DNA of 64,000 nt from Myxococcota bacterium. GTDB lineage: Bacteria; Myxococcota; XYA12-FULL-58-9; JABJBS01. Below the pieces are notes generated by a model. That model saw nothing but the letters and a program-made list of their open reading frames with translations, did not search any database and was not told where the DNA came from. The DNA is taken from the NCBI GenBank assembly GCA_036339465.1, contig JAYZAY010000078.1, forward strand, positions 6,021 through 70,020. Reading direction: 5' to 3'. This document shows, one piece after another, positions 1-64,000 of the stretch. The position numbers and the translations under genes are program-made. Each line of letters starts with the position of its first letter. The first letter of the stretch is position 1.

Positions 1-145
1 GAAATTTTATTTAGAGCGACCACTGGAATCAGTTTTTAGAGAGGCTTAGCCCCTAAGATCATCTCAAAAAATGGGTAAAAAAAGAAGAGACGCCAATAAC
101 CAAGTAAAACGAAATTTTCAGTCAGGACCAACGAAGGATTTGCCC

Positions 146-379
146 CTAAACCTTCTTGGCTGTGGAAGGTTTCTGGACCCCTGAAAGGGCATGGACACGT
201 TTGGAGGCCAATCTCTTCCCTGTCATCTTCAGTGACTTCTCACGACTTTTTCGTTTTGAGATTACGTCCCTGGCTGTGGTCGATCCACCGCCGGTAGCTG
301 CCTGATTATTGAGCTGATTTTGCGTGGGCTGCTGATTTAATTTAGGAATAAGAGCCCTTAAAGTAACTGGAAATCTAAT
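146..379 (-). CDS. Possible 77-aa basic, low-complexity small protein with a non-canonical ATT start (or start-lost pseudogene)
   Basis: AAGGAGG at 392-386, 6-nt spacer, ATT at 379-377, open to TAG at 148-146 (IRFPVTLRALIPKLNQQPTQNQ...KPSTAKKV). Not in the ORF track. Confidence 0.3.
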   Translation of the reverse strand: MRFPVTLRALIPKLNQQPTQNQLNNQAATGGGSTTARDVISKRKSREKSLKMTGKRLASKRVHALSGVQKPSTAKKV

Positions 380-797
380 AACGGTCCTCCTTTCAATGTC
401 AAATCAGATGGCTTCACCATCTACTTAGAATATCGTCCCTAGGGCCTCCATGTTGCTTCAAAAACAGGATTCATTTGCCCTATTCATTGAAGACATTTAC
501 ACCGTTATTTCAGTAACATAGAGCACACCACGCAAAAAAACGACTCTTTGGTCTCTTAATGAAGCTCCGGTCCTCAACCTCCGATACTCCCTTTAAGGCC
601 CTAGAGAAGCGCCGTAGATGAGAGTCGCCCGAAATACGCCTTTGTGGGTTAGGTTATTCAACCGATCCTCAAATCCCTCTAGAATCGGTCTTAAAAGGCG
701 CCTGCGAGTGTGCAATGCCCATCTCCTCAAAAAATTGTTCATAAAGCCCAATATCCACTTGATCCATGGAGCTTTTAACATCATCCTGTGGGAAAAG

Positions 798-1805
798 ATG
801 TTTCGTTTATTACACCACACCCTCTTTGCTTTCGTTCTCGTAACCTTTGTTTCTGGATGCATCAACGCCCCACCTTTGCCCCCCCAGTCCCAGACGACCG
901 AATCGTCTGGCAACGTTGATCTGCCCACAAACTCGGAAGAAGCGAGTGACAATCTAGCAACCCATTTTCCAAGCACCGAGGAAACAGAGGCAAACACCCA
1001 CGCCACAGAAACCACAGACACAAATACCGACATCACAGAAACCGAGGCTGCAACTTCAGAAACAAATAGCGAGACCACAACGCCGGATCCCACAGAAGAT
1101 GACCCAGCAGAGAGTGAGAACGAACAACCAACAGAACCCAAGAGCAGCGACACTTCAGCCGAACAATCCCCCCCTCCCACCGATTCCCCAGAAGAAGAAG
1201 AAGAAGAAGAACCCGTGGACACCCATCATCCAGAAGATGGTAGCGAGCAACCCACCCAACAAGCCACCTCCCCTGAAGACGAAGAAGCGGTGGAATCCGA
1301 AAGTGACCCAACCCCCACCCCACTTGTGAGCTTAGCCTTAATCGACCGAAACACCAGTTCAGATACCTACGAGCAAGATGTGCAAGCCACCGATTTCCGT
1401 TCCAAAATCAGTGCTTGGTACTTCTTTAACGCCGGCTGAAGTTACTGCCGTAGCCAGTTTGGTTACTTGAATAAAATGCAAGATGAATTCAACAATGAAG
1501 GATTGGATATTCGGATTCTCGCGGTGGACTTACCCAATATGGATATCAGCTCTGGAATGCAGACAATCCATCAAAAGGGAAGCCTGCCTGCACTACAAGA
1601 TACACCTGAAATTCATTTGGGGGGTGTTTGGAACACCACATTTCGGGATGTCGTCATCGTGGGAAAAAACGGGGAAAGACTTCAAATTGAAATCGATGGC
1701 ACGCTTAAGGACACACTGAATTTAACCCATCATTCCCTAGGACTAAACGAATATTACAATACCCTCAAAGATTTTCTATTGAATGCCCATGAACATGACG
1801 ATTAA
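798..1805 (+). CDS. Probable selenoprotein: lipoprotein with acidic Pro/Thr/Glu linker and C-terminal thioredoxin/redoxin-like domain, UxxC motif (335 aa, Sec214)
   Basis: ATG 798, signal peptide with lipobox VSGC. TGA at 1437-1439 reads SAWYFFNAG-U-SYC-RSQFGYLNKMQDE in frame into track ORF 1467-1805. Hairpin directly downstream. Redoxin-like motifs ILAVD, LPALQD, VWNTTFRDVVIVGKNG. Confidence 0.85.
1191..1211 (+). repeat. (GAA)7 trinucleotide run encoding poly-Glu in the linker
   Basis: gaa x7 read directly, in frame. Confidence 0.9.
1440..1468 (+). promoter_or_regulatory. Candidate bacterial SECIS element
   Basis: Stem GTAGCCA (1450-1456) / TGGTTAC (1460-1466) with one G-U pair. Apical loop GTT starts with G, 17 nt after the UGA. 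Confidence 0.65.
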
Positions 1806-1821
1806 CGAGTCACAACGGAGC

Positions 1822-2181
1822 TTATGATTCAAGTCGGTTGTATTTTTTTGCTGAACCATAACTCTTCCCAACTGGATATTTCTGTCCATTTTTTTCCATC
1901 TTCTTCTCGAGAGCTTCCCCCAGATCCACCTTCAACACATCGGCCAAGTGCAACAAAAAGGCAAAAACATCGGCCATCTCATCTTTGACTGCCTCCCGAT
2001 ATTCGGATTTTTCAAGTTGATGCTGAATCTCATCATCCCCCAACCACAAAAACAGCTCTTGGAGCTCACTGGCCTCAATATTGAGGGCAGTCGCCAAATT
2101 CCTTGGCGTATGAAATTGCTCCCAATTACGTTCATTTCTGAATTTCACCACGATGTTTCTCAAATCCTCTAGGGAATACAC
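1822..2181 (-). CDS. MazG-like nucleotide pyrophosphohydrolase
   Basis: FRNERNWEQFHTPRNLATALNIEASELQELF, DEMADV, KMEKNGQKYPV motifs. Confidence 0.9.
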   Translation of the reverse strand: MYSLEDLRNIVVKFRNERNWEQFHTPRNLATALNIEASELQELFLWLGDDEIQHQLEKSEYREAVKDEMADVFAFLLHLADVLKVDLGEALEKKMEKNGQKYPVGKSYGSAKKYNRLES

Positions 2182-2429
2182 GGTTTACTCCATTTGCTGG
2201 TTCGGGAACTTCTCTCGAATCAGCATACCTAGGGTTATAACCTGACCAACCGAAAAAAACTCGGTCGGTACACCAAACAACCTCTTCTTTCTCAACGTCT
2301 AGAAGCATCCCCCGGCCGTTGTTGGCCTGTGGATTTCCTTCAAACTCAAAAATAGGATTCATATCACAACAGGCCGCAAGCACCACTCCCAAACTCTCCA
2401 CGGATATCCCCTTGCCCCTGCCCTCCACT

Positions 2430-2807
2430 CTAATCATCAACCATCAACGATAAGATGTGTTCGACCATCAGCGCCTGAAAACTGCTGTGTCCGCCAATGG
2501 GCTCTAAAAGAGAAACAGAGAGCTGCGGGAACTGGTCCAAAAAATGGCGAACAATTCTTGGCACATCATCTCGAAGGTGCCTTCCCGCTGAGAAGAAAAG
2601 GGGCAAGATTGAGATGGAGCGCACCCCTTCTTGGTACAATCCCGCAACCACAGAAGACAAGTCAGGTTCGCAATGTTCAAGATATGCCAGGCGACAGCAC
2701 ATTTCGGAATTCAAAGCGCCGAGTCGCTCCATTAAGGCATCAAATGGTCGACGCCAATGTTCGTCTCTACTTCCATGGGCCAAAAGTATCATTGCGGACT
2801 CAGTCAT
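2430..2807 (-). CDS. CbiX/SirB-family sirohydrochlorin chelatase (single domain)
   Basis: LLAHGSRD, LAYLE..EP, PLFFSAGRHLRDDVP; AGGAGG RBS upstream. Confidence 0.88.
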   Translation of the reverse strand: MTESAMILLAHGSRDEHWRRPFDALMERLGALNSEMCCRLAYLEHCEPDLSSVVAGLYQEGVRSISILPLFFSAGRHLRDDVPRIVRHFLDQFPQLSVSLLEPIGGHSSFQALMVEHILSLMVDD

Positions 2808-3246
2808 GTCGATATGCCTCCTTGATCAACACTTAGCCCCTCAGCATGAGGCCCTGCCTGCGCCCATCTTTTCGAAGTATTGAGCGACAACAGTGGAGAG
2901 ATGGTCTGGGATATGGCTCGTAGCAATTTGAGCCCGAAGGGTAAACCCATGGTCGTTCATTTGTTTGAAACATGGATTACTGGAAACTCGTTCACATTCT
3001 TGAACGCTGTATCGATTTAATCAAATTGAAGAAGCAATGTCCTTACGAATGATTCATTATGCAACGGACAAATCCGAAGCAACATAATGTCGTTGCCCGT
3101 CAGAAGACTCACCAATAGCGCCTTAATCCTCGCACCTACTAAAACCTTACATTACAGCAGTTCGGACTGATTTAATTCTCTTCTAAAAGTTCAGGTGAAT
3201 GGCCAAAGCCAAAGCCCAAGACACAACACCCAAACCAGCAAGGCTC

Positions 3247-3870
3247 TCATTTTGTCACCAAGTCATCTGGGCAGAGATACGTTCCCTCCTCCACGAACGC
3301 ACCTGGCTCAATTTCCACCCCAGGCGCCATCACCGTTGCGCCCCCGACAAACGCACCTTCACCAATCTTTATTTTTTTAATTACCAGTTTGAGAATATCT
3401 TCTCTGCTGGGGGAAATAAGGTGACAGGATGCTTTAACGCCATGTTCAAAAACCGCATTGTTGCCAACGTCCATAAAAGCACGGTCTTCCAATTCAAAAT
3501 GTGGTGTCCAAGAAACGTCTCGGCCAATGGAGCTTCCCCAGAGACGAAGCCACACACTAAACAAGCCTGGAACCAAACGTATGACCCTTTCTAACGCGGG
3601 AAAATAGACAAAGAGGCTTTGAATCATATGCCCCCCATACCAGGGAGAATACTCACCAATGATACTGCTGGTTCCCTCTTCTATGGGGAAAAATCTATTG
3701 TGAATTTTGTACGCAATAACCGGAAACGCGTAGATCCAAAAGAGAAGCCACAAGAGTGAACCAAGCCCGGGCAAACGACACAACGTCAGCGCCGAATCAA
3801 ACACCAAAAGAAAATGTAACAACGGAAAAAATGTAATTAATTTGCCTGCTATCGTCATTCTAATGGCCAC
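3247..3870 (-). CDS. Membrane-associated hexapeptide-repeat (left-handed beta-helix) acyltransferase
   Basis: N-terminal TM segments; WLRLWGSSIGRDV; IKIGEGAFVGGATVMAPGVEIEPGAFV repeats. Confidence 0.8.
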   Translation of the reverse strand: MAIRMTIAGKLITFFPLLHFLLVFDSALTLCRLPGLGSLLWLLFWIYAFPVIAYKIHNRFFPIEEGTSSIIGEYSPWYGGHMIQSLFVYFPALERVIRLVPGLFSVWLRLWGSSIGRDVSWTPHFELEDRAFMDVGNNAVFEHGVKASCHLISPSREDILKLVIKKIKIGEGAFVGGATVMAPGVEIEPGAFVEEGTYLCPDDLVTK

Positions 3871-3899
3871 ACCAATTCATGAACTAAACTTAGTTCGGT

Positions 3900-4200
3900 T
3901 TAAACCCCGAGCTCCTGAGAAGCCTGGTCTTTATCATACCACGTACCATGACTCTTATCCCATAGATTAGAATTTGCACCAAAACTCACGTCGTAAACAT
4001 CCTGCGAATGATGCCTGCAATGGCCATTGGGAAGTATCAGAAAGTATCCCAACACTTTCTTCAGCCATCGGCTTCTAAACCCGAATGCCTCCACAAATCC
4101 AATACCGATGAAAAAATCAGACCAATAAGCTATGGAAGTAGAATCTCGTGCCCGGAGGGATTCAGAAAATCACTGATAAATCCGATATTTGTATCTTCGT
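3900..4200 (-). pseudogene. Sterol desaturase / fatty-acid hydroxylase family remnant (C-terminal part, frameshifted)
   Basis: LDLWRHS at 4102-4082 in one frame, then LILPNGHCRHHSQD..SFGANSNLWDKSHGTW in another frame (degenerate HxxHH box and NFG..WD..HGT). N-terminal His boxes missing; 5' boundary approximate. Confidence 0.65.
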
Positions 4201-4313
4201 TTTTGTAGCGCGTTTTAAATAAACCATTTCCCCTCTCGATTTCAGCATCAATTTTTAGACTTTAACTCTCTACTTTCGGCAACCACAGCCCAAAAATCTT
4301 TGACATCCATCAC

Positions 4314-4604
4314 TCACTCTATGGGTTTCAATGAAATATCATTGCTCAAAAAAATCTGACAAGCCAATCTCGCCTTAGGATTTCCCGGTGCATGGGCCTC
4401 TAGGGTTTCCTGCTCATCTTCATCGGGCGGGGCCAGCCCTCCTACCACCTCACAAATACAGGTTCCACAAATCCCGGAACGACAACCAAACAGAACCGGT
4501 GAATTGAACTCCGTTAATTCTTCCGAAAGGGACTGTCCCTCACTGGCGTAAAAAGAATCATACCCTGAGTCTGGAAAGGAAACTTTATATCTTTTACCCA
4601 TCAA
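4314..4604 (-). CDS. 2Fe-2S ferredoxin
   Basis: FGCRSGICGTC...RLACQ. Confidence 0.93.
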   Translation of the reverse strand: MMGKRYKVSFPDSGYDSFYASEGQSLSEELTEFNSPVLFGCRSGICGTCICEVVGGLAPPDEDEQETLEAHAPGNPKARLACQIFLSNDISLKPIE

Positions 4605-5620
4605 TTACACTCCAGAAAAACGACGTAATGTGCCCCGATTCTGCTTCAAATTGCCCTCAAAAGTCGTCTCGGGCATCATGTGAAGGGTCTTATCCTTCGA
4701 TAAAACGCGGCTAAGCGGTTCCAGGGATTTCTCGTTAGAATCTGCCGCAACGGTTAAGGTATCAAAGGTACTTCGATTGGCTGCATTTTCTTCAGGAAAA
4801 TACTTGTTCATCATTTGTGAGGCTTCATCATGCTCCATATTGAAGAGTTTGCTGCGAATTACCTTGTACACCGCCTTAAATGTTGCGGGCTCATACCAAA
4901 ATACGCCATTCACGGCACCGAAGAAATTGCACTGTTCTTTTTGGCAGGCATCGTTTCCCAAATTGCCTACCATTTTGTTAATCACTGTGGATTCAGGCAA
5001 ACAATGAATCAAATAGTGACCCGAAACATATGAGCTATTGAAGTAATATAATTGTTCCATAAAGTGACCGTAGCTTATTAGAGAAAGAACAGGCAATGAA
5101 TATTAGACTTCACTTTTGTGATAAAAATGGTTCAATTGTTGCTGAACCATTCTCTGAACCATTCTCCCATTCGGGATTCGCAGGCCCCGCACTGTAAAAT
5201 ATACTCGAGAACGAGCATATAGAAAATATAGAAAAAGCCTTCGAAAGCGGAGAAGCTCTTCGCTGCATCATCGAGCAATGAGGTGTGGTGCTATTATATT
5301 TTTCGTCGATGACCGCTCGCCATCTTCTTGGATATCTTGATAACCTCTCACAAGTGGGTCCGAGGAAGAGAAAGAGAGTAAGTTATAAAAGATTGTCCGG
5401 CCCATAGAGACACCTGTAGACCTTCTCCTCCAAGTCACTCAGAATATATTTTTATCCAGCCAGTCCCATCAGGTCTTTGAGGATGTTTAGTTTATTGGGT
5501 GGCTCATCATGCCCATTGAGATCATGGTAAGTTTTGATCTTTTGATTGCGGTCAATCCCTCCTGTTGATCTCATTTCGACTTACCTTGGGGACAAGTCGG
5601 TTCGATATCGAGAAATTTTT
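4605..5620 (-). pseudogene. CylC/AurF-like dimetal-carboxylate enzyme remnant
   Basis: FTVRGLRIPNGRMVQ(RMVQ)QQLNHFYHKSEV*YSLPVLSLISYGHFMEQLYYFNSS...CQKEQCNFFGAVNGVFWYEP resembles the family C-half as I recall it. In-frame TAA at 5105-5103; metal motif eroded; 5' part unrecognisable, so boundary approximate. Confidence 0.55.
5142..5165 (+). repeat. 12-bp tandem duplication CTGAACCATTCT x2
   Basis: Read directly; duplicates RMVQ on the minus strand. Confidence 0.9.
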
Positions 5621-5958
5621 CATGGGGTCAGTCCTATATTTGCGGCTATTGGAGTCCATTTTTCGAGTTCGACAAAACACTCATTTTTGCAGCGAACGCC
5701 ATGCCACATTGTTCGATGAAAAGGGCTTCTTCGATTTAAGACCCGCCACAACTTGAGACTATCGCAGTTTGGTATTCCTCCGAGGGCTCGTTAAAAACGC
5801 CTTGCCGCTTCAAATCAAAATAATCGGAGGTCTTCAGGTTCCAAACCGCGGGTCCGCATCAGCCACGCATTTCTTTAGGGCCACCTTAGAATCACATTCG
5901 ATCGGTGGTCTTTTTTCGAACCTAGCCATCGGTAAGTTTGGGTCAATCTTTAGAGTCT

Positions 5959-6798
5959 TCATGATGTCTGACCCCCAATGATTTTCCTAAAGAATTTACC
6001 GAGGATCCACATTCTCGGATTTTCAGGAACCCATTTAATCAGCCATCCCGAAACCACCGAATCCGCACCAACTCTATGTCTAATGGCAAAAGGTCGGTCT
6101 TCTGCCAATTTCAGTACTAAATTGGTCACTTCCTGCGGCGGTCGCCCCTTGCCCGCACTCAATCTATTGCGGAGTGCCTGATAGCCACTGAGCTGTGTTA
6201 GATACTCGGGCGCTTGACGAGCACCCCATTGAATATTGTTACCAAAGTCCGTTCGATAACCACCTGGTTCTACAGCATAAACTTTAACTCCGTGGGGACT
6301 AAGCTCGTGGTAAAGTGCCTCGGAAAACGACGTTAGCGCTGCCTTACTTGCACAATAAGCCGACGACAGAGGAAAACCCACAAATGACATCACCGATGAA
6401 ATGTTAATAACAGCTCCCTTGCCCCTGCGAAGGGCAGGCAAAAGCCGGCGAGTTAACATCATGGGTGCGGTAATATTCGTTAAGATCTGCTTATTTACTT
6501 GTTCGTCACTCAAAGTTTCTAAGGGGCCAAAAAGTGCATACCCCGCATTATTGATCAAAATGTCGAGGGATCCGGCCGCGAATATCTGAGCAACTCTATC
6601 CTGTGCAGCCGGTTCACAAACATCCAATTCCAAAAGTTTCAATTGGGTTGGATACAATTTTGCCGCATCCTCGAAGAGGTTTTTCCTCTCCTCTAGACGC
6701 CTCATGGTGGCATAAACCAACCACCCTTTCGCGAGAAATTCATCCACCAAAACTCGCCCAATACCTGTGGCGCTTCCGGTGATTAAGATGGAGTTCAT
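5959..6798 (-). CDS. Short-chain dehydrogenase/reductase (17-beta-HSD-like classical SDR)
   Basis: ITGSATGIG, INNAG, YCASK, VEPG. Confidence 0.93.
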   Translation of the reverse strand: MNSILITGSATGIGRVLVDEFLAKGWLVYATMRRLEERKNLFEDAAKLYPTQLKLLELDVCEPAAQDRVAQIFAAGSLDILINNAGYALFGPLETLSDEQVNKQILTNITAPMMLTRRLLPALRRGKGAVINISSVMSFVGFPLSSAYCASKAALTSFSEALYHELSPHGVKVYAVEPGGYRTDFGNNIQWGARQAPEYLTQLSGYQALRNRLSAGKGRPPQEVTNLVLKLAEDRPFAIRHRVGADSVVSGWLIKWVPENPRMWILGKFFRKIIGGQTS

Positions 6799-7183
6799 GC
6801 TTTTGCCCTATTCGCATCCATTGGCAAGATAGTATGGCCGCTTCTAACGCTAATTCGAGATGGCCGCAAATCCAAGGACTTTCGTAACGATTTCGTCCAC
6901 GACTTAAGAGCGAAGTAGACAGGTATGCACCACGTCATCGGAGCCTGGCATACAAGTTGCGCTCCATCTCCCCATGAAGGGTTTTGGCTTGTGGGATATC
7001 GAATTCTAGGGTTCTCTTGGGTCAAACTCTTATTCGCATCCGCAATCCCGGGCTTTATTCGTCCCACACTTTTCTTAAACATGGCTAGCACTCTTACGGT
7101 AACCCTCAAGAAAACCCTAGATGCTCAGTTGAGCCCTTACTCTTCCTTTTTTAATTGTTTGGCCCCAATTCCCATCTAGGCCT

Positions 7184-7741
7184 CTAGATTGACGGGCCAT
7201 TTATCTCAAAGAGACACAAATATCCCAAAGAGACTGAGGCATTAGGGACCATCGCAGTAGGTCGACCTAGGAAGTTAGGATTGCGCTCCATCGCTAAAGG
7301 GGCAGAAAACCCGAAGATATCACCCTTGATCATTTTGACCGCAGGCGGAATCACGTTTTTTTCTGTTCTTGCCCCGTCAACGCCTGAAAATGTTTTTGCT
7401 CTAGTCGAGCAACTCAATCGCCAAAAAAAATTGATGCCCCAAAAAAGCATCCCCCCCCAGGTCGCCATGGCCTTTCCGTGAATTTCCGGGAGGTTTCCGG
7501 AAAGGTTCAAAGACGAGCTCAAGTCGGAGGCTTAGAAACCGTCGAGCAATACGGCAAACACGCCTATCAATAGACCAGTGTCATCCGGTCTTTTATTACC
7601 ACCAACCAGAGACAAAGGAACTTTTCCCCATACTCTGGCTCCTCCTTTTTCATACCCATGACCCATTCTATACGCCCAAGCCCCAAGGCTCCTTATTACC
7701 AAAGTCACCGTGACGGATATGAGACCGAACCATTTAAGCAT
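7184..7741 (-). pseudogene. Interrupted ORF, possibly an alkaline-phosphatase-superfamily remnant with N-terminal anchor
   Basis: Track ORFs 7532-7741 and 7184-7522 share a frame, split by one TAA. VLLDGF*ASDL...GNLPEI loosely resembles the LIDG.R.D...G.LP.I start of the family. Confidence 0.3.
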
Positions 7742-7927
7742 CTGTATTAATTATATTTTCTTATTTCTGTCCTCGGCTAGATACGAATGCTATGATCGGC
7801 TTTTGTAAAAGAGATAAAAAATAACCCCACAATTGAAAGAAATCCCGTATGTTGGGGATTGCAACTTTGACGTTCCGCAGCAATACGAACCAGGAATATT
7901 GCGGAATGGTGGGAGGTAGGTATCAAA

Positions 7928-8374
7928 ATGCAAGTTCGAGACTTAATGACAGTTGAATTGGTAACCATCGGCGAACATGAATCCCTCAATCTGGCCGACG
8001 AAATGATGAAGCTGGCCCGCGTTCGACAATTGCCAGTCATTGAAGACCAGCAACTGGTGGGCCTCCTAACCCAAAAGGACTTAATGAGAGCCCAAGTTAG
8101 CTCCATCGCCGACCTTGAAGAGGATGAATCCAAGGAAATCAACCAAACCATTCCTGTAGGGGCAGCCATGAGTACAGATGTCATGACCATCGGTCCTGAT
8201 GAACCCGCCCTTGAAGCGGCCGAACGCCTCAAAGCGCATAAAGTGGGCTGCCTGCCCGTGGTCGACAATGAAAATCTAGTGGGCATGATTACCGAAACCG
8301 ATTTCCTGCAATTGGTCATCAAGGCACTCCGACAGAACACCAAGGCAGAAACGACCAAGGCCGTGCACTCGTAG
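7928..8374 (+). CDS. CBS-domain pair protein
   Basis: VRDLMT, RQLPVIE..LVGLLT.KD, GCLPVVD..LVGMITETD; GGAGG RBS. Confidence 0.93.
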   Translation: MQVRDLMTVELVTIGEHESLNLADEMMKLARVRQLPVIEDQQLVGLLTQKDLMRAQVSSIADLEEDESKEINQTIPVGAAMSTDVMTIGPDEPALEAAERLKAHKVGCLPVVDNENLVGMITETDFLQLVIKALRQNTKAETTKAVHS

Positions 8375-8740
8375 GCCGCGAGAAAACGACGGACAATCTG
8401 AATCCCATTGAAAGACTTGCCAAGAAAAGGCACGGGCGTTCCCACCAGTGCCAGAGCGTTGAACCCAGAACTGCCCATTAGAAACGTTGCCCCCCATGAG
8501 CCGCCTAGGATTTCGCGCGACCTGCTGAAAAAGAATCCCAAAGCCTGGGAGACTCAAAAATACACACAAAAATCCGACAATTATCCCAGTTTTTCACCCG
8601 TCCGCCCTTTTCCTCACAAATCTAGACCGAAAGAGAAATCCAGTTGCGGGCCACAACGCCGCCTCAGCTGCGATTTTCGAAGTCTTTTTTCTCCAAGCTC
8701 TTCAATCAATCTCCGGATTGATGCTAGAGTTTAGGCAGTC

Positions 8741-9199
8741 ATGAGTCAAAACCTAGAAGAAAATATAATACAAACCGTTCGCGATGCCTTCACAACAGTG
8801 TTGGAAATGGACGTCCATCTAAACCCTGCCGCCATGGTCGTCGCCAGAGGGCAACCGTACATCTGCTCAACAATCCAAATTACAGGTGCATGGCAAGGAG
8901 TCGTGTCCCTAAGTGCCCCGCTGGAACTCGGAGCAAACATTGCCTCAATCATGTTTGAAGAAGAGATTGATATCTCGGACACCGAGAATCTTGAAGACGC
9001 CATGGGGGAAATCTCAAACATTATATCTGGCAGCTTTAAATCAAGTCTCGTAGGAACTTGCCACCTCGGGTTGCCCGTCATTACCTGCGGCGTCGACTAT
9101 CGCGTTAGCTTCCCAGGCAGTCACGTAGAGTGTTCTGTGGGTTTCGAAGTCGAAGATGATTGCTTTCACGTGACCTTGATCCAATCCAATCGTTCTTAG
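8741..9199 (+). CDS. cheX: Chemotaxis phosphatase CheX family protein
   Basis: ITGAWQG, DAMGEISNIISG (ExxN), LGLPVI. Confidence 0.88.
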   Translation: MSQNLEENIIQTVRDAFTTVLEMDVHLNPAAMVVARGQPYICSTIQITGAWQGVVSLSAPLELGANIASIMFEEEIDISDTENLEDAMGEISNIISGSFKSSLVGTCHLGLPVITCGVDYRVSFPGSHVECSVGFEVEDDCFHVTLIQSNRS

Positions 9200-9235
9200 C
9201 TCCATTGGCTTGTCAAGGGCACGTGAAAGCAATCA
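9157..9235. repeat. Long inverted repeat enclosing the cheX stop codon
   Basis: TGATTGCTTTCACGTGACCTTGA (9157-9179) vs TCAAGGGCACGTGAAAGCAATCA (9213-9235): 22/23 complementary. Inner extension 9182-9190 / 9204-9212. Confidence 0.9.
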
Positions 9236-9276
9236 CGTTCTAAGGAACCAATACCGAGTCATCGGTAACCAATGCG

Positions 9277-10048
9277 AAACTGATGATTGCCGATAATAAA
9301 GCAGCCATAGCCGGGGCATGAATCCGTAAGACATCAACAGCCGCGCCTACAACATAGTCAATGATTACGAGAGACCCAAGTTGGCGGGATACTGACATCC
9401 TTGCCCAAGGGCATTGGTCGCTGGACTCCTTCCCTTTCTTTGCCGACGACAGGAATAGCCAAATTACGCTTACAATTACAACTTACCGTCTCTCTCGGGA
9501 AACCATACGGCACCCTCGTCAAGTATGACCCCCAAGAAAAAATAAAACCTCCATCGTAAGTCACGTTGCCCGCGGCGAGGAGCACTACATTTTTAATTCA
9601 ATGGTGAAAGTAGTAGAAAAGGCCACCAAAACCATCGAAAGAGAAAACGCGTCTTTTCTGGCCCTACTAAGTATGGAGCAACTCCTCCAAGCCGCGCTCA
9701 TGGGAGATGTAAAAATTTGAAGATTTACAAACTCAAGTCTTAGTCTAGATGGGCCACTCATTAGAGAATCCATAATGAAATCAAAACCCTTCCTGGATGA
9801 ATCCGATACTGAGATATTCATCGAGAAAGGAGATACCTTGCACAAAAAAAATCAGGGTGGTCGATGATTCGTTTGCGTCTGTGAGAAGTTTCAATATGCA
9901 TCCACGTTTCCTCCACTACGATACCCCGGTGTTAGTCAACATCATCGTTGCTAAAGACGCGATCTGCCTCCGCAAAACTTTCTACAACAACATTCGTGAA
10001 GAAGTGACCAAACCTCTCAAAATTCTCGACGACTTAAAGATTGAATAG
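9277..10048 (+). pseudogene. Phospholipase D / cardiolipin synthase-like remnant
   Basis: KLMIADNKAAIAG (9277), WRDTD (9382), and second HKD motif H-K-K-[+1 in A8 run at 9844-9851]-IRVVDD..SFNMHPR..YD. Internal stops and frameshifts. Confidence 0.75.
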
Positions 10049-10238
10049 ACATGAGACAATCGCTTCATTAAAAGATTGTTTCTTACAATCATCTTTAACT
10101 CAAAAAGCTTCGCACAAGCCAATAGTTAAGTTCCGTGGGTTCGAACTGGAGTGGCCCCATTCCTTTAATCACGGCTTATTCTTGGTTCTGACTTCTCATC
10201 CCTGGTATAGAACCAAGAGAATAGAAAAACTTGGAAAT

Positions 10239-11246
10239 ATGAACCGCCAATCTACCAAATATTTATTCGCTTTCCTTCTAGCCATACTTTATGCAGCTCC
10301 AAGCCATGGACAACGGCCTCTTTCTCTCAACTATAGCCAAACAGAAGCTCACGACAGCTGGGACTATTCCCTCGAATTGGCACTGGGTTTCGCCATGGGC
10401 GATCGAACAAACTTCAATGCCCCCCCCTACCTCTTCCCCTATTTAATGGAACATATTCAGTCCCGAGCTATCCGCTTCAACCTCGACTTAATCCTATCCC
10501 TAACAGAACGCACCAAGATCCAGTTTAACTTCCCACTTATCGCCCGCGAGGTATGGGCCACGCAGAGCGGACTCCAAGTCAGCTCGGACCAAACCCTACC
10601 ACCAAAAAGCCATCAGTATCTCGATGTCGGCGCCCAGCAGCCCTCTCTCAATATGGCCTACCAGTTCGCTAGGTATGACTGGGGATATTTTGCTTTAGAA
10701 ACCGGCGTATCCTTCCCGGTGGGAAACCCTGGAATCTCCTCTGGTTTTCCTAAATCGATACCCACAAGCCATGAGCGGGTGCGGTATTCCCTTGGTGGCT
10801 CGTCCTTAATCCATATCGAAAACTTTTCAATCGCAGCAAACTACTTGTTCCATATCTATCCGGGAAACAGTGCATCGTATTTATTAAGAAGATTTCATTC
10901 CAATTTCTTCACAAACGGATCTTTCGTATTCCACTACACACACCAAGTAAAATCCAGATTAAACTACCAAATCAGCCGCGACTTTACCCTGGCCCTAACT
11001 CCCAGTTGGCAATTAATCTTCCCACCTGATCTTAAAGACTACAACGGCATCACGAGTTACGTCAGATACAAGATGGTTCATGAAATTCTTATGGGCGCAG
11101 CAATTCAATATAGAATCGACTCAAAACAGTCTCTGAGCATAACGTTAACAGAACCCATCATCTCCAATTGGGATCGCGATCCCTTCTTCCCAATCACCCT
11201 ACCCACAAGAAGCATAGGTATTGCATGGTGCTGGACAAGTTACTAA
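10239..11246 (+). CDS. Secreted hypothetical protein, probable outer-membrane beta-barrel
   Basis: Signal peptide from ATG 10239; alternating aromatic/amphipathic strands; aromatic C-terminus; overlaps the next gene. Confidence 0.6.
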   Translation: MNRQSTKYLFAFLLAILYAAPSHGQRPLSLNYSQTEAHDSWDYSLELALGFAMGDRTNFNAPPYLFPYLMEHIQSRAIRFNLDLILSLTERTKIQFNFPLIAREVWATQSGLQVSSDQTLPPKSHQYLDVGAQQPSLNMAYQFARYDWGYFALETGVSFPVGNPGISSGFPKSIPTSHERVRYSLGGSSLIHIENFSIAANYLFHIYPGNSASYLLRRFHSNFFTNGSFVFHYTHQVKSRLNYQISRDFTLALTPSWQLIFPPDLKDYNGITSYVRYKMVHEILMGAAIQYRIDSKQSLSITLTEPIISNWDRDPFFPITLPTRSIGIAWCWTSY

Positions 11247-14200
11247 CCCACCGCCATTTATGGCTCCGGCTTATCTTAGTCGTGTTATTCTTGCTGGTAT
11301 CAAGCGGGTCCTACGCCACGCCTTACGGGCCTTACAACAGGAGCCAGGAGCAATGGAATATCCACGAAACCCAACACTTTCGATTTTTTTCCACCGACGA
11401 GACCAAGGAAACCCTTCGTTTTCTTATGTCCATTGCCGATGAAACCTTTGAGTCTCTGAATAAATTCTATCAATACAACCCAAGAGAAAAGCTAAAGGTA
11501 ACCGTCATTGGCTACACCAGTTTTAGCAATGGCTTTGCCGAATATACCCGCGACCGAATCACCATTTTTGCAACTCCCCCCAATTTTTATAAACGCAGCC
11601 GGGTTCCATGGCTCGCAAATGTCTTTACCCACGAATTAAGCCATATACTGTCAATCAATACGGGCACTCCTTTAAACACTCGGGTCCCGCTCTTTTTGAA
11701 TACGGGGATCGTCCGCTCCGGAAACCAATTCCAAGGCCTTTTAAATATACCTTTTTTTCCAGCAAATCAGTCTCGCTGGTTTCGCGAAGGCGTCGCTCAA
11801 TTCGACAGCTATCTCCTCAACCGGGATGGTTTTGACGAAAACCGACAGGCGTACCAGCGAGCAATGACCGAGGACAACCTGTTTTATTCTCTTCAAAAAC
11901 TGAGTTTTTTCGGAGGGGAAAAATGGTACAACACAGGACTTTCCTTTCTTCTTTTCATCGAAAGAAAATACGGTAAAGGAACCGTCCACCAACTTTTCAA
12001 ACGTGCAGGAGAAACGTATTTTTTTCATTTTGAGAATCTATTTAAAGATTCCCTAGGCATTCCCCTTCATGACCTCGAAGATGAATTTAAGCTACATGTC
12101 CAAGCAAGCTTCAATGAACACCTGCAAAACATTTCTCATGGTCAATTCGACGGCCTACCCCTCACTTTAGACCCCTCCCTTACTCCCTACAAAACCCTCA
12201 CACCCACCGAAAAAGAGTTTCAGTCCAAATCCTACCGAGCCATGCCAGTGCGGTCCATCGGTGACGCCATCTACGTCTATCATTTTGGAATGATTCATAA
12301 AACAAAGCTCGGAATGTCTCCATCTCCCCATTTAGAAGAATCACAAGTCATCGCTTCCGCTTCTAGTTTTGCCCTCAATGGAGACCATGGTTTTTTTCTC
12401 CTTCGCGACAAATCCGATTCAGCATCGATCATTCCATCCTTCGACCATCCTGAATTCGAAAGCGCCGATTTGATCTGGCGAACCAATGAAGGAAATGAAG
12501 TTGAATTGATTCACGAATCAGGGCTTTCTCAACTAGACTCATGCCCCTCTAGGCCTGAACTCACTGCGGTATATAATGACGGCGACGGAAGTTTGAAACT
12601 CGCCCTTATTCCCATTTCCAACTTTGGAAAAACCAATCCGAAGGCCCAAAAAGAGAACATCAAGTTTCCCTTGGAAGCCCGACCATTGGATGAAGTTAGA
12701 AATCCGAGATACAGCCCCGACTGTGACCGTATTTATTTTTCAAGACTCACCCACAATGACCATGACCTCTATTATTATGATATACCAACTCAAACGACGG
12801 TAACGGTTGCCTCAGAAAATCACTTCGAGCTTTACCCTCAACCAGTTCCAGATGGCGTCATCTACGCTTCTGATCGCGATGGCACCATGAATATCTACTG
12901 GACCCGTCACAGTGACAACAAGACACTCCAACTAACCCAAGCAGTCACCGGCCACCACGATGTTATTTTGACCCCCCAAGGAATTATCTTCGCCCGACTC
13001 TACAGCACCGGATATCAAATCCATTTCCTACATAAGGAGAAATGGCTCTATCGCGAAGTCGTCCATAATCCAAAAACAACCCAATCCAGCGATCCCCATA
13101 AAACAAAGAAACAAACGCCCATCAAAATTAGTCAATCTAAAATTGTAGAATACAGTCTATGGAACAGCAAAAATTATGTCTCACCAAATTTTTACCCCAT
13201 CCTCTCTTTGGAATTTGATACAAGTCGAACCCGAGAAACACAATTCAGAGCCCTAGCCGGAGTCGAACTTTATATAGAGGATCAGCTCAAACTACATCAG
13301 TTCTCACTACGGGCATTCACCGGTGACCGGAATCGTCTGAATTTGACCTATGCCAACCGCATACTGCCAACCTCCCTCATCTTTTCTGGGGGACTCTACG
13401 ACATTCCAGGTATTTATATTTCCCAATCAGATGCATATACATTTGAGACAGTCACCAACTACCAGTGGTTATTCCTAAGAGCATCTGCCCATCTACCACT
13501 TAATTTATTCTATACCATCGGTTTGAATCTTTCGACTCTCCGTGACATCGGTGTGAGATACGGCAGCGAAGAAGACAGATTTACGTGGAAAAGCCCCCGC
13601 TACGGTCGAGACAGCCTGGAGCTCATGCTCTCATACGTCGGCATCAATAAAAATAACCCAGACTACAGTCCCCGCACCATCAATAGAAGGGGCTACCGAA
13701 AATTTACTTTAGAGCTTGCCTATGCCCAAGAATACAGCCATCCCAAACTTTTGGATTTTGACCCCACTATTCGAGCCGGAAACCTCGCCTTTGGCCAAAC
13801 GAAACTCACCTACACTGAATATTACGCACTCCCCAAACTGCTCAAAGGCTTCTTCGACCACACACTACAGATAGATTTAAATCTCGGCTATATTAGCGAA
13901 CCCATCAGATTTCTCCCATTCATCGGAGGAGGAAGGCTTTACTCTCTGAGTTTAGCTGAGTTTACCACCTCCGTAGGCTTTGTGGGCTATAATTTCTACA
14001 GTCTCACGGGACATACTCTTATGAACCTCGCACTATCATATCGATTTCCCATCTTGCGCAAACTGAGTTTAGAGCTGGGGCCATTTTTTATAGAAGATAT
14101 CTATGGGCAGTTTTTTACCTCCTGGGGCAATATCTGGGGCTACAACAATGACGGTTCTCGTCAGATCCCTTTCATCGATCCCGCGCGTAATGGCCAACAC

Positions 14201-14407
14201 CTCCTCGGTGACATTGGTTTCGACATTAGAATAGGCCACTTTTGGCAAGAAGCCGCACGGAATCTAGGTTCCACCATCCGACTCACATACAGACTTCTCC
14301 CATTCACCGAATGCCCAACCGACGATGTTGATGCAAATCCGGACTGTCTCGGATCGAATGGTCGTAGAGACTTAAGTGTCTACCTCATCTTGGGGGGAGG
14401 ATTCTAA
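11225..14407 (+). CDS. Large secreted protein: gluzincin (peptidase MA-like) domain + TolB/PD40 propeller + Omp85/BamA-like C-terminal barrel
   Basis: ETQHFRF, HELSH with downstream WFREG, NPRYSPD and YASDRDG repeats, beta-strand-rich C-terminus ending in F. Confidence 0.75.
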   Translation: MVLDKLLTHRHLWLRLILVVLFLLVSSGSYATPYGPYNRSQEQWNIHETQHFRFFSTDETKETLRFLMSIADETFESLNKFYQYNPREKLKVTVIGYTSFSNGFAEYTRDRITIFATPPNFYKRSRVPWLANVFTHELSHILSINTGTPLNTRVPLFLNTGIVRSGNQFQGLLNIPFFPANQSRWFREGVAQFDSYLLNRDGFDENRQAYQRAMTEDNLFYSLQKLSFFGGEKWYNTGLSFLLFIERKYGKGTVHQLFKRAGETYFFHFENLFKDSLGIPLHDLEDEFKLHVQASFNEHLQNISHGQFDGLPLTLDPSLTPYKTLTPTEKEFQSKSYRAMPVRSIGDAIYVYHFGMIHKTKLGMSPSPHLEESQVIASASSFALNGDHGFFLLRDKSDSASIIPSFDHPEFESADLIWRTNEGNEVELIHESGLSQLDSCPSRPELTAVYNDGDGSLKLALIPISNFGKTNPKAQKENIKFPLEARPLDEVRNPRYSPDCDRIYFSRLTHNDHDLYYYDIPTQTTVTVASENHFELYPQPVPDGVIYASDRDGTMNIYWTRHSDNKTLQLTQAVTGHHDVILTPQGIIFARLYSTGYQIHFLHKEKWLYREVVHNPKTTQSSDPHKTKKQTPIKISQSKIVEYSLWNSKNYVSPNFYPILSLEFDTSRTRETQFRALAGVELYIEDQLKLHQFSLRAFTGDRNRLNLTYANRILPTSLIFSGGLYDIPGIYISQSDAYTFETVTNYQWLFLRASAHLPLNLFYTIGLNLSTLRDIGVRYGSEEDRFTWKSPRYGRDSLELMLSYVGINKNNPDYSPRTINRRGYRKFTLELAYAQEYSHPKLLDFDPTIRAGNLAFGQTKLTYTEYYALPKLLKGFFDHTLQIDLNLGYISEPIRFLPFIGGGRLYSLSLAEFTTSVGFVGYNFYSLTGHTLMNLALSYRFPILRKLSLELGPFFIEDIYGQFFTSWGNIWGYNNDGSRQIPFIDPARNGQHLLGDIGFDIRIGHFWQEAARNLGSTIRLTYRLLPFTECPTDDVDANPDCLGSNGRRDLSVYLILGGGF

Positions 14408-15342
14408 TGAAAAACCTCGTGTTGCCCGCTTGTATCTACTTTCTGGCTTCCTGTGGGCTCCCCCATGACATCGGCCAACCCGGATCTTACCTCATTGGCA
14501 ACAATTCAACCGTCATCGACTCCGTCACCACCTCGATTCAACACCTCATCATTCTTCAGCACGACATCGCTCAAGCCGAAACATTGATTTACATACTTGA
14601 AGGGGAGTTAGGAAAGCAGGATATCGGGATTGAAGACATGCGCAGACTTAGTCAAAGATTTGGTCAGTTCAGCCTAAAGTTCGAATTATCCCGCTCATTC
14701 TCTTCAGAAGTCACATTACCCCCAACCCAAAACCAACCTTTGCTTAAGCTTGCAGAAGACAATGTGGTAACACTCACCCAACTCGACAATCAATCGATGC
14801 TTGTGGTTGGCATGAATCATTTCATCCCTTCTCTCATCCCAGGACAAGTCAATGGTTACTTTGCTAGTTTTCCTCTATTGCGACAAGACGTGGTCGCCCA
14901 ATTAATCATTGCTAACAAAACGCTTAACGTAGACATACAAATTCACACGCGAGAAATCGCAGCCACACCGAAAGGGGAAGTTCTAGAGATTACTGGACCG
15001 GTAAACGACAAAGTAGATTATCTACAAATCCGTATTCTACAGGAACAGATATTCTCCGATGAGAATATTCCCGTAGATACTTTAATCTCCGGATTAATGA
15101 GCAACGCCGCCGCCCTATCCATTCACCAAAATCTTCTTTATGACGCGACACCTAAAGCTTGTTGGCGATCCCATAAGGAGCTTTTTATTGAAAGCATCTC
15201 GGTGCGAAGAAAATATCAGGAAACCGACCCGACAGCATCGGTCATTATAAACAAATCGGTCAATAGAGAAAAACTTGACTCGGAAAACTGGTTTCCCACA
15301 GAAGCAGTCGAATATCCAATATACTGCAGTGACTACAAATAG
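14407..15342 (+). CDS. Hypothetical lipoprotein
   Basis: Lipobox LASC; TAATG translational coupling to the upstream gene. Confidence 0.7.
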   Translation: MKNLVLPACIYFLASCGLPHDIGQPGSYLIGNNSTVIDSVTTSIQHLIILQHDIAQAETLIYILEGELGKQDIGIEDMRRLSQRFGQFSLKFELSRSFSSEVTLPPTQNQPLLKLAEDNVVTLTQLDNQSMLVVGMNHFIPSLIPGQVNGYFASFPLLRQDVVAQLIIANKTLNVDIQIHTREIAATPKGEVLEITGPVNDKVDYLQIRILQEQIFSDENIPVDTLISGLMSNAAALSIHQNLLYDATPKACWRSHKELFIESISVRRKYQETDPTASVIINKSVNREKLDSENWFPTEAVEYPIYCSDYK

Positions 15343-15352
15343 AACTCGCTGA

Positions 15353-15553
15353 CTAACTGGCTAATTCAACCCTTCCAGAATTAAAAATCGACTGCAATCG
15401 GTCAAGCTCATTCTCAGTCCGACGTAACTCACGCAAATTATCAACACTCGTTTCTACATCACAACGCTGCTTGGCACAAAGATAATCTCGCTGCACTTTA
15501 TCCAAACGCTGACGCCATCTATTTCTCTCTTCTGGGTTCAAAGTATCCTCCAT
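15353..15553 (-). CDS. Small hypothetical coiled-coil protein (66 aa)
   Basis: ATG start, charged helical composition, converges neatly on the upstream operon. Confidence 0.5.
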   Translation of the reverse strand: MEDTLNPEERNRWRQRLDKVQRDYLCAKQRCDVETSVDNLRELRRTENELDRLQSIFNSGRVELAS

Positions 15554-16163
15554 GGACTCTCATCTTCAACAAGATGACGTGCTCAGTGCAAATGCCATTC
15601 AAACAACGAAGCCAATTCAACAGTTTTCTCGGTAAAGACAATCGCCACCCAAGTCCAACATACAATAGCTCAAAATCATAGTAACTCTAAGCTCTAAGAA
15701 AGCAACTTTTGATTTGTGCACTCTTTGCGGCGTCGGGGAAAACCCATCTATCTGGTCTGGAAATGCCTGACACTGGCGTTTTGTTGAGTCAATGATGCCA
15801 CAAAAAGGTTCATACCTGAAAGCCTGGAAGTAGAAGTAATCGCTTTCCACACCACACCAAAGGTGAATTAAACCATCGTTTGGTTACTCTCAAAATCGAA
15901 TATTCCCCTAATCAACAACTTCTCAATAAGCCCATCGGTCAAAATACACCAAAGATGCTTAGGCACTTTAAAATACTCCGGTGATTCTCGAATAACAGCC
16001 CAGACCGTGATCTGTTTTTCGGTAGCATAATCATATGCACTTTCGATAGCTCGAATCATTTTCAAATGGTATTTGCAAAATAACGTCCACTTATTCTCGG
16101 CATCATGCTATCGAAATCCCCTAAGAAAACAATAAAGAATGAGCAGAGCGCACTGCACAAAAA

Positions 16164-16367
16164 TGGCATTATTTGTGCTCTATTTCGCGCCTAACTCCGG
16201 TGGGAGACCACCGGGGCTCATAGATTAGGAATCAGACCGGTAACAGCAAAACACCGATGTGCATGATTCCAGTGGGAGATTGGTTCGCGGCAGTATTTTC
16301 AGTGCCCGTAGATTTTGCCTTCATAGGATACTCAGTGGCACCCGGATTTGAATTCGGAGGTTTCTAG
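16164..16367 (+). pseudogene. Cupin_5 (DUF985) remnant
   Basis: WHY at 16164, in-frame TAG at 16221, then IPVGDWFAA...FAFIGYSVAPGFEFGGF*, matching the family V.PGF.F motif. Confidence 0.7.
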
Positions 16368-16388
16368 TTGAGGGCCCAGGAAAACGGA

Positions 16389-17378
16389 TTATCCGGTAGC
16401 CTCAACATCAAAAGTTAATTCGCTGCTTGACGCGTCCGTAGGAGCACCTTCCGCTCTCTGCATTGCCAAATCACCGATATGATGGATACCTCGCTCCCTA
16501 GCCAATACCATTTGTTTCTGCCTTTCGGCTGCCCGTGCTCGCGTATCATTGGAGAGCGTATCGATACAGTAAGGACAACTTACTCCCGGCTGATATGCTT
16601 CCGATGTCATGTCATCATGAGAAACAGGGTGCCTACAAGCATGGCATTGGTCATAGGAGCCAATATGCAAATCATGATCTACCGCCACTCGATTATCGAA
16701 AACAAAACACTCACCTTCCCACAAGCTGTCTTCTTTTGACACTTGCTCAAGATATTTGAGAATACCGCCTTCGAGATGATAGACTTCCTCAAAGCCTTCT
16801 TGCTTCAAATACGAAGTCGATTTTTCACACCGAATCCCCCCAGTACAAAACATGGCTACTTTCTTATGTTTCTTAGGATCCAGTTCTCTTTGCACATAGT
16901 CAGGAAAATCACGAAAGCTCACGGTCTTGGGATTCTTAGCGCCTTTAAAGGTACCAATAGCCACCTCATAATCATTACGGGTATCAACCAAAACCACTTC
17001 TGGGTCCAAAATCAATTGATTCCAATCCTCTGGTTTAACATAGGTTCCAACAACACGCTTGGGATTGATACTTTCCACGCCCATTGTCACAATCTCTTTT
17101 TTCAACTTAACTTTCGTACGATAAAACGGAAGCTCATCACAAAATGATTCCTTGGTAACAATATCAGTCAGACGTGGATCACTGCCGAGAAAATCCATGA
17201 GGCTGGCGATGCCTTCCCGGGTCCCCGCTACCGTCCCATTCATTCCTTCTGATGCCAGGAGAAGCGTGCCCTTAACACCATTGTTCATCATACAATCTAG
17301 TAGGGGTTCACGTAACATCTCAAAATTATCGAGCGACACAAATTTATACAGTGCCAAAACCATAATCGGTTGGTCCAT
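16389..17378 (-). CDS. trhO: tRNA uridine(34) hydroxylase, rhodanese UPF0176 family
   Basis: [44 protein letters not shown]; AGGAG RBS before ATG 17378. Confidence 0.95.
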
Positions 17379-17483
17379 ATCATAACTCCTAATCAATAGC
17401 GCAAAAGGGGCCCACTATCCGATCCCCTCACAACCTGTCTAGCTCAAAACCAATAACCCTTAATTTATTCAGTATCTAGAACG

Positions 17484-19133
17484 CTATTTTCCCGGCGGGA
17501 GCAAAAAATCCGATGGTACAGCGCCTTTCATGACCTCGATACCTTCAGAACTAAGAGCCACCAATGGTTTCTCATGGCCATGGAAAGAAATCCAACCTCG
17601 CGCAATACATCTCCTTAAGAGGCCACGAATCCATCGCTCAGAGTGATCTGCGAGACACCCAAACGTCGAGGTATTCTCCAAACCAGCACTGCGAATTCGA
17701 ACCGTTGCTTTTCCATTCAACAGATCTTTAGCGACACCTAAACCAAAATACCCGTGAATTCTCGCCACTGCACTTAATGCCTTTTGTACCCGAATTCTAA
17801 GTTCACCCTCAGATACACACAGAGGGTGATTTAGCCCTTCGCACCGGTCACATCGACCACAACCCTCTGATTTCTTCCCCTCATCATCAAAATAAGAGAG
17901 GAGTCCTTCATGACGACAACCAGATTGGTCCAGCCACCTGAAAAGCTCTAAAAACTGTCCCCATTTTTGTCGGTGGTGGTTTCGGCTTATGCCCTGTTCT
18001 ATGCACTCCCGCTCGATTCGCATACTTTGTCGACTCATGTCAGCGGTCGTCACAAACATGGCCGCTTGAGCCGGCTTACCATCACGCCCAGCCCTACCTA
18101 TCTCTTGGTAATACGCCTCCAATGATGGAGGTGGCCCAATATGAACAACCAGTCTGACATCCGGGCGATCAATCCCCATCCCAAAAGCCGACGTCGCTAC
18201 AACCACCGAAGTACTTCCTTTTCTGAAGTTCTGCGATAGCTCCTCACGCGCGGATGGAGAAAGTCCTGCATGGTAGGCATGCGCTTGAATTCCCTCTTCC
18301 CTGAGGCAATCAATCCAATCCTCACAGCCCTTACGGGTGCGCACATAAAGGATAGATGCTCCACTCATAACACCGGGGCGCTTCTCAATACGCTTTAAAA
18401 GCAAACGCACAAGGCGACGTTGTTCTTTTGAGTTTTTCTCTTCGTAGATATTAATTCCTAAATTCGGTCGAGAAAATCCTCGAATCACCAATGGTGTATC
18501 CGCAGAAAGCCCGAGACGCCCAACAATATCCTTTCGAACCTGCGCGGTCGCCGTTGCGGTGCAAGCAAGGATATAGTGAGGGTTCAACTCCTCAATAACC
18601 TCAGCCAATCGTAGATACTCTGGGCGAAAATCATGCCCCCACTGACTGATACAATGTGCCTCATCAATGGCAATCATCGATACCTGCTGCCCCCGTAACC
18701 ACGCCCGAAAACTCCTCTTCGTTAGTCGTTCTGGCGCAACATAAACAAGACGGTAAGAACCCGCCTCGATCTTTGCTTTCCGGTAATTATATTCAATTTC
18801 AGATAAACTAGAGGCCAAATACGTGGCCTCAACTCCCAGAGACTTTAAGGATTCAACTTGATCATGCATTAGAGCAATCAAAGGCGAAACAATAATCGTC
18901 ATTCCTTCGAGCTCCGATGCCGGGAGCTGGTAAACGAGACTCTTTCCCGAGCCAGTAGGGGCAACAAAGAGTAATTTTCGACTTTCCACCAGCGCTTCGA
19001 ATGCTTCTCGCTGCTCGGAACGGAAGTCATCATAGCCAAATCGTTCAAGAGCCTTGCCCAGTAAAGGCATCGTCAGAGAGCCTTTATCTTCCTCGGTTTG
19101 AACCGCTGCGTGTGAATAAGAGAAGGCAGACAC
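17484..19133 (-). CDS. recQ: RecQ-family ATP-dependent DNA helicase (helicase + Zn-binding + RQC, no HRDC)
   Basis: PTGSGKS, DEAHCISQWGHDFRPEY, QEIGRAGRDG, CGRCDRC. Alternative start ATG 19070. Confidence 0.93.
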   Translation of the reverse strand: MSAFSYSHAAVQTEEDKGSLTMPLLGKALERFGYDDFRSEQREAFEALVESRKLLFVAPTGSGKSLVYQLPASELEGMTIIVSPLIALMHDQVESLKSLGVEATYLASSLSEIEYNYRKAKIEAGSYRLVYVAPERLTKRSFRAWLRGQQVSMIAIDEAHCISQWGHDFRPEYLRLAEVIEELNPHYILACTATATAQVRKDIVGRLGLSADTPLVIRGFSRPNLGINIYEEKNSKEQRRLVRLLLKRIEKRPGVMSGASILYVRTRKGCEDWIDCLREEGIQAHAYHAGLSPSAREELSQNFRKGSTSVVVATSAFGMGIDRPDVRLVVHIGPPPSLEAYYQEIGRAGRDGKPAQAAMFVTTADMSRQSMRIERECIEQGISRNHHRQKWGQFLELFRWLDQSGCRHEGLLSYFDDEGKKSEGCGRCDRCEGLNHPLCVSEGELRIRVQKALSAVARIHGYFGLGVAKDLLNGKATVRIRSAGLENTSTFGCLADHSERWIRGLLRRCIARGWISFHGHEKPLVALSSEGIEVMKGAVPSDFLLPPGK

Positions 19134-19590
19134 GAGTCATGACTATCGGCTTGAGAATCACTGAGCAAATCATTTAGCACCCAATGCCTCCTAAAAACAC
19201 AGAGGACGTACTTGAACGTACATAGGTAAATACCTCAAGAGAATCGGTCGCCGGAATAATCTAGTTGAACTGACAACTTTCACCCACTTCGAGATTATCA
19301 AAGCGGTGGTATTTGGTGTAAAAGCCGGTCCTAAGAAGCAACCATCGATACCCGCAAACTCCGCAAAAAAATGGACCTCATTAAGCTTCATAACCATCGG
19401 AAAGAGCCAATAAAATCATGGGATGAATACCAGATCTCAACGAAGTGGTTGCAAATTGCGTCTCACCATTCTTATGAGAGGCCCAAGTGAGTTTGATGCC
19501 ACCATGCTCACCGTTGTTATCGTTGATTCTAGCCCCCAAAAAAATAAATCCTTCACCCTTCGCATAACTTCTCCGACCATTTTTCTTAGC

Positions 19591-20466
19591 CTAAACCAAC
19601 ACCGACTGTGAAGCTCCCCGGCGTCCATAAGCAACCAACAATGCCCCTGTAAAATAGACAACAAGGCTATAAACCACAGGCACCACAATATAATCAGCTC
19701 CGAGAAATTTCATCGCCAGCCCAACCGCCAATGTGCAGTTTTGAATCCCTACTTCCAAAGCAATGGTCGCAACCTGCGTATGCGGCAATTGAACGAAACG
19801 AGCCAAACCGAAACCCAAAGCAATAGCGGAAAGATTTAAGAAGATAACAGGCAAGCCCACGAGAGATACCATACTTATGACCGTCGATGAATCCTTGACC
19901 ACCGCCCCCACGACAATCATCAAGAGCATCACCACAGCCACAGTCTTCACGACCTTTTCCAAGAAATGCGCAATCTTGGATAGATAGGCCCTCAAGACCA
20001 TTCCAATCGCAATCGGTAAGCCCATGAGAATCACAATATCCTTGAGCAAAGCGCGAACGGGTAGCCCATGAACCCCTTGCTCTCCACCGACAAATACAAC
20101 CATAGCCAAAAACAGCCACCATGGAATCGAAAGAAAGGTCACGATCCCACTTGTTGCAGTCAAAGCCACCGATAAGGCCGTATCACCTCTAGCTAGACTT
20201 GTGTAAAGGTTGGAATGAGCTCCACCGGGGCAAGCAGTCACTAGAATCAATCCCACCGCTGCATATGGCTCCAATTGAAAAATAAGCGCTGTCAAGAATC
20301 CTAATAGTGGCAAACCCACCAACTGACATCCCAAACCAATTCCAGCCGCCTTTGGTTTTTCATAGAGCCGTTTAAAATCGGTTTTTGTTAACCCCAAACC
20401 CATGGCCAGCATGATTGAACCAACGAAGAAGGAAAGGAACGCATTGACACTGTCCTGATTTTCCAT
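19591..20466 (-). CDS. Bile acid:sodium symporter family transporter
   Basis: MLAMGLGLT..DF, ACPGGAHSN, ARGDTALSV, EVGIQN. Confidence 0.93.
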   Translation of the reverse strand: MENQDSVNAFLSFFVGSIMLAMGLGLTKTDFKRLYEKPKAAGIGLGCQLVGLPLLGFLTALIFQLEPYAAVGLILVTACPGGAHSNLYTSLARGDTALSVALTATSGIVTFLSIPWWLFLAMVVFVGGEQGVHGLPVRALLKDIVILMGLPIAIGMVLRAYLSKIAHFLEKVVKTVAVVMLLMIVVGAVVKDSSTVISMVSLVGLPVIFLNLSAIALGFGLARFVQLPHTQVATIALEVGIQNCTLAVGLAMKFLGADYIVVPVVYSLVVYFTGALLVAYGRRGASQSVLV

Positions 20467-21177
20467 GAACCACCTTAACGATAAATCAGGAAATATGGAT
20501 TTCCCCCGTGGAGGTCAAACATCTCAAACATCCCCTAAGAGACCCCTGGGTTTTTCTGACTTTCCTTCACAATAACCCACAAAAAATCGGCACAACAGAC
20601 CGCGGATCAGAAATGGTCTCACTTTGCATATCCAAGTAACTCGGCTCAAAATGAATGACCACTCAGCTTGTTGGGAATGGGCCTCTAAGCAAGGAAAGCT
20701 CAAGAGTCGAAATAGAACACGCAGCCATGATAATGACCCGGGAAATTATCTTTGTTTCGCCACAGGAGAGCACAAGCACATCGGGTAAGGTCCCCATATA
20801 TGCCCCTCCTGGTGAGCTCGTTTGCACCGGGAAAAGCGTCTGACGCTCAAATAAAGCATTTCTTTTCCTACCAGTGAAAACCAGCGACCAACCCTATCAA
20901 GCGAAACCTAAGCCCCCCCAAAAAAAAACGGAAAAATTCACCGACGAAACATACCCCCCCGGTCATGAGATAACACGTCGAGTCAGCCATTATCTTTTCT
21001 ATGGCCTCCATTTTTTATCCTTCTTCCGCCACCATTTGGAAAAAAGACCGAAAATTACATGATTTTCCTTTCAAACACACACTCTCGTAAGGATAAACCC
21101 TGTGGGCTACATGTAGGTACATTTGGTACACTATGTGCATGGATTTAGGAAACCCAACCCTTGAGTAGAGCGCAACC

Positions 21178-21735
21178 ATGGTCAGACCCAAACCAGCCAC
21201 ATTTGGAATTATTCTTGGAACTCTCTTGTTCTCAACCACTGCAGAGAGCGCCCCGGAAAATCCAACCCAAACCAATTTTCGACCTGAACTGACTTTCAAT
21301 GTCGATGGATTGCCCGAAATAAGCGCAGCCGCTACTCAGAAAACAGTGACTGAACCCTCGCCGTGGAAACGCCCAATAGCCAAGTTACCGCGCACCAAAA
21401 ACCAAGTTAAAATGACAGTTCAACAATTCAAAACAGGCCTCTCTTCATGCTTTGTGATTCGAAAGCATGAAAAAGTGAAAGACAAAATCGAAAGAAAAAT
21501 CATGGCAAAATTCACCATCAATCCCGATGGAACCGTTCAAGCCATACATTTACGCAGTAAATCAAAGGATATGAGACTGCTCTATAAATGCACACGCCGA
21601 CGCCTCAAAGGATGGCAATTTGGTTCGGCTAGAGAAAAAGTGCGGATCATACTCCCCATTCACTATCGCTACGAAAACGAAACGACCGATAGCCTCCCGC
21701 TCCATGCCGCCCTTGTTCAGATTCAAACAAAATAA
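21178..21735 (+). CDS. Secreted protein with AgmX/PglI (TonB C-terminal-like) domain
   Basis: Signal peptide; LSSCF...AKFTINPDGTV...KCTRRRLKGWQF...IILPIHY. Confidence 0.7.
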   Translation: MVRPKPATFGIILGTLLFSTTAESAPENPTQTNFRPELTFNVDGLPEISAAATQKTVTEPSPWKRPIAKLPRTKNQVKMTVQQFKTGLSSCFVIRKHEKVKDKIERKIMAKFTINPDGTVQAIHLRSKSKDMRLLYKCTRRRLKGWQFGSAREKVRIILPIHYRYENETTDSLPLHAALVQIQTK

Positions 21736-21860
21736 AAGAAATCGCTTCTACTCTCCTCCAAACAAGAGTTTACAATCCTCTAAAACCTCCGCAGAATGTC
21801 TACCGGGACGAATCAACAAAGGTTCAACGCGCTGATGCTTCCTGTGAAATCAAGGACAAA

Positions 21861-22310
21861 AGATTGAATATCCAGACAAACAATACCTGAATTACTTGAG
21901 ACCGTTTGTTCTGCAAACAAAGCGGAGAAATGTGGGACCAAATCATCGAAGTCAATCTCACCGCGGCATTTCAAATGCCTCAGGGCGCCACAAAGATCAT
22001 GGTACCCAAAAAACTCTGGGGCATCCCAAACGCAACATAGGTGGTTGCTCGCTGAGCTAATGTGGGCCGAACAAATGAGGCTGCGATAAGGTGGGTATGC
22101 TCACTCACCAAAACCCCGACCAAAGAACCCGGCCAAAAGGTATCCGAGTCAATCCGACCGCCCCCGGTTTCACATACAGGGAAATGGTCGGCAGGATCCC
22201 ACAAGACCTCTCTTGCCCCTACGGCCAATCCCCGAAATTGCAAATACCAACGGCTTCTTGGGATCGACAAAAGCACCATCCATCACCACAGCGCTATTGA
22301 ATGCCCATGA
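21861..22310 (+). pseudogene. FabG/PhbB-like SDR remnant
   Basis: NNT*IT*DRLF..WDQIIEVNLTAAF...VVAR*ANVGRTNEAA, then in another frame KGIRVNPTAPGF. Multiple stops and a frameshift. Confidence 0.8.
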
Positions 22311-22387
22311 CAGGTTGATTCTAGCTAATTGCAATTAGGCAACTACCTGTGATTCACTCTTAAAATAAGTGAGTTTAAAGTAATAAT

Positions 22388-23866
22388 ATGGTGAAAGCCT
22401 CCCCAAATACGCCAAAATGGCGGCGACTACTTTGGCCATTGATTGTTTTGGCTGTGTTTTTGACCCCAACTCTTTATTGGGACTCAATCCTCACGGAAGT
22501 AGGAACGGAGGTCATTACCCAAACCATTCAAATCATCCGATACTCATTCGCTACGCTCGCCTGGCTCAGTATCGCTTGGCTGGTCATTCGACTTTTGGAT
22601 GTATTCTTTTGGGAGATGCTCGTTGCCCCCTCACTCGGCGGCAAAGTTCCCCGACTTCTCAAAGACGTGCTGGCCGCAATCGTTTTCCTCCTCGCGATTA
22701 CAGGAATCGTGGGAGGCGTCTTTGAGCTTCCCGTTACTGGCCTCTGGGCGACCTCGGGAGTCGTCGGTTTAGTGGTTGGCCTCGCTCTCCAAAGCATGAT
22801 CTCCGACGTTTTTTCAGGAATCGCCATCAACATAGACCGTCCCTATATTATCGGTGACTGGATCCAAGTCCATGTTCGCGGTATCGATCTCATGATTGGG
22901 TGTGTGGAAGAAGTGAATTGGCGCTCCACAAAAATACTAACCAAAGACAATGTCATGCACATGGTACCGAATCATCTTATCAACCAAATCGTGGTCACCA
23001 ATCTATCTCGCCCTCAACTCAACAGTCGCTTTGAACTCCTCTTCTGCATCGATTTCTCCGTCTCATCGGAGCGGGCCCTCCGAATATTGAATGCAGGTGT
23101 ACTGGCGTGTGACGGTATTCTCAAAGAACCCGCCCCAAAAGCCAGAGTCAACCAAATTACCTCACGCGGGGTTGAATATTACGTTCGCTACTGGCTAAAT
23201 CCAAAACAATTCAGTCCCAGTAAAGGACGTCATGCGGTATGCAGCAGTATCTTGAACCACCTCCACCAAGCTGGAGTCACACTGGCCTACCATAAACAAG
23301 ATGTTTTCATCGCCAACATGCCCAATCGACAACTCGACATTGAAATTGACCGAATTCAGCTCCTTAGACGTGTCGACTTGGCAAAGCACCTCACCGAAGA
23401 CGAACTCGCTACCCTCAGCCAAAACATGAAAAGGCACGACCTCGACAAAGGTTCGGTCATCGTGAACGAAGGAGAGCAAGGGGACTCCATGTACCTTCTT
23501 GTGGAAGGGCTCCTGTCTGTTTATCGAGCTGTAGGCGAAGGTGATGGATACCACACTACCCGTGTCGGGAAATTGGGCCCCGGTCAGTACTTTGGTGAAA
23601 TGTCTTTACTCACGGGAGAACCCCGAAGTGCAACTGTTCAGTGCATCACCTCCTCGGTTGTGTATGAAATATCACATGGGGGACTCAAAAAGATATTAGG
23701 CTCCAGACCCGAACTCGCCGAAGCCATTGCCCTAACCGTGGCTAAGCGCCGAGTGGACCTGGCTCAAGCAGAAAAAAATGCCAACCACCAAAACGTTGAC
23801 GGTCATTCAGACTCTTCGGTGACCAATGACCTACTCAACCGGATCCGTTCATTCTTCTTTGGATGA
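22388..23866 (+). CDS. MscS mechanosensitive channel with C-terminal cyclic-nucleotide-binding domain
   Basis: GLALQ..DVFSGI..RPY.IGDWI, NWRST; GDSMY, YFGEMSLLTGEPRSATV. Confidence 0.93.
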   Translation: MVKASPNTPKWRRLLWPLIVLAVFLTPTLYWDSILTEVGTEVITQTIQIIRYSFATLAWLSIAWLVIRLLDVFFWEMLVAPSLGGKVPRLLKDVLAAIVFLLAITGIVGGVFELPVTGLWATSGVVGLVVGLALQSMISDVFSGIAINIDRPYIIGDWIQVHVRGIDLMIGCVEEVNWRSTKILTKDNVMHMVPNHLINQIVVTNLSRPQLNSRFELLFCIDFSVSSERALRILNAGVLACDGILKEPAPKARVNQITSRGVEYYVRYWLNPKQFSPSKGRHAVCSSILNHLHQAGVTLAYHKQDVFIANMPNRQLDIEIDRIQLLRRVDLAKHLTEDELATLSQNMKRHDLDKGSVIVNEGEQGDSMYLLVEGLLSVYRAVGEGDGYHTTRVGKLGPGQYFGEMSLLTGEPRSATVQCITSSVVYEISHGGLKKILGSRPELAEAIALTVAKRRVDLAQAEKNANHQNVDGHSDSSVTNDLLNRIRSFFFG

Positions 23867-23870
23867 TTTT

Positions 23871-25019
23871 ATGCACAAACAAACGCGACAACTCATTTTA
23901 TTGGCAACTCTCGCCCATGGCATCCTAAGCTGTAAGACTCACCCTCCAAGAAAGACCACGATCCAGAAAACTCAGCAGGCCAATTCGGTGAGTATTGTCA
24001 GCTACCAAAAAGTTTCATGCTTTTCAGAATCATATCAAAAAGAGACAGGGTTAACCTGCGAACCTTCGGCCATCCTCGCTAGCCATCATCACCTCATCAT
24101 AGCGACGGACAAAACCGACCCCACCGCCCAAATAAGCCCTCTATTCAAAATCAATGGAGGACAGAAACAGGACCTAAATAACCCCTCGATTTTGAGGTCC
24201 AAAAAATTTGAGAGTCTAACCATGCTCCCAAATACCGGTTTGGTCGTCGCCTGTACTGGATTCACGAGATACCAAGAATCAGATCCAAAATACGACCCCT
24301 ACAATACCTGTCTCTACTGGGATCCAAATAAAGAAAGCTCAGTTAGAATCCTCGCGGAAACAACACGCAAAGACATAAAAAGCTCCCTTTCCCTTCGCAC
24401 CAAGATACAAGAGACCCTACGCTCCATCCATAATAACAAGCTTCCCGCTTTTTTTAAGGTTGAAGGTCTGGCCGCAATTCCAGGGAATCGAATCATCTTT
24501 GGAATCAGGGAAATCGGCGAATCCTATAAAAATCCAGACTTTGTAGTCGCCATGGTTGAAACAACCTATTCCATCACAGACAACGGCGTTCTCTCCCTCG
24601 GAGATTCCATGCGATTACTCTACAACGTAAATCTGGATGCTCCGATCAAACCCGTCGGCCTTTCCAGTATAGAATACGACCCTATCGATGACCAACTTCT
24701 CATGCTGACAAGTTTCGAATTAGGTGACAGAGCAGAAGACCGAGGTGCATTTATATGGACTCTACCCATGGACGCCCTTGAAAAGGGTCTGCCGCCAACA
24801 CCAGTCAATGGCCCCAACGGAAAAATTCTCCGCCTCGCCAATAAAGCGGAAGGCCTGACCACGACTTCTCAAAATGAGCTCATCATTATTTTCGATGACG
24901 ACCGCATAACCGACGCAAACAGTCCATCTCAACAAGGCTTTCACCCCAGGGCATTGCATGAAGCTTGGCTCGTTAAACTTAAGTGGATAAATGCCAAAAA
25001 CACAAAGCCCACCCAATAA
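23871..25019 (+). CDS. Hypothetical lipoprotein, probable beta-propeller (phytase/esterase-like)
   Basis: Lipobox ILSC; repeated blades CEPSA, KFESLT, KVEGLA, GLSSIEYD, KAEGLT, ending IFDDDR. Confidence 0.65.
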   Translation: MHKQTRQLILLATLAHGILSCKTHPPRKTTIQKTQQANSVSIVSYQKVSCFSESYQKETGLTCEPSAILASHHHLIIATDKTDPTAQISPLFKINGGQKQDLNNPSILRSKKFESLTMLPNTGLVVACTGFTRYQESDPKYDPYNTCLYWDPNKESSVRILAETTRKDIKSSLSLRTKIQETLRSIHNNKLPAFFKVEGLAAIPGNRIIFGIREIGESYKNPDFVVAMVETTYSITDNGVLSLGDSMRLLYNVNLDAPIKPVGLSSIEYDPIDDQLLMLTSFELGDRAEDRGAFIWTLPMDALEKGLPPTPVNGPNGKILRLANKAEGLTTTSQNELIIIFDDDRITDANSPSQQGFHPRALHEAWLVKLKWINAKNTKPTQ

Positions 25020-25115
25020 ATCTCCCAAAAACAGACAAAAGCGCTCACTCAACTCCTATTGCCCTCTAGACAACCGGATTTCCAGGCCTTAAACCAAGGT
25101 CATAGGAGTTTGAAG

Positions 25116-25949
25116 ATGGGTATTACCGAATTTAATGGAACCAAGAGTTATTTAACATCCGCGGAACTCCGGGATGCCGTCAATGTCGCCATAGGCCTGG
25201 AAAAACCTCTTTTGATTAAAGGCGAACCTGGAACAGGTAAGACTCTTCTAGCTGAAGCAGTTGCAGAAGCATTGGACACGGAAATTCTAACGTGGAACGT
25301 CAAATCGACGACCAAGGCCCAGGATGGCCTTTATGTCTACGACACCGTTCAGCGCTTGAACGACTCGCGGTTCGGGGAAGGGGACGTGAGCGATATCAGA
25401 CAATATATCAATTATGGCCCTCTGGGGCAAAGCTTCCAAAAAGACCGGCGGGTCGTTCTTCTGATCGATGAAATCGACAAAGCCGATATGGAGTTTCCAA
25501 ATGATCTACTCCATGAAATTGACCGAATGAGTTTTATGGTCAACGAAACCGGCGACCACATCAAAGCCATTTACCGACCCATTGTAATCATAACCTCCAA
25601 TAACGAAAAAGAATTGCCCGACGCTTTCCTGAGACGTTGCGTTTTTCATTACATCTCATTTCCCGGTAAAGAACTTATGACCAATATTGTTAGAGTTCAC
25701 CAACCTGACGTCGAAGAAAGCTTACTTCAAGAATGTCTTGCAAAATTTTACTGGATTCGAGAACAAAAACAAATCCGAAAACACCCTTCCACGAGTGAAT
25801 TGGTGGACTGGATTGCCGCCCTCCGTAGGGCGGGCATAGCCGCTGACAAACTTCAAGAAAAACTTCCCTTCTTAGGCGTTCTCTTAAAGCGAGAAACCGA
25901 CATCGATGCCTGGGAAAATCCACAACCTCGCAAACGCTACGCATGGTAA
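25116..25949 (+). CDS. MoxR-family AAA+ ATPase
   Basis: GEPGTGKT, LLIDEIDKAD, ELPDAFLRRC; AGGAG RBS. Confidence 0.95.
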   Translation: MGITEFNGTKSYLTSAELRDAVNVAIGLEKPLLIKGEPGTGKTLLAEAVAEALDTEILTWNVKSTTKAQDGLYVYDTVQRLNDSRFGEGDVSDIRQYINYGPLGQSFQKDRRVVLLIDEIDKADMEFPNDLLHEIDRMSFMVNETGDHIKAIYRPIVIITSNNEKELPDAFLRRCVFHYISFPGKELMTNIVRVHQPDVEESLLQECLAKFYWIREQKQIRKHPSTSELVDWIAALRRAGIAADKLQEKLPFLGVLLKRETDIDAWENPQPRKRYAW

Positions 25950-25953
25950 ATCG

Positions 25954-27156
25954 ATGTTTCTAGATTTTCTCCTAGACCTCCGAGCAGTGGGGTTAAAGGT
26001 TAGCATGAAAGAATGGCTTACCTTAATCGAAGCTCTCTCTCTCGGGTTTGCTCGAGCAGATCTCACCTCATTCTACCACCTCGCGCGAAACCTTGTGGTA
26101 AAGCGCGAAAGCGAATTCGACTTATACGACCGAGCCTTCGCGTATCATTTTAAAGGCATCGAAACCCATTTTGATATTGACGATGATCTCCTAAACTGGC
26201 TTTCCAACCCAGTGCTGCCACGTGAACTCAGCGAAGAAGACCTAGCAAAGCTTAAGAGCCTTGATCTAGATGAACTTCGCAAGCAATTCGAGGAACGGAT
26301 GCGCGAACAAAACGAAAGACATGACGGTGGAAACCGCTGGGTTGGAACGGGCGGTACTTCCCCTTTTGGGCATGGGGGGCACCACCCATCAGGTGTTCGA
26401 GTCGGCGGACCGGGGGGAGGACGCACCGCGATTCAAGTTGCCGAAGACAGAAAATTTCAGAACCTGCGAACTGACCGCATCCTCGATACCCGTGACATAG
26501 GAGTCGCCCTCAGACGACTCCGTAAATTGGCCAAAGACGAACAACACTTGGAACTTGATCTCCCCGCAAGCATCGACAAAACTGCCAGAGAGGCAGGAGA
26601 GATCGATCTTGTATTTTCTCCTCCCCGACACAACCGCACCAAATTACTCCTTCTCATGGATGTAGGTGGTTCCATGGATCCGTTTGCGGAGCTTTCTGAA
26701 CGACTTTTTAGCGCAGCCCACGCCGCAAGCCACTTTAAAGCATTTAAAGCTTTCATGTTTCACAACTGCGTCTACGAACATCTCTATACAGATATCCACG
26801 CCCATAAGGGCATTTTCACAGAAGACCTACTCAAAGAAATCGACAATACCTGGACGCTGATTTTTGTTGGTGATGCTAGTATGAGCCCCTATGAACTCAG
26901 CCACCAAGGCGGGGCAATTTACTACGGTCATCAAAATGCGACCCCGGGTATTCAATGGCTAAGACGCCTTCGTCAGCGAGTACCAAATTCGGTATGGTTA
27001 AACCCCGAGCCCAAGAAATTTTGGGGAGGCACAACAAGTATTGGAATCATTCATGATGTTTTTCCCATGTATGAATTTACGTTAAGTGGTATCACTGAAG
27101 CCATCGATCACCTGCGGGGTTTATTGGGAACTCATTATCAGCCGCCACTTCATTGA
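25954..27156 (+). CDS. VWA-domain (CoxE-like) partner protein
   Basis: WVGTGGTSPFG, MDVGGSM (MIDAS), FVGDASMSPYE, WLNPEP. Confidence 0.92.
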   Translation: MFLDFLLDLRAVGLKVSMKEWLTLIEALSLGFARADLTSFYHLARNLVVKRESEFDLYDRAFAYHFKGIETHFDIDDDLLNWLSNPVLPRELSEEDLAKLKSLDLDELRKQFEERMREQNERHDGGNRWVGTGGTSPFGHGGHHPSGVRVGGPGGGRTAIQVAEDRKFQNLRTDRILDTRDIGVALRRLRKLAKDEQHLELDLPASIDKTAREAGEIDLVFSPPRHNRTKLLLLMDVGGSMDPFAELSERLFSAAHAASHFKAFKAFMFHNCVYEHLYTDIHAHKGIFTEDLLKEIDNTWTLIFVGDASMSPYELSHQGGAIYYGHQNATPGIQWLRRLRQRVPNSVWLNPEPKKFWGGTTSIGIIHDVFPMYEFTLSGITEAIDHLRGLLGTHYQPPLH

Positions 27157-27357
27157 CAACTCGGACGCCAAATTATCACTCCTGAAAACCGGTTCAATTC
27201 TTTACTTCCAACTCTTCACGGCTCGACTCTTGAGTGTAAAGTCGTTATTATCAACAGTCCATCAGGCGTACCAAAACACAAGCCCCTCTCTAAACGACCA
27301 CCGGGGAAATTCAAGACGTGGAAAATCCCAAAAAGCCTTTTCATTGAGGAATCGCCC

Positions 27358-28125
27358 ATGACCCACCATTCTAACTGGCTCTTTTTACGAGGGCTGGCCC
27401 GGGACAAGAGACATTGGGGCCAATTCGGAGAAATCTTTAGCGAACGTATTAATGGTGCAAAGGTATTTATGCTGGATTTACCTGGAATGGGGACCGAAAG
27501 GCATCGAAGTGCTCCCCTTACCATCAGTGAAACAAAAAATGACCTTAGAAATCGTTGGCGGCATCTTCAAACGCAACATGAAGGCGCCTGGAACCTACTA
27601 AGTCTCTCCCTCGGCGGTATGGTGGCCATGGAATGGTGTGGTAGCCACCCATACGATTTCCAGAAGCTCGTTCTACTCAACACCAGTGCAGGTCGAAGTC
27701 TTTGGAAGTTGCCCAAACGGCTCAAACCCGGGGTCTGGAAAAATATTATCGAGGTAGCCATCACAAAATCGCCACGGAGCAAAGAAGCGTGCATTCTAGG
27801 AATCAACAGCAACCATGGCCCCCAAAGAAACCCTGAACTCTATGAGCAATGGACCCAATACTCAAGCGAAGCTCCAAACTCTCCAGTCAACAACTTTCGC
27901 CAAATAGTCGCAGCTATGAACTACAATCCCCCCGAAAAAATTCATCCACAAACTCTGGTGGTTGGTTCAATGGCAGACCGTATGGTGGATGTATCCTGCT
28001 CCTGGGAATTGGCCCAAAGATACGATACACAGTTAGTGCTCCACGACACAGCCGGGCACGATCTTCCAATGGACGTCCCTGAATGGCTCGTCGATCACAT
28101 CGAACTGTGGTTAAGAGGCCATTGA
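27358..28125 (+). CDS. Alpha/beta hydrolase
   Basis: LRGLAR..HWG, DLPGMG, SLSLGGM nucleophile elbow, GHDLP. Confidence 0.9.
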   Translation: MTHHSNWLFLRGLARDKRHWGQFGEIFSERINGAKVFMLDLPGMGTERHRSAPLTISETKNDLRNRWRHLQTQHEGAWNLLSLSLGGMVAMEWCGSHPYDFQKLVLLNTSAGRSLWKLPKRLKPGVWKNIIEVAITKSPRSKEACILGINSNHGPQRNPELYEQWTQYSSEAPNSPVNNFRQIVAAMNYNPPEKIHPQTLVVGSMADRMVDVSCSWELAQRYDTQLVLHDTAGHDLPMDVPEWLVDHIELWLRGH

Positions 28126-28150
28126 CATAATGGTGGAACCAACACCCCAA

Positions 28151-29305
28151 TCACTGAACGGCACGAAAGAATTTTTCGCTAAGAATAGCGGCCCGCCACC
28201 CTTTAATTCCAGGATGCTCCGCCACGCTACCCACGCTGGTGGGTGGATCCCTCGCGAGGTCTTCTAAACAAGCATTCCCGGCAATCACTTCCGGATCGAC
28301 ACCAATTGCTTCCGCAACCTTTCGACGAACCGCCCGTAAATTTTCATAGACCTGCCGGGGCTGCGGATCCATAAATCGACCGCTTCGCCGTCGACCCATA
28401 TTTTTTGGCGCCGACTCATAGATTGGCTTCGCATTTCGAATTGCTCGGACAATTCTCGTCCCGTAGCGCTGAACACCCAGTTGTTTCAAACCGGGTCTCG
28501 GAGAAAAACTATTCATATCCATCGGAGGCGTTTTCACCAAATCCATCAAGAGCTGATTACTAAAAACCTTAAATGCGGGGCGGTCCAGCTTTTCTGCAAT
28601 CCGATCCCGCAGCAAGAAGAGGGCTTGCAAATAGCCAAGCTCTTGGGGATTCAACTTCTTCGCACCCTTAATTCGCCAAAAACCGTCTTGAGTATGAGCA
28701 GTGGGTCGCTCTAATAAAGTATCCACATGATTCGCGATTCGATCGAAATCCTCTAAAGCCCATTCCAGTCGCCCCATTTCGCGCAAGCTTTCTTCCAACC
28801 GATGGGCCAAATCGGGAAGGAAATGAGTATCGTGCCGAGCATAATACAATTGGGCATCGGTCAAGGGCCGCCGCGACCAGTCAGAACGCTGCAGTGTCTT
28901 ATCGGTCTGAAACTCATAATTTTCTTCTAGGATAGCCCCTAAGCCAAACTTCCGATAACCAAGAAATCGACAAGCAAGCATGGTATCAAAAATTCCCTGA
29001 ATATCGAAACCATAGTCCCTTTTCATACACAAAAGGTCGTAGCCTGCATCGTGAAAGATTTTGATGCGGGTTGGATCCTCAAATAGATCTCGAAGTGGAT
29101 CCAATGTATCAAGCGAAAGGGGATCAATGATCGCATCCCGCCCCCCCACAGTCATTTGAATCAAGCAAACTTTTTCTTGATAACGGTGGTAAGAGTCACT
29201 CTCAGTGTCTACCGCTATCCATCTGTAATTGCGAGTAAATTTAACCCAGGACGCCAACTCTCGGGCAGTCCTTATGTATAAAAAATCATCTCGATTTTCT
29301 TCCAA
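28151..29305 (-). CDS. rnd: Ribonuclease D (DEDDy exonuclease + HRDC)
   Basis: AVDTES, CLIQ, FDTMLA, SDWSRRPL..QL.YA.HD. Confidence 0.92.
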   Translation of the reverse strand: MEENRDDFLYIRTARELASWVKFTRNYRWIAVDTESDSYHRYQEKVCLIQMTVGGRDAIIDPLSLDTLDPLRDLFEDPTRIKIFHDAGYDLLCMKRDYGFDIQGIFDTMLACRFLGYRKFGLGAILEENYEFQTDKTLQRSDWSRRPLTDAQLYYARHDTHFLPDLAHRLEESLREMGRLEWALEDFDRIANHVDTLLERPTAHTQDGFWRIKGAKKLNPQELGYLQALFLLRDRIAEKLDRPAFKVFSNQLLMDLVKTPPMDMNSFSPRPGLKQLGVQRYGTRIVRAIRNAKPIYESAPKNMGRRRSGRFMDPQPRQVYENLRAVRRKVAEAIGVDPEVIAGNACLEDLARDPPTSVGSVAEHPGIKGWRAAILSEKFFRAVQ

Positions 29306-29421
29306 GACTCAGTCCATTTCTCAAGGTTCGTAACTATTATCCCTGCAATAGCGAACAAAATAAAATCATGCCAGATTTTTTCCGTATGCGAATGTCGTTT
29401 GAACGTTCTATACTCCAAAAT

Positions 29422-32281
29422 ATGCGTGTCCGATTTCTATCTTTCTCCCTACTCTTCTCACTCGCCTGTTCCGCTGGTACGAATGGAGGTTGCGCAGATT
29501 GTGCGGCTTTACCTAATGTTCCTTACCCCCAAGAAGCAAGCTCAATCGACGAAGCTGCTGCGGCGAGAATAACTCAGCATTCACTCGACTTCTTCCGAAA
29601 AAATCTAGTGAGTCTTCTCAGTCAATATTTGACCGTGGTCAAACAAGGAGAATGTCTGATTGAGAGCAGTGCCCCCGAGTGTCCTTTCGGGCAAAAAGCC
29701 ACTGAAGATATCGCTGTTTTGGATATCAATAAGCTAACGGTATCCACAGGTGTTGGTGATAGTAGCGAATTTCCCCTTAAGTTCCGCGACGGATGCATTG
29801 AAGACACTGGAGAAGAACAAAAAACATATGACAATTGTCCGGAACAAAAGCGCACCCGCATATCCATACTCTATATGCCCATGGCGAAACTTGAAGAATC
29901 TTTCGAACTGGAATGGGTGAGTGAAAGTGGTAACTCAGACACCACCAACGCAGGCAGCGGATTACATGTCACAATTAGCAATCTAGAAATGGAGGCAGAC
30001 CTCGTCCTAGCCCTTGAAAGCTCTGACGAAATTGACGATTCTGATCCTATTGCCGCCCTCTTAAACTCGTTATCCGCTTCCTGCTGGCTCACCTCCCCTC
30101 TCGACTTACCCGCATTAACCATTCCTAAAATCGATTTCACCATGGGCTTTAAGGTGAATGCGGAAGGCAAACTAGAACCCAGCATCTCGGTCTCAGAAGT
30201 GACCATTACAGAAGACGACCAAACAAACTCGATCAACATGCAAGTCAAACCCTGCGTTGCCAGCGGTGTAAAACCAGAGTGTCAGGATACGTTATGCCCC
30301 ACGGCCGTAGGCACAGAAAATATTTGCACTGAGCTTTGTGAGGTCGGTAATTTACTGGCCACGGTTCTCCCTGCGCTCACCAGTCAAATTCAACCTGTAC
30401 TCAATCAATTGGCTCAAGGTCTTGCTACGCAACTGCAAACCAGTCTAGCGGAAGGCTTCGAAGGTCTTAAACTGGGTATAGAAACCGTGCTCGATCCCGC
30501 AGCTTTGAGTCCCCTATTGAGCGATGCGAAGCCCCTCAATGTGCAATTTAAGATCCACAACGACAACTTGAGAGTCCAAGGAGAAGAAAATGCACCGGGA
30601 ACTGGACTGCATGCAACCCTCTCTGCGGGTATTAGCGCTCAAAGCCGAGCTGCCTGCGCAATCGAAAATCCCCAAACCGGTGCAGAATCCTTGAGTTCAA
30701 TACTTCCTGAGTTTGGTGGCTTTCTAGAGGTTCCCTCAGACCAAGAAGGGAACACAACCTTTGAACCCTACCACATGGCATTTACGGTATCTGAAGCAAT
30801 GCTCACTCAAATGGGTACCGCCCTGTATCATTCTGGTGTCTTCTGTGTGGGATTGGGGTCCCAAGATATTCATGACATGAGTGGGATCCTCCTGGACCTA
30901 AAATTCTTAACCGCTCTAGAACCTGGCCTACAAGACATTGCTCCGGCCGGATCCCCCAATGAAAATGCTCCCATCCACCTGGGGCTCTTTGCCACAAAAC
31001 CACCCATCTTTAGCTTGGGCTCGGGAAAAGTCATCGCCCCCCCCAAGCACTGTCACAGAAGAGGGTATGAGCGACTATCTCGCAGGCGTTGTCGATGATG
31101 CGCTACTCGAGCTCCTACTCGACGACCTTCAAATAAATATTTCGGCCCTTCTAGGCGATGCACAGACGCGGATCGCCAGTCTCTATGCTGATATTAGAAT
31201 CCCCTTTACAGCCGTTAGAGACACAAGCAACGGAGGAGTTCTTCAGTTGCGACAAGTCCCAAAAATTACGATTTCCAATACTCACCAAGTTTATAATGAA
31301 ATCGCCCAAGCAGCAGATCTTACGCAGTTCTTTGAAACCCTCGTCGATTTGGCCATCACCGTGGCCCTCAAAGACAGTCTAAATTTCGATCTCGACTTTT
31401 CTGATGCTATTAGCTCAGCCCTCGGTTCCGATGCTCTCACACTTAAAATCGCAGACATCAGAAGAGATGTAGCGAACTTTCAACACGCCTTTCTGTCCAT
31501 TTATGTAACACTGTGCTCCAACGTAGATACAAATGATCCAAACCACGTTATCTGCTATCAAGCACCTGCTGGCTCCGCGACCAATAGAGTCACCACAACC
31601 GCCAATATGGAATCCATGTACGAAAAAATTTCTTTCAAAGCGAAAAATGGGGCGCTCCATCGTCGCACAACCGGTAGGCTGGAAGTACCGATTGAGGATG
31701 GGATCTACCAATATCGAGTTGACGGAGGCGCATGGCGCAGTCAATTAAGAATAGACGATGCCACCCTGACCGTTCAACATCCCTTCTTAAGAGTTCCTGG
31801 AGACCACCTCGTAGAAATTGCGCGAATAAATGACCGTGGTCATGAGGCCTGGCGTACAAATATTCCCGTACGTATTGACCCCTTTCCACCGACGCTAACA
31901 CACACCATAAAGGGGAGCACCGTTCAATTCGCAGGAACTGACGACATCCAGCCAAACTCCGTTTATTTTGTAAAACGATTTGTGGATTCCGCGGGAACCC
32001 AGACACCATGGAGCCCGACCCCCGATAAATTTGAGCTAGACTCCGTAGATACCGATTTCATAAACGTAGAATTTGCCGCAGTCGATGCAACAGGCAACCA
32101 ATCCCCACCATTGAAATTTGCCCTTAATAAAGAGCCGCCCAATACAGCGATAAAATTCAACAGCACTCATGACAGCGTCAGTAAAAGCTCGTGTCATCAG
32201 ATTCCACTTTCTCTGTGGTTGGTGTTGTTGATGATTCCTTGGATTGTGTGCTTAAGACCAAAACCAAAATTGAACGGCTAG
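29422..32281 (+). CDS. Large Cys-containing surface lipoprotein (~950 aa if restored), split by a +1 frameshift in a C8 tract; Ig-like C-terminal region and MYXO-CTERM-like tail
   Basis: Lipobox SLAC. Track ORFs 29368-31098 and 30938-32281 join as KVIAPPSTVTEEG if C8 (31037-31044) is C7. YQYRVDGGAW, IDPFPP; tail SSC-hydrophobic-RPKPK. Confidence 0.75.
31037..31044 (+). repeat. C8 homopolymer at the frameshift junction
   Basis: atcgCCCCCCCCaagcac read directly. Confidence 0.9.
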
Positions 32282-32282
32282 A

Positions 32283-33659
32283 TTATCTTAAATCATTGCC
32301 TAGACTGTAATAATTTAAGAGCTTTGGAATCAGCTCATCCTTGAAAGGACCTTCTCCAAAAACATCTAATGCCTGCTGGGATAAGCCCCTTCCACCGCTT
32401 TTCAATAATCCCTCAAATGGCTCCAAATATCGACTTTCATCCAGACCATCTGAATCACAACAACCAAACTCGACCAAAGCTTGTCGAGATAGGCTTAATA
32501 ACTCCCAAAGTATCTCCTTGATAGACCAACCCGAGCTATAGCCTTCAATTCCGTCTTGAGCCGCCAATCTCATTGCCAGCCGCAAATCATCATAGCTTAG
32601 CTCACTCAACAATCCATCCACACCTTCGATCGATTTATCTGAATAGAGAAGCCCTTTCCAAAACGCCGCTACTGCAGATGACATCCAAATTGGACCACTA
32701 TCACAACTTCGAACTTCAATGAATTTCTTGAGACGAACCTCCGGAAAAAGGGTTGAAAGGTGGGTCTCAAAATCAGCGATGGTGGGCTTCAACCCTGAAA
32801 TCCCATCCTCCAAAAACATACGAAAAGTTTTCCCATGACTGTCGATAAACTCTCCGCCACGAAAGACGAAAAACATCGGGACATCTAGTACCCAATCCAG
32901 ATAGTTCCCAAATGAAAAGTCACCGTCCAGAGCTTGCCGTAAAATCCCACATCGCTCATTGTCCACATCAAACCAAATCGCGTTTCGAAAACTTCGCCAG
33001 CCAGACCAGCGCCCATCAGTCCAAGGCGAATTCGCACACAAAGCAGCAGCAAAAGGGGAGACCAACGACGCAACACGCATCTTATTAACCATATCGGATT
33101 CACTAGCATAATCGAAATTGCATTGAACCGTGGTGGTAAGGACCATCATGTGATGTCCAAAAGAGCCATGAGATTCGAGATAACGACGCATCCGCCGATA
33201 ACGTTCTCGGGGGATCCATTCGGCTGCATCCACTCCGAAAACGGGTCGACAAGCCAAAGTAGAAACTCTCGCTTCTGATCGAGCCATAATCGCGTTCAAC
33301 TGAAGAGCAAACTCACGCGCTTCGATATCAGTTTCATGAACGGTCTTAAACGGAGCACCCGCCAACTCAAGTTGGCCGCCTGGCTCCAAAGAAATAGAAG
33401 CTCTTGCTCGACTCAAAGCCATGGGAAAATTGGGATCACCTTCAATCGTCCATCCATCACGAATCAACCCTTCAAAAATAGGGCAAATACCATTTGAATA
33501 GTCAAGGGGCCTACCAGTTCTCGCATCAAAGAGAAATCTTTCAGTCTCCGTTCCAACCAACCATTCGCCACGAGGCTTGGCCCCATCCATAAAGTATTGA
33601 ATCAATTGCTCCAACGATTCGATGACTGGGCTATTCTCTACCAAAATATCTCGTGACAT
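32283..33659 (-). CDS. gshA: Glutamate--cysteine ligase (plant/alphaproteobacterial type)
   Basis: VGTETE, ISLEPGGQLELAG, QCNFDY, ANSP, HLSTLFPEVRLKKFIEVR. Confidence 0.93.
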   Translation of the reverse strand: MSRDILVENSPVIESLEQLIQYFMDGAKPRGEWLVGTETERFLFDARTGRPLDYSNGICPIFEGLIRDGWTIEGDPNFPMALSRARASISLEPGGQLELAGAPFKTVHETDIEAREFALQLNAIMARSEARVSTLACRPVFGVDAAEWIPRERYRRMRRYLESHGSFGHHMMVLTTTVQCNFDYASESDMVNKMRVASLVSPFAAALCANSPWTDGRWSGWRSFRNAIWFDVDNERCGILRQALDGDFSFGNYLDWVLDVPMFFVFRGGEFIDSHGKTFRMFLEDGISGLKPTIADFETHLSTLFPEVRLKKFIEVRSCDSGPIWMSSAVAAFWKGLLYSDKSIEGVDGLLSELSYDDLRLAMRLAAQDGIEGYSSGWSIKEILWELLSLSRQALVEFGCCDSDGLDESRYLEPFEGLLKSGGRGLSQQALDVFGEGPFKDELIPKLLNYYSLGNDLR

Positions 33660-33786
33660 GCATTTTGCCTTACTAGTTGTACCCCCCATTAAGCAAGCTC
33701 AGAACGTTCTGGCGTTTTTTTTCCTTGAAAGGTCCAAGCCCTACCTGTGGCTTGCACATCAACCTGAAAGCGCATAAAGCAAATTT

Positions 33787-34362
33787 ATGGTCAGTGAAAC
33801 AAAGAGGGAGAAGGAGGTTGAAGCCGCAATTTCAACATTCCTAGAAGCAATCGATCCCTCTCCTAGAAAAGACCTGCAAACCACTCCCGCTAGAGTAGCC
33901 AATCTTTGGATTAAGCATCTTCTGGCCCATGAAAACAGCTCCATTGAGGACCTCCAAGTTCCGCCTATCCCCACGAATACCCAAGACCCCATCCTCGTAA
34001 GGAAACTCGGGCTCTATATGGTTTGCCCGCATCACCTTACCATAGGAAGTGGCTTCGCTGATATCGCTTACCTCCCAAAAGACCATATCGTTGGTTTTGG
34101 TCACATTTCCAATATCGTTGATTGGGCCAGCCAGCGGCTGTCGCTTCAAGAGGAAGTCGGGTCACGAATCTCCGAAGCACTGAAACAAGTCATCTCCCCA
34201 AAAGCCATTGTCAGTAGACTCATTGTTCAACATCCATGCCACACAATCCTGCACCCTCGCTCTCATAACGCTAGAATCGAAACCTTTTCTGTTTTTGGAG
34301 AAGAACAAAATATTGGGCTATTGAAAAATTTATTGGCTCGCTCTGATTCAGCTGAGCTTTAA
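33787..34362 (+). CDS. folE: GTP cyclohydrolase I
   Basis: TPARVA, CPHHL, AYLP, RLSLQE, HPC Zn ligands; divergent. Confidence 0.85.
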   Translation: MVSETKREKEVEAAISTFLEAIDPSPRKDLQTTPARVANLWIKHLLAHENSSIEDLQVPPIPTNTQDPILVRKLGLYMVCPHHLTIGSGFADIAYLPKDHIVGFGHISNIVDWASQRLSLQEEVGSRISEALKQVISPKAIVSRLIVQHPCHTILHPRSHNARIETFSVFGEEQNIGLLKNLLARSDSAEL

Positions 34363-35192
34363 AGCGGTTCTAAACCCAAGGTGGCCTTACCATTGGTAGA
34401 AGCTAAAGAAAAATAAGTCATCTCCTTACCGTACTCCGATATACCAAGTACGGGTGTATCTAACTCAGCTGTGATATCGTGTCGCTCCAGAGCAGCGATC
34501 GCATTGCCAAGAACGATGTTCAGAAATTCAGCTAAAGCGGCCTGTAAAGCTTCGAGATCTGCCTCTTGAAGACAGGCTGTAAGGCCATAAAATAAATCAC
34601 GCGCAAAAATACGGTCTGAGCTCAAATGTACCCTCAGAGCGCTTTCCCCATAAACGACCAATGAAGCTACAACCTCATAGGAAGCAGCCTCTACAGGCTC
34701 CTGATAATCAATCTTCAATTTAATGCTAGAAACCTTCTCAGCCAGTTTTGGAACAAAATCGGCAACGTATTCTGCCAGGATGTGTCCTGCCAACCCCCCT
34801 GGCAAGTTTAAGTCCGCAAAGTCATACTCTGCCTGCTCAACGTGGAAACTTTCTAAAAGAGAGGCAAGATGATTCTCATCCTTCAACGCGCCTATCTCGA
34901 TAAGAGCCTCTCCGATCTTAATCCGGCTTTTCCTCTCTTCCTCCACTAAATCCTCAACAACCTCAACAGGCAGCATTCCTTCATCGATGGCAATCTGACT
35001 CGCAGTTAGGATGCAAGTTTTCTCAAGTTCGACCAGGCGCTCACCTTGTTCGAGCGAAAGGTGTCCCGCCTCAATCCCAAGAGCACAAAACGATTTCTTC
35101 CGTTCTTCCATCATCTGGAGCGCTTTGCGTAAATCATCAGCTAATACATGGTTGTGCGCAATCAAGAACTGGCCAAAAAACTTCACCCCCAT
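34359..35192 (-). CDS. CheX/CheC-like phosphatase with N-terminal MshEN-like (FFGQFL...IGEAL) region
   Basis: VKFFGQFLI, KIGEALIEIG, ALAEFLNIVLGN. Confidence 0.75.
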   Translation of the reverse strand: MGVKFFGQFLIAHNHVLADDLRKALQMMEERKKSFCALGIEAGHLSLEQGERLVELEKTCILTASQIAIDEGMLPVEVVEDLVEEERKSRIKIGEALIEIGALKDENHLASLLESFHVEQAEYDFADLNLPGGLAGHILAEYVADFVPKLAEKVSSIKLKIDYQEPVEAASYEVVASLVVYGESALRVHLSSDRIFARDLFYGLTACLQEADLEALQAALAEFLNIVLGNAIAALERHDITAELDTPVLGISEYGKEMTYFSLASTNGKATLGLEPL

Positions 35193-35204
35193 TGTATCAC
35201 CCGC

Positions 35205-35603
35205 CTAACCCGCCGATGTCTTGTGCGCTTTCTCTGATGAAAAGAGAGCACGTAACTTTGATTCGTCGAAAGGTTTCGTTAAAACTTGAACTGCCCCCAA
35301 CTTAAAAGCTTGTTCCGCTCTCGATCTAGATCCCGCCAAAGATGATAGCATCGCTACTCGCAACCTCGGATGTTCTGCTCTAAGTGCTCGGAGAGCTGTC
35401 AGGCCATCCATTCTCGGCATCACAATATCCATCACAACTAAATCTGGCTGAAGAGATTTCAACAAGACAACCGCCTCCACACCGTCCGTCGCCGTACCCA
35501 GCATTTCCACCCCATCAATGCAATCCACCAGTCCCCGAAAATGCGCCACCACCGACGGACTATCATCAACAAGAACCACAGTTAGAGAATCGTTTTCAGA
35601 CAT
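35205..35603 (-). CDS. Single-domain response regulator (CheY/CheB-receiver-like)
   Basis: VLVDD, PDLVVMDIVMPRMDG, MLSS, TKPF; GGGAG RBS before ATG 35603. Confidence 0.92.
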   Translation of the reverse strand: MSENDSLTVVLVDDSPSVVAHFRGLVDCIDGVEMLGTATDGVEAVVLLKSLQPDLVVMDIVMPRMDGLTALRALRAEHPRLRVAMLSSLAGSRSRAEQAFKLGAVQVLTKPFDESKLRALFSSEKAHKTSAG

Positions 35604-35883
35604 TCTCCCCCCAAAACGAAGTAAGCTAAAGGTCAGGTAAGACCCCCAGCTTCCATTTGGTATAAGCCTAACGGTTCCCTGAGTTATAGTCCAATCCCAC
35701 CAGGAAACCTTCAATAATTTTTGGATTCTCTAGGGGAAATATTTCTCCCAAACGGCCCTATATGATCCAAATATAACACAAGACACTACCGACACATGCA
35801 AATACACAATCGCTGAATTTCGGAGGTTTTGCGAACATTGAATCAACAATCCAAATACCACCAAGGTTTAAAAAAGAAAAAAA

Positions 35884-36900
35884 ATGAGCGTTATCAAATC
35901 AGAAGAAAAGGAAGCTTGGATGAAAAAACATCCTGAACATTCATGCCTATCCCCCACGAGCCAATAAAAACGTGGCCCGATTCGAGCGAGCGATGCCGCA
36001 CTCCAAGGATCAGAGGCCGCGGTGACTTTAACCTCAAGACTGGCAGTCATCACCACCCTACTTTGGAATTTCGCCAAACCAACAACCATACCCATTGCCC
36101 TGAGACCCACCTATAGGCGAACCGACCACCTTCCTAAGTGTAGGTTTTCCACCAATTGAGCTCATCTTGGTGGTGGAGCCGACAAGCATTCTCCCTCCTT
36201 GACATATTTTTAAGGAGGCTTTCCCATGACTCTCGTCACAATCCCAGGCCTAGGCCCAAGTCCAGGCGCACCCTGTGGCATTCAATCCAATCCGAGAATA
36301 CATCCAGCCGACGCACAAGGCTTGTTTTCGCCAAGCAACGCGACCTAAATCATGACCACAACATGAACTTGGGCGCGTATCTTTCGACGAGAAAAAGCGT
36401 AGACAAAGTCTTCCCACATTTGGGACACCCAAGATGGGCTACTGGTTTCAATGATCTTACCGAGAAATATCCCACCGAGGCTGGTTATGTTTTAAGTCGG
36501 TATCAGAAAATAGTAGAAGATGAAGCGTACCGCGTGGATGCATAGCTCTATGAAGCTCAGAGACGGGATTGTCCCCTACCAGAAACTCACGACCGCCCAG
36601 CTCCGAAGTAGCGGGCTTTTAGACTTTGAGGTCACCTCGGTAAAAAACCATGAAGTGCGTCGTGTCATTGTTCATAAGACCGGCCTTCTTATCGAGGACA
36701 CACCGACCAATCCTACTCTAAGGTTGGCAGATCTTTCGACCATTTACGCACAAGCGAAAAATACCCTCATCTTGGTAGACTCAACATTCGATACCCTCAC
36801 TCTTCTACAACCCCTTAGCCTCGGGGCAAGTTTGGGCGTTGATAAATTTGAATTTGTACCGGTGCCCTGCTTCACCCAGATCCTGCCTATGTCTTCATAG
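35884..36900 (+). pseudogene. Cys/Met metabolism PLP-dependent enzyme (cystathionine gamma-synthase/lyase family) remnant(s)
   Basis: AALQGSEAAVTLTSRLAVITTL near 35995 and DTPTNPTLRLADL...LVDSTFDT...QPLSLGA near 36700; many stops and frameshifts. Confidence 0.7.
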
Positions 36901-37037
36901 GGGCCTAAAGGACTTTACCCATTCGAATCGAGATCGCTCAAACAACAGCCATTGAGTTGGCAAGACGGCTCAAAAGACACCCAATGTTCAAAACAGCCAA
37001 TACATATTCCGAAAACACAGTAAACGCCTAAATCGGC

Positions 37038-38975
37038 TCAGCCAACCTTAGAAAATAGACGGTCATCTCTACCCTCTTCTAGCCCATGGAGTTCTTCCAA
37101 AATCTCCTCGCCTGTGGTCGCAATCATATTTTGCAGATATTCAGCCCTGGGGATACCCTTCTCTAAGAATCGCGCTAAGAGCTCCCTCCGCTCGGGAAAC
37201 CGCTGAGCTTGCTCCCAAAGTAATTCGGCAACTGCCGCATCGGAGAGAAGCTGAGTAAAACGCTCAGCATGAAGCATAGCAAAAGAGAAATCTCTTTTCG
37301 GATCCCAATTCTTTAGTATATGCTCCGGCCACTCACGTAATTTATGGTCTGAGAGTGTCTTTAGTTTATCCCCAAACACCCGAGATAAAATAGTTTGTTC
37401 GGCCCCAAGCGCACATGACAATAATTTATTTACTTTCCGCTCCAGAGAATCTCTTGCTGAAACTGAACGCCACCGAACTTGAGCAATCTTCTGAACCAGC
37501 ACTCGCGGTCGTTTTAGGTCTCCCAATAACGTATCTTTTGTCGCCATGAGTGCCTGAATTTGGCTTGTTCCCTCATAAATAGGAAGCACCAAGGAATCAC
37601 GAAGAAGCTTTTCAGCTCCAAATTCTGTGGTGTAACCAACCCCTCCATGAATCTGCATCGCCATACGAGACAATTCAACCGCTTTTTCTGCCCCCCGGTA
37701 TTTGAGTAATGGCGTTAGTCTACGCGCCTTCCGAAGATGCCGACGATTTAGACGCTTGAGCTTCTCACGTTCGATATCGTCCTCAGCTATTCCTATTTTA
37801 AGATTAATCTCCGAACGCTGAGCCATCTCACTCTGAAATGCCGCTTCAACACCCAAAGCGCGAAGAACTTGTACCTCTGTCTTCATATCTCGAAGATAGT
37901 CGGCAATCATTTCATGTTTTTCTATGGGCTTGCCCATAGAATGTCGGCCCTCTGCGTAGGATTTGGCCATCCGATAAGCGGCCTCTGCCAAACCAATGCT
38001 CTCAAAACCAACTGCGACACGCGCATTATTCATGAGCGCGAGCATGTATCGAAAACCATCTCCTCGATTACCTATCAAATGAGCGGGTGAACGGTCGAAA
38101 ACCATCGCACAAGTCGCGGAGTTCTTGTGCCCCAGTTTCTCCTCGAGACGATCTACCTTAGCATATCGAACTCTACCCTCGGGAGTATCCTCATAGGTGG
38201 GCACCAAAAAGAACGAAAGTCCACCGAGCCCCGCCATCGGGTCAGACACCTCTTCGGGCTCGGGCTCTGTACGAGCAATCACAAAATGATACTTGCCATG
38301 CCCGGAGGAAATAAATGATTTTTCTCCAGTAACAAACCAATTACCTTCTTCGTCTTGCTCTCCTTTGGAACGAAGAGCCCCCATGTCACTTCCCGCATTG
38401 GGTTCAGTTATATCCATCGCCCCCCATGTCCCATTGGTGACCATATCTTCGATCTCTTTTTGGAACCGACAACGAACCATCGTTTGAGTCTCATGATCTA
38501 TTTCGGTACTTCCCTCCATCGCCGAGAAAAGCAACATAGCCAGAGACATCCCTCCGTGAAAACTATGGTGCGTCATAATGGAAACGTCCGCCCTAGCGAT
38601 TAGTTCCGCACCCAACATATAACAGAGCAATGGCGCATTCATGCCCCCAAACTCACGAGGCAGACACAAACCATGGAGCCCCATTTCGTGCATTTGTTCA
38701 AAAATCTTTGTCAGTTCGGGTGCCTCAACAACCTCTCCGTCCACGAGCTTCAGGTAATTTTTCTCGATAATCGGAATTTTTGGAGCGATTTCATCGGCCA
38801 CAAAATTTCCCAACATGGAAAAGAAATCACGATAAAAATCCGTCGCCTCATCCGTATTTGAGAAACCATCTGGTAATTTAAAATTATTCTCAACTAAACT
38901 GACCAGTGATTCCCAATCAACGTATTTCTCGATATAGAACTTAAGATCTTCATTATCATCATAAAAATTAGCCAT
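37038..38975 (-). CDS. Acyl-CoA dehydrogenase
   Basis: MDITEPNAGSD, GEKSFIS, EEKLG, QIHGGVGY, IYEGTSQIQ. Confidence 0.95.
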   Translation of the reverse strand: MANFYDDNEDLKFYIEKYVDWESLVSLVENNFKLPDGFSNTDEATDFYRDFFSMLGNFVADEIAPKIPIIEKNYLKLVDGEVVEAPELTKIFEQMHEMGLHGLCLPREFGGMNAPLLCYMLGAELIARADVSIMTHHSFHGGMSLAMLLFSAMEGSTEIDHETQTMVRCRFQKEIEDMVTNGTWGAMDITEPNAGSDMGALRSKGEQDEEGNWFVTGEKSFISSGHGKYHFVIARTEPEPEEVSDPMAGLGGLSFFLVPTYEDTPEGRVRYAKVDRLEEKLGHKNSATCAMVFDRSPAHLIGNRGDGFRYMLALMNNARVAVGFESIGLAEAAYRMAKSYAEGRHSMGKPIEKHEMIADYLRDMKTEVQVLRALGVEAAFQSEMAQRSEINLKIGIAEDDIEREKLKRLNRRHLRKARRLTPLLKYRGAEKAVELSRMAMQIHGGVGYTTEFGAEKLLRDSLVLPIYEGTSQIQALMATKDTLLGDLKRPRVLVQKIAQVRWRSVSARDSLERKVNKLLSCALGAEQTILSRVFGDKLKTLSDHKLREWPEHILKNWDPKRDFSFAMLHAERFTQLLSDAAVAELLWEQAQRFPERRELLARFLEKGIPRAEYLQNMIATTGEEILEELHGLEEGRDDRLFSKVG

Positions 38976-38987
38976 AACATTCCTCAC

Positions 38988-39656
38988 TTAGGTTTCGTTC
39001 GTCTCACCGAATGCTAAAGGAGTTTCAACCCGAGGCAGAAACAACGCGGTACGTGCCATGCGCATAAACTCATTGGACATTCTTTCGAACTTAACTGGGT
39101 TTTCCGTTTCACCAGAGGGTTCCAGTAAAAAAGCGGTGGTATCCGCAGCTGCAAATCCACATAAAAGATGAACGACATTAACAATATATGCCTCTGGATC
39201 TAGGTCTGGACGTACACGCCCATTCTCCTGTCCTTGCCGAAGCACGTCACAAATTATTTTGACCCATTCCTGAGTGTGGGTCAAAATGAGCTTTCGCATA
39301 TGCTCTGGACGGTCCAACATGTCCCTGACCAATAGTCGAGCTCGGTTCCGATCTTCCCTAAAAAAATCCATTCCTGCGTGAATAACCCATTCAAACCTAT
39401 CCCGGCTTGTTTGGGCAGCCAAGAGAAGCTTTGGCAAACTCTCGTTCCACCGGCTTAGCAATTCGCTCAAAACAGCATCATAGAGGGCTACTTTGGATGG
39501 GAAATGATATAGGAGAGACGCCTTACGTATTCCCACGGCATCCGCTATCCGCTGTAGTGAAGTACCCCCATAGCCACGCTCAGCAAATAAACGAGTCGCA
39601 GCCTTTAATAACTGCTCCCGCATGGCAATCTCAGGTTGGAGATCTAGTTCAGACAT
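38988..39656 (-). CDS. TetR/AcrR-family transcriptional regulator
   Basis: AATRLFAERGYGGTSLQRIADAVGIRKASLLYHFPSK. Confidence 0.95.
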   Translation of the reverse strand: MSELDLQPEIAMREQLLKAATRLFAERGYGGTSLQRIADAVGIRKASLLYHFPSKVALYDAVLSELLSRWNESLPKLLLAAQTSRDRFEWVIHAGMDFFREDRNRARLLVRDMLDRPEHMRKLILTHTQEWVKIICDVLRQGQENGRVRPDLDPEAYIVNVVHLLCGFAAADTTAFLLEPSGETENPVKFERMSNEFMRMARTALFLPRVETPLAFGETNET

Positions 39657-39677
39657 CCCGCGCGAACTACCATGAAA

Positions 39678-39703
39678 CTACCAATCCGTCTACCGATTGG
39701 TAG
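39678..39703. promoter_or_regulatory. Candidate TetR operator (perfect 9-bp inverted repeat)
   Basis: CTACCAATC-N8-GATTGGTAG ending about 20 bp upstream of the TetR start codon. Confidence 0.65.
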
Positions 39704-40061
39704 GGTGCTCTGGTACTATTTGCGGGCAACCGTTACAATAACCTAAGCGACTAGAATAACTGAAAAAGAAAATTCATAAGTCAATAAAACGCCCCCTTGG
39801 CCCAAACAAAACCGACCGACTCTCACCAAATTCGAGAAAAACAGAAATTCAGTAGGCCACCCAAATACCGTGCTTCCACACCATGCTCACCGCCTTGAAC
39901 AATCTGCCCCCCCCGTCAAACCAATCTCCATCTCCCCCATAAGATATAAGAGCGCCCAGATAACCCGGGGAGCCCCAAGCTACCAACAAGGTCGTGCCGA
40001 AACCCTGACTCTCACAATTATGGCGTTTGCTCTAAAAGCACCAAGACCATACTTAATGGGT

Positions 40062-40742
40062 TTAAACAGAGACCAAGCGACGTCTTACCAACAAGAAAAG
40101 GAGGAGAGGCCAAGGTGACGACGCACATCCTCCCCCGTCATTTTGAGACGGCGCATTTTGAGACGGCGTATTTTGAGACGGCGCATTTTCCACAGAGGCC
40201 ACTCCGATGTTCATAAGCTCACGAAAGCCGGTACCCGTTCCTTCACAACTCCAATCAGAGTCAACCCAGTCTGAAAACGTGTTGGTCCAATACCACCCGA
40301 ACTCTGACCCAGAAACGAATACACGAGCAATCCCGATAGCCGTATATTCAGGGTCGAGCATATTCTCGTTGTGACCCAAACTCGTTTGCCACTGCCGAAA
40401 AGTTTCTTTTGCGCCCTTGTTTCCTCCCGCTATATTCTCGGCCGCAACTGTCCATTTCCTATGGCCAAATGAATCGATCCGGTCAAAAGGGTCACGCCCC
40501 ACACAATTTTCGCCAGCGCCATCACAAGGAGGCTCTTGATGACAAAAAAAGCCTTCCTTCCCCATCGCCTCACTCATATAGTGAGCAGCAGCACTCAGAG
40601 TGTGAGATGGCTTAAGACAAGGTGCACCCGCAGCCTCACGATAGGCATTTATTTGTGCTAGAAATAACAGTTCTTCGTCGTCAAGTTCTAAATCGAAGGT
40701 TTCTGCACCCATCGCCAACATTAAAACAAAGGTCCAGCTCAT
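40062..40742 (-). CDS. CAP/SCP-domain protein with MYXO-CTERM-like tail
   Basis: INAYR, ENIAGG, WQTSLGHNENML, IGIA; tail GGGC-ASSPWPLLLFLLV-RRR. Confidence 0.9.
   Translation of the reverse strand: MSWTFVLMLAMGAETFDLELDDEELLFLAQINAYREAAGAPCLKPSHTLSAAAHYMSEAMGKEGFFCHQEPPCDGAGENCVGRDPFDRIDSFGHRKWTVAAENIAGGNKGAKETFRQWQTSLGHNENMLDPEYTAIGIARVFVSGSEFGWYWTNTFSDWVDSDWSCEGTGTGFRELMNIGVASVENAPSQNTPSQNAPSQNDGGGCASSPWPLLLFLLVRRRLVSV
40140..40189 (+). repeat. 15-bp tandem repeat x3.3 (ATTTTGAGACGGCGY) encoding an N(A/T)PSQ linker
   Basis: Three near-identical units at 40140, 40155 and 40170. Confidence 0.95.
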
Positions 40743-40830
40743 CCGGTAATCTCACTTCCTTTTCAAAGAAGAGGCATCCCATTTCTCAAGCCCCTTGACA
40801 AGACACAACAAATACAAGCCTTATGCGCCT

Positions 40831-41328
40831 GTGAAAGAAAAGCACATACAAATTCGAATTGAACAATGTCTCGCGCTCGCCAAAGCCTCAAACTGCCCAC
40901 GACGCACCTTTGGGGCGCTCCTATTGGAGCCGGACCGCAATGTTGTGCTTATGGACGGATACAACGGCGGCCCCCGTGGCGGCGGAAAACTTTGCGGTGG
41001 TGAGATTTGTTTGAGGGAATCCATGAATGTTCAATCCGGGACTCGAATGGAAATTGGCTGCCACCATGCGGAAATGAATGTAATTTGTAATGCCGCCGCC
41101 AATGGAGTGTCTACACGTAACGCGTGGCTGATCGTTACCGGAGAACCCTGCACCCTCTGCTCGAAATTGATTCATCATGCGGGAATTAGCAGAGTACTGG
41201 TCGTAGAAGGTGGTTATGCCGGAGAAAATGGTTGTGACTATCTAATGACTCACGGTGTTGAAGTGGTTCGGCTAGAAGGCCCCCAAGACCCAAGACTCAG
41301 CGCCTGCGCCCAAGACGAAAGAACATAG
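40831..41328 (+). CDS. dCMP deaminase / ComEB-family Zn deaminase
   Basis: SNCPRR..GA, GYNG.P, HAEMN, PCTLC. Confidence 0.9.
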   Translation: MKEKHIQIRIEQCLALAKASNCPRRTFGALLLEPDRNVVLMDGYNGGPRGGGKLCGGEICLRESMNVQSGTRMEIGCHHAEMNVICNAAANGVSTRNAWLIVTGEPCTLCSKLIHHAGISRVLVVEGGYAGENGCDYLMTHGVEVVRLEGPQDPRLSACAQDERT

Positions 41329-41693
41329 AAAACAGACACAAGGGTCGGTCTACTCTCTTACAAAACACCCGAAACAAAATTTCCCATGCCTCCACCATGG
41401 GGTGGTCGTACGGATACTTGGTGGCCCGGATCCCACTTCATTGAGTTGGGTGCCACCCCAAATTTACCACAAAGCTTAATGAGGATGGTCACTTCGTCGT
41501 CAAATGTAATCATCACAAGGCCCCCACACTCCCACCCAAAGCAAAAGAAATGGCTGCACTATGGCTCCGGCACCACGCATTTGCCTTCCAAAGCCCCTAC
41601 CAAGAAGCATTTCGAACCTCCCAAGCTATTGCACCTACGAACACTAATGGTGTAAGCGCCAGTCACCCGAAACAACACGGGAGACTTTGGAAA

Positions 41694-42692
41694 ATGGGAA
41701 CAAACGATATTAAACATGACTGGAGCCTCAAGGAAGTCGAGGAGATCTATCAGTTGCCGTTAATGGAACTGGTGCATCGCGCGTCCGATCTCCAGAGACG
41801 CTACCACAAGGCGTTAGACATTCAAAAGTGCACCCTTCTTTCAATTAAAACTGGTGGCTGCCCAGAAGATTGTGGCTACTGCTCACAAAGTGCGCATCAC
41901 GACGCAGCCCTAAAACGCTCAAAGCTTATGAGCGTTGAAACCGTCAGAGAAACCGCAAAAAAAGCCAAGAAAGCCGGAGCCACAAGATTGTGCATGGGAG
42001 CGGCATGGCGCCAAGCAAAGGATGGCACTGCCTTTGACCGTGTTCTCGAGATGATCCAAGCCGTAAATAATGAAGGCCTTGAATCATGTGTCACCTTGGG
42101 AATGCTAACCGCAGGTCAAGCAAAACGGCTAAAAAATGTCGGCTTAACGACCTACAATCACAATATCGACACCTCACGGGAATATTACCCATCAGTCATC
42201 ACCACACGAACTTTCGACCAGCGTCTTCAAACACTGAAACATGTTAGAGATGCCGGCTTGGGAATGTGTACGGGCGGAATCATCGGCTTAGGAGAAAAAG
42301 TAGAAGACCGGTATGGAATGTTACACACTCTGGCAACCCTGAAACCACATCCTGATTCGCTTCCAGTAAACCTACTGGTCCCGGTTCAGGGTACACCGCT
42401 GGAAAACAGGGAGCCTGTCGATCCCTTAGAACTGGTCCGTACTATAGCCACCGCGCGGATTCTGTGTCCCAAGGCCCGAGTTCGTCTCTCTGCGGGTCGA
42501 AAATCACTCACCCGAGAAGCACAAACATTGTGCTTCCTCGCCGGAGCAAATTCCATTTTCTTTGGTGAGCAACTTCTTACGACGCCCAACAACCCCGAAG
42601 ACTCGGATACGGAACTCTTTTCCGCCTTGGGAATATCAAGCAATGTCGTTAACACAGAAACAGTACCTTCAAAAACTACACACAGCGCTTGA
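41694..42692 (+). CDS. bioB: Biotin synthase
   Basis: [36 protein letters not shown]. Confidence 0.97.
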
Positions 42693-43782
42693 AAAACGCC
42701 GAGAAGACCTCCTCTTTCGAGAGCTCGTCTCTTCTCCCGGCATTGACTTCGCGTCCAACGATTATCTAGGTCTTAGCCAATCCACCGAGCTAGCGACCAA
42801 AATTATTTCACATATTCAATCGCACGGGCTGGGAGCGGGAGCATCTCGCCTTCTGAATGGACACCACGAACTTCACGCAAAAACAGAACACCACCTTGCC
42901 TGTTTTTGCGAACGACAAGATTCACTTCTTTTCTCATCGGGATTTGCTCTCAACACCGGCATTCTTGCCGCAATTATTCCAGACAACGCTGTTGTTTTCT
43001 CCGACGAATTAAATCATGCAAGCCTGATAGACGGTTTACGACTGACAAAAGCAAAACGCTGTATATTCAACCATCATGATTTTAGTCATCTAGAAATGCT
43101 ATTAGAAAGCCACGCCAACTTCGATACCAAATTCATCGTCACAGAGTCACTCTTTTCCATGGACGGAGACCTCACAGACCTCGAAACACTCTGTGATATA
43201 GCAACCCATCACAACGCCATGGTAATCATAGACGAGGCGCATGCCACTGGCATATATGGGCCTAACGGTAGCGGCCGCATCGAAGAACTCGGCCTACAAG
43301 AAAAAGTTTTATGCTCTATGCACACTGGTGGTAAAGCCCTTGGCGTATCAGGAGCCTGGCTTGCATGTAACAAGACCCTCAAACAACATTTGGTTAACCA
43401 CTGTCGAAGTTTTATCTACTCAACCGCCACGCCCGTACCAGTTACCGCTGGCCTCTTAGAGGCCACCCAAATCGTCAAAGAAAAAACCGAACTCAGAACT
43501 CAACTCAAGGCAAATATTAAGGATCTCTCCTCCCGCATTAATACGTGGTTACCACAACAAACCCCCACCCAGATACTTCCGTTGGTCGTCGGTGAAGCGG
43601 ATAAATCCTTAAAACTCGCAGAATACCTCCAGAATGCCCAATTGGCAGTCAAAGCAGTTCGCCCACCCACCGTTGCTAACATGACTTCTCGTTTAAGATT
43701 GACCGTTAAGGCCACCCACACCAAAAGCCAGATTGAAAAATTGAGTCGTCTCATTCACAATTTCTTGGGAGAACCACAATGA
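42643..43782 (+). CDS. bioF: 8-amino-7-oxononanoate synthase
   Basis: [41 protein letters not shown]. Confidence 0.95.
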
Positions 43783-44432
43783 GGGGAGTCTTCATCACAG
43801 GAACCGATACAAGTATTGGCAAAACTGTCATCAGCGCCTCAATAGTTCAGGCATTCAGCCCCAATTCATCCTACTGGAAGCCAATCCAAACAGGATGGCC
43901 CGACGATGACGACTTAGACTTTATTAGAACCATGACTGCCCTTGATCCCAGCCGGTGCATCCCAAACACTTATCGGCTAAAAGAGCCTGCCTCACCTCAC
44001 TATGCAGCGAGACAAGAAGGCACTGATATATCCATAGAAAATGTTCTTAACGCACAAACATCACTCCCCAAGGACTCGTTTTACATCATAGAAGGTGCCG
44101 GCGGCTTATTGGTCCCACTAAACGAAAAAGAACTAATGGTCGACCTCATGGCTCGACTTAAACTTCCCGTGGTTTTGGTGAGTTCAACAGGATTAGGAAC
44201 CATTAATCACACACTTCTCAGTTTGTTTTATCTCGAAAAGCGAAGCATTCCCACCTTGGGAATCATCACGATTGGCCCTCCCGACCCATCCATGCTCAGT
44301 GCACTGGCTGAACACTCCACAGTACCCATTCTTGCAGAAATCCCACAAGTCACTCACGTCAACCAAAAAGAGATACTCTCATTTGCCAAAAACCTACAAG
44401 CTTCAAAACTCGCGGAAATGATACCCCAATGA
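43779..44432 (+). CDS. bioD: Dethiobiotin synthase
   Basis: FITGTDTSIGKT, WKPIQTG, EGAGG, LGTINH. Confidence 0.96.
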   Translation: MRGVFITGTDTSIGKTVISASIVQAFSPNSSYWKPIQTGWPDDDDLDFIRTMTALDPSRCIPNTYRLKEPASPHYAARQEGTDISIENVLNAQTSLPKDSFYIIEGAGGLLVPLNEKELMVDLMARLKLPVVLVSSTGLGTINHTLLSLFYLEKRSIPTLGIITIGPPDPSMLSALAEHSTVPILAEIPQVTHVNQKEILSFAKNLQASKLAEMIPQ

Positions 44433-45721
44433 CACCAAGCTCACTCCAACTAGAGGACCGAAAATTCACATGGCATCCCTTCACCCAGCAACATCAAGCT
44501 CCAATTCCAATCCCTGTGGTGAGAGCGAACGGCAGTTACCTACAAACTGAAGATGGCCACCAAATATTAGACTGCATTTCCAGCTGGTGGACGAATATCC
44601 ACGGACATGGAAACCCAAAGATCGTTCAAGCCATCGCCGACCAAGCTGCGACTCTAGACCATGTCCTCTTCGCAGGCTGCACTCATCCTAAAGCAGTTGA
44701 GGTCGCAAAACGCTTACAACAAGTCAGTCCACCTGGAATAGAAAGAACTTTCTTTTCCGACAATGGGTCAACCGCAGTAGAAGTAGCACTAAAAATGGCC
44801 TATCAATACTGGCGCAATAAGGGGCTACCTGCCAAGAAAAAATTTATCGCCTTCGATGGTGCGTATCACGGAGATACCATAGGGGCGATGTCCGCCGGTG
44901 ATCCAAAAGAATTTGGAGTCACCTTTCAGTCGTTGCTTATCCCAATCGAAAGACTGCCTCTACCCAAATGGAAACAAGAAAATTTCGAAACGATTATTTC
45001 ACAACTAAGAGAATTACTAACCGAAAAAAATCAACACTATGCGGGAATCATCATAGAACCGATGGTGCAAGGTGCGGGAGGAATGAAAATTTATTCCAGC
45101 GCTTTCTTAGGGGAGCTTCGGCACATCTGCGACCAGTTCAATGTCCTACTGATTGCAGATGAAGTCATGACCGGCTTTGGTAGAACCGGAAAACTATTCG
45201 CCATGGAACACGCCGAAATCACACCCGATATTATGTGTATTGCCAAAGGGTTAACCGGGGGAGTACTTCCTTTAGCCGCTACTTTAACGACTTCAGACAT
45301 ATATGAAGCATTCCTAGACGAATCCATCGAAAAGGCATTCCTACATGGGCATTCCTTCACGGCAAATCCCATTGCGTGTGCTGCGGCGGTTGCAAGCTTA
45401 GACATTTTCTCTGAGCCCGAAACTTTAGCCCAGAGTCTCACTATTGAAAATTATTATGCCCATCGGCTTCCCACTCTCAACAGGCATTCGACCGTCAAAG
45501 AAACTCGCTGGTTGGGTTCCATTGGGGTTGTTGAGTTGAATTGCGGAACCACCAGCTACTTCAATCAAATCGGTCAACAAATTCGCGAATATTTTTTCAA
45601 ACGTGGCTTTCTCGCCAGGCCTCTTGGAAATGTATTTTACACCTTGCCCCCGCTCTCAACCTCCATTGAAGAAATCGAAAGTATTTATGATACCCTCGAA
45701 GAATTCCTCGAAACACTGTAA
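44429..45721 (+). CDS. bioA: Adenosylmethionine-8-amino-7-oxononanoate aminotransferase
   Basis: WHPFTQ, SSWWTNIHGH, DNGSTAVEVALK, DEVMTGFGRTG, AKGLTGG. Confidence 0.96.
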   Translation: MTPSSLQLEDRKFTWHPFTQQHQAPIPIPVVRANGSYLQTEDGHQILDCISSWWTNIHGHGNPKIVQAIADQAATLDHVLFAGCTHPKAVEVAKRLQQVSPPGIERTFFSDNGSTAVEVALKMAYQYWRNKGLPAKKKFIAFDGAYHGDTIGAMSAGDPKEFGVTFQSLLIPIERLPLPKWKQENFETIISQLRELLTEKNQHYAGIIIEPMVQGAGGMKIYSSAFLGELRHICDQFNVLLIADEVMTGFGRTGKLFAMEHAEITPDIMCIAKGLTGGVLPLAATLTTSDIYEAFLDESIEKAFLHGHSFTANPIACAAAVASLDIFSEPETLAQSLTIENYYAHRLPTLNRHSTVKETRWLGSIGVVELNCGTTSYFNQIGQQIREYFFKRGFLARPLGNVFYTLPPLSTSIEEIESIYDTLEEFLETL

Positions 45722-45831
45722 AGGGGTATCACCACCAGACGCCAGTTTGGTTTATATATCTAAGGCCAATTTATTGAACTGGTCTTGACATCGGTCCCAA
45801 TTAGTCATACCGAATTGTCGGAGGAGCGATC

Positions 45832-46692
45832 ATGACCATTAATAGCCAAACAACCAGTGATTTGACCCCTACGAGCAAAAAAGACAACGGCAGTTTAAAC
45901 AATGGCAAAAGCCCCCGAGCTTCCGATCGAGTTGCCAACCGACTGCGAAAAGACATTTTAAGTCGCCAATTACCCGTGGGTTGTAGATTACTACCGGAAC
46001 GTAAATTGGCGGAAGTTCTTGGTGTATCCCGAGTAACCGTTCGCTCAGCAATCGCAACCCTACAATCGGAACAACTCCTCGAAGTGAAGCGGGGCTCTGG
46101 AATTACGGTCTTAGATTATCGAGAAAGCGCCAGTGTGGACCTCTTCTCGTGGCTCATCGCCAGCGACACATTGCCCGCTGAGGAACAATTCGAAGTCTTT
46201 TGCCAAGTTGTCCGGGTGCGTCAAACCCTTGCCATTCCAACCCTATTCGAGGCCATCACCAAAGCTTCCCCAGAGGACCGCAAGTCAATTGAATCGTTGA
46301 TTAAACAACAGGAAAAAAACCTTGACGACGGCGCAAGATATATAGACCTAGACCTAGAAATTGGCCAACATATCGCCAGAATAGCTGACAATCTCGTAGT
46401 TGAATTACTGCACAACAGCCTTAGAAGAGCGATGGCCTCCCGCGAGAAATTAATCCTCGCTTTTCTCGGCCCCCTAGAAGCGCACTGTCGGTATTATCAG
46501 TTTATCCTTCAAGCCTTCGAACTCGGTGTTCAGCTCGCAAGCAACAAAGCGATGCGAGAACAATTAGTTGAAACCATTCAATTTTTCGAAGCAGAGGGCC
46601 TAAAGCGTGCCAAGACCTTCTTCGACTCTACCGGTCCTTCACTCGACCCCGGCCCCACGGAAGGACCAGGACTGGTCCATCCTAGAGGCTAA
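45832..46692 (+). CDS. GntR/FadR-family transcriptional regulator
   Basis: PERKLAEVLGVSRVTVRSAI..L, RGSG; FCD-like C-terminus; GGAGGAG RBS. Confidence 0.9.
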   Translation: MTINSQTTSDLTPTSKKDNGSLNNGKSPRASDRVANRLRKDILSRQLPVGCRLLPERKLAEVLGVSRVTVRSAIATLQSEQLLEVKRGSGITVLDYRESASVDLFSWLIASDTLPAEEQFEVFCQVVRVRQTLAIPTLFEAITKASPEDRKSIESLIKQQEKNLDDGARYIDLDLEIGQHIARIADNLVVELLHNSLRRAMASREKLILAFLGPLEAHCRYYQFILQAFELGVQLASNKAMREQLVETIQFFEAEGLKRAKTFFDSTGPSLDPGPTEGPGLVHPRG

Positions 46693-46923
46693 ATTTACAG
46701 AATGCCCCCACCTAAATTTAGTTTAAAGAAGCTAGCCCTCGCAGTATAAAGCGGTGTCGTGGGTATGTGCGTTTTGTGCCACAAATCACAGAAAATGGGT
46801 TGCAGGAACCTGGCCCGATAAGTATATCGTCCAATCAACCGGGGTGGGAGCGACAAACATTGGTTGGTCCAAATAATCAGTGAGGAGAGCTTCCCAGGAA
46901 TACTCAACGACCAACGCGTTTAG

Positions 46924-49512
46924 GTGATGTTCATGAAGAGTCTCTCTAAGACATTTCTAATAGCCTGCATTTTTTCTTTTACCGCTACCGCCTGTACAGG
47001 GAGCCTCAGCCGGCAAAACGGTAAAAATCCGCAGGATACCGATGAAATAGAAACGAAACAGGATCAAGCCAGCTATATCCCTGCTACCGGTGGCGAGTCT
47101 TTCAGTGATGGAGGTGAATTCTCCGTCTATATCCCTGCCGGTATCATTATTCCCAAAATCAGCACCGATCCTGGCGACAACATCAGCGATAGCCGTGCAA
47201 CCACCCAAGATTTGCCTAGCGCAAATGTGACAATTGTTTCCGTAGAGCCCAATGAAGTATTCACGGGTGCCTCCATTTCAAAAAGCTATGAAGTCAAGGT
47301 TGAATTAGAAAACGCTGAGTTTAGCTCACATGCTCTTTTCCATCTGCGTTACCATGTCGTTTCTGACAGCATCTCAGAAGAAGAACTCCAGAAGCGCGCT
47401 TTCGCCATTGAAAAAGACGACGAGGACAAACTAACTCTCCTTAAAGTAAGTAAACATACCGATGGCTTTATCTGGTCTTCATCAACTGTTATCGAAGCCC
47501 GTTTTACCCTTCTCGACACTTCAGCTTTTTGCGTATGTGACCTAACGATCGATGAATGTGATTCAGACTGTGATTGCGATAACATGTGCGCCGAAAGCAC
47601 CCCTGACTCCGAAATAGGTGGGTCACTGAATTGCGACTCAGATCAGTTCTCATGCACAGGTGGAAATCAGTGTATCCCTGTCGCTTGGAAATGTGATGGT
47701 ATCCCAAATTGCAATGACGGCAGCGATGAAATTATCGAAACGTGCCCCGATGCTGGAAATAATAGCGCAAACCCAGCAACAACACCCATTGCCGATGACG
47801 AATACGAACCCGACGACACACACCGAGCAGCAACGGATATCGTTCTTGGCGAGCCCCAAACCCACAGTCTCCCTGATGGCGACAAGGATTTCGTTACATT
47901 TGAGTTAATACAATCTAAGGATGTCATCATCGAAACCGTGGGTAGTGCTGGCGGAGATACGAAGCTGACTCTCTATGACCAAACCCCCACAATCCTAGAA
48001 ACCGACGCTGACGGCGGTGAAGGATACTTTTCAAAACTCGAAATGCGTAATCTGGATCCTGGCAAATATTATGTCGAAGTCTCCGGCTACAGCTGGGGCT
48101 CGTACTATGGTGACGGAATTCCGGCTTATACCCTCAGTGTAACCGCTACCGACCCACTTCCCGCCGCGCCCACAGACCTTACGGCGACAGCAAACGAGGA
48201 CGTGATGATTCTTTCTTGGACCCCAGTGGAAAACGCAATAGAATATGAGCTTCATTACGGAATGGACTCCGGCGCCCCTTACCCTCTGGTTGGCTCCGAC
48301 TTCGTCGCCGATCAAGGTGCCGGTCCTATTTTAACAACGGAGGCTGAGCTTACTCTGAACGGTCTTCAAAGAGGAAAGACCTACTACTTCACTGTCCGAG
48401 CAAAATTCGATGGAGATATTTACAGCTATTACTCCACTCAAGTCGGCAAGATGCTACCAATCGAGCAAGATAGTTTCGAACCAAACAATACCTGGGAAAC
48501 AGCCACACCAATCGTAACCGGTGACACACATTCGCACTCTATTCATCAAAACGATGACAAGGACTTTTCGGTATTCACCATAGCTGCTCCTGCAACCGTC
48601 ACAGCTGAAACAACAGGAGTCGAGGGTGACACCATCATGTACATCTACGTTGTGGAAAATGGCGAATTGGTAGAAAAGTACAAAAACGATGACAACAGCG
48701 ATGACGACCGTGGTTTTGGGTACCGCTTCTCCAAGCTCGTTGTGGAACTCGATCCCGGAACTTACTACATCCAAGTAAATCACTGGGGGATTGATTATGC
48801 CAGCGACACAAGCCCAAGAACCATTGCAAACTATGACCTATCCTTAGACGTCCAGCTGCACGTACCCGTGGTGGAGGGTCCAGACAGCTTCGACGCCACT
48901 ACCACCGACAACATTTTAGCCGATGCTTCCAGCATCAATGTCGGTGATACACAGGAAAGAAACTTTCATAACGATACAGATGTTGATTTTGTGGAGTTTA
49001 CTCTAGCGATTGATTCAGACATTGCCGTTACAACTTCCGGAACCGCCGGAGGGACCATCATTACATTGCTCGATAATTCGGGTTCAGTTCTAGAAATCGT
49101 AGGTAGCTCTAGCTCCGCCACATTTCTTCCCCTTAACAGAACTCGGCTTCCAGCGGGAACCTATTACTTAGAAATCAGAAACGCATTCCCCAATATGGGC
49201 TTTCCCTACACTTTAAACCTAAAAGCAGACGGCTACCCAACAGCACCATCAGGCATTACCATAACGCCCGCACCCGGAAAATTGACCATCAGCTGGCCAG
49301 CTGTCGCAGGAGCAACCAGCTACAGGGTTTACTATGTTAATATGGCATGGCAGGATGCTGGTGAAGGAGAATCTCCCATCACCGTGACGGCCCCCTCAAT
49401 TGAGTTGACCGGGTTACCAACTGAACAGGCTACTTCAATCCGTATAAGCGCCCTAATTGATAACCGTGAAAGCACTAAATCAGCAACGCATGACGCACGA
49501 CCTCTGCCTTAG
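46924..49512 (+). CDS. Large lipoprotein with Cys-rich motif, LDL-receptor class A repeat, three PPC-like domains and two FN3 domains
   Basis: Lipobox ATAC; CDSDQFSCTGGNQCIPVAWKCDGIPNCNDGSDEIIETC; D.YEP.D/D.DF/GTYY repeats; APTDL..LSW FN3. Confidence 0.85.
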   Translation: MMFMKSLSKTFLIACIFSFTATACTGSLSRQNGKNPQDTDEIETKQDQASYIPATGGESFSDGGEFSVYIPAGIIIPKISTDPGDNISDSRATTQDLPSANVTIVSVEPNEVFTGASISKSYEVKVELENAEFSSHALFHLRYHVVSDSISEEELQKRAFAIEKDDEDKLTLLKVSKHTDGFIWSSSTVIEARFTLLDTSAFCVCDLTIDECDSDCDCDNMCAESTPDSEIGGSLNCDSDQFSCTGGNQCIPVAWKCDGIPNCNDGSDEIIETCPDAGNNSANPATTPIADDEYEPDDTHRAATDIVLGEPQTHSLPDGDKDFVTFELIQSKDVIIETVGSAGGDTKLTLYDQTPTILETDADGGEGYFSKLEMRNLDPGKYYVEVSGYSWGSYYGDGIPAYTLSVTATDPLPAAPTDLTATANEDVMILSWTPVENAIEYELHYGMDSGAPYPLVGSDFVADQGAGPILTTEAELTLNGLQRGKTYYFTVRAKFDGDIYSYYSTQVGKMLPIEQDSFEPNNTWETATPIVTGDTHSHSIHQNDDKDFSVFTIAAPATVTAETTGVEGDTIMYIYVVENGELVEKYKNDDNSDDDRGFGYRFSKLVVELDPGTYYIQVNHWGIDYASDTSPRTIANYDLSLDVQLHVPVVEGPDSFDATTTDNILADASSINVGDTQERNFHNDTDVDFVEFTLAIDSDIAVTTSGTAGGTIITLLDNSGSVLEIVGSSSSATFLPLNRTRLPAGTYYLEIRNAFPNMGFPYTLNLKADGYPTAPSGITITPAPGKLTISWPAVAGATSYRVYYVNMAWQDAGEGESPITVTAPSIELTGLPTEQATSIRISALIDNRESTKSATHDARPLP

Positions 49513-49750
49513 TAAAGATCCTATTCACTAAATCCCGATTCCTTAAAGTTCATCCTCTGCCCATGATGTCAATGAATTCAGCAGTGGGGACGAAGCTTTG
49601 ACAGACTTCTCAGTCTCATAATTCCCCAACCCAGCTATTCCCCTAAGCAACAATAACAACATTACTAATCATGGATCCCAGCTCCGCAGACATGCTACAC
49701 TAAAATTAATTTGATCATCCAATCGGCTTTTTTGAGGGAGGGAACTCAAA

Positions 49751-50569
49751 ATGATGGAATATGATGGCGACGTTCACATATCAGCAGAGAGCCAGCTCCT
49801 TGATTACTATGCATACGACCGTATCAATGGAAGTCTTGTTATTGAAAGTACTGATCTCATAGCACTGAAACTACCAGAGCTTAAAGAGATCACAGGGGAT
49901 ATCATTATCACCTACAATGAATATCTAAAAGATATTCGAAATCTGGATGCCGTCACAGTTGTAGAAGGAAATATCAAGATCACCCACAACGAAACCCTAT
50001 CAACGAAATCCGTTCAAGAATTTGTAGACCGAATAATAAAAGACGGAAAACTCGGTGGAAAATCCCTTGTCGAAAACAATTTGGATGACGAGATTAAAGA
50101 CCAAGGAACCTTCAATGGAGATGCAAATATTTCAGCGGACTCCGACGTATTAATGTTCTCCTCCTTTTCGAAAATAACCGGTAAATTGGTAGTGAGCGGT
50201 TTGACAGTAAATTCAATCGACTTTCCTATTTTAAAAGAGGTCGGTGGTGATCTTGATATATCGAATACCTCGTTGAAAACGCTGGATGGCCTATGTCAAT
50301 TGAGCCAGATAGGGGGTGAAGTTGCCATCATGGACAACAGCAGTCTTAAGGATATCAATCTAGAAAACTTAACGAACGTTAAAAAAGGCGTTACGATTCG
50401 CGATAACTCAGTGCTGGATTCAATTACTGGTCTCGAAAATCTAGAGCAGATCGGAGGTGATCTGGAAATCGTCTTCAATGTCTATTTGAGTAATAAAGAA
50501 GCGGAAAAACTATCCGAGGATATCGATGTTGCTGGTTCAATCACAGTAGCTGACAACGAAATGTATTGA
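49751..50569 (+). CDS. Receptor L-domain-like / LRR beta-solenoid repeat protein
   Basis: Repeats L..L..I.GDL.I..N..L in two blocks; GAGGGAGG RBS; no signal peptide seen. Confidence 0.75.
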   Translation: MMEYDGDVHISAESQLLDYYAYDRINGSLVIESTDLIALKLPELKEITGDIIITYNEYLKDIRNLDAVTVVEGNIKITHNETLSTKSVQEFVDRIIKDGKLGGKSLVENNLDDEIKDQGTFNGDANISADSDVLMFSSFSKITGKLVVSGLTVNSIDFPILKEVGGDLDISNTSLKTLDGLCQLSQIGGEVAIMDNSSLKDINLENLTNVKKGVTIRDNSVLDSITGLENLEQIGGDLEIVFNVYLSNKEAEKLSEDIDVAGSITVADNEMY

Positions 50570-50581
50570 GCACGGAGACAA

Positions 50582-50998
50582 TCACCGTGTTCCTCTCTCT
50601 TCTAAATAGGAATCAACCGCCTCCCTGACAACTTCATTAACATCCCGCTTTTCTTGAGTTGCTTTCTTCTTGAGGAATTTTATCTGCTCAGGGCGTAGAA
50701 AATAAACAGCATACTCATAAGTTCCGTAAGGTGCCTTTCCCCCAGAAACAATCGCAACATCGCCAGTTAAACGATTGATCTTATAGGTTTCTCGTAGACT
50801 ACCTCCTAACTCATAGCGAGTACCCCAAAGAAAAAGGCCAATCGCACCAAAAAACAACACAGCAATGGTTATACCCCTAAAAAAACCAGACAACTGGCCG
50901 AAAGCAGCTCCAAGCTTAACGCCCCCCCTTGAGGAAGGGACATCTTTAACCTCTACTGCCTCATCATCTTCATCAAAGTCGTCGCGCTCGTCAACCAT
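50582..50998 (-). CDS. Single-pass membrane protein with C-terminal ribbon-helix-helix-like domain
   Basis: Acidic N-terminus, TM GITIAVLFFGAIGLFLWG, C-terminal YFLRPEQIKFLKKKATQEKRDVNEVVREAVDSYL. Confidence 0.65.
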   Translation of the reverse strand: MVDERDDFDEDDEAVEVKDVPSSRGGVKLGAAFGQLSGFFRGITIAVLFFGAIGLFLWGTRYELGGSLRETYKINRLTGDVAIVSGGKAPYGTYEYAVYFLRPEQIKFLKKKATQEKRDVNEVVREAVDSYLEERGTR

Positions 50999-51080
50999 TA
51001 CGCCACCGTCTGGTTACATTTTACCAACAATAAGTAAATCCTAGCGTTTTTTGGAGGCAGTGGCGAATTCTATGTAACTT

Positions 51081-51866
51081 TCATTCATACGAATTGATTT
51101 TAACAGGCTCTTGCAACCAAGCCCTTGTCACTCGTCGGACTTTTTCTAGCGCATCCAAACCTCGCCGCAGATGAAATGGACCCACTTTGGGAAGTTTTGG
51201 CAAAGCCAATATCTCACTCTTGTTTCTCAAATCAGTGGGATCCATACTCTGTCTGGATTTAAACTTCGACCATGGACTTTGCTGAGGCAAGTAGTGCAAA
51301 ACCCTTAGCTGACCCTCTTGAGTACCCGTTATTGCTGCCCTGTCGCGAATTCCACCATCTAAATACAACCGCCAACCAATACGAACTGGCCGGAACATGA
51401 GCGGTAAAGCACACGAGGCACGAATGGCATCCGCAACAATTCCCTTAGAAATCAGTCTCGTTTTCCTGGATACCAAATCAAAAACAACCGAATGAAAAGG
51501 AATCACACATTCATAAAAATAATGTACATTGCGCCGCGCGAGTAGCTCATCCAAATAACGCGCAAAACGTTCTCCCTTTAATAACCCACCCACTGGAAAT
51601 CCCAAATCCCAAAAATCTCTTCGCCTTAGCCCTCGTAACTCCGCTTCAATTTCGTGAGCACTTATCCCACTGGCCCACAGTCCGCCCGCCAAAGAGCCTG
51701 CGCTGGCACCAATGAGCGAACTGGGCACCACATCCTGCTCTTCGAGCGCGAAAAGAAAACCAGTGTGCGCATAAAATCCAAAAAATCCGGCCGAAAGAGA
51801 GAGCGTAAATGGTCTCTCTCTTAATAATTCACCGCGGGTTAAGGTAATACGTGCCCGTTTCTCCAA
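51081..51866 (-). CDS. Patatin-like phospholipase
   Basis: GFFGFYAHTG, GASAG, ASCALP..F, DGG; GGAGG before TTG 51866. Confidence 0.9.
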   Translation of the reverse strand: MEKRARITLTRGELLRERPFTLSLSAGFFGFYAHTGFLFALEEQDVVPSSLIGASAGSLAGGLWASGISAHEIEAELRGLRRRDFWDLGFPVGGLLKGERFARYLDELLARRNVHYFYECVIPFHSVVFDLVSRKTRLISKGIVADAIRASCALPLMFRPVRIGWRLYLDGGIRDRAAITGTQEGQLRVLHYLPQQSPWSKFKSRQSMDPTDLRNKSEILALPKLPKVGPFHLRRGLDALEKVRRVTRAWLQEPVKINSYE

Positions 51867-51921
51867 GATATTCCTCCCAAAAGTCCTACGGTGAATCGGT
51901 AGCCATAAAAAAAACGATTCC

Positions 51922-52677
51922 TCAAGTAAATGGCATAGAAAGTTGACCACCATCGAGGTCAAGGATCGCTCCTGTCACCCACTCGCTTTCCAAGAGAAAC
52001 TTCACCAAAGGAAATACGTCTTCAGGACTACCCACTCGCCCCAGAGGTATTTGCTTACCTAAAGCAGAAACCTCCTCATTGGTCATACCACTAGACCCTT
52101 CTCGGGGTCGTCTTAGCATCGGAGTATCAACCGGCCCCAAACGAATACCGTTAACCCTCAATCCCTTGCCCGCTGCCAACGATGAAATAGATCGAATCGC
52201 CATTTCCAGCCCTGCTTTGGCGATACTGTAGATGGGACTGCTTTCTATGGCGCGTACCGCCAAAGTCGATGAAAAGAGCACCACAGAACCTGGGGTATTC
52301 ATGGACGCCAGTGCTGCCTGAAGTAGTAATACCGGTGCGACCAAATCGACCTCTAATTGCAGACGAACGCTCTCAAGCCTAAACTCATCCCATGCCCCAT
52401 GCTCAATGATCCCTGCGGCATGAACCCAGTGGTCAATCGATTCACCGTCGGCCTGCAACCGAGGAAATAACGCCGTAACTTCATCTGATAAAGACAAGTC
52501 ACAATGATAGCTCGCTAACCTTTTCCCATATTTCGACTCGAGCTCCTTCAATTGATGGAACTTACGCCCGACAACCAAAACCCTACATCCCTCAGACAAG
52601 AAATTCTCACAACAAACCAGCCCGATACCCGAAGTACCGCCCGTTAAAAGAATGGTTGGAGTTCCGTTTACAGACAT
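51922..52677 (-). CDS. Short-chain dehydrogenase/reductase
   Basis: TGGTSGIG, YSIAK, RVNGI..GPVDT, DGG. Confidence 0.9.
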   Translation of the reverse strand: MSVNGTPTILLTGGTSGIGLVCCENFLSEGCRVLVVGRKFHQLKELESKYGKRLASYHCDLSLSDEVTALFPRLQADGESIDHWVHAAGIIEHGAWDEFRLESVRLQLEVDLVAPVLLLQAALASMNTPGSVVLFSSTLAVRAIESSPIYSIAKAGLEMAIRSISSLAAGKGLRVNGIRLGPVDTPMLRRPREGSSGMTNEEVSALGKQIPLGRVGSPEDVFPLVKFLLESEWVTGAILDLDGGQLSMPFT

Positions 52678-52678
52678 A

Positions 52679-53434
52679 TCATGACTCCGCGGGGTAATAA
52701 GTCCGAACTCTGATTAATTCTAAATCTCTCGGGGAAATATCAGTCGCAATTTCATCTTTACGAATAAATTTGGGCCGATCAACACAAAGGATGGTGCACT
52801 CTTCAGTCGAAGTATTTTGATAAGTATGAGGAAAGCCACGGGGCCAAAACCGACCTTCTCCAGGTAGAGCTGGGTGACCTTGCACCAAAAGCCCCGCCCC
52901 TAAAGTAAGTTCCGCTTCATCCATCTCTTTATGGTAGTGCACGGGAATTTCAGCGCCTGGGGCTACCCTCAAACGATAAACCCCCACTTTCTTTGTCTCA
53001 AAAATCACATCGACAAACCCAAATATGGCTTCCTCAATCTCAAATTCATAATCTTGCACTTCTCGGTAAATCTCTATCGACGGTTTAGCCCTACCGTCCA
53101 ACGCTTCTGGTTTTGAAATATCTAAAGACACAGCTTGAACCTGAACTCGTGCACAATCAGCAGTAGGCGGCGCCAACACGTAACGTGCTATCCCTTCAGC
53201 TGCTTCCTCCAATAAATCGAATCGAGATGCCTCCAAAAGAAAACGAAGTTCACCACTCAACCGAGCATAATCAACTGTGTAGTTTATCCCCCCCAAAGCC
53301 GCTTCCCGAATGTCTACTGAAAGAGCAATATTCAAAACAACTTTTTGTTTACGAACTCGCTCGGAAGGGTAAATTCCAACCATACACGCCACAGTCAAAT
53401 CTCGAATATGGATGGTGTCGGCCGATCGCGTCAT
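52679..53434 (-). CDS. folB: Dihydroneopterin aldolase fused to a C-terminal cupin domain
   Basis: VGIYPSER..KQ, TVDY, FDLLEE, ISKP; then IPVHYHKEMDE...PHTYQN cupin motifs. Confidence 0.85.
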   Translation of the reverse strand: MTRSADTIHIRDLTVACMVGIYPSERVRKQKVVLNIALSVDIREAALGGINYTVDYARLSGELRFLLEASRFDLLEEAAEGIARYVLAPPTADCARVQVQAVSLDISKPEALDGRAKPSIEIYREVQDYEFEIEEAIFGFVDVIFETKKVGVYRLRVAPGAEIPVHYHKEMDEAELTLGAGLLVQGHPALPGEGRFWPRGFPHTYQNTSTEECTILCVDRPKFIRKDEIATDISPRDLELIRVRTYYPAES

Positions 53435-54153
53435 GTAATGGAACTCCCGCCATCAACGTTAATTCTCTGCCCATGAATAAAATCGCCCTCTCGAACCAAA
53501 TAAAGAGCCAACTTTGCAATATCCTCAACACAACCGGTGCGCTTCAACGGTATGGTTTGTTTAATCGCCTCTTGTTCTGGCGGGGTAAAATTCTCAGGAA
53601 AAGCCACGGTGCCTGGGCCAATTCCATTCACTCGAACCTTCGGGGCCAACTCAAGAGCCATCAATTTCGTAAACATATCCAAGGCAGCTTTACTCATAAA
53701 GTAGTGGGAATATTTCTCATACGGATTATCTAAAGCCCCATCTGTTATATTCAAAATCACGGGTGCTTGGGATTTTTCCAAAAGGGGCAATAAACCTTGG
53801 CAGAGGAAAAACGGCGCCTCTACATTCACCTGAAACATTTCCCTCAAATCCGTATGACTAATGTCTGTAAAACCCTTTCGCCTATACAAACCCGCATTGT
53901 TTACCAAAACATCCAGCTCAGATGAGACCTTCATTGTCTCGGTTACAAGTGTTCGAACCCCTACATCCGTGGATAAATCCGCGACCACCAAAAATGCGGT
54001 GCTCCCGCAATTGCGACAGAACTCAGCCACCGACTGGCCGCTCTCTAAGGAATGATTAACATGGAGAACGAGGTCATATTTCTCCCGAGCAAAGGCCTCG
54101 GCAATAGCCTTACCGACACGTACACCTGCGCCCGTTATCAGTGCCATCGGCAT
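53431..54153 (-). CDS. Pteridine reductase-like SDR (FolM/PTR1 type)
   Basis: TGAGVRVG (Arg in the Gly-rich loop), NITD, YFMSK, LELAPKVRVNGIGPG; adjacent to folB. Confidence 0.85.
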   Translation of the reverse strand: MPMALITGAGVRVGKAIAEAFAREKYDLVLHVNHSLESGQSVAEFCRNCGSTAFLVVADLSTDVGVRTLVTETMKVSSELDVLVNNAGLYRRKGFTDISHTDLREMFQVNVEAPFFLCQGLLPLLEKSQAPVILNITDGALDNPYEKYSHYFMSKAALDMFTKLMALELAPKVRVNGIGPGTVAFPENFTPPEQEAIKQTIPLKRTGCVEDIAKLALYLVREGDFIHGQRINVDGGSSIT

Positions 54154-54184
54154 GGTAAATCACCTCGTCTCATTATACGCGAAA

Positions 54185-55630
54185 TCAACACTCGGCCCAA
54201 AGTTCAGCCATCCAAGCTTCCACTTCGTCAGAATCACGAGGCACGTCGGTCAAAACCTCAAAACCCGTTTTTGTCACCAAAACGTCATCTTCAATGCGGA
54301 CCCCAATACCTCGATATTTCCTAGGCACTGTTAAATCATCCTTCTGAAAATACAGCCCTGGTTCAATGGTTAGAACCATACCCGGCTCCAATAATCCTTT
54401 TCGGTAACGTTGCGGAGAGGCCCACGAACAATCGTGCACATCCATTCCCAACATGTGGGATACCCCATGCAAAGTAAATCGCTTGAAAAATTGATTTTCG
54501 GAATGCATGGCTTCTTCAGCCGTCCCCGGTAGTAGCTTCAATTTCTCCAACCCCTCTGCCAAAACTGCCATGGCGGCCCAATGCGGAGCCAAGAATGAAG
54601 CACCGGGTTTAACTGCTTCGATGGCTGCTTTCTGCGAAGCGCGCACTAAGTCGTAAATGACTTTTTGAACTGGGGAATATTTCCCACTGATCGGAAGAGT
54701 CCTCGTGACATCGGCGGTATAGAGATGTTGCCCCTCTATACCTGCATCCAAAAGCAATAAGTCCTTCTGACTTAACAAACTGTCATTTCGACCCCAATGC
54801 AATATGCAGGCATTTGCCCCACCGGCAGCGATGACATTATATCCAACATCATTACCATCGATCCGAGCCCTAGCCACAAATGCCGCCTCAACTTCTCTTT
54901 CCGTTTTAGCATCTTTCAAGCATCGAACCACATCATCAAAACCCCGACGCGTCATTTTACAAGCGTCTTTGAGTAAACCTATTTCAAATCGGGATTTAAT
55001 CAGGCGCATCTCGGAAATTGCGCTCATCAATTCTAAATTTTTCTTATGTTGCTTTGGTAAGACACCCTCTACAAGAGACGAAGCACCTTCTACCAATCGG
55101 AACGCATGTTTACCGAGTCTAATTGACCGTAGATATTCCGGTAGATCCGCTAAATTCCGACACGCATCAACCTGGAAACGATGTAGACTCTCCTTAATGC
55201 CCAAACGCGGGCCCACCCACAACTCCCCCTTGTGGCGATCGGTAAAGAAAGTCGGTTCACTCCGCCCGGGGTTCGGTTCAACAAAAAGGATATGCTTATG
55301 CCTCCTTCCCGCTGGCTCCATCACTAAAACACAATCTGCCTCTGCATTACCCGTCAAATAGAAGAAGTCGGTACCTGGCCGGAAACGAAAATGAGTGTCA
55401 TTCGCCCGAACCTTCTCGTGTCCCGTAGGAACAATAAGATACTCTCCCTCAAATTCTTTCCCTAAGGTCGTCCGACGAAGGTCATAATGCTGAGCACCCC
55501 TTATCTTCTTGGGCATTTTTGGCATTTCGTTTTTCCAGCCTTGGAGCATAAAATCCACAAATGCTGGGGGATAAGGCTGATCGTGGGCCACCTTAGACTT
55601 TTTCTTTGTCGTATTCTTTGTCGCTGTCAT
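54185..55630 (-). CDS. pepP: Xaa-Pro aminopeptidase (M24B)
   Basis: LLDAG, ADVTRT, HMLGMDVHD, TIEPGLY, GVRIEDD. Confidence 0.95.
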   Translation of the reverse strand: MTATKNTTKKKSKVAHDQPYPPAFVDFMLQGWKNEMPKMPKKIRGAQHYDLRRTTLGKEFEGEYLIVPTGHEKVRANDTHFRFRPGTDFFYLTGNAEADCVLVMEPAGRRHKHILFVEPNPGRSEPTFFTDRHKGELWVGPRLGIKESLHRFQVDACRNLADLPEYLRSIRLGKHAFRLVEGASSLVEGVLPKQHKKNLELMSAISEMRLIKSRFEIGLLKDACKMTRRGFDDVVRCLKDAKTEREVEAAFVARARIDGNDVGYNVIAAGGANACILHWGRNDSLLSQKDLLLLDAGIEGQHLYTADVTRTLPISGKYSPVQKVIYDLVRASQKAAIEAVKPGASFLAPHWAAMAVLAEGLEKLKLLPGTAEEAMHSENQFFKRFTLHGVSHMLGMDVHDCSWASPQRYRKGLLEPGMVLTIEPGLYFQKDDLTVPRKYRGIGVRIEDDVLVTKTGFEVLTDVPRDSDEVEAWMAELWAEC

Positions 55631-55863
55631 GAAAACGTTGTTAGCAGCGACCACGCGGAGTCGCAACACATAGTCTTCAGCACTTCTACAAAGCCCAAAA
55701 TAACATCAACAACTCCTTGTGCCCCCTCACGGCCGCCTTCCAAAACCGTGCCTACAGCTCCAATTCGTCGTAACCTTCCACGAAAACCTCGGGCATAGGC
55801 TCACGAAAGGACAAAAATCACCACACTTGCAATAAAGGGCCGCACAACTCATAGATTGTAACC

Positions 55864-57129
55864 ATGCTCGCATACTTCATCATACTTGGAATCATCGCGA
55901 ATCCTCCCACAAAATTCGAGTATGTCTTGGAAGCAGAAATCGCATTGACATCCGATCAGCCGCACCTCGCTATCCAAGCACTAGAAAAAGCACTAGAAAC
56001 CGACTCAGAGGATATCGATATCCTCGCCGCTTTGGCGACCCTCTATTTTCAGGCCCAGAAATTTGAACGTGCGGAAGAATTGTTTGCCACGTTACTTCAA
56101 TTCGACCCTTACGACGATGAAAGCAGAATCCTCTATACCAAAACACTCGGCCATCAGCATAAAATCGAAGAAGCTATGGGCGAACAAAGGAAGCTGGAAA
56201 AACGCCACCCAGAACTAACAGAACTCGTTGCCCTAAGAAAAAATCTTGAATCCAATAGCTTGGCCCCAACCTATCCTCGAACTTGGACCCCGTTTACAGC
56301 AATCCGCGCCACCACAGGCTTCGATTCAAATTATGGGCTACTCCCCTCTCTAACCTCCGTTAACAGTCTTGGTTTTCACCAAGCGATACCCATGACGCTT
56401 GAATTCACCGGAGGGATATCCGTTCGAGGCTTTCGTGATTCAACTGCGCTCTTTGGCTACATAAGCACTCAACACAGTGCCCAGAACTTCTCCGTGTTTG
56501 AAGAAATTATGCCAAACACCCTCGGCCTCATCGGAACAACGCAATGGTCACTGGGGACGGTCTCACTCGCTGGCATTTTCGGTTTTGAGGAACTCTTTAC
56601 CAAGCACTTCACAAAGCACTATCAACGCAGCACCTGGCTGGAAGCAGCCGTTGAATATCATGTTCAAACCAAAACAAAGCTGTTCACGAAAATCCAATCC
56701 TCACTCCGCAAAGCAGTTGATAGACCCCTCGATCCACTCTTTGATTTTTCCGTAGGTTACGAGCAAATGCTCTCGCCCTGCACCCTCACCCTAGAAAGCT
56801 ATTTTAAACAATCATTCGGCCAATCAGCCGACAGCACCGTCCTGAGTTACGCCGATTCCGGATACCAAGAGCTCGGTGCACGTCTCGGGTTAAAGACAAA
56901 ACTCCCATTCAATCTCAACAACCACACCCGTGTTGAATACTCCGCCAAAACCTTCGACGTGGAACTCGACGAAGCACTCTGGGGCCTGGAAGACCGACTC
57001 AATTGGGAGAAAGATTGGGGAACCCTATTTCTGACTTATCGATTTACGATTAATTATTCCGCCCATGAAACTCGAGACTATGAGCGGCATCAAATACAAG
57101 CAGGAATCCAGCTATGGTACACCATGTAA
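55864..57129 (+). CDS. TPR-containing protein with C-terminal outer-membrane beta-barrel
   Basis: N-terminal TPR helices, GFDSN barrel-start motif, terminal strand Y.RHQIQAGIQLWY. Confidence 0.7.
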   Translation: MLAYFIILGIIANPPTKFEYVLEAEIALTSDQPHLAIQALEKALETDSEDIDILAALATLYFQAQKFERAEELFATLLQFDPYDDESRILYTKTLGHQHKIEEAMGEQRKLEKRHPELTELVALRKNLESNSLAPTYPRTWTPFTAIRATTGFDSNYGLLPSLTSVNSLGFHQAIPMTLEFTGGISVRGFRDSTALFGYISTQHSAQNFSVFEEIMPNTLGLIGTTQWSLGTVSLAGIFGFEELFTKHFTKHYQRSTWLEAAVEYHVQTKTKLFTKIQSSLRKAVDRPLDPLFDFSVGYEQMLSPCTLTLESYFKQSFGQSADSTVLSYADSGYQELGARLGLKTKLPFNLNNHTRVEYSAKTFDVELDEALWGLEDRLNWEKDWGTLFLTYRFTINYSAHETRDYERHQIQAGIQLWYTM

Positions 57130-57917
57130 TATTCGTAGCCATCTCAAGCCTCCATATACCCCTCGGAAACCCTGCAACTCTTTTGTCCGCAGTCGGTGAT
57201 GTCACAATCAGTCATGCCAATCATTCAGGCCAAGTAAGTAGATTCATGAAAATTCCACAGGATGCATTTCTAGAAACCGGAAAAGCATCCACTGCTTCCT
57301 TGCGACTATACAGCGGCTCACTCATTCGAATGGCCCCACATACCAAACTTCAACTCAAACAGCTCAAGCATGGGAAAATCGCAGGCAAACGACGAGAAAG
57401 CTTTAAGCTAATCATTGGAAGCATTTGGGCCAAAGCAATGAAATTGACCGGAAATGAATCATCATTCGAAATCGCCACACAACACGCTGTTGCCGGCATT
57501 AGGGGAACAGCTTTCGAAGTAACAACCTCACTTGAAGGGGATTCCTATTCTGTGTCAGAGGGAAGCATTGAGATTACTCGAAAAGATATACAATCCAGGC
57601 CTATCCAACTTTCCGCAGGGGATCAGTTACAATTTTTGAAACAGGCCGCCACTTCAAGACGAGGTATTTCCCTAGCTTCATCACGCCAACTCAAATCGAA
57701 ATACGGCAACGCCGCCAATATTCAAGACACACTTCAAACCGAATCGAAATCTGAAGTCTGGGCAAAAAAACGACGACTTGAGAAACTCAAAAAGATGAGG
57801 AAAAAGACCACCTCGCCGAGTACGAACGACGATTCCAACCTAGACTCTAATATTAGGAGTCGCATCGAAGACAACATCGCCAAGCTCAAAGTAAATCTTA
57901 TACTTCCGTCCGATTAG
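57114..57917 (+). CDS. FecR-domain protein
   Basis: LETGKAS, GSLIRM, FEIAT..AVAGIRGTAF, VSEGSIEI. Confidence 0.88.
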   Translation: MVHHVIFVAISSLHIPLGNPATLLSAVGDVTISHANHSGQVSRFMKIPQDAFLETGKASTASLRLYSGSLIRMAPHTKLQLKQLKHGKIAGKRRESFKLIIGSIWAKAMKLTGNESSFEIATQHAVAGIRGTAFEVTTSLEGDSYSVSEGSIEITRKDIQSRPIQLSAGDQLQFLKQAATSRRGISLASSRQLKSKYGNAANIQDTLQTESKSEVWAKKRRLEKLKKMRKKTTSPSTNDDSNLDSNIRSRIEDNIAKLKVNLILPSD

Positions 57918-58401
57918 TCGGATCTTTGTCCCTTTCATCTAGCGTCGCGTCGACAACCCTAGAAGCTGACTGCTGGCGGTGGACGCTTGGATCAGACCAG
58001 TTATTATTTCCATAGCTTTGTACCACAACATTACCGGTTTTAATTCTCTCCACAATATAGGCCCCAAGCCAACTAGAAATAACGTTTCGAGTAGGTGGTA
58101 TAACCAAGAGAAAGCCCACCACATCTGTTAAGATGCCCGGGGTCAGTAAAAGAGCGCCCCCCATAAAAATAGCGAGTCCATTCATGATTGAACCCGTGGG
58201 CACCTGCCCCCCCTGAAATTGCTTGACGGCTGTCAAAAAAACGCGGCTTCCTTCGTGTCTTGCTAGCGCGGCTCCTAAAACACCCGTAACAAAAATAAGC
58301 CCGATGGTCGAAGCGAGACCGACCATTTCTCCAAGTCGAATCAAAATCGCCAATTCCAACAAGGGCACGGTAATGAAGAGCAAAGCTAATATTCTGAACA
58401 A
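57898..58401 (-). CDS. fxsA: FxsA-family membrane protein
   Basis: VPLLEL, GGALLLTPGILTDVVG. Confidence 0.92.
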   Translation of the reverse strand: MFRILALLFITVPLLELAILIRLGEMVGLASTIGLIFVTGVLGAALARHEGSRVFLTAVKQFQGGQVPTGSIMNGLAIFMGGALLLTPGILTDVVGFLLVIPPTRNVISSWLGAYIVERIKTGNVVVQSYGNNNWSDPSVHRQQSASRVVDATLDERDKDPTNRTEV

Positions 58402-58507
58402 CGAACGACTCCTAACGAGAAAATAATGCGACGTTATATGATGTCAATAGGAATGAAGATCAACACATTGAGTTTCGACCCAAGAGCCCCTAAACTAGGT
58501 TTATACA

Positions 58508-60187
58508 ATGACCTATGATTTACATGATCTAAACCTACCTCGTTTAACGGGCTTTCAACTCAAACTCGCAGCGAAGGCCATCAGAAATCCATTGATTGCC
58601 CCGATCCTCGGACCCATTCTCCTCAATAATCTAGGATTTAGTAGACTCAAACGGTTTCACTCCAAGCTAACACCTCGCCTACTGCCACTTCACCCCCACC
58701 CAATAGAGCGCCAAGAGGCAAAAACAGACTCAAGCCCCGAATCCCAAGCCCCTCAAAAAGAAACATCCGAATTCCAATTTAGGGAGGCAAGGGATTTTAC
58801 TCGCGCCTATAAAGAAAGGATTTTTCAACCCTCAACAATCGCTGAACGTATCATCAACACAATTCAGAAGTGGGAACGCGAAGAAGACTCCTTCGTCGCT
58901 CTCTCGCAATTTGCTCAAGAAGATATATTACAACAAGCAAAAAGTTCTACCCAAAGATGGCAAGCAGGGACTCCCCTAAGCCCCCTAGACGGTGTTCCAA
59001 TAAGCGTGAAAGAAGAATTGGACCTGCTACCATACGCAACCAATGTGGGCACCTGGATATATCGACGCAATTACCCCACCACCGATGCAACGGTGGTCGC
59101 ACGATTACGAAAAGCGGGAGCACTGTTGATCGGCAAAGCGGTGATGCATGAGATCGGTATTGGCGTCACAGGCTTTAATACTCACTATGGAATGCCCCAA
59201 AACCCCTACCAACTCCGCAGCTATCCGGGAGGCTCATCCTCAGGTTCGGCCGTCTCCGTAGCCAGCGGCCTGTGCCCAATTTCTATCGGTGCCGATGGAG
59301 GCGGTTCCATTCGAATCCCCGCATCCTTTTGTGGTGTCTATGGACTCAAGGCAACATTTGGTCGAATTAGTGAAGCGGGAGCCGCACCTCTATGCTGGTC
59401 AGTCGCACACGTGGGACCCATTGCCAACTCCATCCGAGATCTCGCCCTCTCATACCAAACCATCGCAGGCCCAGACTCCCGTGATCCCAATTCTCAAAAT
59501 CAACCCGCCCCCGATCTACCTAGACGAGAAAGTAAAGACTTATCTGGTACGGTTATTGGTATCCACCGCGACTGGTTTGAACATTCTGATTCCGAAATCG
59601 TACAGGCATGCCAACATGCAGTAGACCACCTTGTTCGTTTAGGCGCATCAGTGAAGCCAATTACAGTGGAATATCTGGAGGAAAGCCGACTGGCCCACGC
59701 GGTCACCATCGCATCGGAAATGTTGACATCCATGTCACATGCCTTTCCCTCACAAGCCCATGAGTTCGGTTTAGATGTTCAGATGAATCTTGGCCTCGCG
59801 TCCGCATTTCAGAGCAGCGACTATTTAAAAGCGCAACAAATCCGAGCACAAGCCATTCAAAACCTGGAGCAAATTTTTCTAGAAGTGGATGTCATCGCCA
59901 CACCAACCACAGCATGTACATCCCCCTTCATTCCAGAAGACGCACTGCCCCACGGCGAAAGCGACCTGACCGTCCTCACTCGGATCATGCGATACGCTTT
60001 TCTAGCGAACCTTACCGGAATCCCCGGCCTAAGTGCCCCCGTGGGCTATGACCACTGGGGAAAACCAATCGGATTACAACTTATGGGAAGACCATGGCAA
60101 GAATCGATGTTGATACGATTTGGACATGCTTTGCAAGAATACCACGGTTTCAAAAGGCCCCAGCGCTACGTGGACCTACTCGTTTAA
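58508..60187 (+). CDS. Amidase-signature enzyme, fatty-acid amide hydrolase-like
   Basis: LDGVPISVKE, PGGSSSGS, GADGGGSIRIPA. Confidence 0.93.
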   Translation: MTYDLHDLNLPRLTGFQLKLAAKAIRNPLIAPILGPILLNNLGFSRLKRFHSKLTPRLLPLHPHPIERQEAKTDSSPESQAPQKETSEFQFREARDFTRAYKERIFQPSTIAERIINTIQKWEREEDSFVALSQFAQEDILQQAKSSTQRWQAGTPLSPLDGVPISVKEELDLLPYATNVGTWIYRRNYPTTDATVVARLRKAGALLIGKAVMHEIGIGVTGFNTHYGMPQNPYQLRSYPGGSSSGSAVSVASGLCPISIGADGGGSIRIPASFCGVYGLKATFGRISEAGAAPLCWSVAHVGPIANSIRDLALSYQTIAGPDSRDPNSQNQPAPDLPRRESKDLSGTVIGIHRDWFEHSDSEIVQACQHAVDHLVRLGASVKPITVEYLEESRLAHAVTIASEMLTSMSHAFPSQAHEFGLDVQMNLGLASAFQSSDYLKAQQIRAQAIQNLEQIFLEVDVIATPTTACTSPFIPEDALPHGESDLTVLTRIMRYAFLANLTGIPGLSAPVGYDHWGKPIGLQLMGRPWQESMLIRFGHALQEYHGFKRPQRYVDLLV

Positions 60188-60198
60188 TAAAACCCTGC

Positions 60199-61818
60199 TC
60201 AGCCCCCTAAAACAACCTGGTTGAGCTGGGGGTTCACCTGAACCTTTATTTTTTTAACCAAACGACGAATAGAGAGTCGAGCCGCTTCTCGAAAATTTCG
60301 ACTTCCATCTTTCCTGGTCTCAGTAAAAGAACCAAGCACCACACCGCGCACCAAATTCTTGACTTCCACGTTAATGACGGCCCGCGCGAAATGAAGATTC
60401 TTGGCTCTACCACTTCCCTGCCCTGCGTCCTCAACTTCGATTCGGGCAGCAATCACGATATCAGGCCCCTCGCCAAGAGAATCCAAAATTTGTACTCCCT
60501 TAATCCGAAGTTGACGCATCAACTCCCCCCGAAACTCCTCCGCATGGGGCCCCTCAGCTAAGACCATCACCTTAAGTCCCTCGACAGCTGCTTCAAAGGC
60601 CGCTACCACATCGGTATAATTAAAAGGTGAAGCTACACCTATGCCCCTTGAGTTAACGATTCGAAGTTCTGCATTTTGGGCTTCCCTCAAAAGAAGTTGA
60701 TTCAAGGCCTTGGAAAGCTTTTCGACTTTGAGTGTTTTTTCTGCATTTTTTGCCTCATCAAGATAGCGCCCCACCATTTGGTCTAAATCATCGATTTGTT
60801 TGTTGAGATCGCGCATTGCTAGGGCCCGCTCTAAACAAGCCAAAGCATAGGAATCTCTTTCCTTTGAAAGCCAGACCTCCAGAATTTTAACCCCTGAGAA
60901 AAGTTTCTGGGTGGTTGTTTTGGTTAGAATTTCTAACTCTTGGGTCTGAACAGGAGGAGCCCCCGAAGTCTTGTAAGCACCCACAAAATCCTGACTCGTA
61001 GACTCAACCCCAACCCGAAAAATCCTGGCTAAGGCCGCATAAGCCGCATTTTCAGCCGAGTTTCTCTGAGCGCCTATTCCCACCCCACAGAGAAACCTTT
61101 CATCGGGAAAATCCTCGCTAGCACCATCAACCCAATCAGGACGCTCTCTTCTCTCTCGAGTCGTCTTCCGAGAACGATTCTCTCTTTTGGATTCACTCGC
61201 AACCCGATCAGAGTTAGCATCAGCGGTAACGACAGGACTTAGCTTGGGGTTTCGTGGTTTGGGGTTAGCGTATTCATCAAAAATCTTCGCCAAAGAACCA
61301 TCATCCGGATGGGATTTAACCAATCCTGAACGCTCTGCCTCCAAGATAGCATCTCGAACCGCCGCTAGATCGATTTGAGCAAGAGAGTACAACGTCCCCA
61401 CTCCGTCAACGTATCGATCAACAATCTGTGCACCCTTCAAGCTCTGGGCAGAAAAAGTTTTGGTCGCTTGCTCAATGGATTGCTCACCCTCTGAATTTGC
61501 ATAATCCTTCATGAGAGAAGCAGAGTAAGTCTCGAATACCTTTGCCAGCTCAGCCCGAGCCCGATTATCAGATGCCGTCCTCAAAAGAGCAGGATTCTTA
61601 ATCCCACCGGCCATTCCGACACCATAAAAAACACGGTCTGTATCCCCAGTAATAGCCCCACTACCTCGGCGAATCCATTCGGGTTTGCCATCCGCCTCGT
61701 AATTTGAATACGTTGTGGCACTTATTTGGCGCCGGGGAGCATCAGCACCACCTGTAACACAACCAAACCCCAGTAATAAGCCCCAAAAACAAACTGCAAA
61801 ATATTGGATATAGCGCAT
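60199..61818 (-). CDS. Lipoprotein with two LPP20-like domains
   Basis: Lipobox GFGC; P.W...GVG...A...ARAELAK-type motif occurs twice. Confidence 0.8.
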   Translation of the reverse strand: MRYIQYFAVCFWGLLLGFGCVTGGADAPRRQISATTYSNYEADGKPEWIRRGSGAITGDTDRVFYGVGMAGGIKNPALLRTASDNRARAELAKVFETYSASLMKDYANSEGEQSIEQATKTFSAQSLKGAQIVDRYVDGVGTLYSLAQIDLAAVRDAILEAERSGLVKSHPDDGSLAKIFDEYANPKPRNPKLSPVVTADANSDRVASESKRENRSRKTTRERRERPDWVDGASEDFPDERFLCGVGIGAQRNSAENAAYAALARIFRVGVESTSQDFVGAYKTSGAPPVQTQELEILTKTTTQKLFSGVKILEVWLSKERDSYALACLERALAMRDLNKQIDDLDQMVGRYLDEAKNAEKTLKVEKLSKALNQLLLREAQNAELRIVNSRGIGVASPFNYTDVVAAFEAAVEGLKVMVLAEGPHAEEFRGELMRQLRIKGVQILDSLGEGPDIVIAARIEVEDAGQGSGRAKNLHFARAVINVEVKNLVRGVVLGSFTETRKDGSRNFREAARLSIRRLVKKIKVQVNPQLNQVVLGG

Positions 61819-61915
61819 CCTCAATCCTCCCAAACAAGACGCTTAGCTCATCCAGCTATTCACTCGAAAGTAACCAGCAAAGACTGAGCAAGGTGCTCAA
61901 AGGGGAATACCGCTA

Positions 61916-64000
61916 TTAACGAGAAATTTCAAAGCGAGTGGTAACGTATCCTAGATTTCCTGCTGCATCGGAAGCCTTGAAATTTAAAACATGGGTACCT
62001 ACCTCAAGCTCCCCGAGATTCAGTTCAAAACTCTCCTCAGGACCGTCTAAAACGCCATCCTTTGGATTTAACATTCTAAAACCAGCACCATTAACAGAAA
62101 ACGCCATGCCTGCAAAAGGACCTATGTTGTCGGTAGCATCTAAAGTGACCCGTGCCCTTCTGCCCCTAACCTTAACCCGAGGCTTCGATAACGAAGGAGG
62201 TGTATTATCAACCAAAACGGACCGACTTTCACGTACGTCCATACGCTCCAGGCCCATGGGATTGGAAACTGCATCACTTACTTCCACTCGAAACTGGTAA
62301 ACCCCATCGGCAAATTGTGAAGAATCCATGGTATAAAACGGATACTCCATATCCTCATCAAGGCTCCGCCAAGCACCTGCATTGCGTGACCTCACAGACA
62401 AGTTATACCTCAACTTATCACCATTTGGATCTTCGGCTGACCATCGCACGGTTAAGGCACCTCGCTTTTCAAGCTGCTTTGCCTTAAGTCGCCGGGGCTT
62501 TTTTGTCATCTGAGAAAGCTTCGTATCCAAGCGATCTGCCAAGGATATTTTTTCTTTTAGATTAACCATCTTCGATTTGCCCGGTTCACCCGGTACAGCG
62601 TGCATGGCTACATTTTTTCTTAAAGCAACCACTTCTCGAACAAAGGGAGGCAGGTTTTCCCGTAAATAAGCAGCCCTATAACGGTGAATGGTCGGAACAA
62701 CCTCACCGTTACCGCGTAAACGTATTTTTAGCTGCATAAAGCGGCCCGTATAATCTCCTTTTGGAGCACTACCTGGGTAGCTCATATAACCAGACCAATC
62801 GGACCAAGAGTCGTCGGGATAGGCGGTTTGTCCCGTTCGTATTGCTACTTGCGCACGTGTCCGAGATGGAACATGACCAAACAGACTTAATAAGCCAAAA
62901 CGTGCATTGATCTCTGCATCAAAGGGTTTCGATAAATATTCTCCCTCATGAGCATAATCTCTTCCCAAAACATCGAGTCGACTGGGACCCGCTGACAACA
63001 TGACCCGCGAACCATCAGCCCGACTCATCAAGCCAACAAGACGCTTGGCTGAACTTTGATAAACCAAACTAACAGAGCGAGCCGCAACAGAAATTTCGTA
63101 TAAACGCCCCCTTGGGTTCCGGTGGTTAGCGACCGCTGTGGCCACAAGTACAGCCCCATCCTTCCACGACTCAACAGCAAAAACCGCTTCATCATCGGAA
63201 CCCGCTAAAACCTCCGTGGTTCCCGTCATAGAAACACTAATCAGTTGACTCCGAACCTCACTCTTGCCGTCCTTTGCCTCAACTTTGCCACCGGCGCTGG
63301 CCTCTAAGCGGGGCAATTTATCTGCGCCACTCACCGCCGCAACAACCAACCGATTCCCAACCACGGTCAGGTCGGTTATCTCCCCATGGCGCGTGTCGCA
63401 CAAAGCGGTGAAGGCTGAAGACTGTGGAGCCCGTCGGTATAGAACACCCGAACCAGATGTTCCCACGAATACCCCAAAATCCTTGCTCTCCTCAACCACT
63501 CTCACATGGTCCTGCTCGGGCGCAAAAACCAATTCAGCTTCTCTCTTACCATTTAATTGAAACAGTAAACCGGGTGCCCCTGTACCAATCCACAAATCCT
63601 TATCATTTATCGCCGCCGCAACGCTCCATATAAAATCCGCCTCAGGCTCAAACACCACCTCAATCTTGCCATCCATATTGACTTTGTAGAGTTTCGCGGG
63701 GGGGCCTCCCGCAGCGTAAATATCTTCACCCATCACCAAGAGTTTCGTAATCATGGGACTCGGTATTTGAGCAATTTTCTTTGTCTCCCCATTCGGCTGA
63801 AGCCAACGAATAAAACTATCTTCACTGGTCGCCACCAAAATACCTTCTTTATAAGGTGTGGCGGTAATGATTGAATGGCCAATCTTATCATTAAAGACAG
63901 AAATGTCGGGTGGTAGGGTTATCGCCCCTTCTTCACTAATCGCAGTCGATTCAGGGTTTCCATTCAAAAGGGCGCCAAAACCTTCTACGTCATAATATCT
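61916..64000 (-). CDS. Beta-propeller + FN3/Ig-like hypothetical protein, 5' end beyond the window
   Basis: Frame open to position 64000; propeller blades (IWSV, GTG.PG), WSDWS, W.AEDPNGD.L.Y, VDNTPP. Confidence 0.8.
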   Translation of the reverse strand, partial: RYYDVEGFGALLNGNPESTAISEEGAITLPPDISVFNDKIGHSIITATPYKEGILVATSEDSFIRWLQPNGETKKIAQIPSPMITKLLVMGEDIYAAGGPPAKLYKVNMDGKIEVVFEPEADFIWSVAAAINDKDLWIGTGAPGLLFQLNGKREAELVFAPEQDHVRVVEESKDFGVFVGTSGSGVLYRRAPQSSAFTALCDTRHGEITDLTVVGNRLVVAAVSGADKLPRLEASAGGKVEAKDGKSEVRSQLISVSMTGTTEVLAGSDDEAVFAVESWKDGAVLVATAVANHRNPRGRLYEISVAARSVSLVYQSSAKRLVGLMSRADGSRVMLSAGPSRLDVLGRDYAHEGEYLSKPFDAEINARFGLLSLFGHVPSRTRAQVAIRTGQTAYPDDSWSDWSGYMSYPGSAPKGDYTGRFMQLKIRLRGNGEVVPTIHRYRAAYLRENLPPFVREVVALRKNVAMHAVPGEPGKSKMVNLKEKISLADRLDTKLSQMTKKPRRLKAKQLEKRGALTVRWSAEDPNGDKLRYNLSVRSRNAGAWRSLDEDMEYPFYTMDSSQFADGVYQFRVEVSDAVSNPMGLERMDVRESRSVLVDNTPPSLSKPRVKVRGRRARVTLDATDNIGPFAGMAFSVNGAGFRMLNPKDGVLDGPEESFELNLGELEVGTHVLNFKASDAAGNLGYVTTRFEISR

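What the first reader, a model, noticed from the sequence alone, without database searches (positions are those of the whole stretch)
798..1805. Hidden selenoprotein: UxxC thioredoxin-fold lipoprotein split by gene callers at an in-frame TGA
Seen: the ORF ends in ...SAWYFFNAG-TGA and continues without frameshift as AGT TAC TGC (S-Y-C) RSQFGYLNKMQ into the next ORF. This puts U-S-Y-C where a thioredoxin/redoxin CxxC belongs (after a hydrophobic strand, before a helix). The downstream ORF has only a weak TTG start. Known: UxxC motifs are typical of bacterial selenoproteins of the thioredoxin/peroxiredoxin-like fold. Inference: a 335-aa exported Sec redox lipoprotein, possibly of a little-described family.
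Basis: partly seen in the sequence, partly recalled or inferred. Interest (0 to 1): 0.88.

Follow-up and report, generated by a model that had tools for sequence, protein, structure and literature searches.

The report
Split selenoprotein: exported thioredoxin-fold lipoprotein
Two neighbouring "genes" are really one gene for a membrane-anchored redox protein whose active-site residue is selenocysteine, encoded by a TGA that gene finders read as a stop; the protein family is already curated at NCBI, so this is a correct but fairly ordinary find.

Summary
Window 798-1805 (+) is one 335-codon frame with a single in-frame TGA, at 1437-1439 (codon 214), giving G-U-S-Y-C-R.

The read-through protein passes the curated cut-off of NCBIfam NF053656, "TUGYCR motif thioredoxin fold (seleno)protein" (128 bits against 100).

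- In 401 genomes of the same phylum, 35 of 36 above-cut-off matches carry one TGA in this column. The other has Cys.
- A 7-bp hairpin starts 10 nt after the TGA. It is 97.8% paired across 33 Sec forms, and 5 of 7 pairs show compensatory changes. Cys forms pair in 43% of cells.
- The genome has selA, selB, tRNA-Sec and a selD with its own in-frame TGA.
- AlphaFold (pLDDT 93.9) gives a ResA/TlpA-like thioredoxin fold with Sec at the start of helix 1.
- The N-terminus has a signal peptide and lipobox, followed by a ~155-residue acidic linker.
- Public protein sets hold the gene only as 213-aa and 109-aa fragments.

Extras: an Arg replaces the fold's cis-Pro, as in peroxiredoxins, and the family is homologous to bacterial SelP_N-like proteins.

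Verdict: a real selenoprotein and a divergent new member of a known, barely published family. The substrate is unknown.

The parts
798..1805 (+). Complete selenoprotein coding sequence: 335 codons plus TAA stop at 1803-1805
   Evidence: open frame with one TGA; NF053656, 128.3 bits against a cut-off of 100, residues 179-330; the public gene call also starts at ATG 798.
798..860 (+). Lipoprotein signal peptide, residues 1-21, ending in the lipobox V-S-G-C (Cys21 codon 858-860)
   Evidence: Read directly. The lipobox consensus is recalled; no signal-peptide predictor was available. In one search most family members show a lipobox-like x-x-[GAS]-C shortly before the domain.
861..1328 (+). Low-complexity linker of about 155 residues, rich in Glu, Thr, Pro, Ser and Asp (residues 22-177)
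   Evidence: Most members have about 20 residues here. Relatives in the same order have acidic linkers plus a PKD/Ig-like domain (L023: PKD 25.1 bits) or GTD repeats (L025).
1329..1802 (+). Thioredoxin-fold redox domain (residues 178-335) of the TUGYCR family
   Evidence: alignment A2, 29-41% identity to the core members, 20% to the sister-group row L027; AlphaFold2 pLDDT 93.9, pTM 0.90; best Foldseek hits ResA, E 8e-8, TM 0.6-0.7.
1437..1439 (+). UGA codon read as selenocysteine (U214), first residue of the U-S-Y-C redox motif
   Evidence: same column as TGA in 35 above-cut-off matches and Cys in 1; model residue 37 precedes helix 38-56.
1446..1448 (+). Cys217 codon, the resolving Cys of UxxC
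   Evidence: Invariant column C40 in A2.
1450..1466 (+). SECIS-like hairpin inside the coding sequence: 7 bp (1450-1456 with 1460-1466), loop GUU, 10-nt spacer after the UGA
   Evidence: present in the minimum-free-energy fold; -6.1 kcal/mol alone; 97.8% of cells paired, 5 of 7 pairs with compensatory changes, 0 of 500 shuffles reach this, slid controls 33-59%, RNAalifold finds the same helix; A29 and G30 of the loop region invariant.
1644..1646 (+). Arg283 codon: near-invariant Arg of the 'YRDV' strand, aligned with the cis-Pro position of the thioredoxin fold
   Evidence: R106 of A2 at least 90% conserved; aligned with the Pro of 3hdc, ResA and 2lrn in 3 of the 3 printed alignments that cover it.

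Best explanation
Window 798-1805 is one gene. Its UGA at 1437-1439 is decoded as selenocysteine by SelB and tRNA-Sec, guided by a SECIS hairpin at 1450-1466 that lies inside the coding sequence. This much is shown by comparative evidence. The product is a 335-residue lipoprotein precursor: signal peptide and lipobox Cys21, a long acidic flexible linker, and a C-terminal thioredoxin-fold domain of the NCBIfam TUGYCR family, with Sec214-x-x-Cys217 at the start of helix 1. The architecture is shown; export and lipidation are inferred from the sequence. The catalytic cycle is inferred. The selenolate of Sec214 attacks an oxidised substrate outside the cytoplasm. Cys217 resolves the intermediate into an internal selenenylsulfide. 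An envelope reductant re-reduces it; the genome has one DsbD/CcdA-type membrane protein. The family keeps the xCxxCR dyad of TlpA/ResA-type reductases but has an Arg where they have the cis-Pro, as peroxiredoxins do. I therefore slightly favour a peroxide or hydroperoxide as substrate (about 45%) over a protein disulfide or sulfenate (about 40%), with 15% for something else such as metal or chalcogen handling. The confidence figure applies to the claim 'real selenoprotein gene encoding an exported UxxC thioredoxin-fold oxidoreductase', not to the choice of substrate.
For: Family: NF053656 at 128.3 bits against a cut-off of 100 and 121.9 bits in the genome search. Sec/Cys column: 35 of 36 above-cut-off matches in 401 genomes have exactly one TGA; it lies in the same column in all 35 (32); the one without a TGA has Cys there (L069). 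Seven weaker paralogues have W-C-x-Y-C-R. SECIS: on 33 Sec forms the hairpin is 97.8% paired, 5 of 7 pairs have compensatory changes, 0 of 500 shuffles reach the observed values, slid controls give 33-59%, and RNAalifold predicts the same helix independently. The codons for residues +5 and +9 co-vary (S..Y, A..H, G..R, S..F and others), so the RNA pairing shapes the protein sequence. Cys forms at the same columns pair in 21 of 49 cells, and in 5 of 7 in L069. A conserved G in the apical loop is the feature marked in published bacterial SECIS figures (PMC2357884 is not the id; the paper is PMC2398784, figure-legend passage). Machinery: selA 439.9 bits with selB 301.5 bits beside it, selD 300.5 bits with one TGA in ...SSAG-U-AAK, tRNA-Sec 70.6 bits, called tRNA-SeC (tca) by ARAGORN. 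TGA is otherwise a normal stop: it ends 16 of 35 open frames of at least 250 aa in the window. Similarity spans both sides of the TGA. Fold: pLDDT 93.9, Sec column just before helix 38-56; Foldseek top hits are ResA, TlpA-like, DsbE, CcmG and lipoprotein thioredoxins. Arg at the cis-Pro position; the Prx rule comes from PMC2757866 (passage read). Possible electron donor: DsbD_TM match at 73 bits.
Against: There is no direct evidence of selenium incorporation or expression; all support is comparative. Folding the window's 71 nt alone is not better than shuffles (z = -0.47), and the hairpin alone is only -6.1 kcal/mol, so the SECIS case rests on covariation. Related sequences can beat column shuffles without any structure, as the tool warns, which is why the slid controls and the Cys forms matter; one Cys paralogue (L022) still pairs 6 of 7. 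Rfam gave no match in the window. The window's copy is the lowest-scoring above-cut-off member. Its motif is G-U-S-Y-C-R rather than T-U-G-Y-C-R, and it has a 9-residue insertion. Two of the 34 genomes with an above-cut-off match showed no selA at E <= 1e-40: G003 (86% complete) and G235 (96% complete). Two library homologues have Trp in the column. On function: no gene neighbour recurs; no Pfam or NCBIfam model of a characterised enzyme passes its threshold; the Prx PxxxTxxC motif is absent; I could not inspect model coordinates to confirm that Arg283 lies next to Sec214.
Confidence: 0.9

Rival explanations
1. The TGA is a true stop. Either there are two separate genes (a 213-aa acidic lipoprotein and a ~110-aa protein), or this is a pseudogene made by a Cys-to-stop mutation.
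For: Table 11 and the public gene calls give two ORFs. TGA is the commonest stop in the window. There is no expression or protein data, and no RNA holder was listed.
Against: The stop would cut a single thioredoxin fold in two, between strand 1 and helix 1. Both halves are conserved as one domain. The same TGA is kept in 35 of 36 above-cut-off matches across many genera, followed by a co-varying hairpin that the Cys forms lack. A decaying pseudogene would not keep this.
Confidence: 0.03
2. The TGA is read through as something other than Sec (Trp, Cys or Gly), by a reassigned code or by near-cognate suppression.
For: Two library homologues have Trp in this column with the rest of the motif intact (P0029, P0084).
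Against: TGA ends 16 of 35 long open frames in the window. The selA and selB matches have no internal stops. The full Sec machinery is present and selD has a TGA at its own Sec site. The column alternates with Cys, as expected of a Sec/Cys pair. The Trp rows are most simply gene calls made under a TGA=Trp table; I could not check their DNA.
Confidence: 0.02
3. Rival on function: the protein is a TlpA/ResA/CcmG-like reductase of protein disulfides (for example for cytochrome c or copper-protein maturation, or repair of oxidised envelope proteins), not a peroxidase.
For: The best structural and sequence neighbours are ResA, TlpA, DsbE and CcmG. The x-C-x-x-C-R dyad is of their type. It appears extracytoplasmic (lipobox), and a DsbD-type donor is present.
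Against: The cis-Pro that these proteins keep, and that is thought to help bind substrate polypeptides (PMC2757866), is replaced by Arg. The ResA and TlpA NCBIfam models score 19 and 12 bits against cut-offs of 170 and 230. No cytochrome-maturation or copper gene lies next to it in the window or in 7 diverse loci.
Confidence: 0.4

Closest known systems
NCBIfam NF053656, redoxin_TUGYCR: 'TUGYCR motif thioredoxin fold (seleno)protein'
   Same: Scores above the curated cut-off over the whole 146-position model. It shares the U/C-x-Y-C-R core, the thioredoxin fold, the SECIS hairpin and the lipoprotein leader with the other members.
   Different: It is the lowest-scoring above-cut-off member in the phylum sample, only 29-41% identical to the core members. 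The motif is G-U-S-Y-C-R. It has a 9-residue insertion and a ~155-residue acidic linker where most members have about 20 residues.
TlpA / ResA / CcmG (DsbE) extracytoplasmic thiol-disulfide reductases, the cytochrome maturation proteins
   Same: Best fold matches (ResA E 8e-8, TM 0.6-0.7) and best sequence matches in the PDB (3hdc, ResA, DsbE). Redox dyad followed by Arg at the start of helix 1. Anchored outside the cytoplasm.
   Different: Sec instead of the first Cys. Arg instead of the cis-Pro. Far below their NCBIfam cut-offs. No cytochrome-maturation context.
Peroxiredoxins (AhpC/TSA, PF00578), and the published categories 'Prx-like thiol:disulfide oxidoreductase (UxxC)' and 'Prx-like 2' selenoproteins
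   Same: AhpC-TSA is the best Pfam hit (23-25 bits; matched by 16 of 26 alignment members at E <= 0.1). Arg occupies the cis-Pro position, as in Prx (PMC2757866). The reviews list Prx-like UxxC selenoproteins (PMC13188914 and PMC9312934 tables). Zhang and Gladyshev 2008 describe a marine 'Prx-like 2' group with low similarity to SelP_N (PMC2398784).
   Different: Below Pfam's gathering score of 26. No PxxxTxxC motif. Whether any published category contains this family could not be checked, because their accessions and supplements were not available to me.
Selenoprotein P N-terminal domain (Pfam PF04592, SelP_N) and its bacterial look-alikes
   Same: A paralogous bacterial group passes the SelP_N cut-off at about 37-51 bits against 23.2. 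It includes this genome's own Cys copy on contig C40 and one Sec form. It is homologous to the TUGYCR family over 154 columns (hhalign probability 99.9%, E 4e-34), with the redox dyads aligned.
   Different: The window protein does not hit SelP_N at E <= 1. Only 1 of 26 A2 members does, and that one (L027) belongs to the sister group. I did not align an animal SELENOP sequence, so 'same Sec position as SELENOP' is inference, not a result.
Surface lipoprotein thioredoxins such as pneumococcal Etrx2
   Same: A lipid-anchored thioredoxin-fold domain facing outward; among the Foldseek hits (4hqz and 2yp6, E 1e-5).
   Different: Those are Cys proteins with a cis-Pro, and as I recall they partner with methionine sulfoxide reductase. 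No Msr gene is nearby here.

Membership tests
NCBIfam NF053656 (redoxin_TUGYCR) | HMM score at or above the curated cut-off of 100 bits | tested here: met
   128.3 bits for the read-through protein, residues 179-330 on model positions 4-146; 121.9 bits in the six-frame genome search.
NCBIfam NF053656 (redoxin_TUGYCR) | T-U-G-Y-C-R motif with Sec or Cys at its second position | tested here: met
   The window has G-U-S-Y-C-R. U, Y, C and R are kept, and the T and G positions vary within the family (AGUSYCR in L042, USYCR in several, SGU and TGU in others). Y39 and C40 are invariant and R41 is at least 90% conserved in A2. The motif is taken from the model's name; I could not read the model's own description.
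NCBIfam NF053656 (redoxin_TUGYCR) | Thioredoxin fold | tested here: met
   AlphaFold2 pLDDT 93.9, pTM 0.90; 385 PDB chains at E <= 0.001, led by ResA and TlpA-like proteins.
Bacterial selenoprotein gene (SelB-dependent UGA recoding) | In-frame UGA with conserved coding sequence on both sides | tested here: met
Bacterial selenoprotein gene (SelB-dependent UGA recoding) | Sec/Cys pair: homologues carry TGA or Cys in the same column | tested here: met
   35 TGA and 1 Cys among 36 above-cut-off matches. Of 159 domain hits in the best 150 library representatives: 74 Cys, 72 not covering the column (63 post-TGA stubs), 2 Trp, 11 other.
Bacterial selenoprotein gene (SelB-dependent UGA recoding) | SECIS stem-loop immediately 3' of the UGA with a conserved G in the apical loop | tested here: met
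   Hairpin 1450-1466, 10 nt after the UGA. 97.8% paired, 5 of 7 pairs compensatory, G30 invariant. Cys forms pair in 43% of cells. The single-sequence fold is not significant and Rfam gave no match. The criteria come from PMC9312934 and PMC2398784; the spacing rule is recalled.
Bacterial selenoprotein gene (SelB-dependent UGA recoding) | selA, selB, selD and tRNA-Sec in the same genome | tested here: met
   All four are above their cut-offs. ARAGORN calls tRNA-SeC with anticodon tca. selD itself carries a TGA in ...AG-U-AAK.
Bacterial selenoprotein gene (SelB-dependent UGA recoding) | Selenium actually incorporated at the UGA | not testable with these tools
   Needs 75Se labelling or mass spectrometry.
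TlpA/ResA/CcmG thiol-disulfide reductases | Conserved cis-Pro at the N-terminus of strand 3 | tested here: not met
   The family's near-invariant Arg (window R283) aligns with the Pro of 3hdc, ResA and 2lrn in 3 of the 3 printed alignments that cover it. The rule is from PMC2757866. It was not checked on model coordinates.
TlpA/ResA/CcmG thiol-disulfide reductases | Curated model thresholds (ResA NF002854, TlpA NF047696) | tested here: not met
   19 bits against 170 and 12.2 bits against 230.
Peroxiredoxin (AhpC/TSA, PF00578) | Pfam gathering score of 26 bits | tested here: not met
   23 bits for the whole protein and 25 bits for the domain alone.
Peroxiredoxin (AhpC/TSA, PF00578) | Arg at the cis-Pro position | tested here: met
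   with PMC2757866.
Peroxiredoxin (AhpC/TSA, PF00578) | PxxxTxxC active-site motif (recalled) | tested here: not met
   The window reads W-Y-F-F-N-A-G-U, with no Pro at -7 and no Thr at -3. Most members have H at -3 and T at -1.
Selenoprotein P N-terminal domain (PF04592) | Pfam gathering score of 23.2 bits | tested here: not met
   No hit at E <= 1. Only 1 of 26 A2 members hits it, the sister-group sequence L027. Homology to the SelP_N-positive bacterial group is strong.
Bacterial lipoprotein | Signal peptide ending in a lipobox [LVI][ASTVI][GAS]-C (consensus recalled) | tested here: met
   Residues 1-21 end in V-S-G-C. Similar leaders precede the domain in most members. No predictor was run, and lipidation cannot be tested here.

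The most novel reading that the evidence does not exclude
The TUGYCR lipoproteins and their SelP_N-like sister group may form a bacterial clade of exported selenocysteine enzymes that sits between the cytochrome-maturation reductases and the peroxiredoxins: a CxxC-type dyad together with a Prx-type Arg at the cis-Pro site. They may also be the prokaryotic kin of the UxxC domain at the N-terminus of animal Selenoprotein P. If so, an extracellular Sec-based peroxide or hydroperoxide reductase existed in bacteria before, or beside, SELENOP. The marine organism in this window would then tether such an enzyme on a ~155-residue acidic stalk to police oxidants at its surface.
Probability: 0.2. Interest if true: 0.6.

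Novelty: new member of a known kind. Interest (0 to 1): 0.35.

Why it matters
For annotation: this gene, and most of its relatives in public protein sets, are stored as meaningless fragments. In the best 150 library representatives, 63 of the 159 domain hits are stubs that begin just after the TGA, and the named ones are called 'hypothetical protein'. Searching six frames with NF053656 while reading through TGA recovers them cleanly.

For biology: the family gives an unusually clear example of a SECIS hairpin shaping protein sequence, since residues +5 and +9 after Sec co-vary because their codons pair. It adds an exported, lipid-anchored Sec enzyme whose active site mixes features of TlpA-type reductases and peroxiredoxins. 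It also links, by strong profile homology, to bacterial proteins that match the Selenoprotein P N-terminal domain.

None of this is a surprise in kind to a selenoprotein specialist, but the family appears to be uncharacterised biochemically.

Tried and rejected
Rfam scan of the whole window at gathering thresholds: 0 matches, so no curated SECIS family applies.

Folding the window's 71 nt alone: not distinguishable from shuffles. Covariation was needed instead.

Gene context: the window's neighbours are MazG-like, CbiX, a hexapeptide transferase, a 2Fe-2S ferredoxin, an SDR and CheX, with a divergent Cys-rich lipoprotein of more than 1925 aa upstream. Ten flanking ORFs from 7 diverse loci gave HD-GYP/GAF, a Ser/Thr kinase, an ABC exporter, ABHD18, a penicillin amidase, Polysacc_synt_3 and a beta-helix protein, and 3 had no family. 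Nothing recurs. An all-against-all clustering of flanking ORFs was dominated by overlapping antisense frames in high-GC loci and by synteny within one genus, and I discarded it.

The promoter and terminator scan found nothing useful: 0 promoter-like sites and 1 terminator-like site on the other strand.

The genome-contig scan with A2 back-translated the motif with Cys, so it could only find Cys forms. It found one, in a Verrucomicrobiae MAG (L073), and says nothing on Sec forms.

The search for homologous proteins with the single domain found only the window's own two fragments.

selA co-occurrence is only weakly informative. selA was found in 32 of the 34 genomes with an above-cut-off match and in 264 of the other 367, because Sec use is common in this phylum and related genomes are not independent.

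Sequencing runs: no RNA holder was listed. The laid contigs are short, and none spans the whole gene or bridges the TGA by 31 letters.

No solved SELENOP structure turned up when searching the PDB with the sister-group profile.

A2 holds 26 of the 36 domain references printed. I left out L049, L055, L057, L058, L062, L063, L066, L068, L071 and L072 as near-duplicates of rows kept. A2 includes L027, which belongs to the sister group.

Literature limits. 'TUGYCR' occurs in 0 papers. PF04592 occurs in 3 papers, none relevant by the listing. Haft and Tolstoy 2025 (PMC12013261), the paper most likely to describe such motif-named families, is not held, so I cannot say the family is unpublished. Supplements were closed and might list members of the 'Prx-like' categories. 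What I saw of each paper: PMC13188914, PMC9312934, PMC2398784, PMC2757866, PMC6155587 and bioRxiv 10.1101/2022.07.06.499078, passages found by term search only; everything else, search listings only.

Full report
OBSERVATION. The + strand frame that starts at ATG 798 runs to TAA 1803-1805 with a single internal stop, TGA at 1437-1439 (codon 214). The sequence around it reads ...SAWYFFNAG-U-SYCRSQFGYLNKMQ.... Under table 11 the frame falls into an upstream ORF ending at 1439 and a downstream ORF from TTG 1467. The public protein collection holds exactly these two pieces: a 213-aa protein from ATG 798 and a 109-aa protein from ATG 1476. The only correction is that the downstream piece also has an ATG start.

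WHAT FAMILY IT IS. Read through the TGA, the protein matches NCBIfam NF053656, 'TUGYCR motif thioredoxin fold (seleno)protein', at 128.3 bits against a curated cut-off of 100. The match covers residues 179-330 and nearly the whole model. Pfam gives only sub-threshold AhpC-TSA (23 bits against 26) and Redoxin hits. The gene therefore belongs to a family that NCBI curators already regard as selenoproteins.

IS THE TGA A SEC CODON? Four independent lines of evidence agree.

(i) Sec/Cys column. A six-frame search of 401 genomes of the same phylum found 36 matches above the cut-off in 34 genomes. Of these, 35 contain exactly one TGA and one contains none. I located the TGA in all 35: 32. It is always the first residue of U-x-[Y]-C-[RQS]. 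The member without a stop (L069) has Cys there...HAS-C-PYCR.... Seven weaker paralogues read W-C-x-Y-C-R. In an exhaustive HMMER search of 1.84 billion cluster representatives, 883 proteins match at E <= 1e-10. The best 150 give 159 domain hits. Of these, 74 have Cys in the column and 72 do not reach it; 63 of the 72 begin at residue 1-3 of the stored protein, which is what a gene caller produces when it restarts after a TGA. Two have Trp with the rest of the motif intact, and 11 have other residues and have mostly lost the second Cys too.

(ii) Conservation on both sides. The 26-sequence domain alignment A2 is conserved before the TGA (DFxLxDVNPxS...VSGWYF) and after it (UGYCRSQFG...LPxLQD...YRDVV...NLT).

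(iii) SECIS. Ten nucleotides after the UGA, a 7-bp hairpin (window 1450-1456 paired with 1460-1466, loop GUU) is present in every Sec form. On 33 aligned Sec forms, 97.8% of cells are paired and 5 of 7 pairs show changes on both sides. None of 500 column shuffles reaches the observed pairing or covariation, and sliding the 3' arm by 1-3 columns drops pairing to 33-59%. RNAalifold predicts the same helix without being told. Loop-region positions A29 and G30 are invariant, and a conserved apical-loop G is the feature highlighted for bacterial SECIS elements in PMC2398784. The stem is built from the codons of residues +4/+5 and +8/+9, so the amino acids at +5 and +9 co-vary (S..Y in the window, A..H, G..R, S..F, G..L elsewhere). 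As a natural control, Cys forms at the same columns pair in 21 of 49 cells across the seven paralogues and in 5 of 7 in L069. One of them, L022, still pairs 6 of 7. The window's hairpin alone is weak (-6.1 kcal/mol), and the local fold is not better than shuffles, so this argument is comparative.

(iv) Machinery. The same genome (92.8% complete) encodes selA (439.9 bits) next to selB (301.5 bits). It has selD (300.5 bits) with its own in-frame TGA in ...SSAG-U-AAK, the UxxK Sec site listed for SelD in PMC13188914. It also has a tRNA-Sec (70.6 bits; ARAGORN tRNA-SeC, anticodon tca). TGA is otherwise the commonest stop in the window, ending 16 of 35 long open frames, so the code is not reassigned.

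One weaker point: selA was found in 32 of the 34 genomes with an above-cut-off match, against 264 of the other 367. The two exceptions are G003 (86% complete) and G235 (96% complete).

Independent DNA: a contig from another study's marine metagenome matches 1219-1451 without a difference, TGA included, though it runs only 12 nt beyond it. A loose end in a further run reads as another family member with TGA before GGC at the same place.

ANATOMY OF THE PROTEIN. Residues 1-21 form a signal peptide ending in the lipobox V-S-G-C. Most family members have a similar lipobox about 20 residues before the domain, so these are lipoproteins as a rule. Database relatives from other lineages instead carry PEP-CTERM-like tails or dockerin domains (P0016, P0019, P0022, P0026), so an extracytoplasmic location is the common theme.

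In the window's copy, residues 22-177 are a low-complexity stretch rich in Glu, Thr, Pro, Ser and Asp. Relatives in the same order have acidic linkers plus a PKD/Ig-like domain (L023, L024) or GTD repeats (L025).

Residues 178-335 fold, with pLDDT 93.9 and pTM 0.90, into a thioredoxin fold, and the Sec column sits immediately before helix 38-56 of the model. Foldseek's best PDB matches are B. subtilis ResA (E 8e-8, TM 0.6-0.7), followed by Geobacter thioredoxin-family proteins, DsbE, CcmG, mycobacterial DsbE/F, Sco proteins, a Bcp peroxiredoxin, a plant GPx and the pneumococcal surface lipoprotein Etrx2. Sequence profiles reach the same TlpA-class structures only weakly (E 2e-4 to 1e-2).

MECHANISM. 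What is shown: one gene, a conserved UGA with a SECIS, and a thioredoxin-fold UxxC domain behind a lipoprotein leader.

What is inferred: Sec214 is the attacking nucleophile and Cys217 resolves the intermediate into a selenenylsulfide. The oxidised enzyme is then recycled by an envelope reductant; a single DsbD/CcdA-type membrane protein is encoded on contig C48 (73 bits).

The substrate is open. The xCxxCR dyad and the fold neighbours point to TlpA/ResA-type disulfide reductases. Against that, in all three printed alignments that cover the region (3hdc, ResA, 2lrn), the family's near-invariant Arg ('YRDV', window R283) occupies the position of the cis-Pro. According to the thioredoxin-fold atlas (PMC2757866, passage read), thioredoxins and cytochrome-maturation proteins keep that Pro, which probably helps bind substrate polypeptides. 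Peroxiredoxins have an Arg there that activates the peroxidatic Cys. The family therefore mixes the two active-site types. I put a peroxide or hydroperoxide substrate at about 45%, a protein disulfide or sulfenate at about 40%, and other roles at about 15%. Gene context does not help, because nothing recurs next to the gene in the window or in seven diverse loci.

RELATION TO WHAT IS KNOWN. Membership of NF053656 is met on score, motif core and fold. Membership of the ResA and TlpA models, of Pfam AhpC-TSA and of Pfam SelP_N is not met on score.

A sister group of bacterial lipoproteins (W-C-x-Y-C-R) does pass Pfam's SelP_N cut-off at about 37-51 bits against 23.2. It includes a Cys copy in this same genome on contig C40 and one Sec form, L027. 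It is homologous to the TUGYCR family across 154 columns (hhalign 99.9%, E 4e-34). Zhang and Gladyshev noted in 2008 a marine Sec-containing 'Prx-like 2' family with low similarity to pfam04592 (PMC2398784), so that link has a precedent.

The 2022 and 2026 reviews list several UxxC thioredoxin-, redoxin-, TlpA- and Prx-like selenoprotein categories. Neither the word TUGYCR (0 papers) nor any NF05xxxx identifier appears in what I could search. Haft and Tolstoy 2025 is not held.

VERDICT. It is a divergent new member of a family that is already curated, so novelty is modest. The added value lies in four things: the clean SECIS covariation, the evidence that public protein sets truncate the family systematically, the hybrid reductase/peroxiredoxin active site, and the homology to SelP_N-like proteins.

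Noticed in passing
G000 contig C85:34722-35633 (locus L010), outside the window: The genome's selenophosphate synthetase SelD is itself a selenoprotein, with an in-frame TGA in ...SSAG-U-AAK. A 6-bp hairpin follows about 17 nt after the TGA in the minimum-free-energy fold.
   Followed up: partly
G000 contig C40:33310-33543 (locus L022:1147-1896, - strand), outside the window: The same genome has a Cys-form paralogue, a 250-aa lipoprotein with W-C-G-Y-C-R. It passes Pfam's Selenoprotein P N-terminal domain cut-off (41.2 bits against 23.2). Its codons at the SECIS columns still pair 6 of 7.
   Followed up: partly
L074:3-5777 (- strand) = contig C78 just upstream of the window; the gene starts about 240 nt before window position 1: A divergently oriented giant lipoprotein (more than 1925 aa, running off the contig end). 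It has a Thr/Ser/Asp-rich linker after its lipobox and many Cys-rich C-D-G-x-D-N-D-C-type repeats, in the same 'lipobox plus low-complexity stalk' style as the selenoprotein.
   Followed up: no
P0028 (612 aa, protein library): The top library hit (464.9 bits, 5 matched stretches) has tandem TUGYCR-like domains. The three complete copies have Q or D in the Sec column, and two of them keep a Cys at the second position. It looks like a repeat protein that has lost the first redox residue.
   Followed up: no
P0029 and P0084 (protein library): Two homologues have Trp exactly in the Sec column, with the rest of the motif intact (...W-S-Y-C-R, ...W-I-Y-C-R).
   Followed up: no
L023:1489-2559 (-), L024, and proteins P0016, P0019, P0022, P0026: The family varies in architecture. 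Relatives in the same order have a PKD/Ig-like domain between linker and redox domain. Other lineages have C-terminal dockerin domains (one record named as a Pirellulaceae MAG) or PEP-CTERM-like tails. All appear extracytoplasmic.
   Followed up: partly
window 4605-5096 (-), 7777-8541 (-), 10041-11246 (+): Three sizeable ORFs near the finding (163, 254 and 401 aa) have no Pfam family at E <= 0.001.
   Followed up: no
window 1443-1483, run X2 record 2: A 198-nt marine metagenome contig aligns only over the motif and SECIS stretch, with 4 differences. Its flank reads as another family member with TGA before GGC. The nucleotide-level conservation of this short stretch across organisms fits an RNA constraint.
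   Followed up: no
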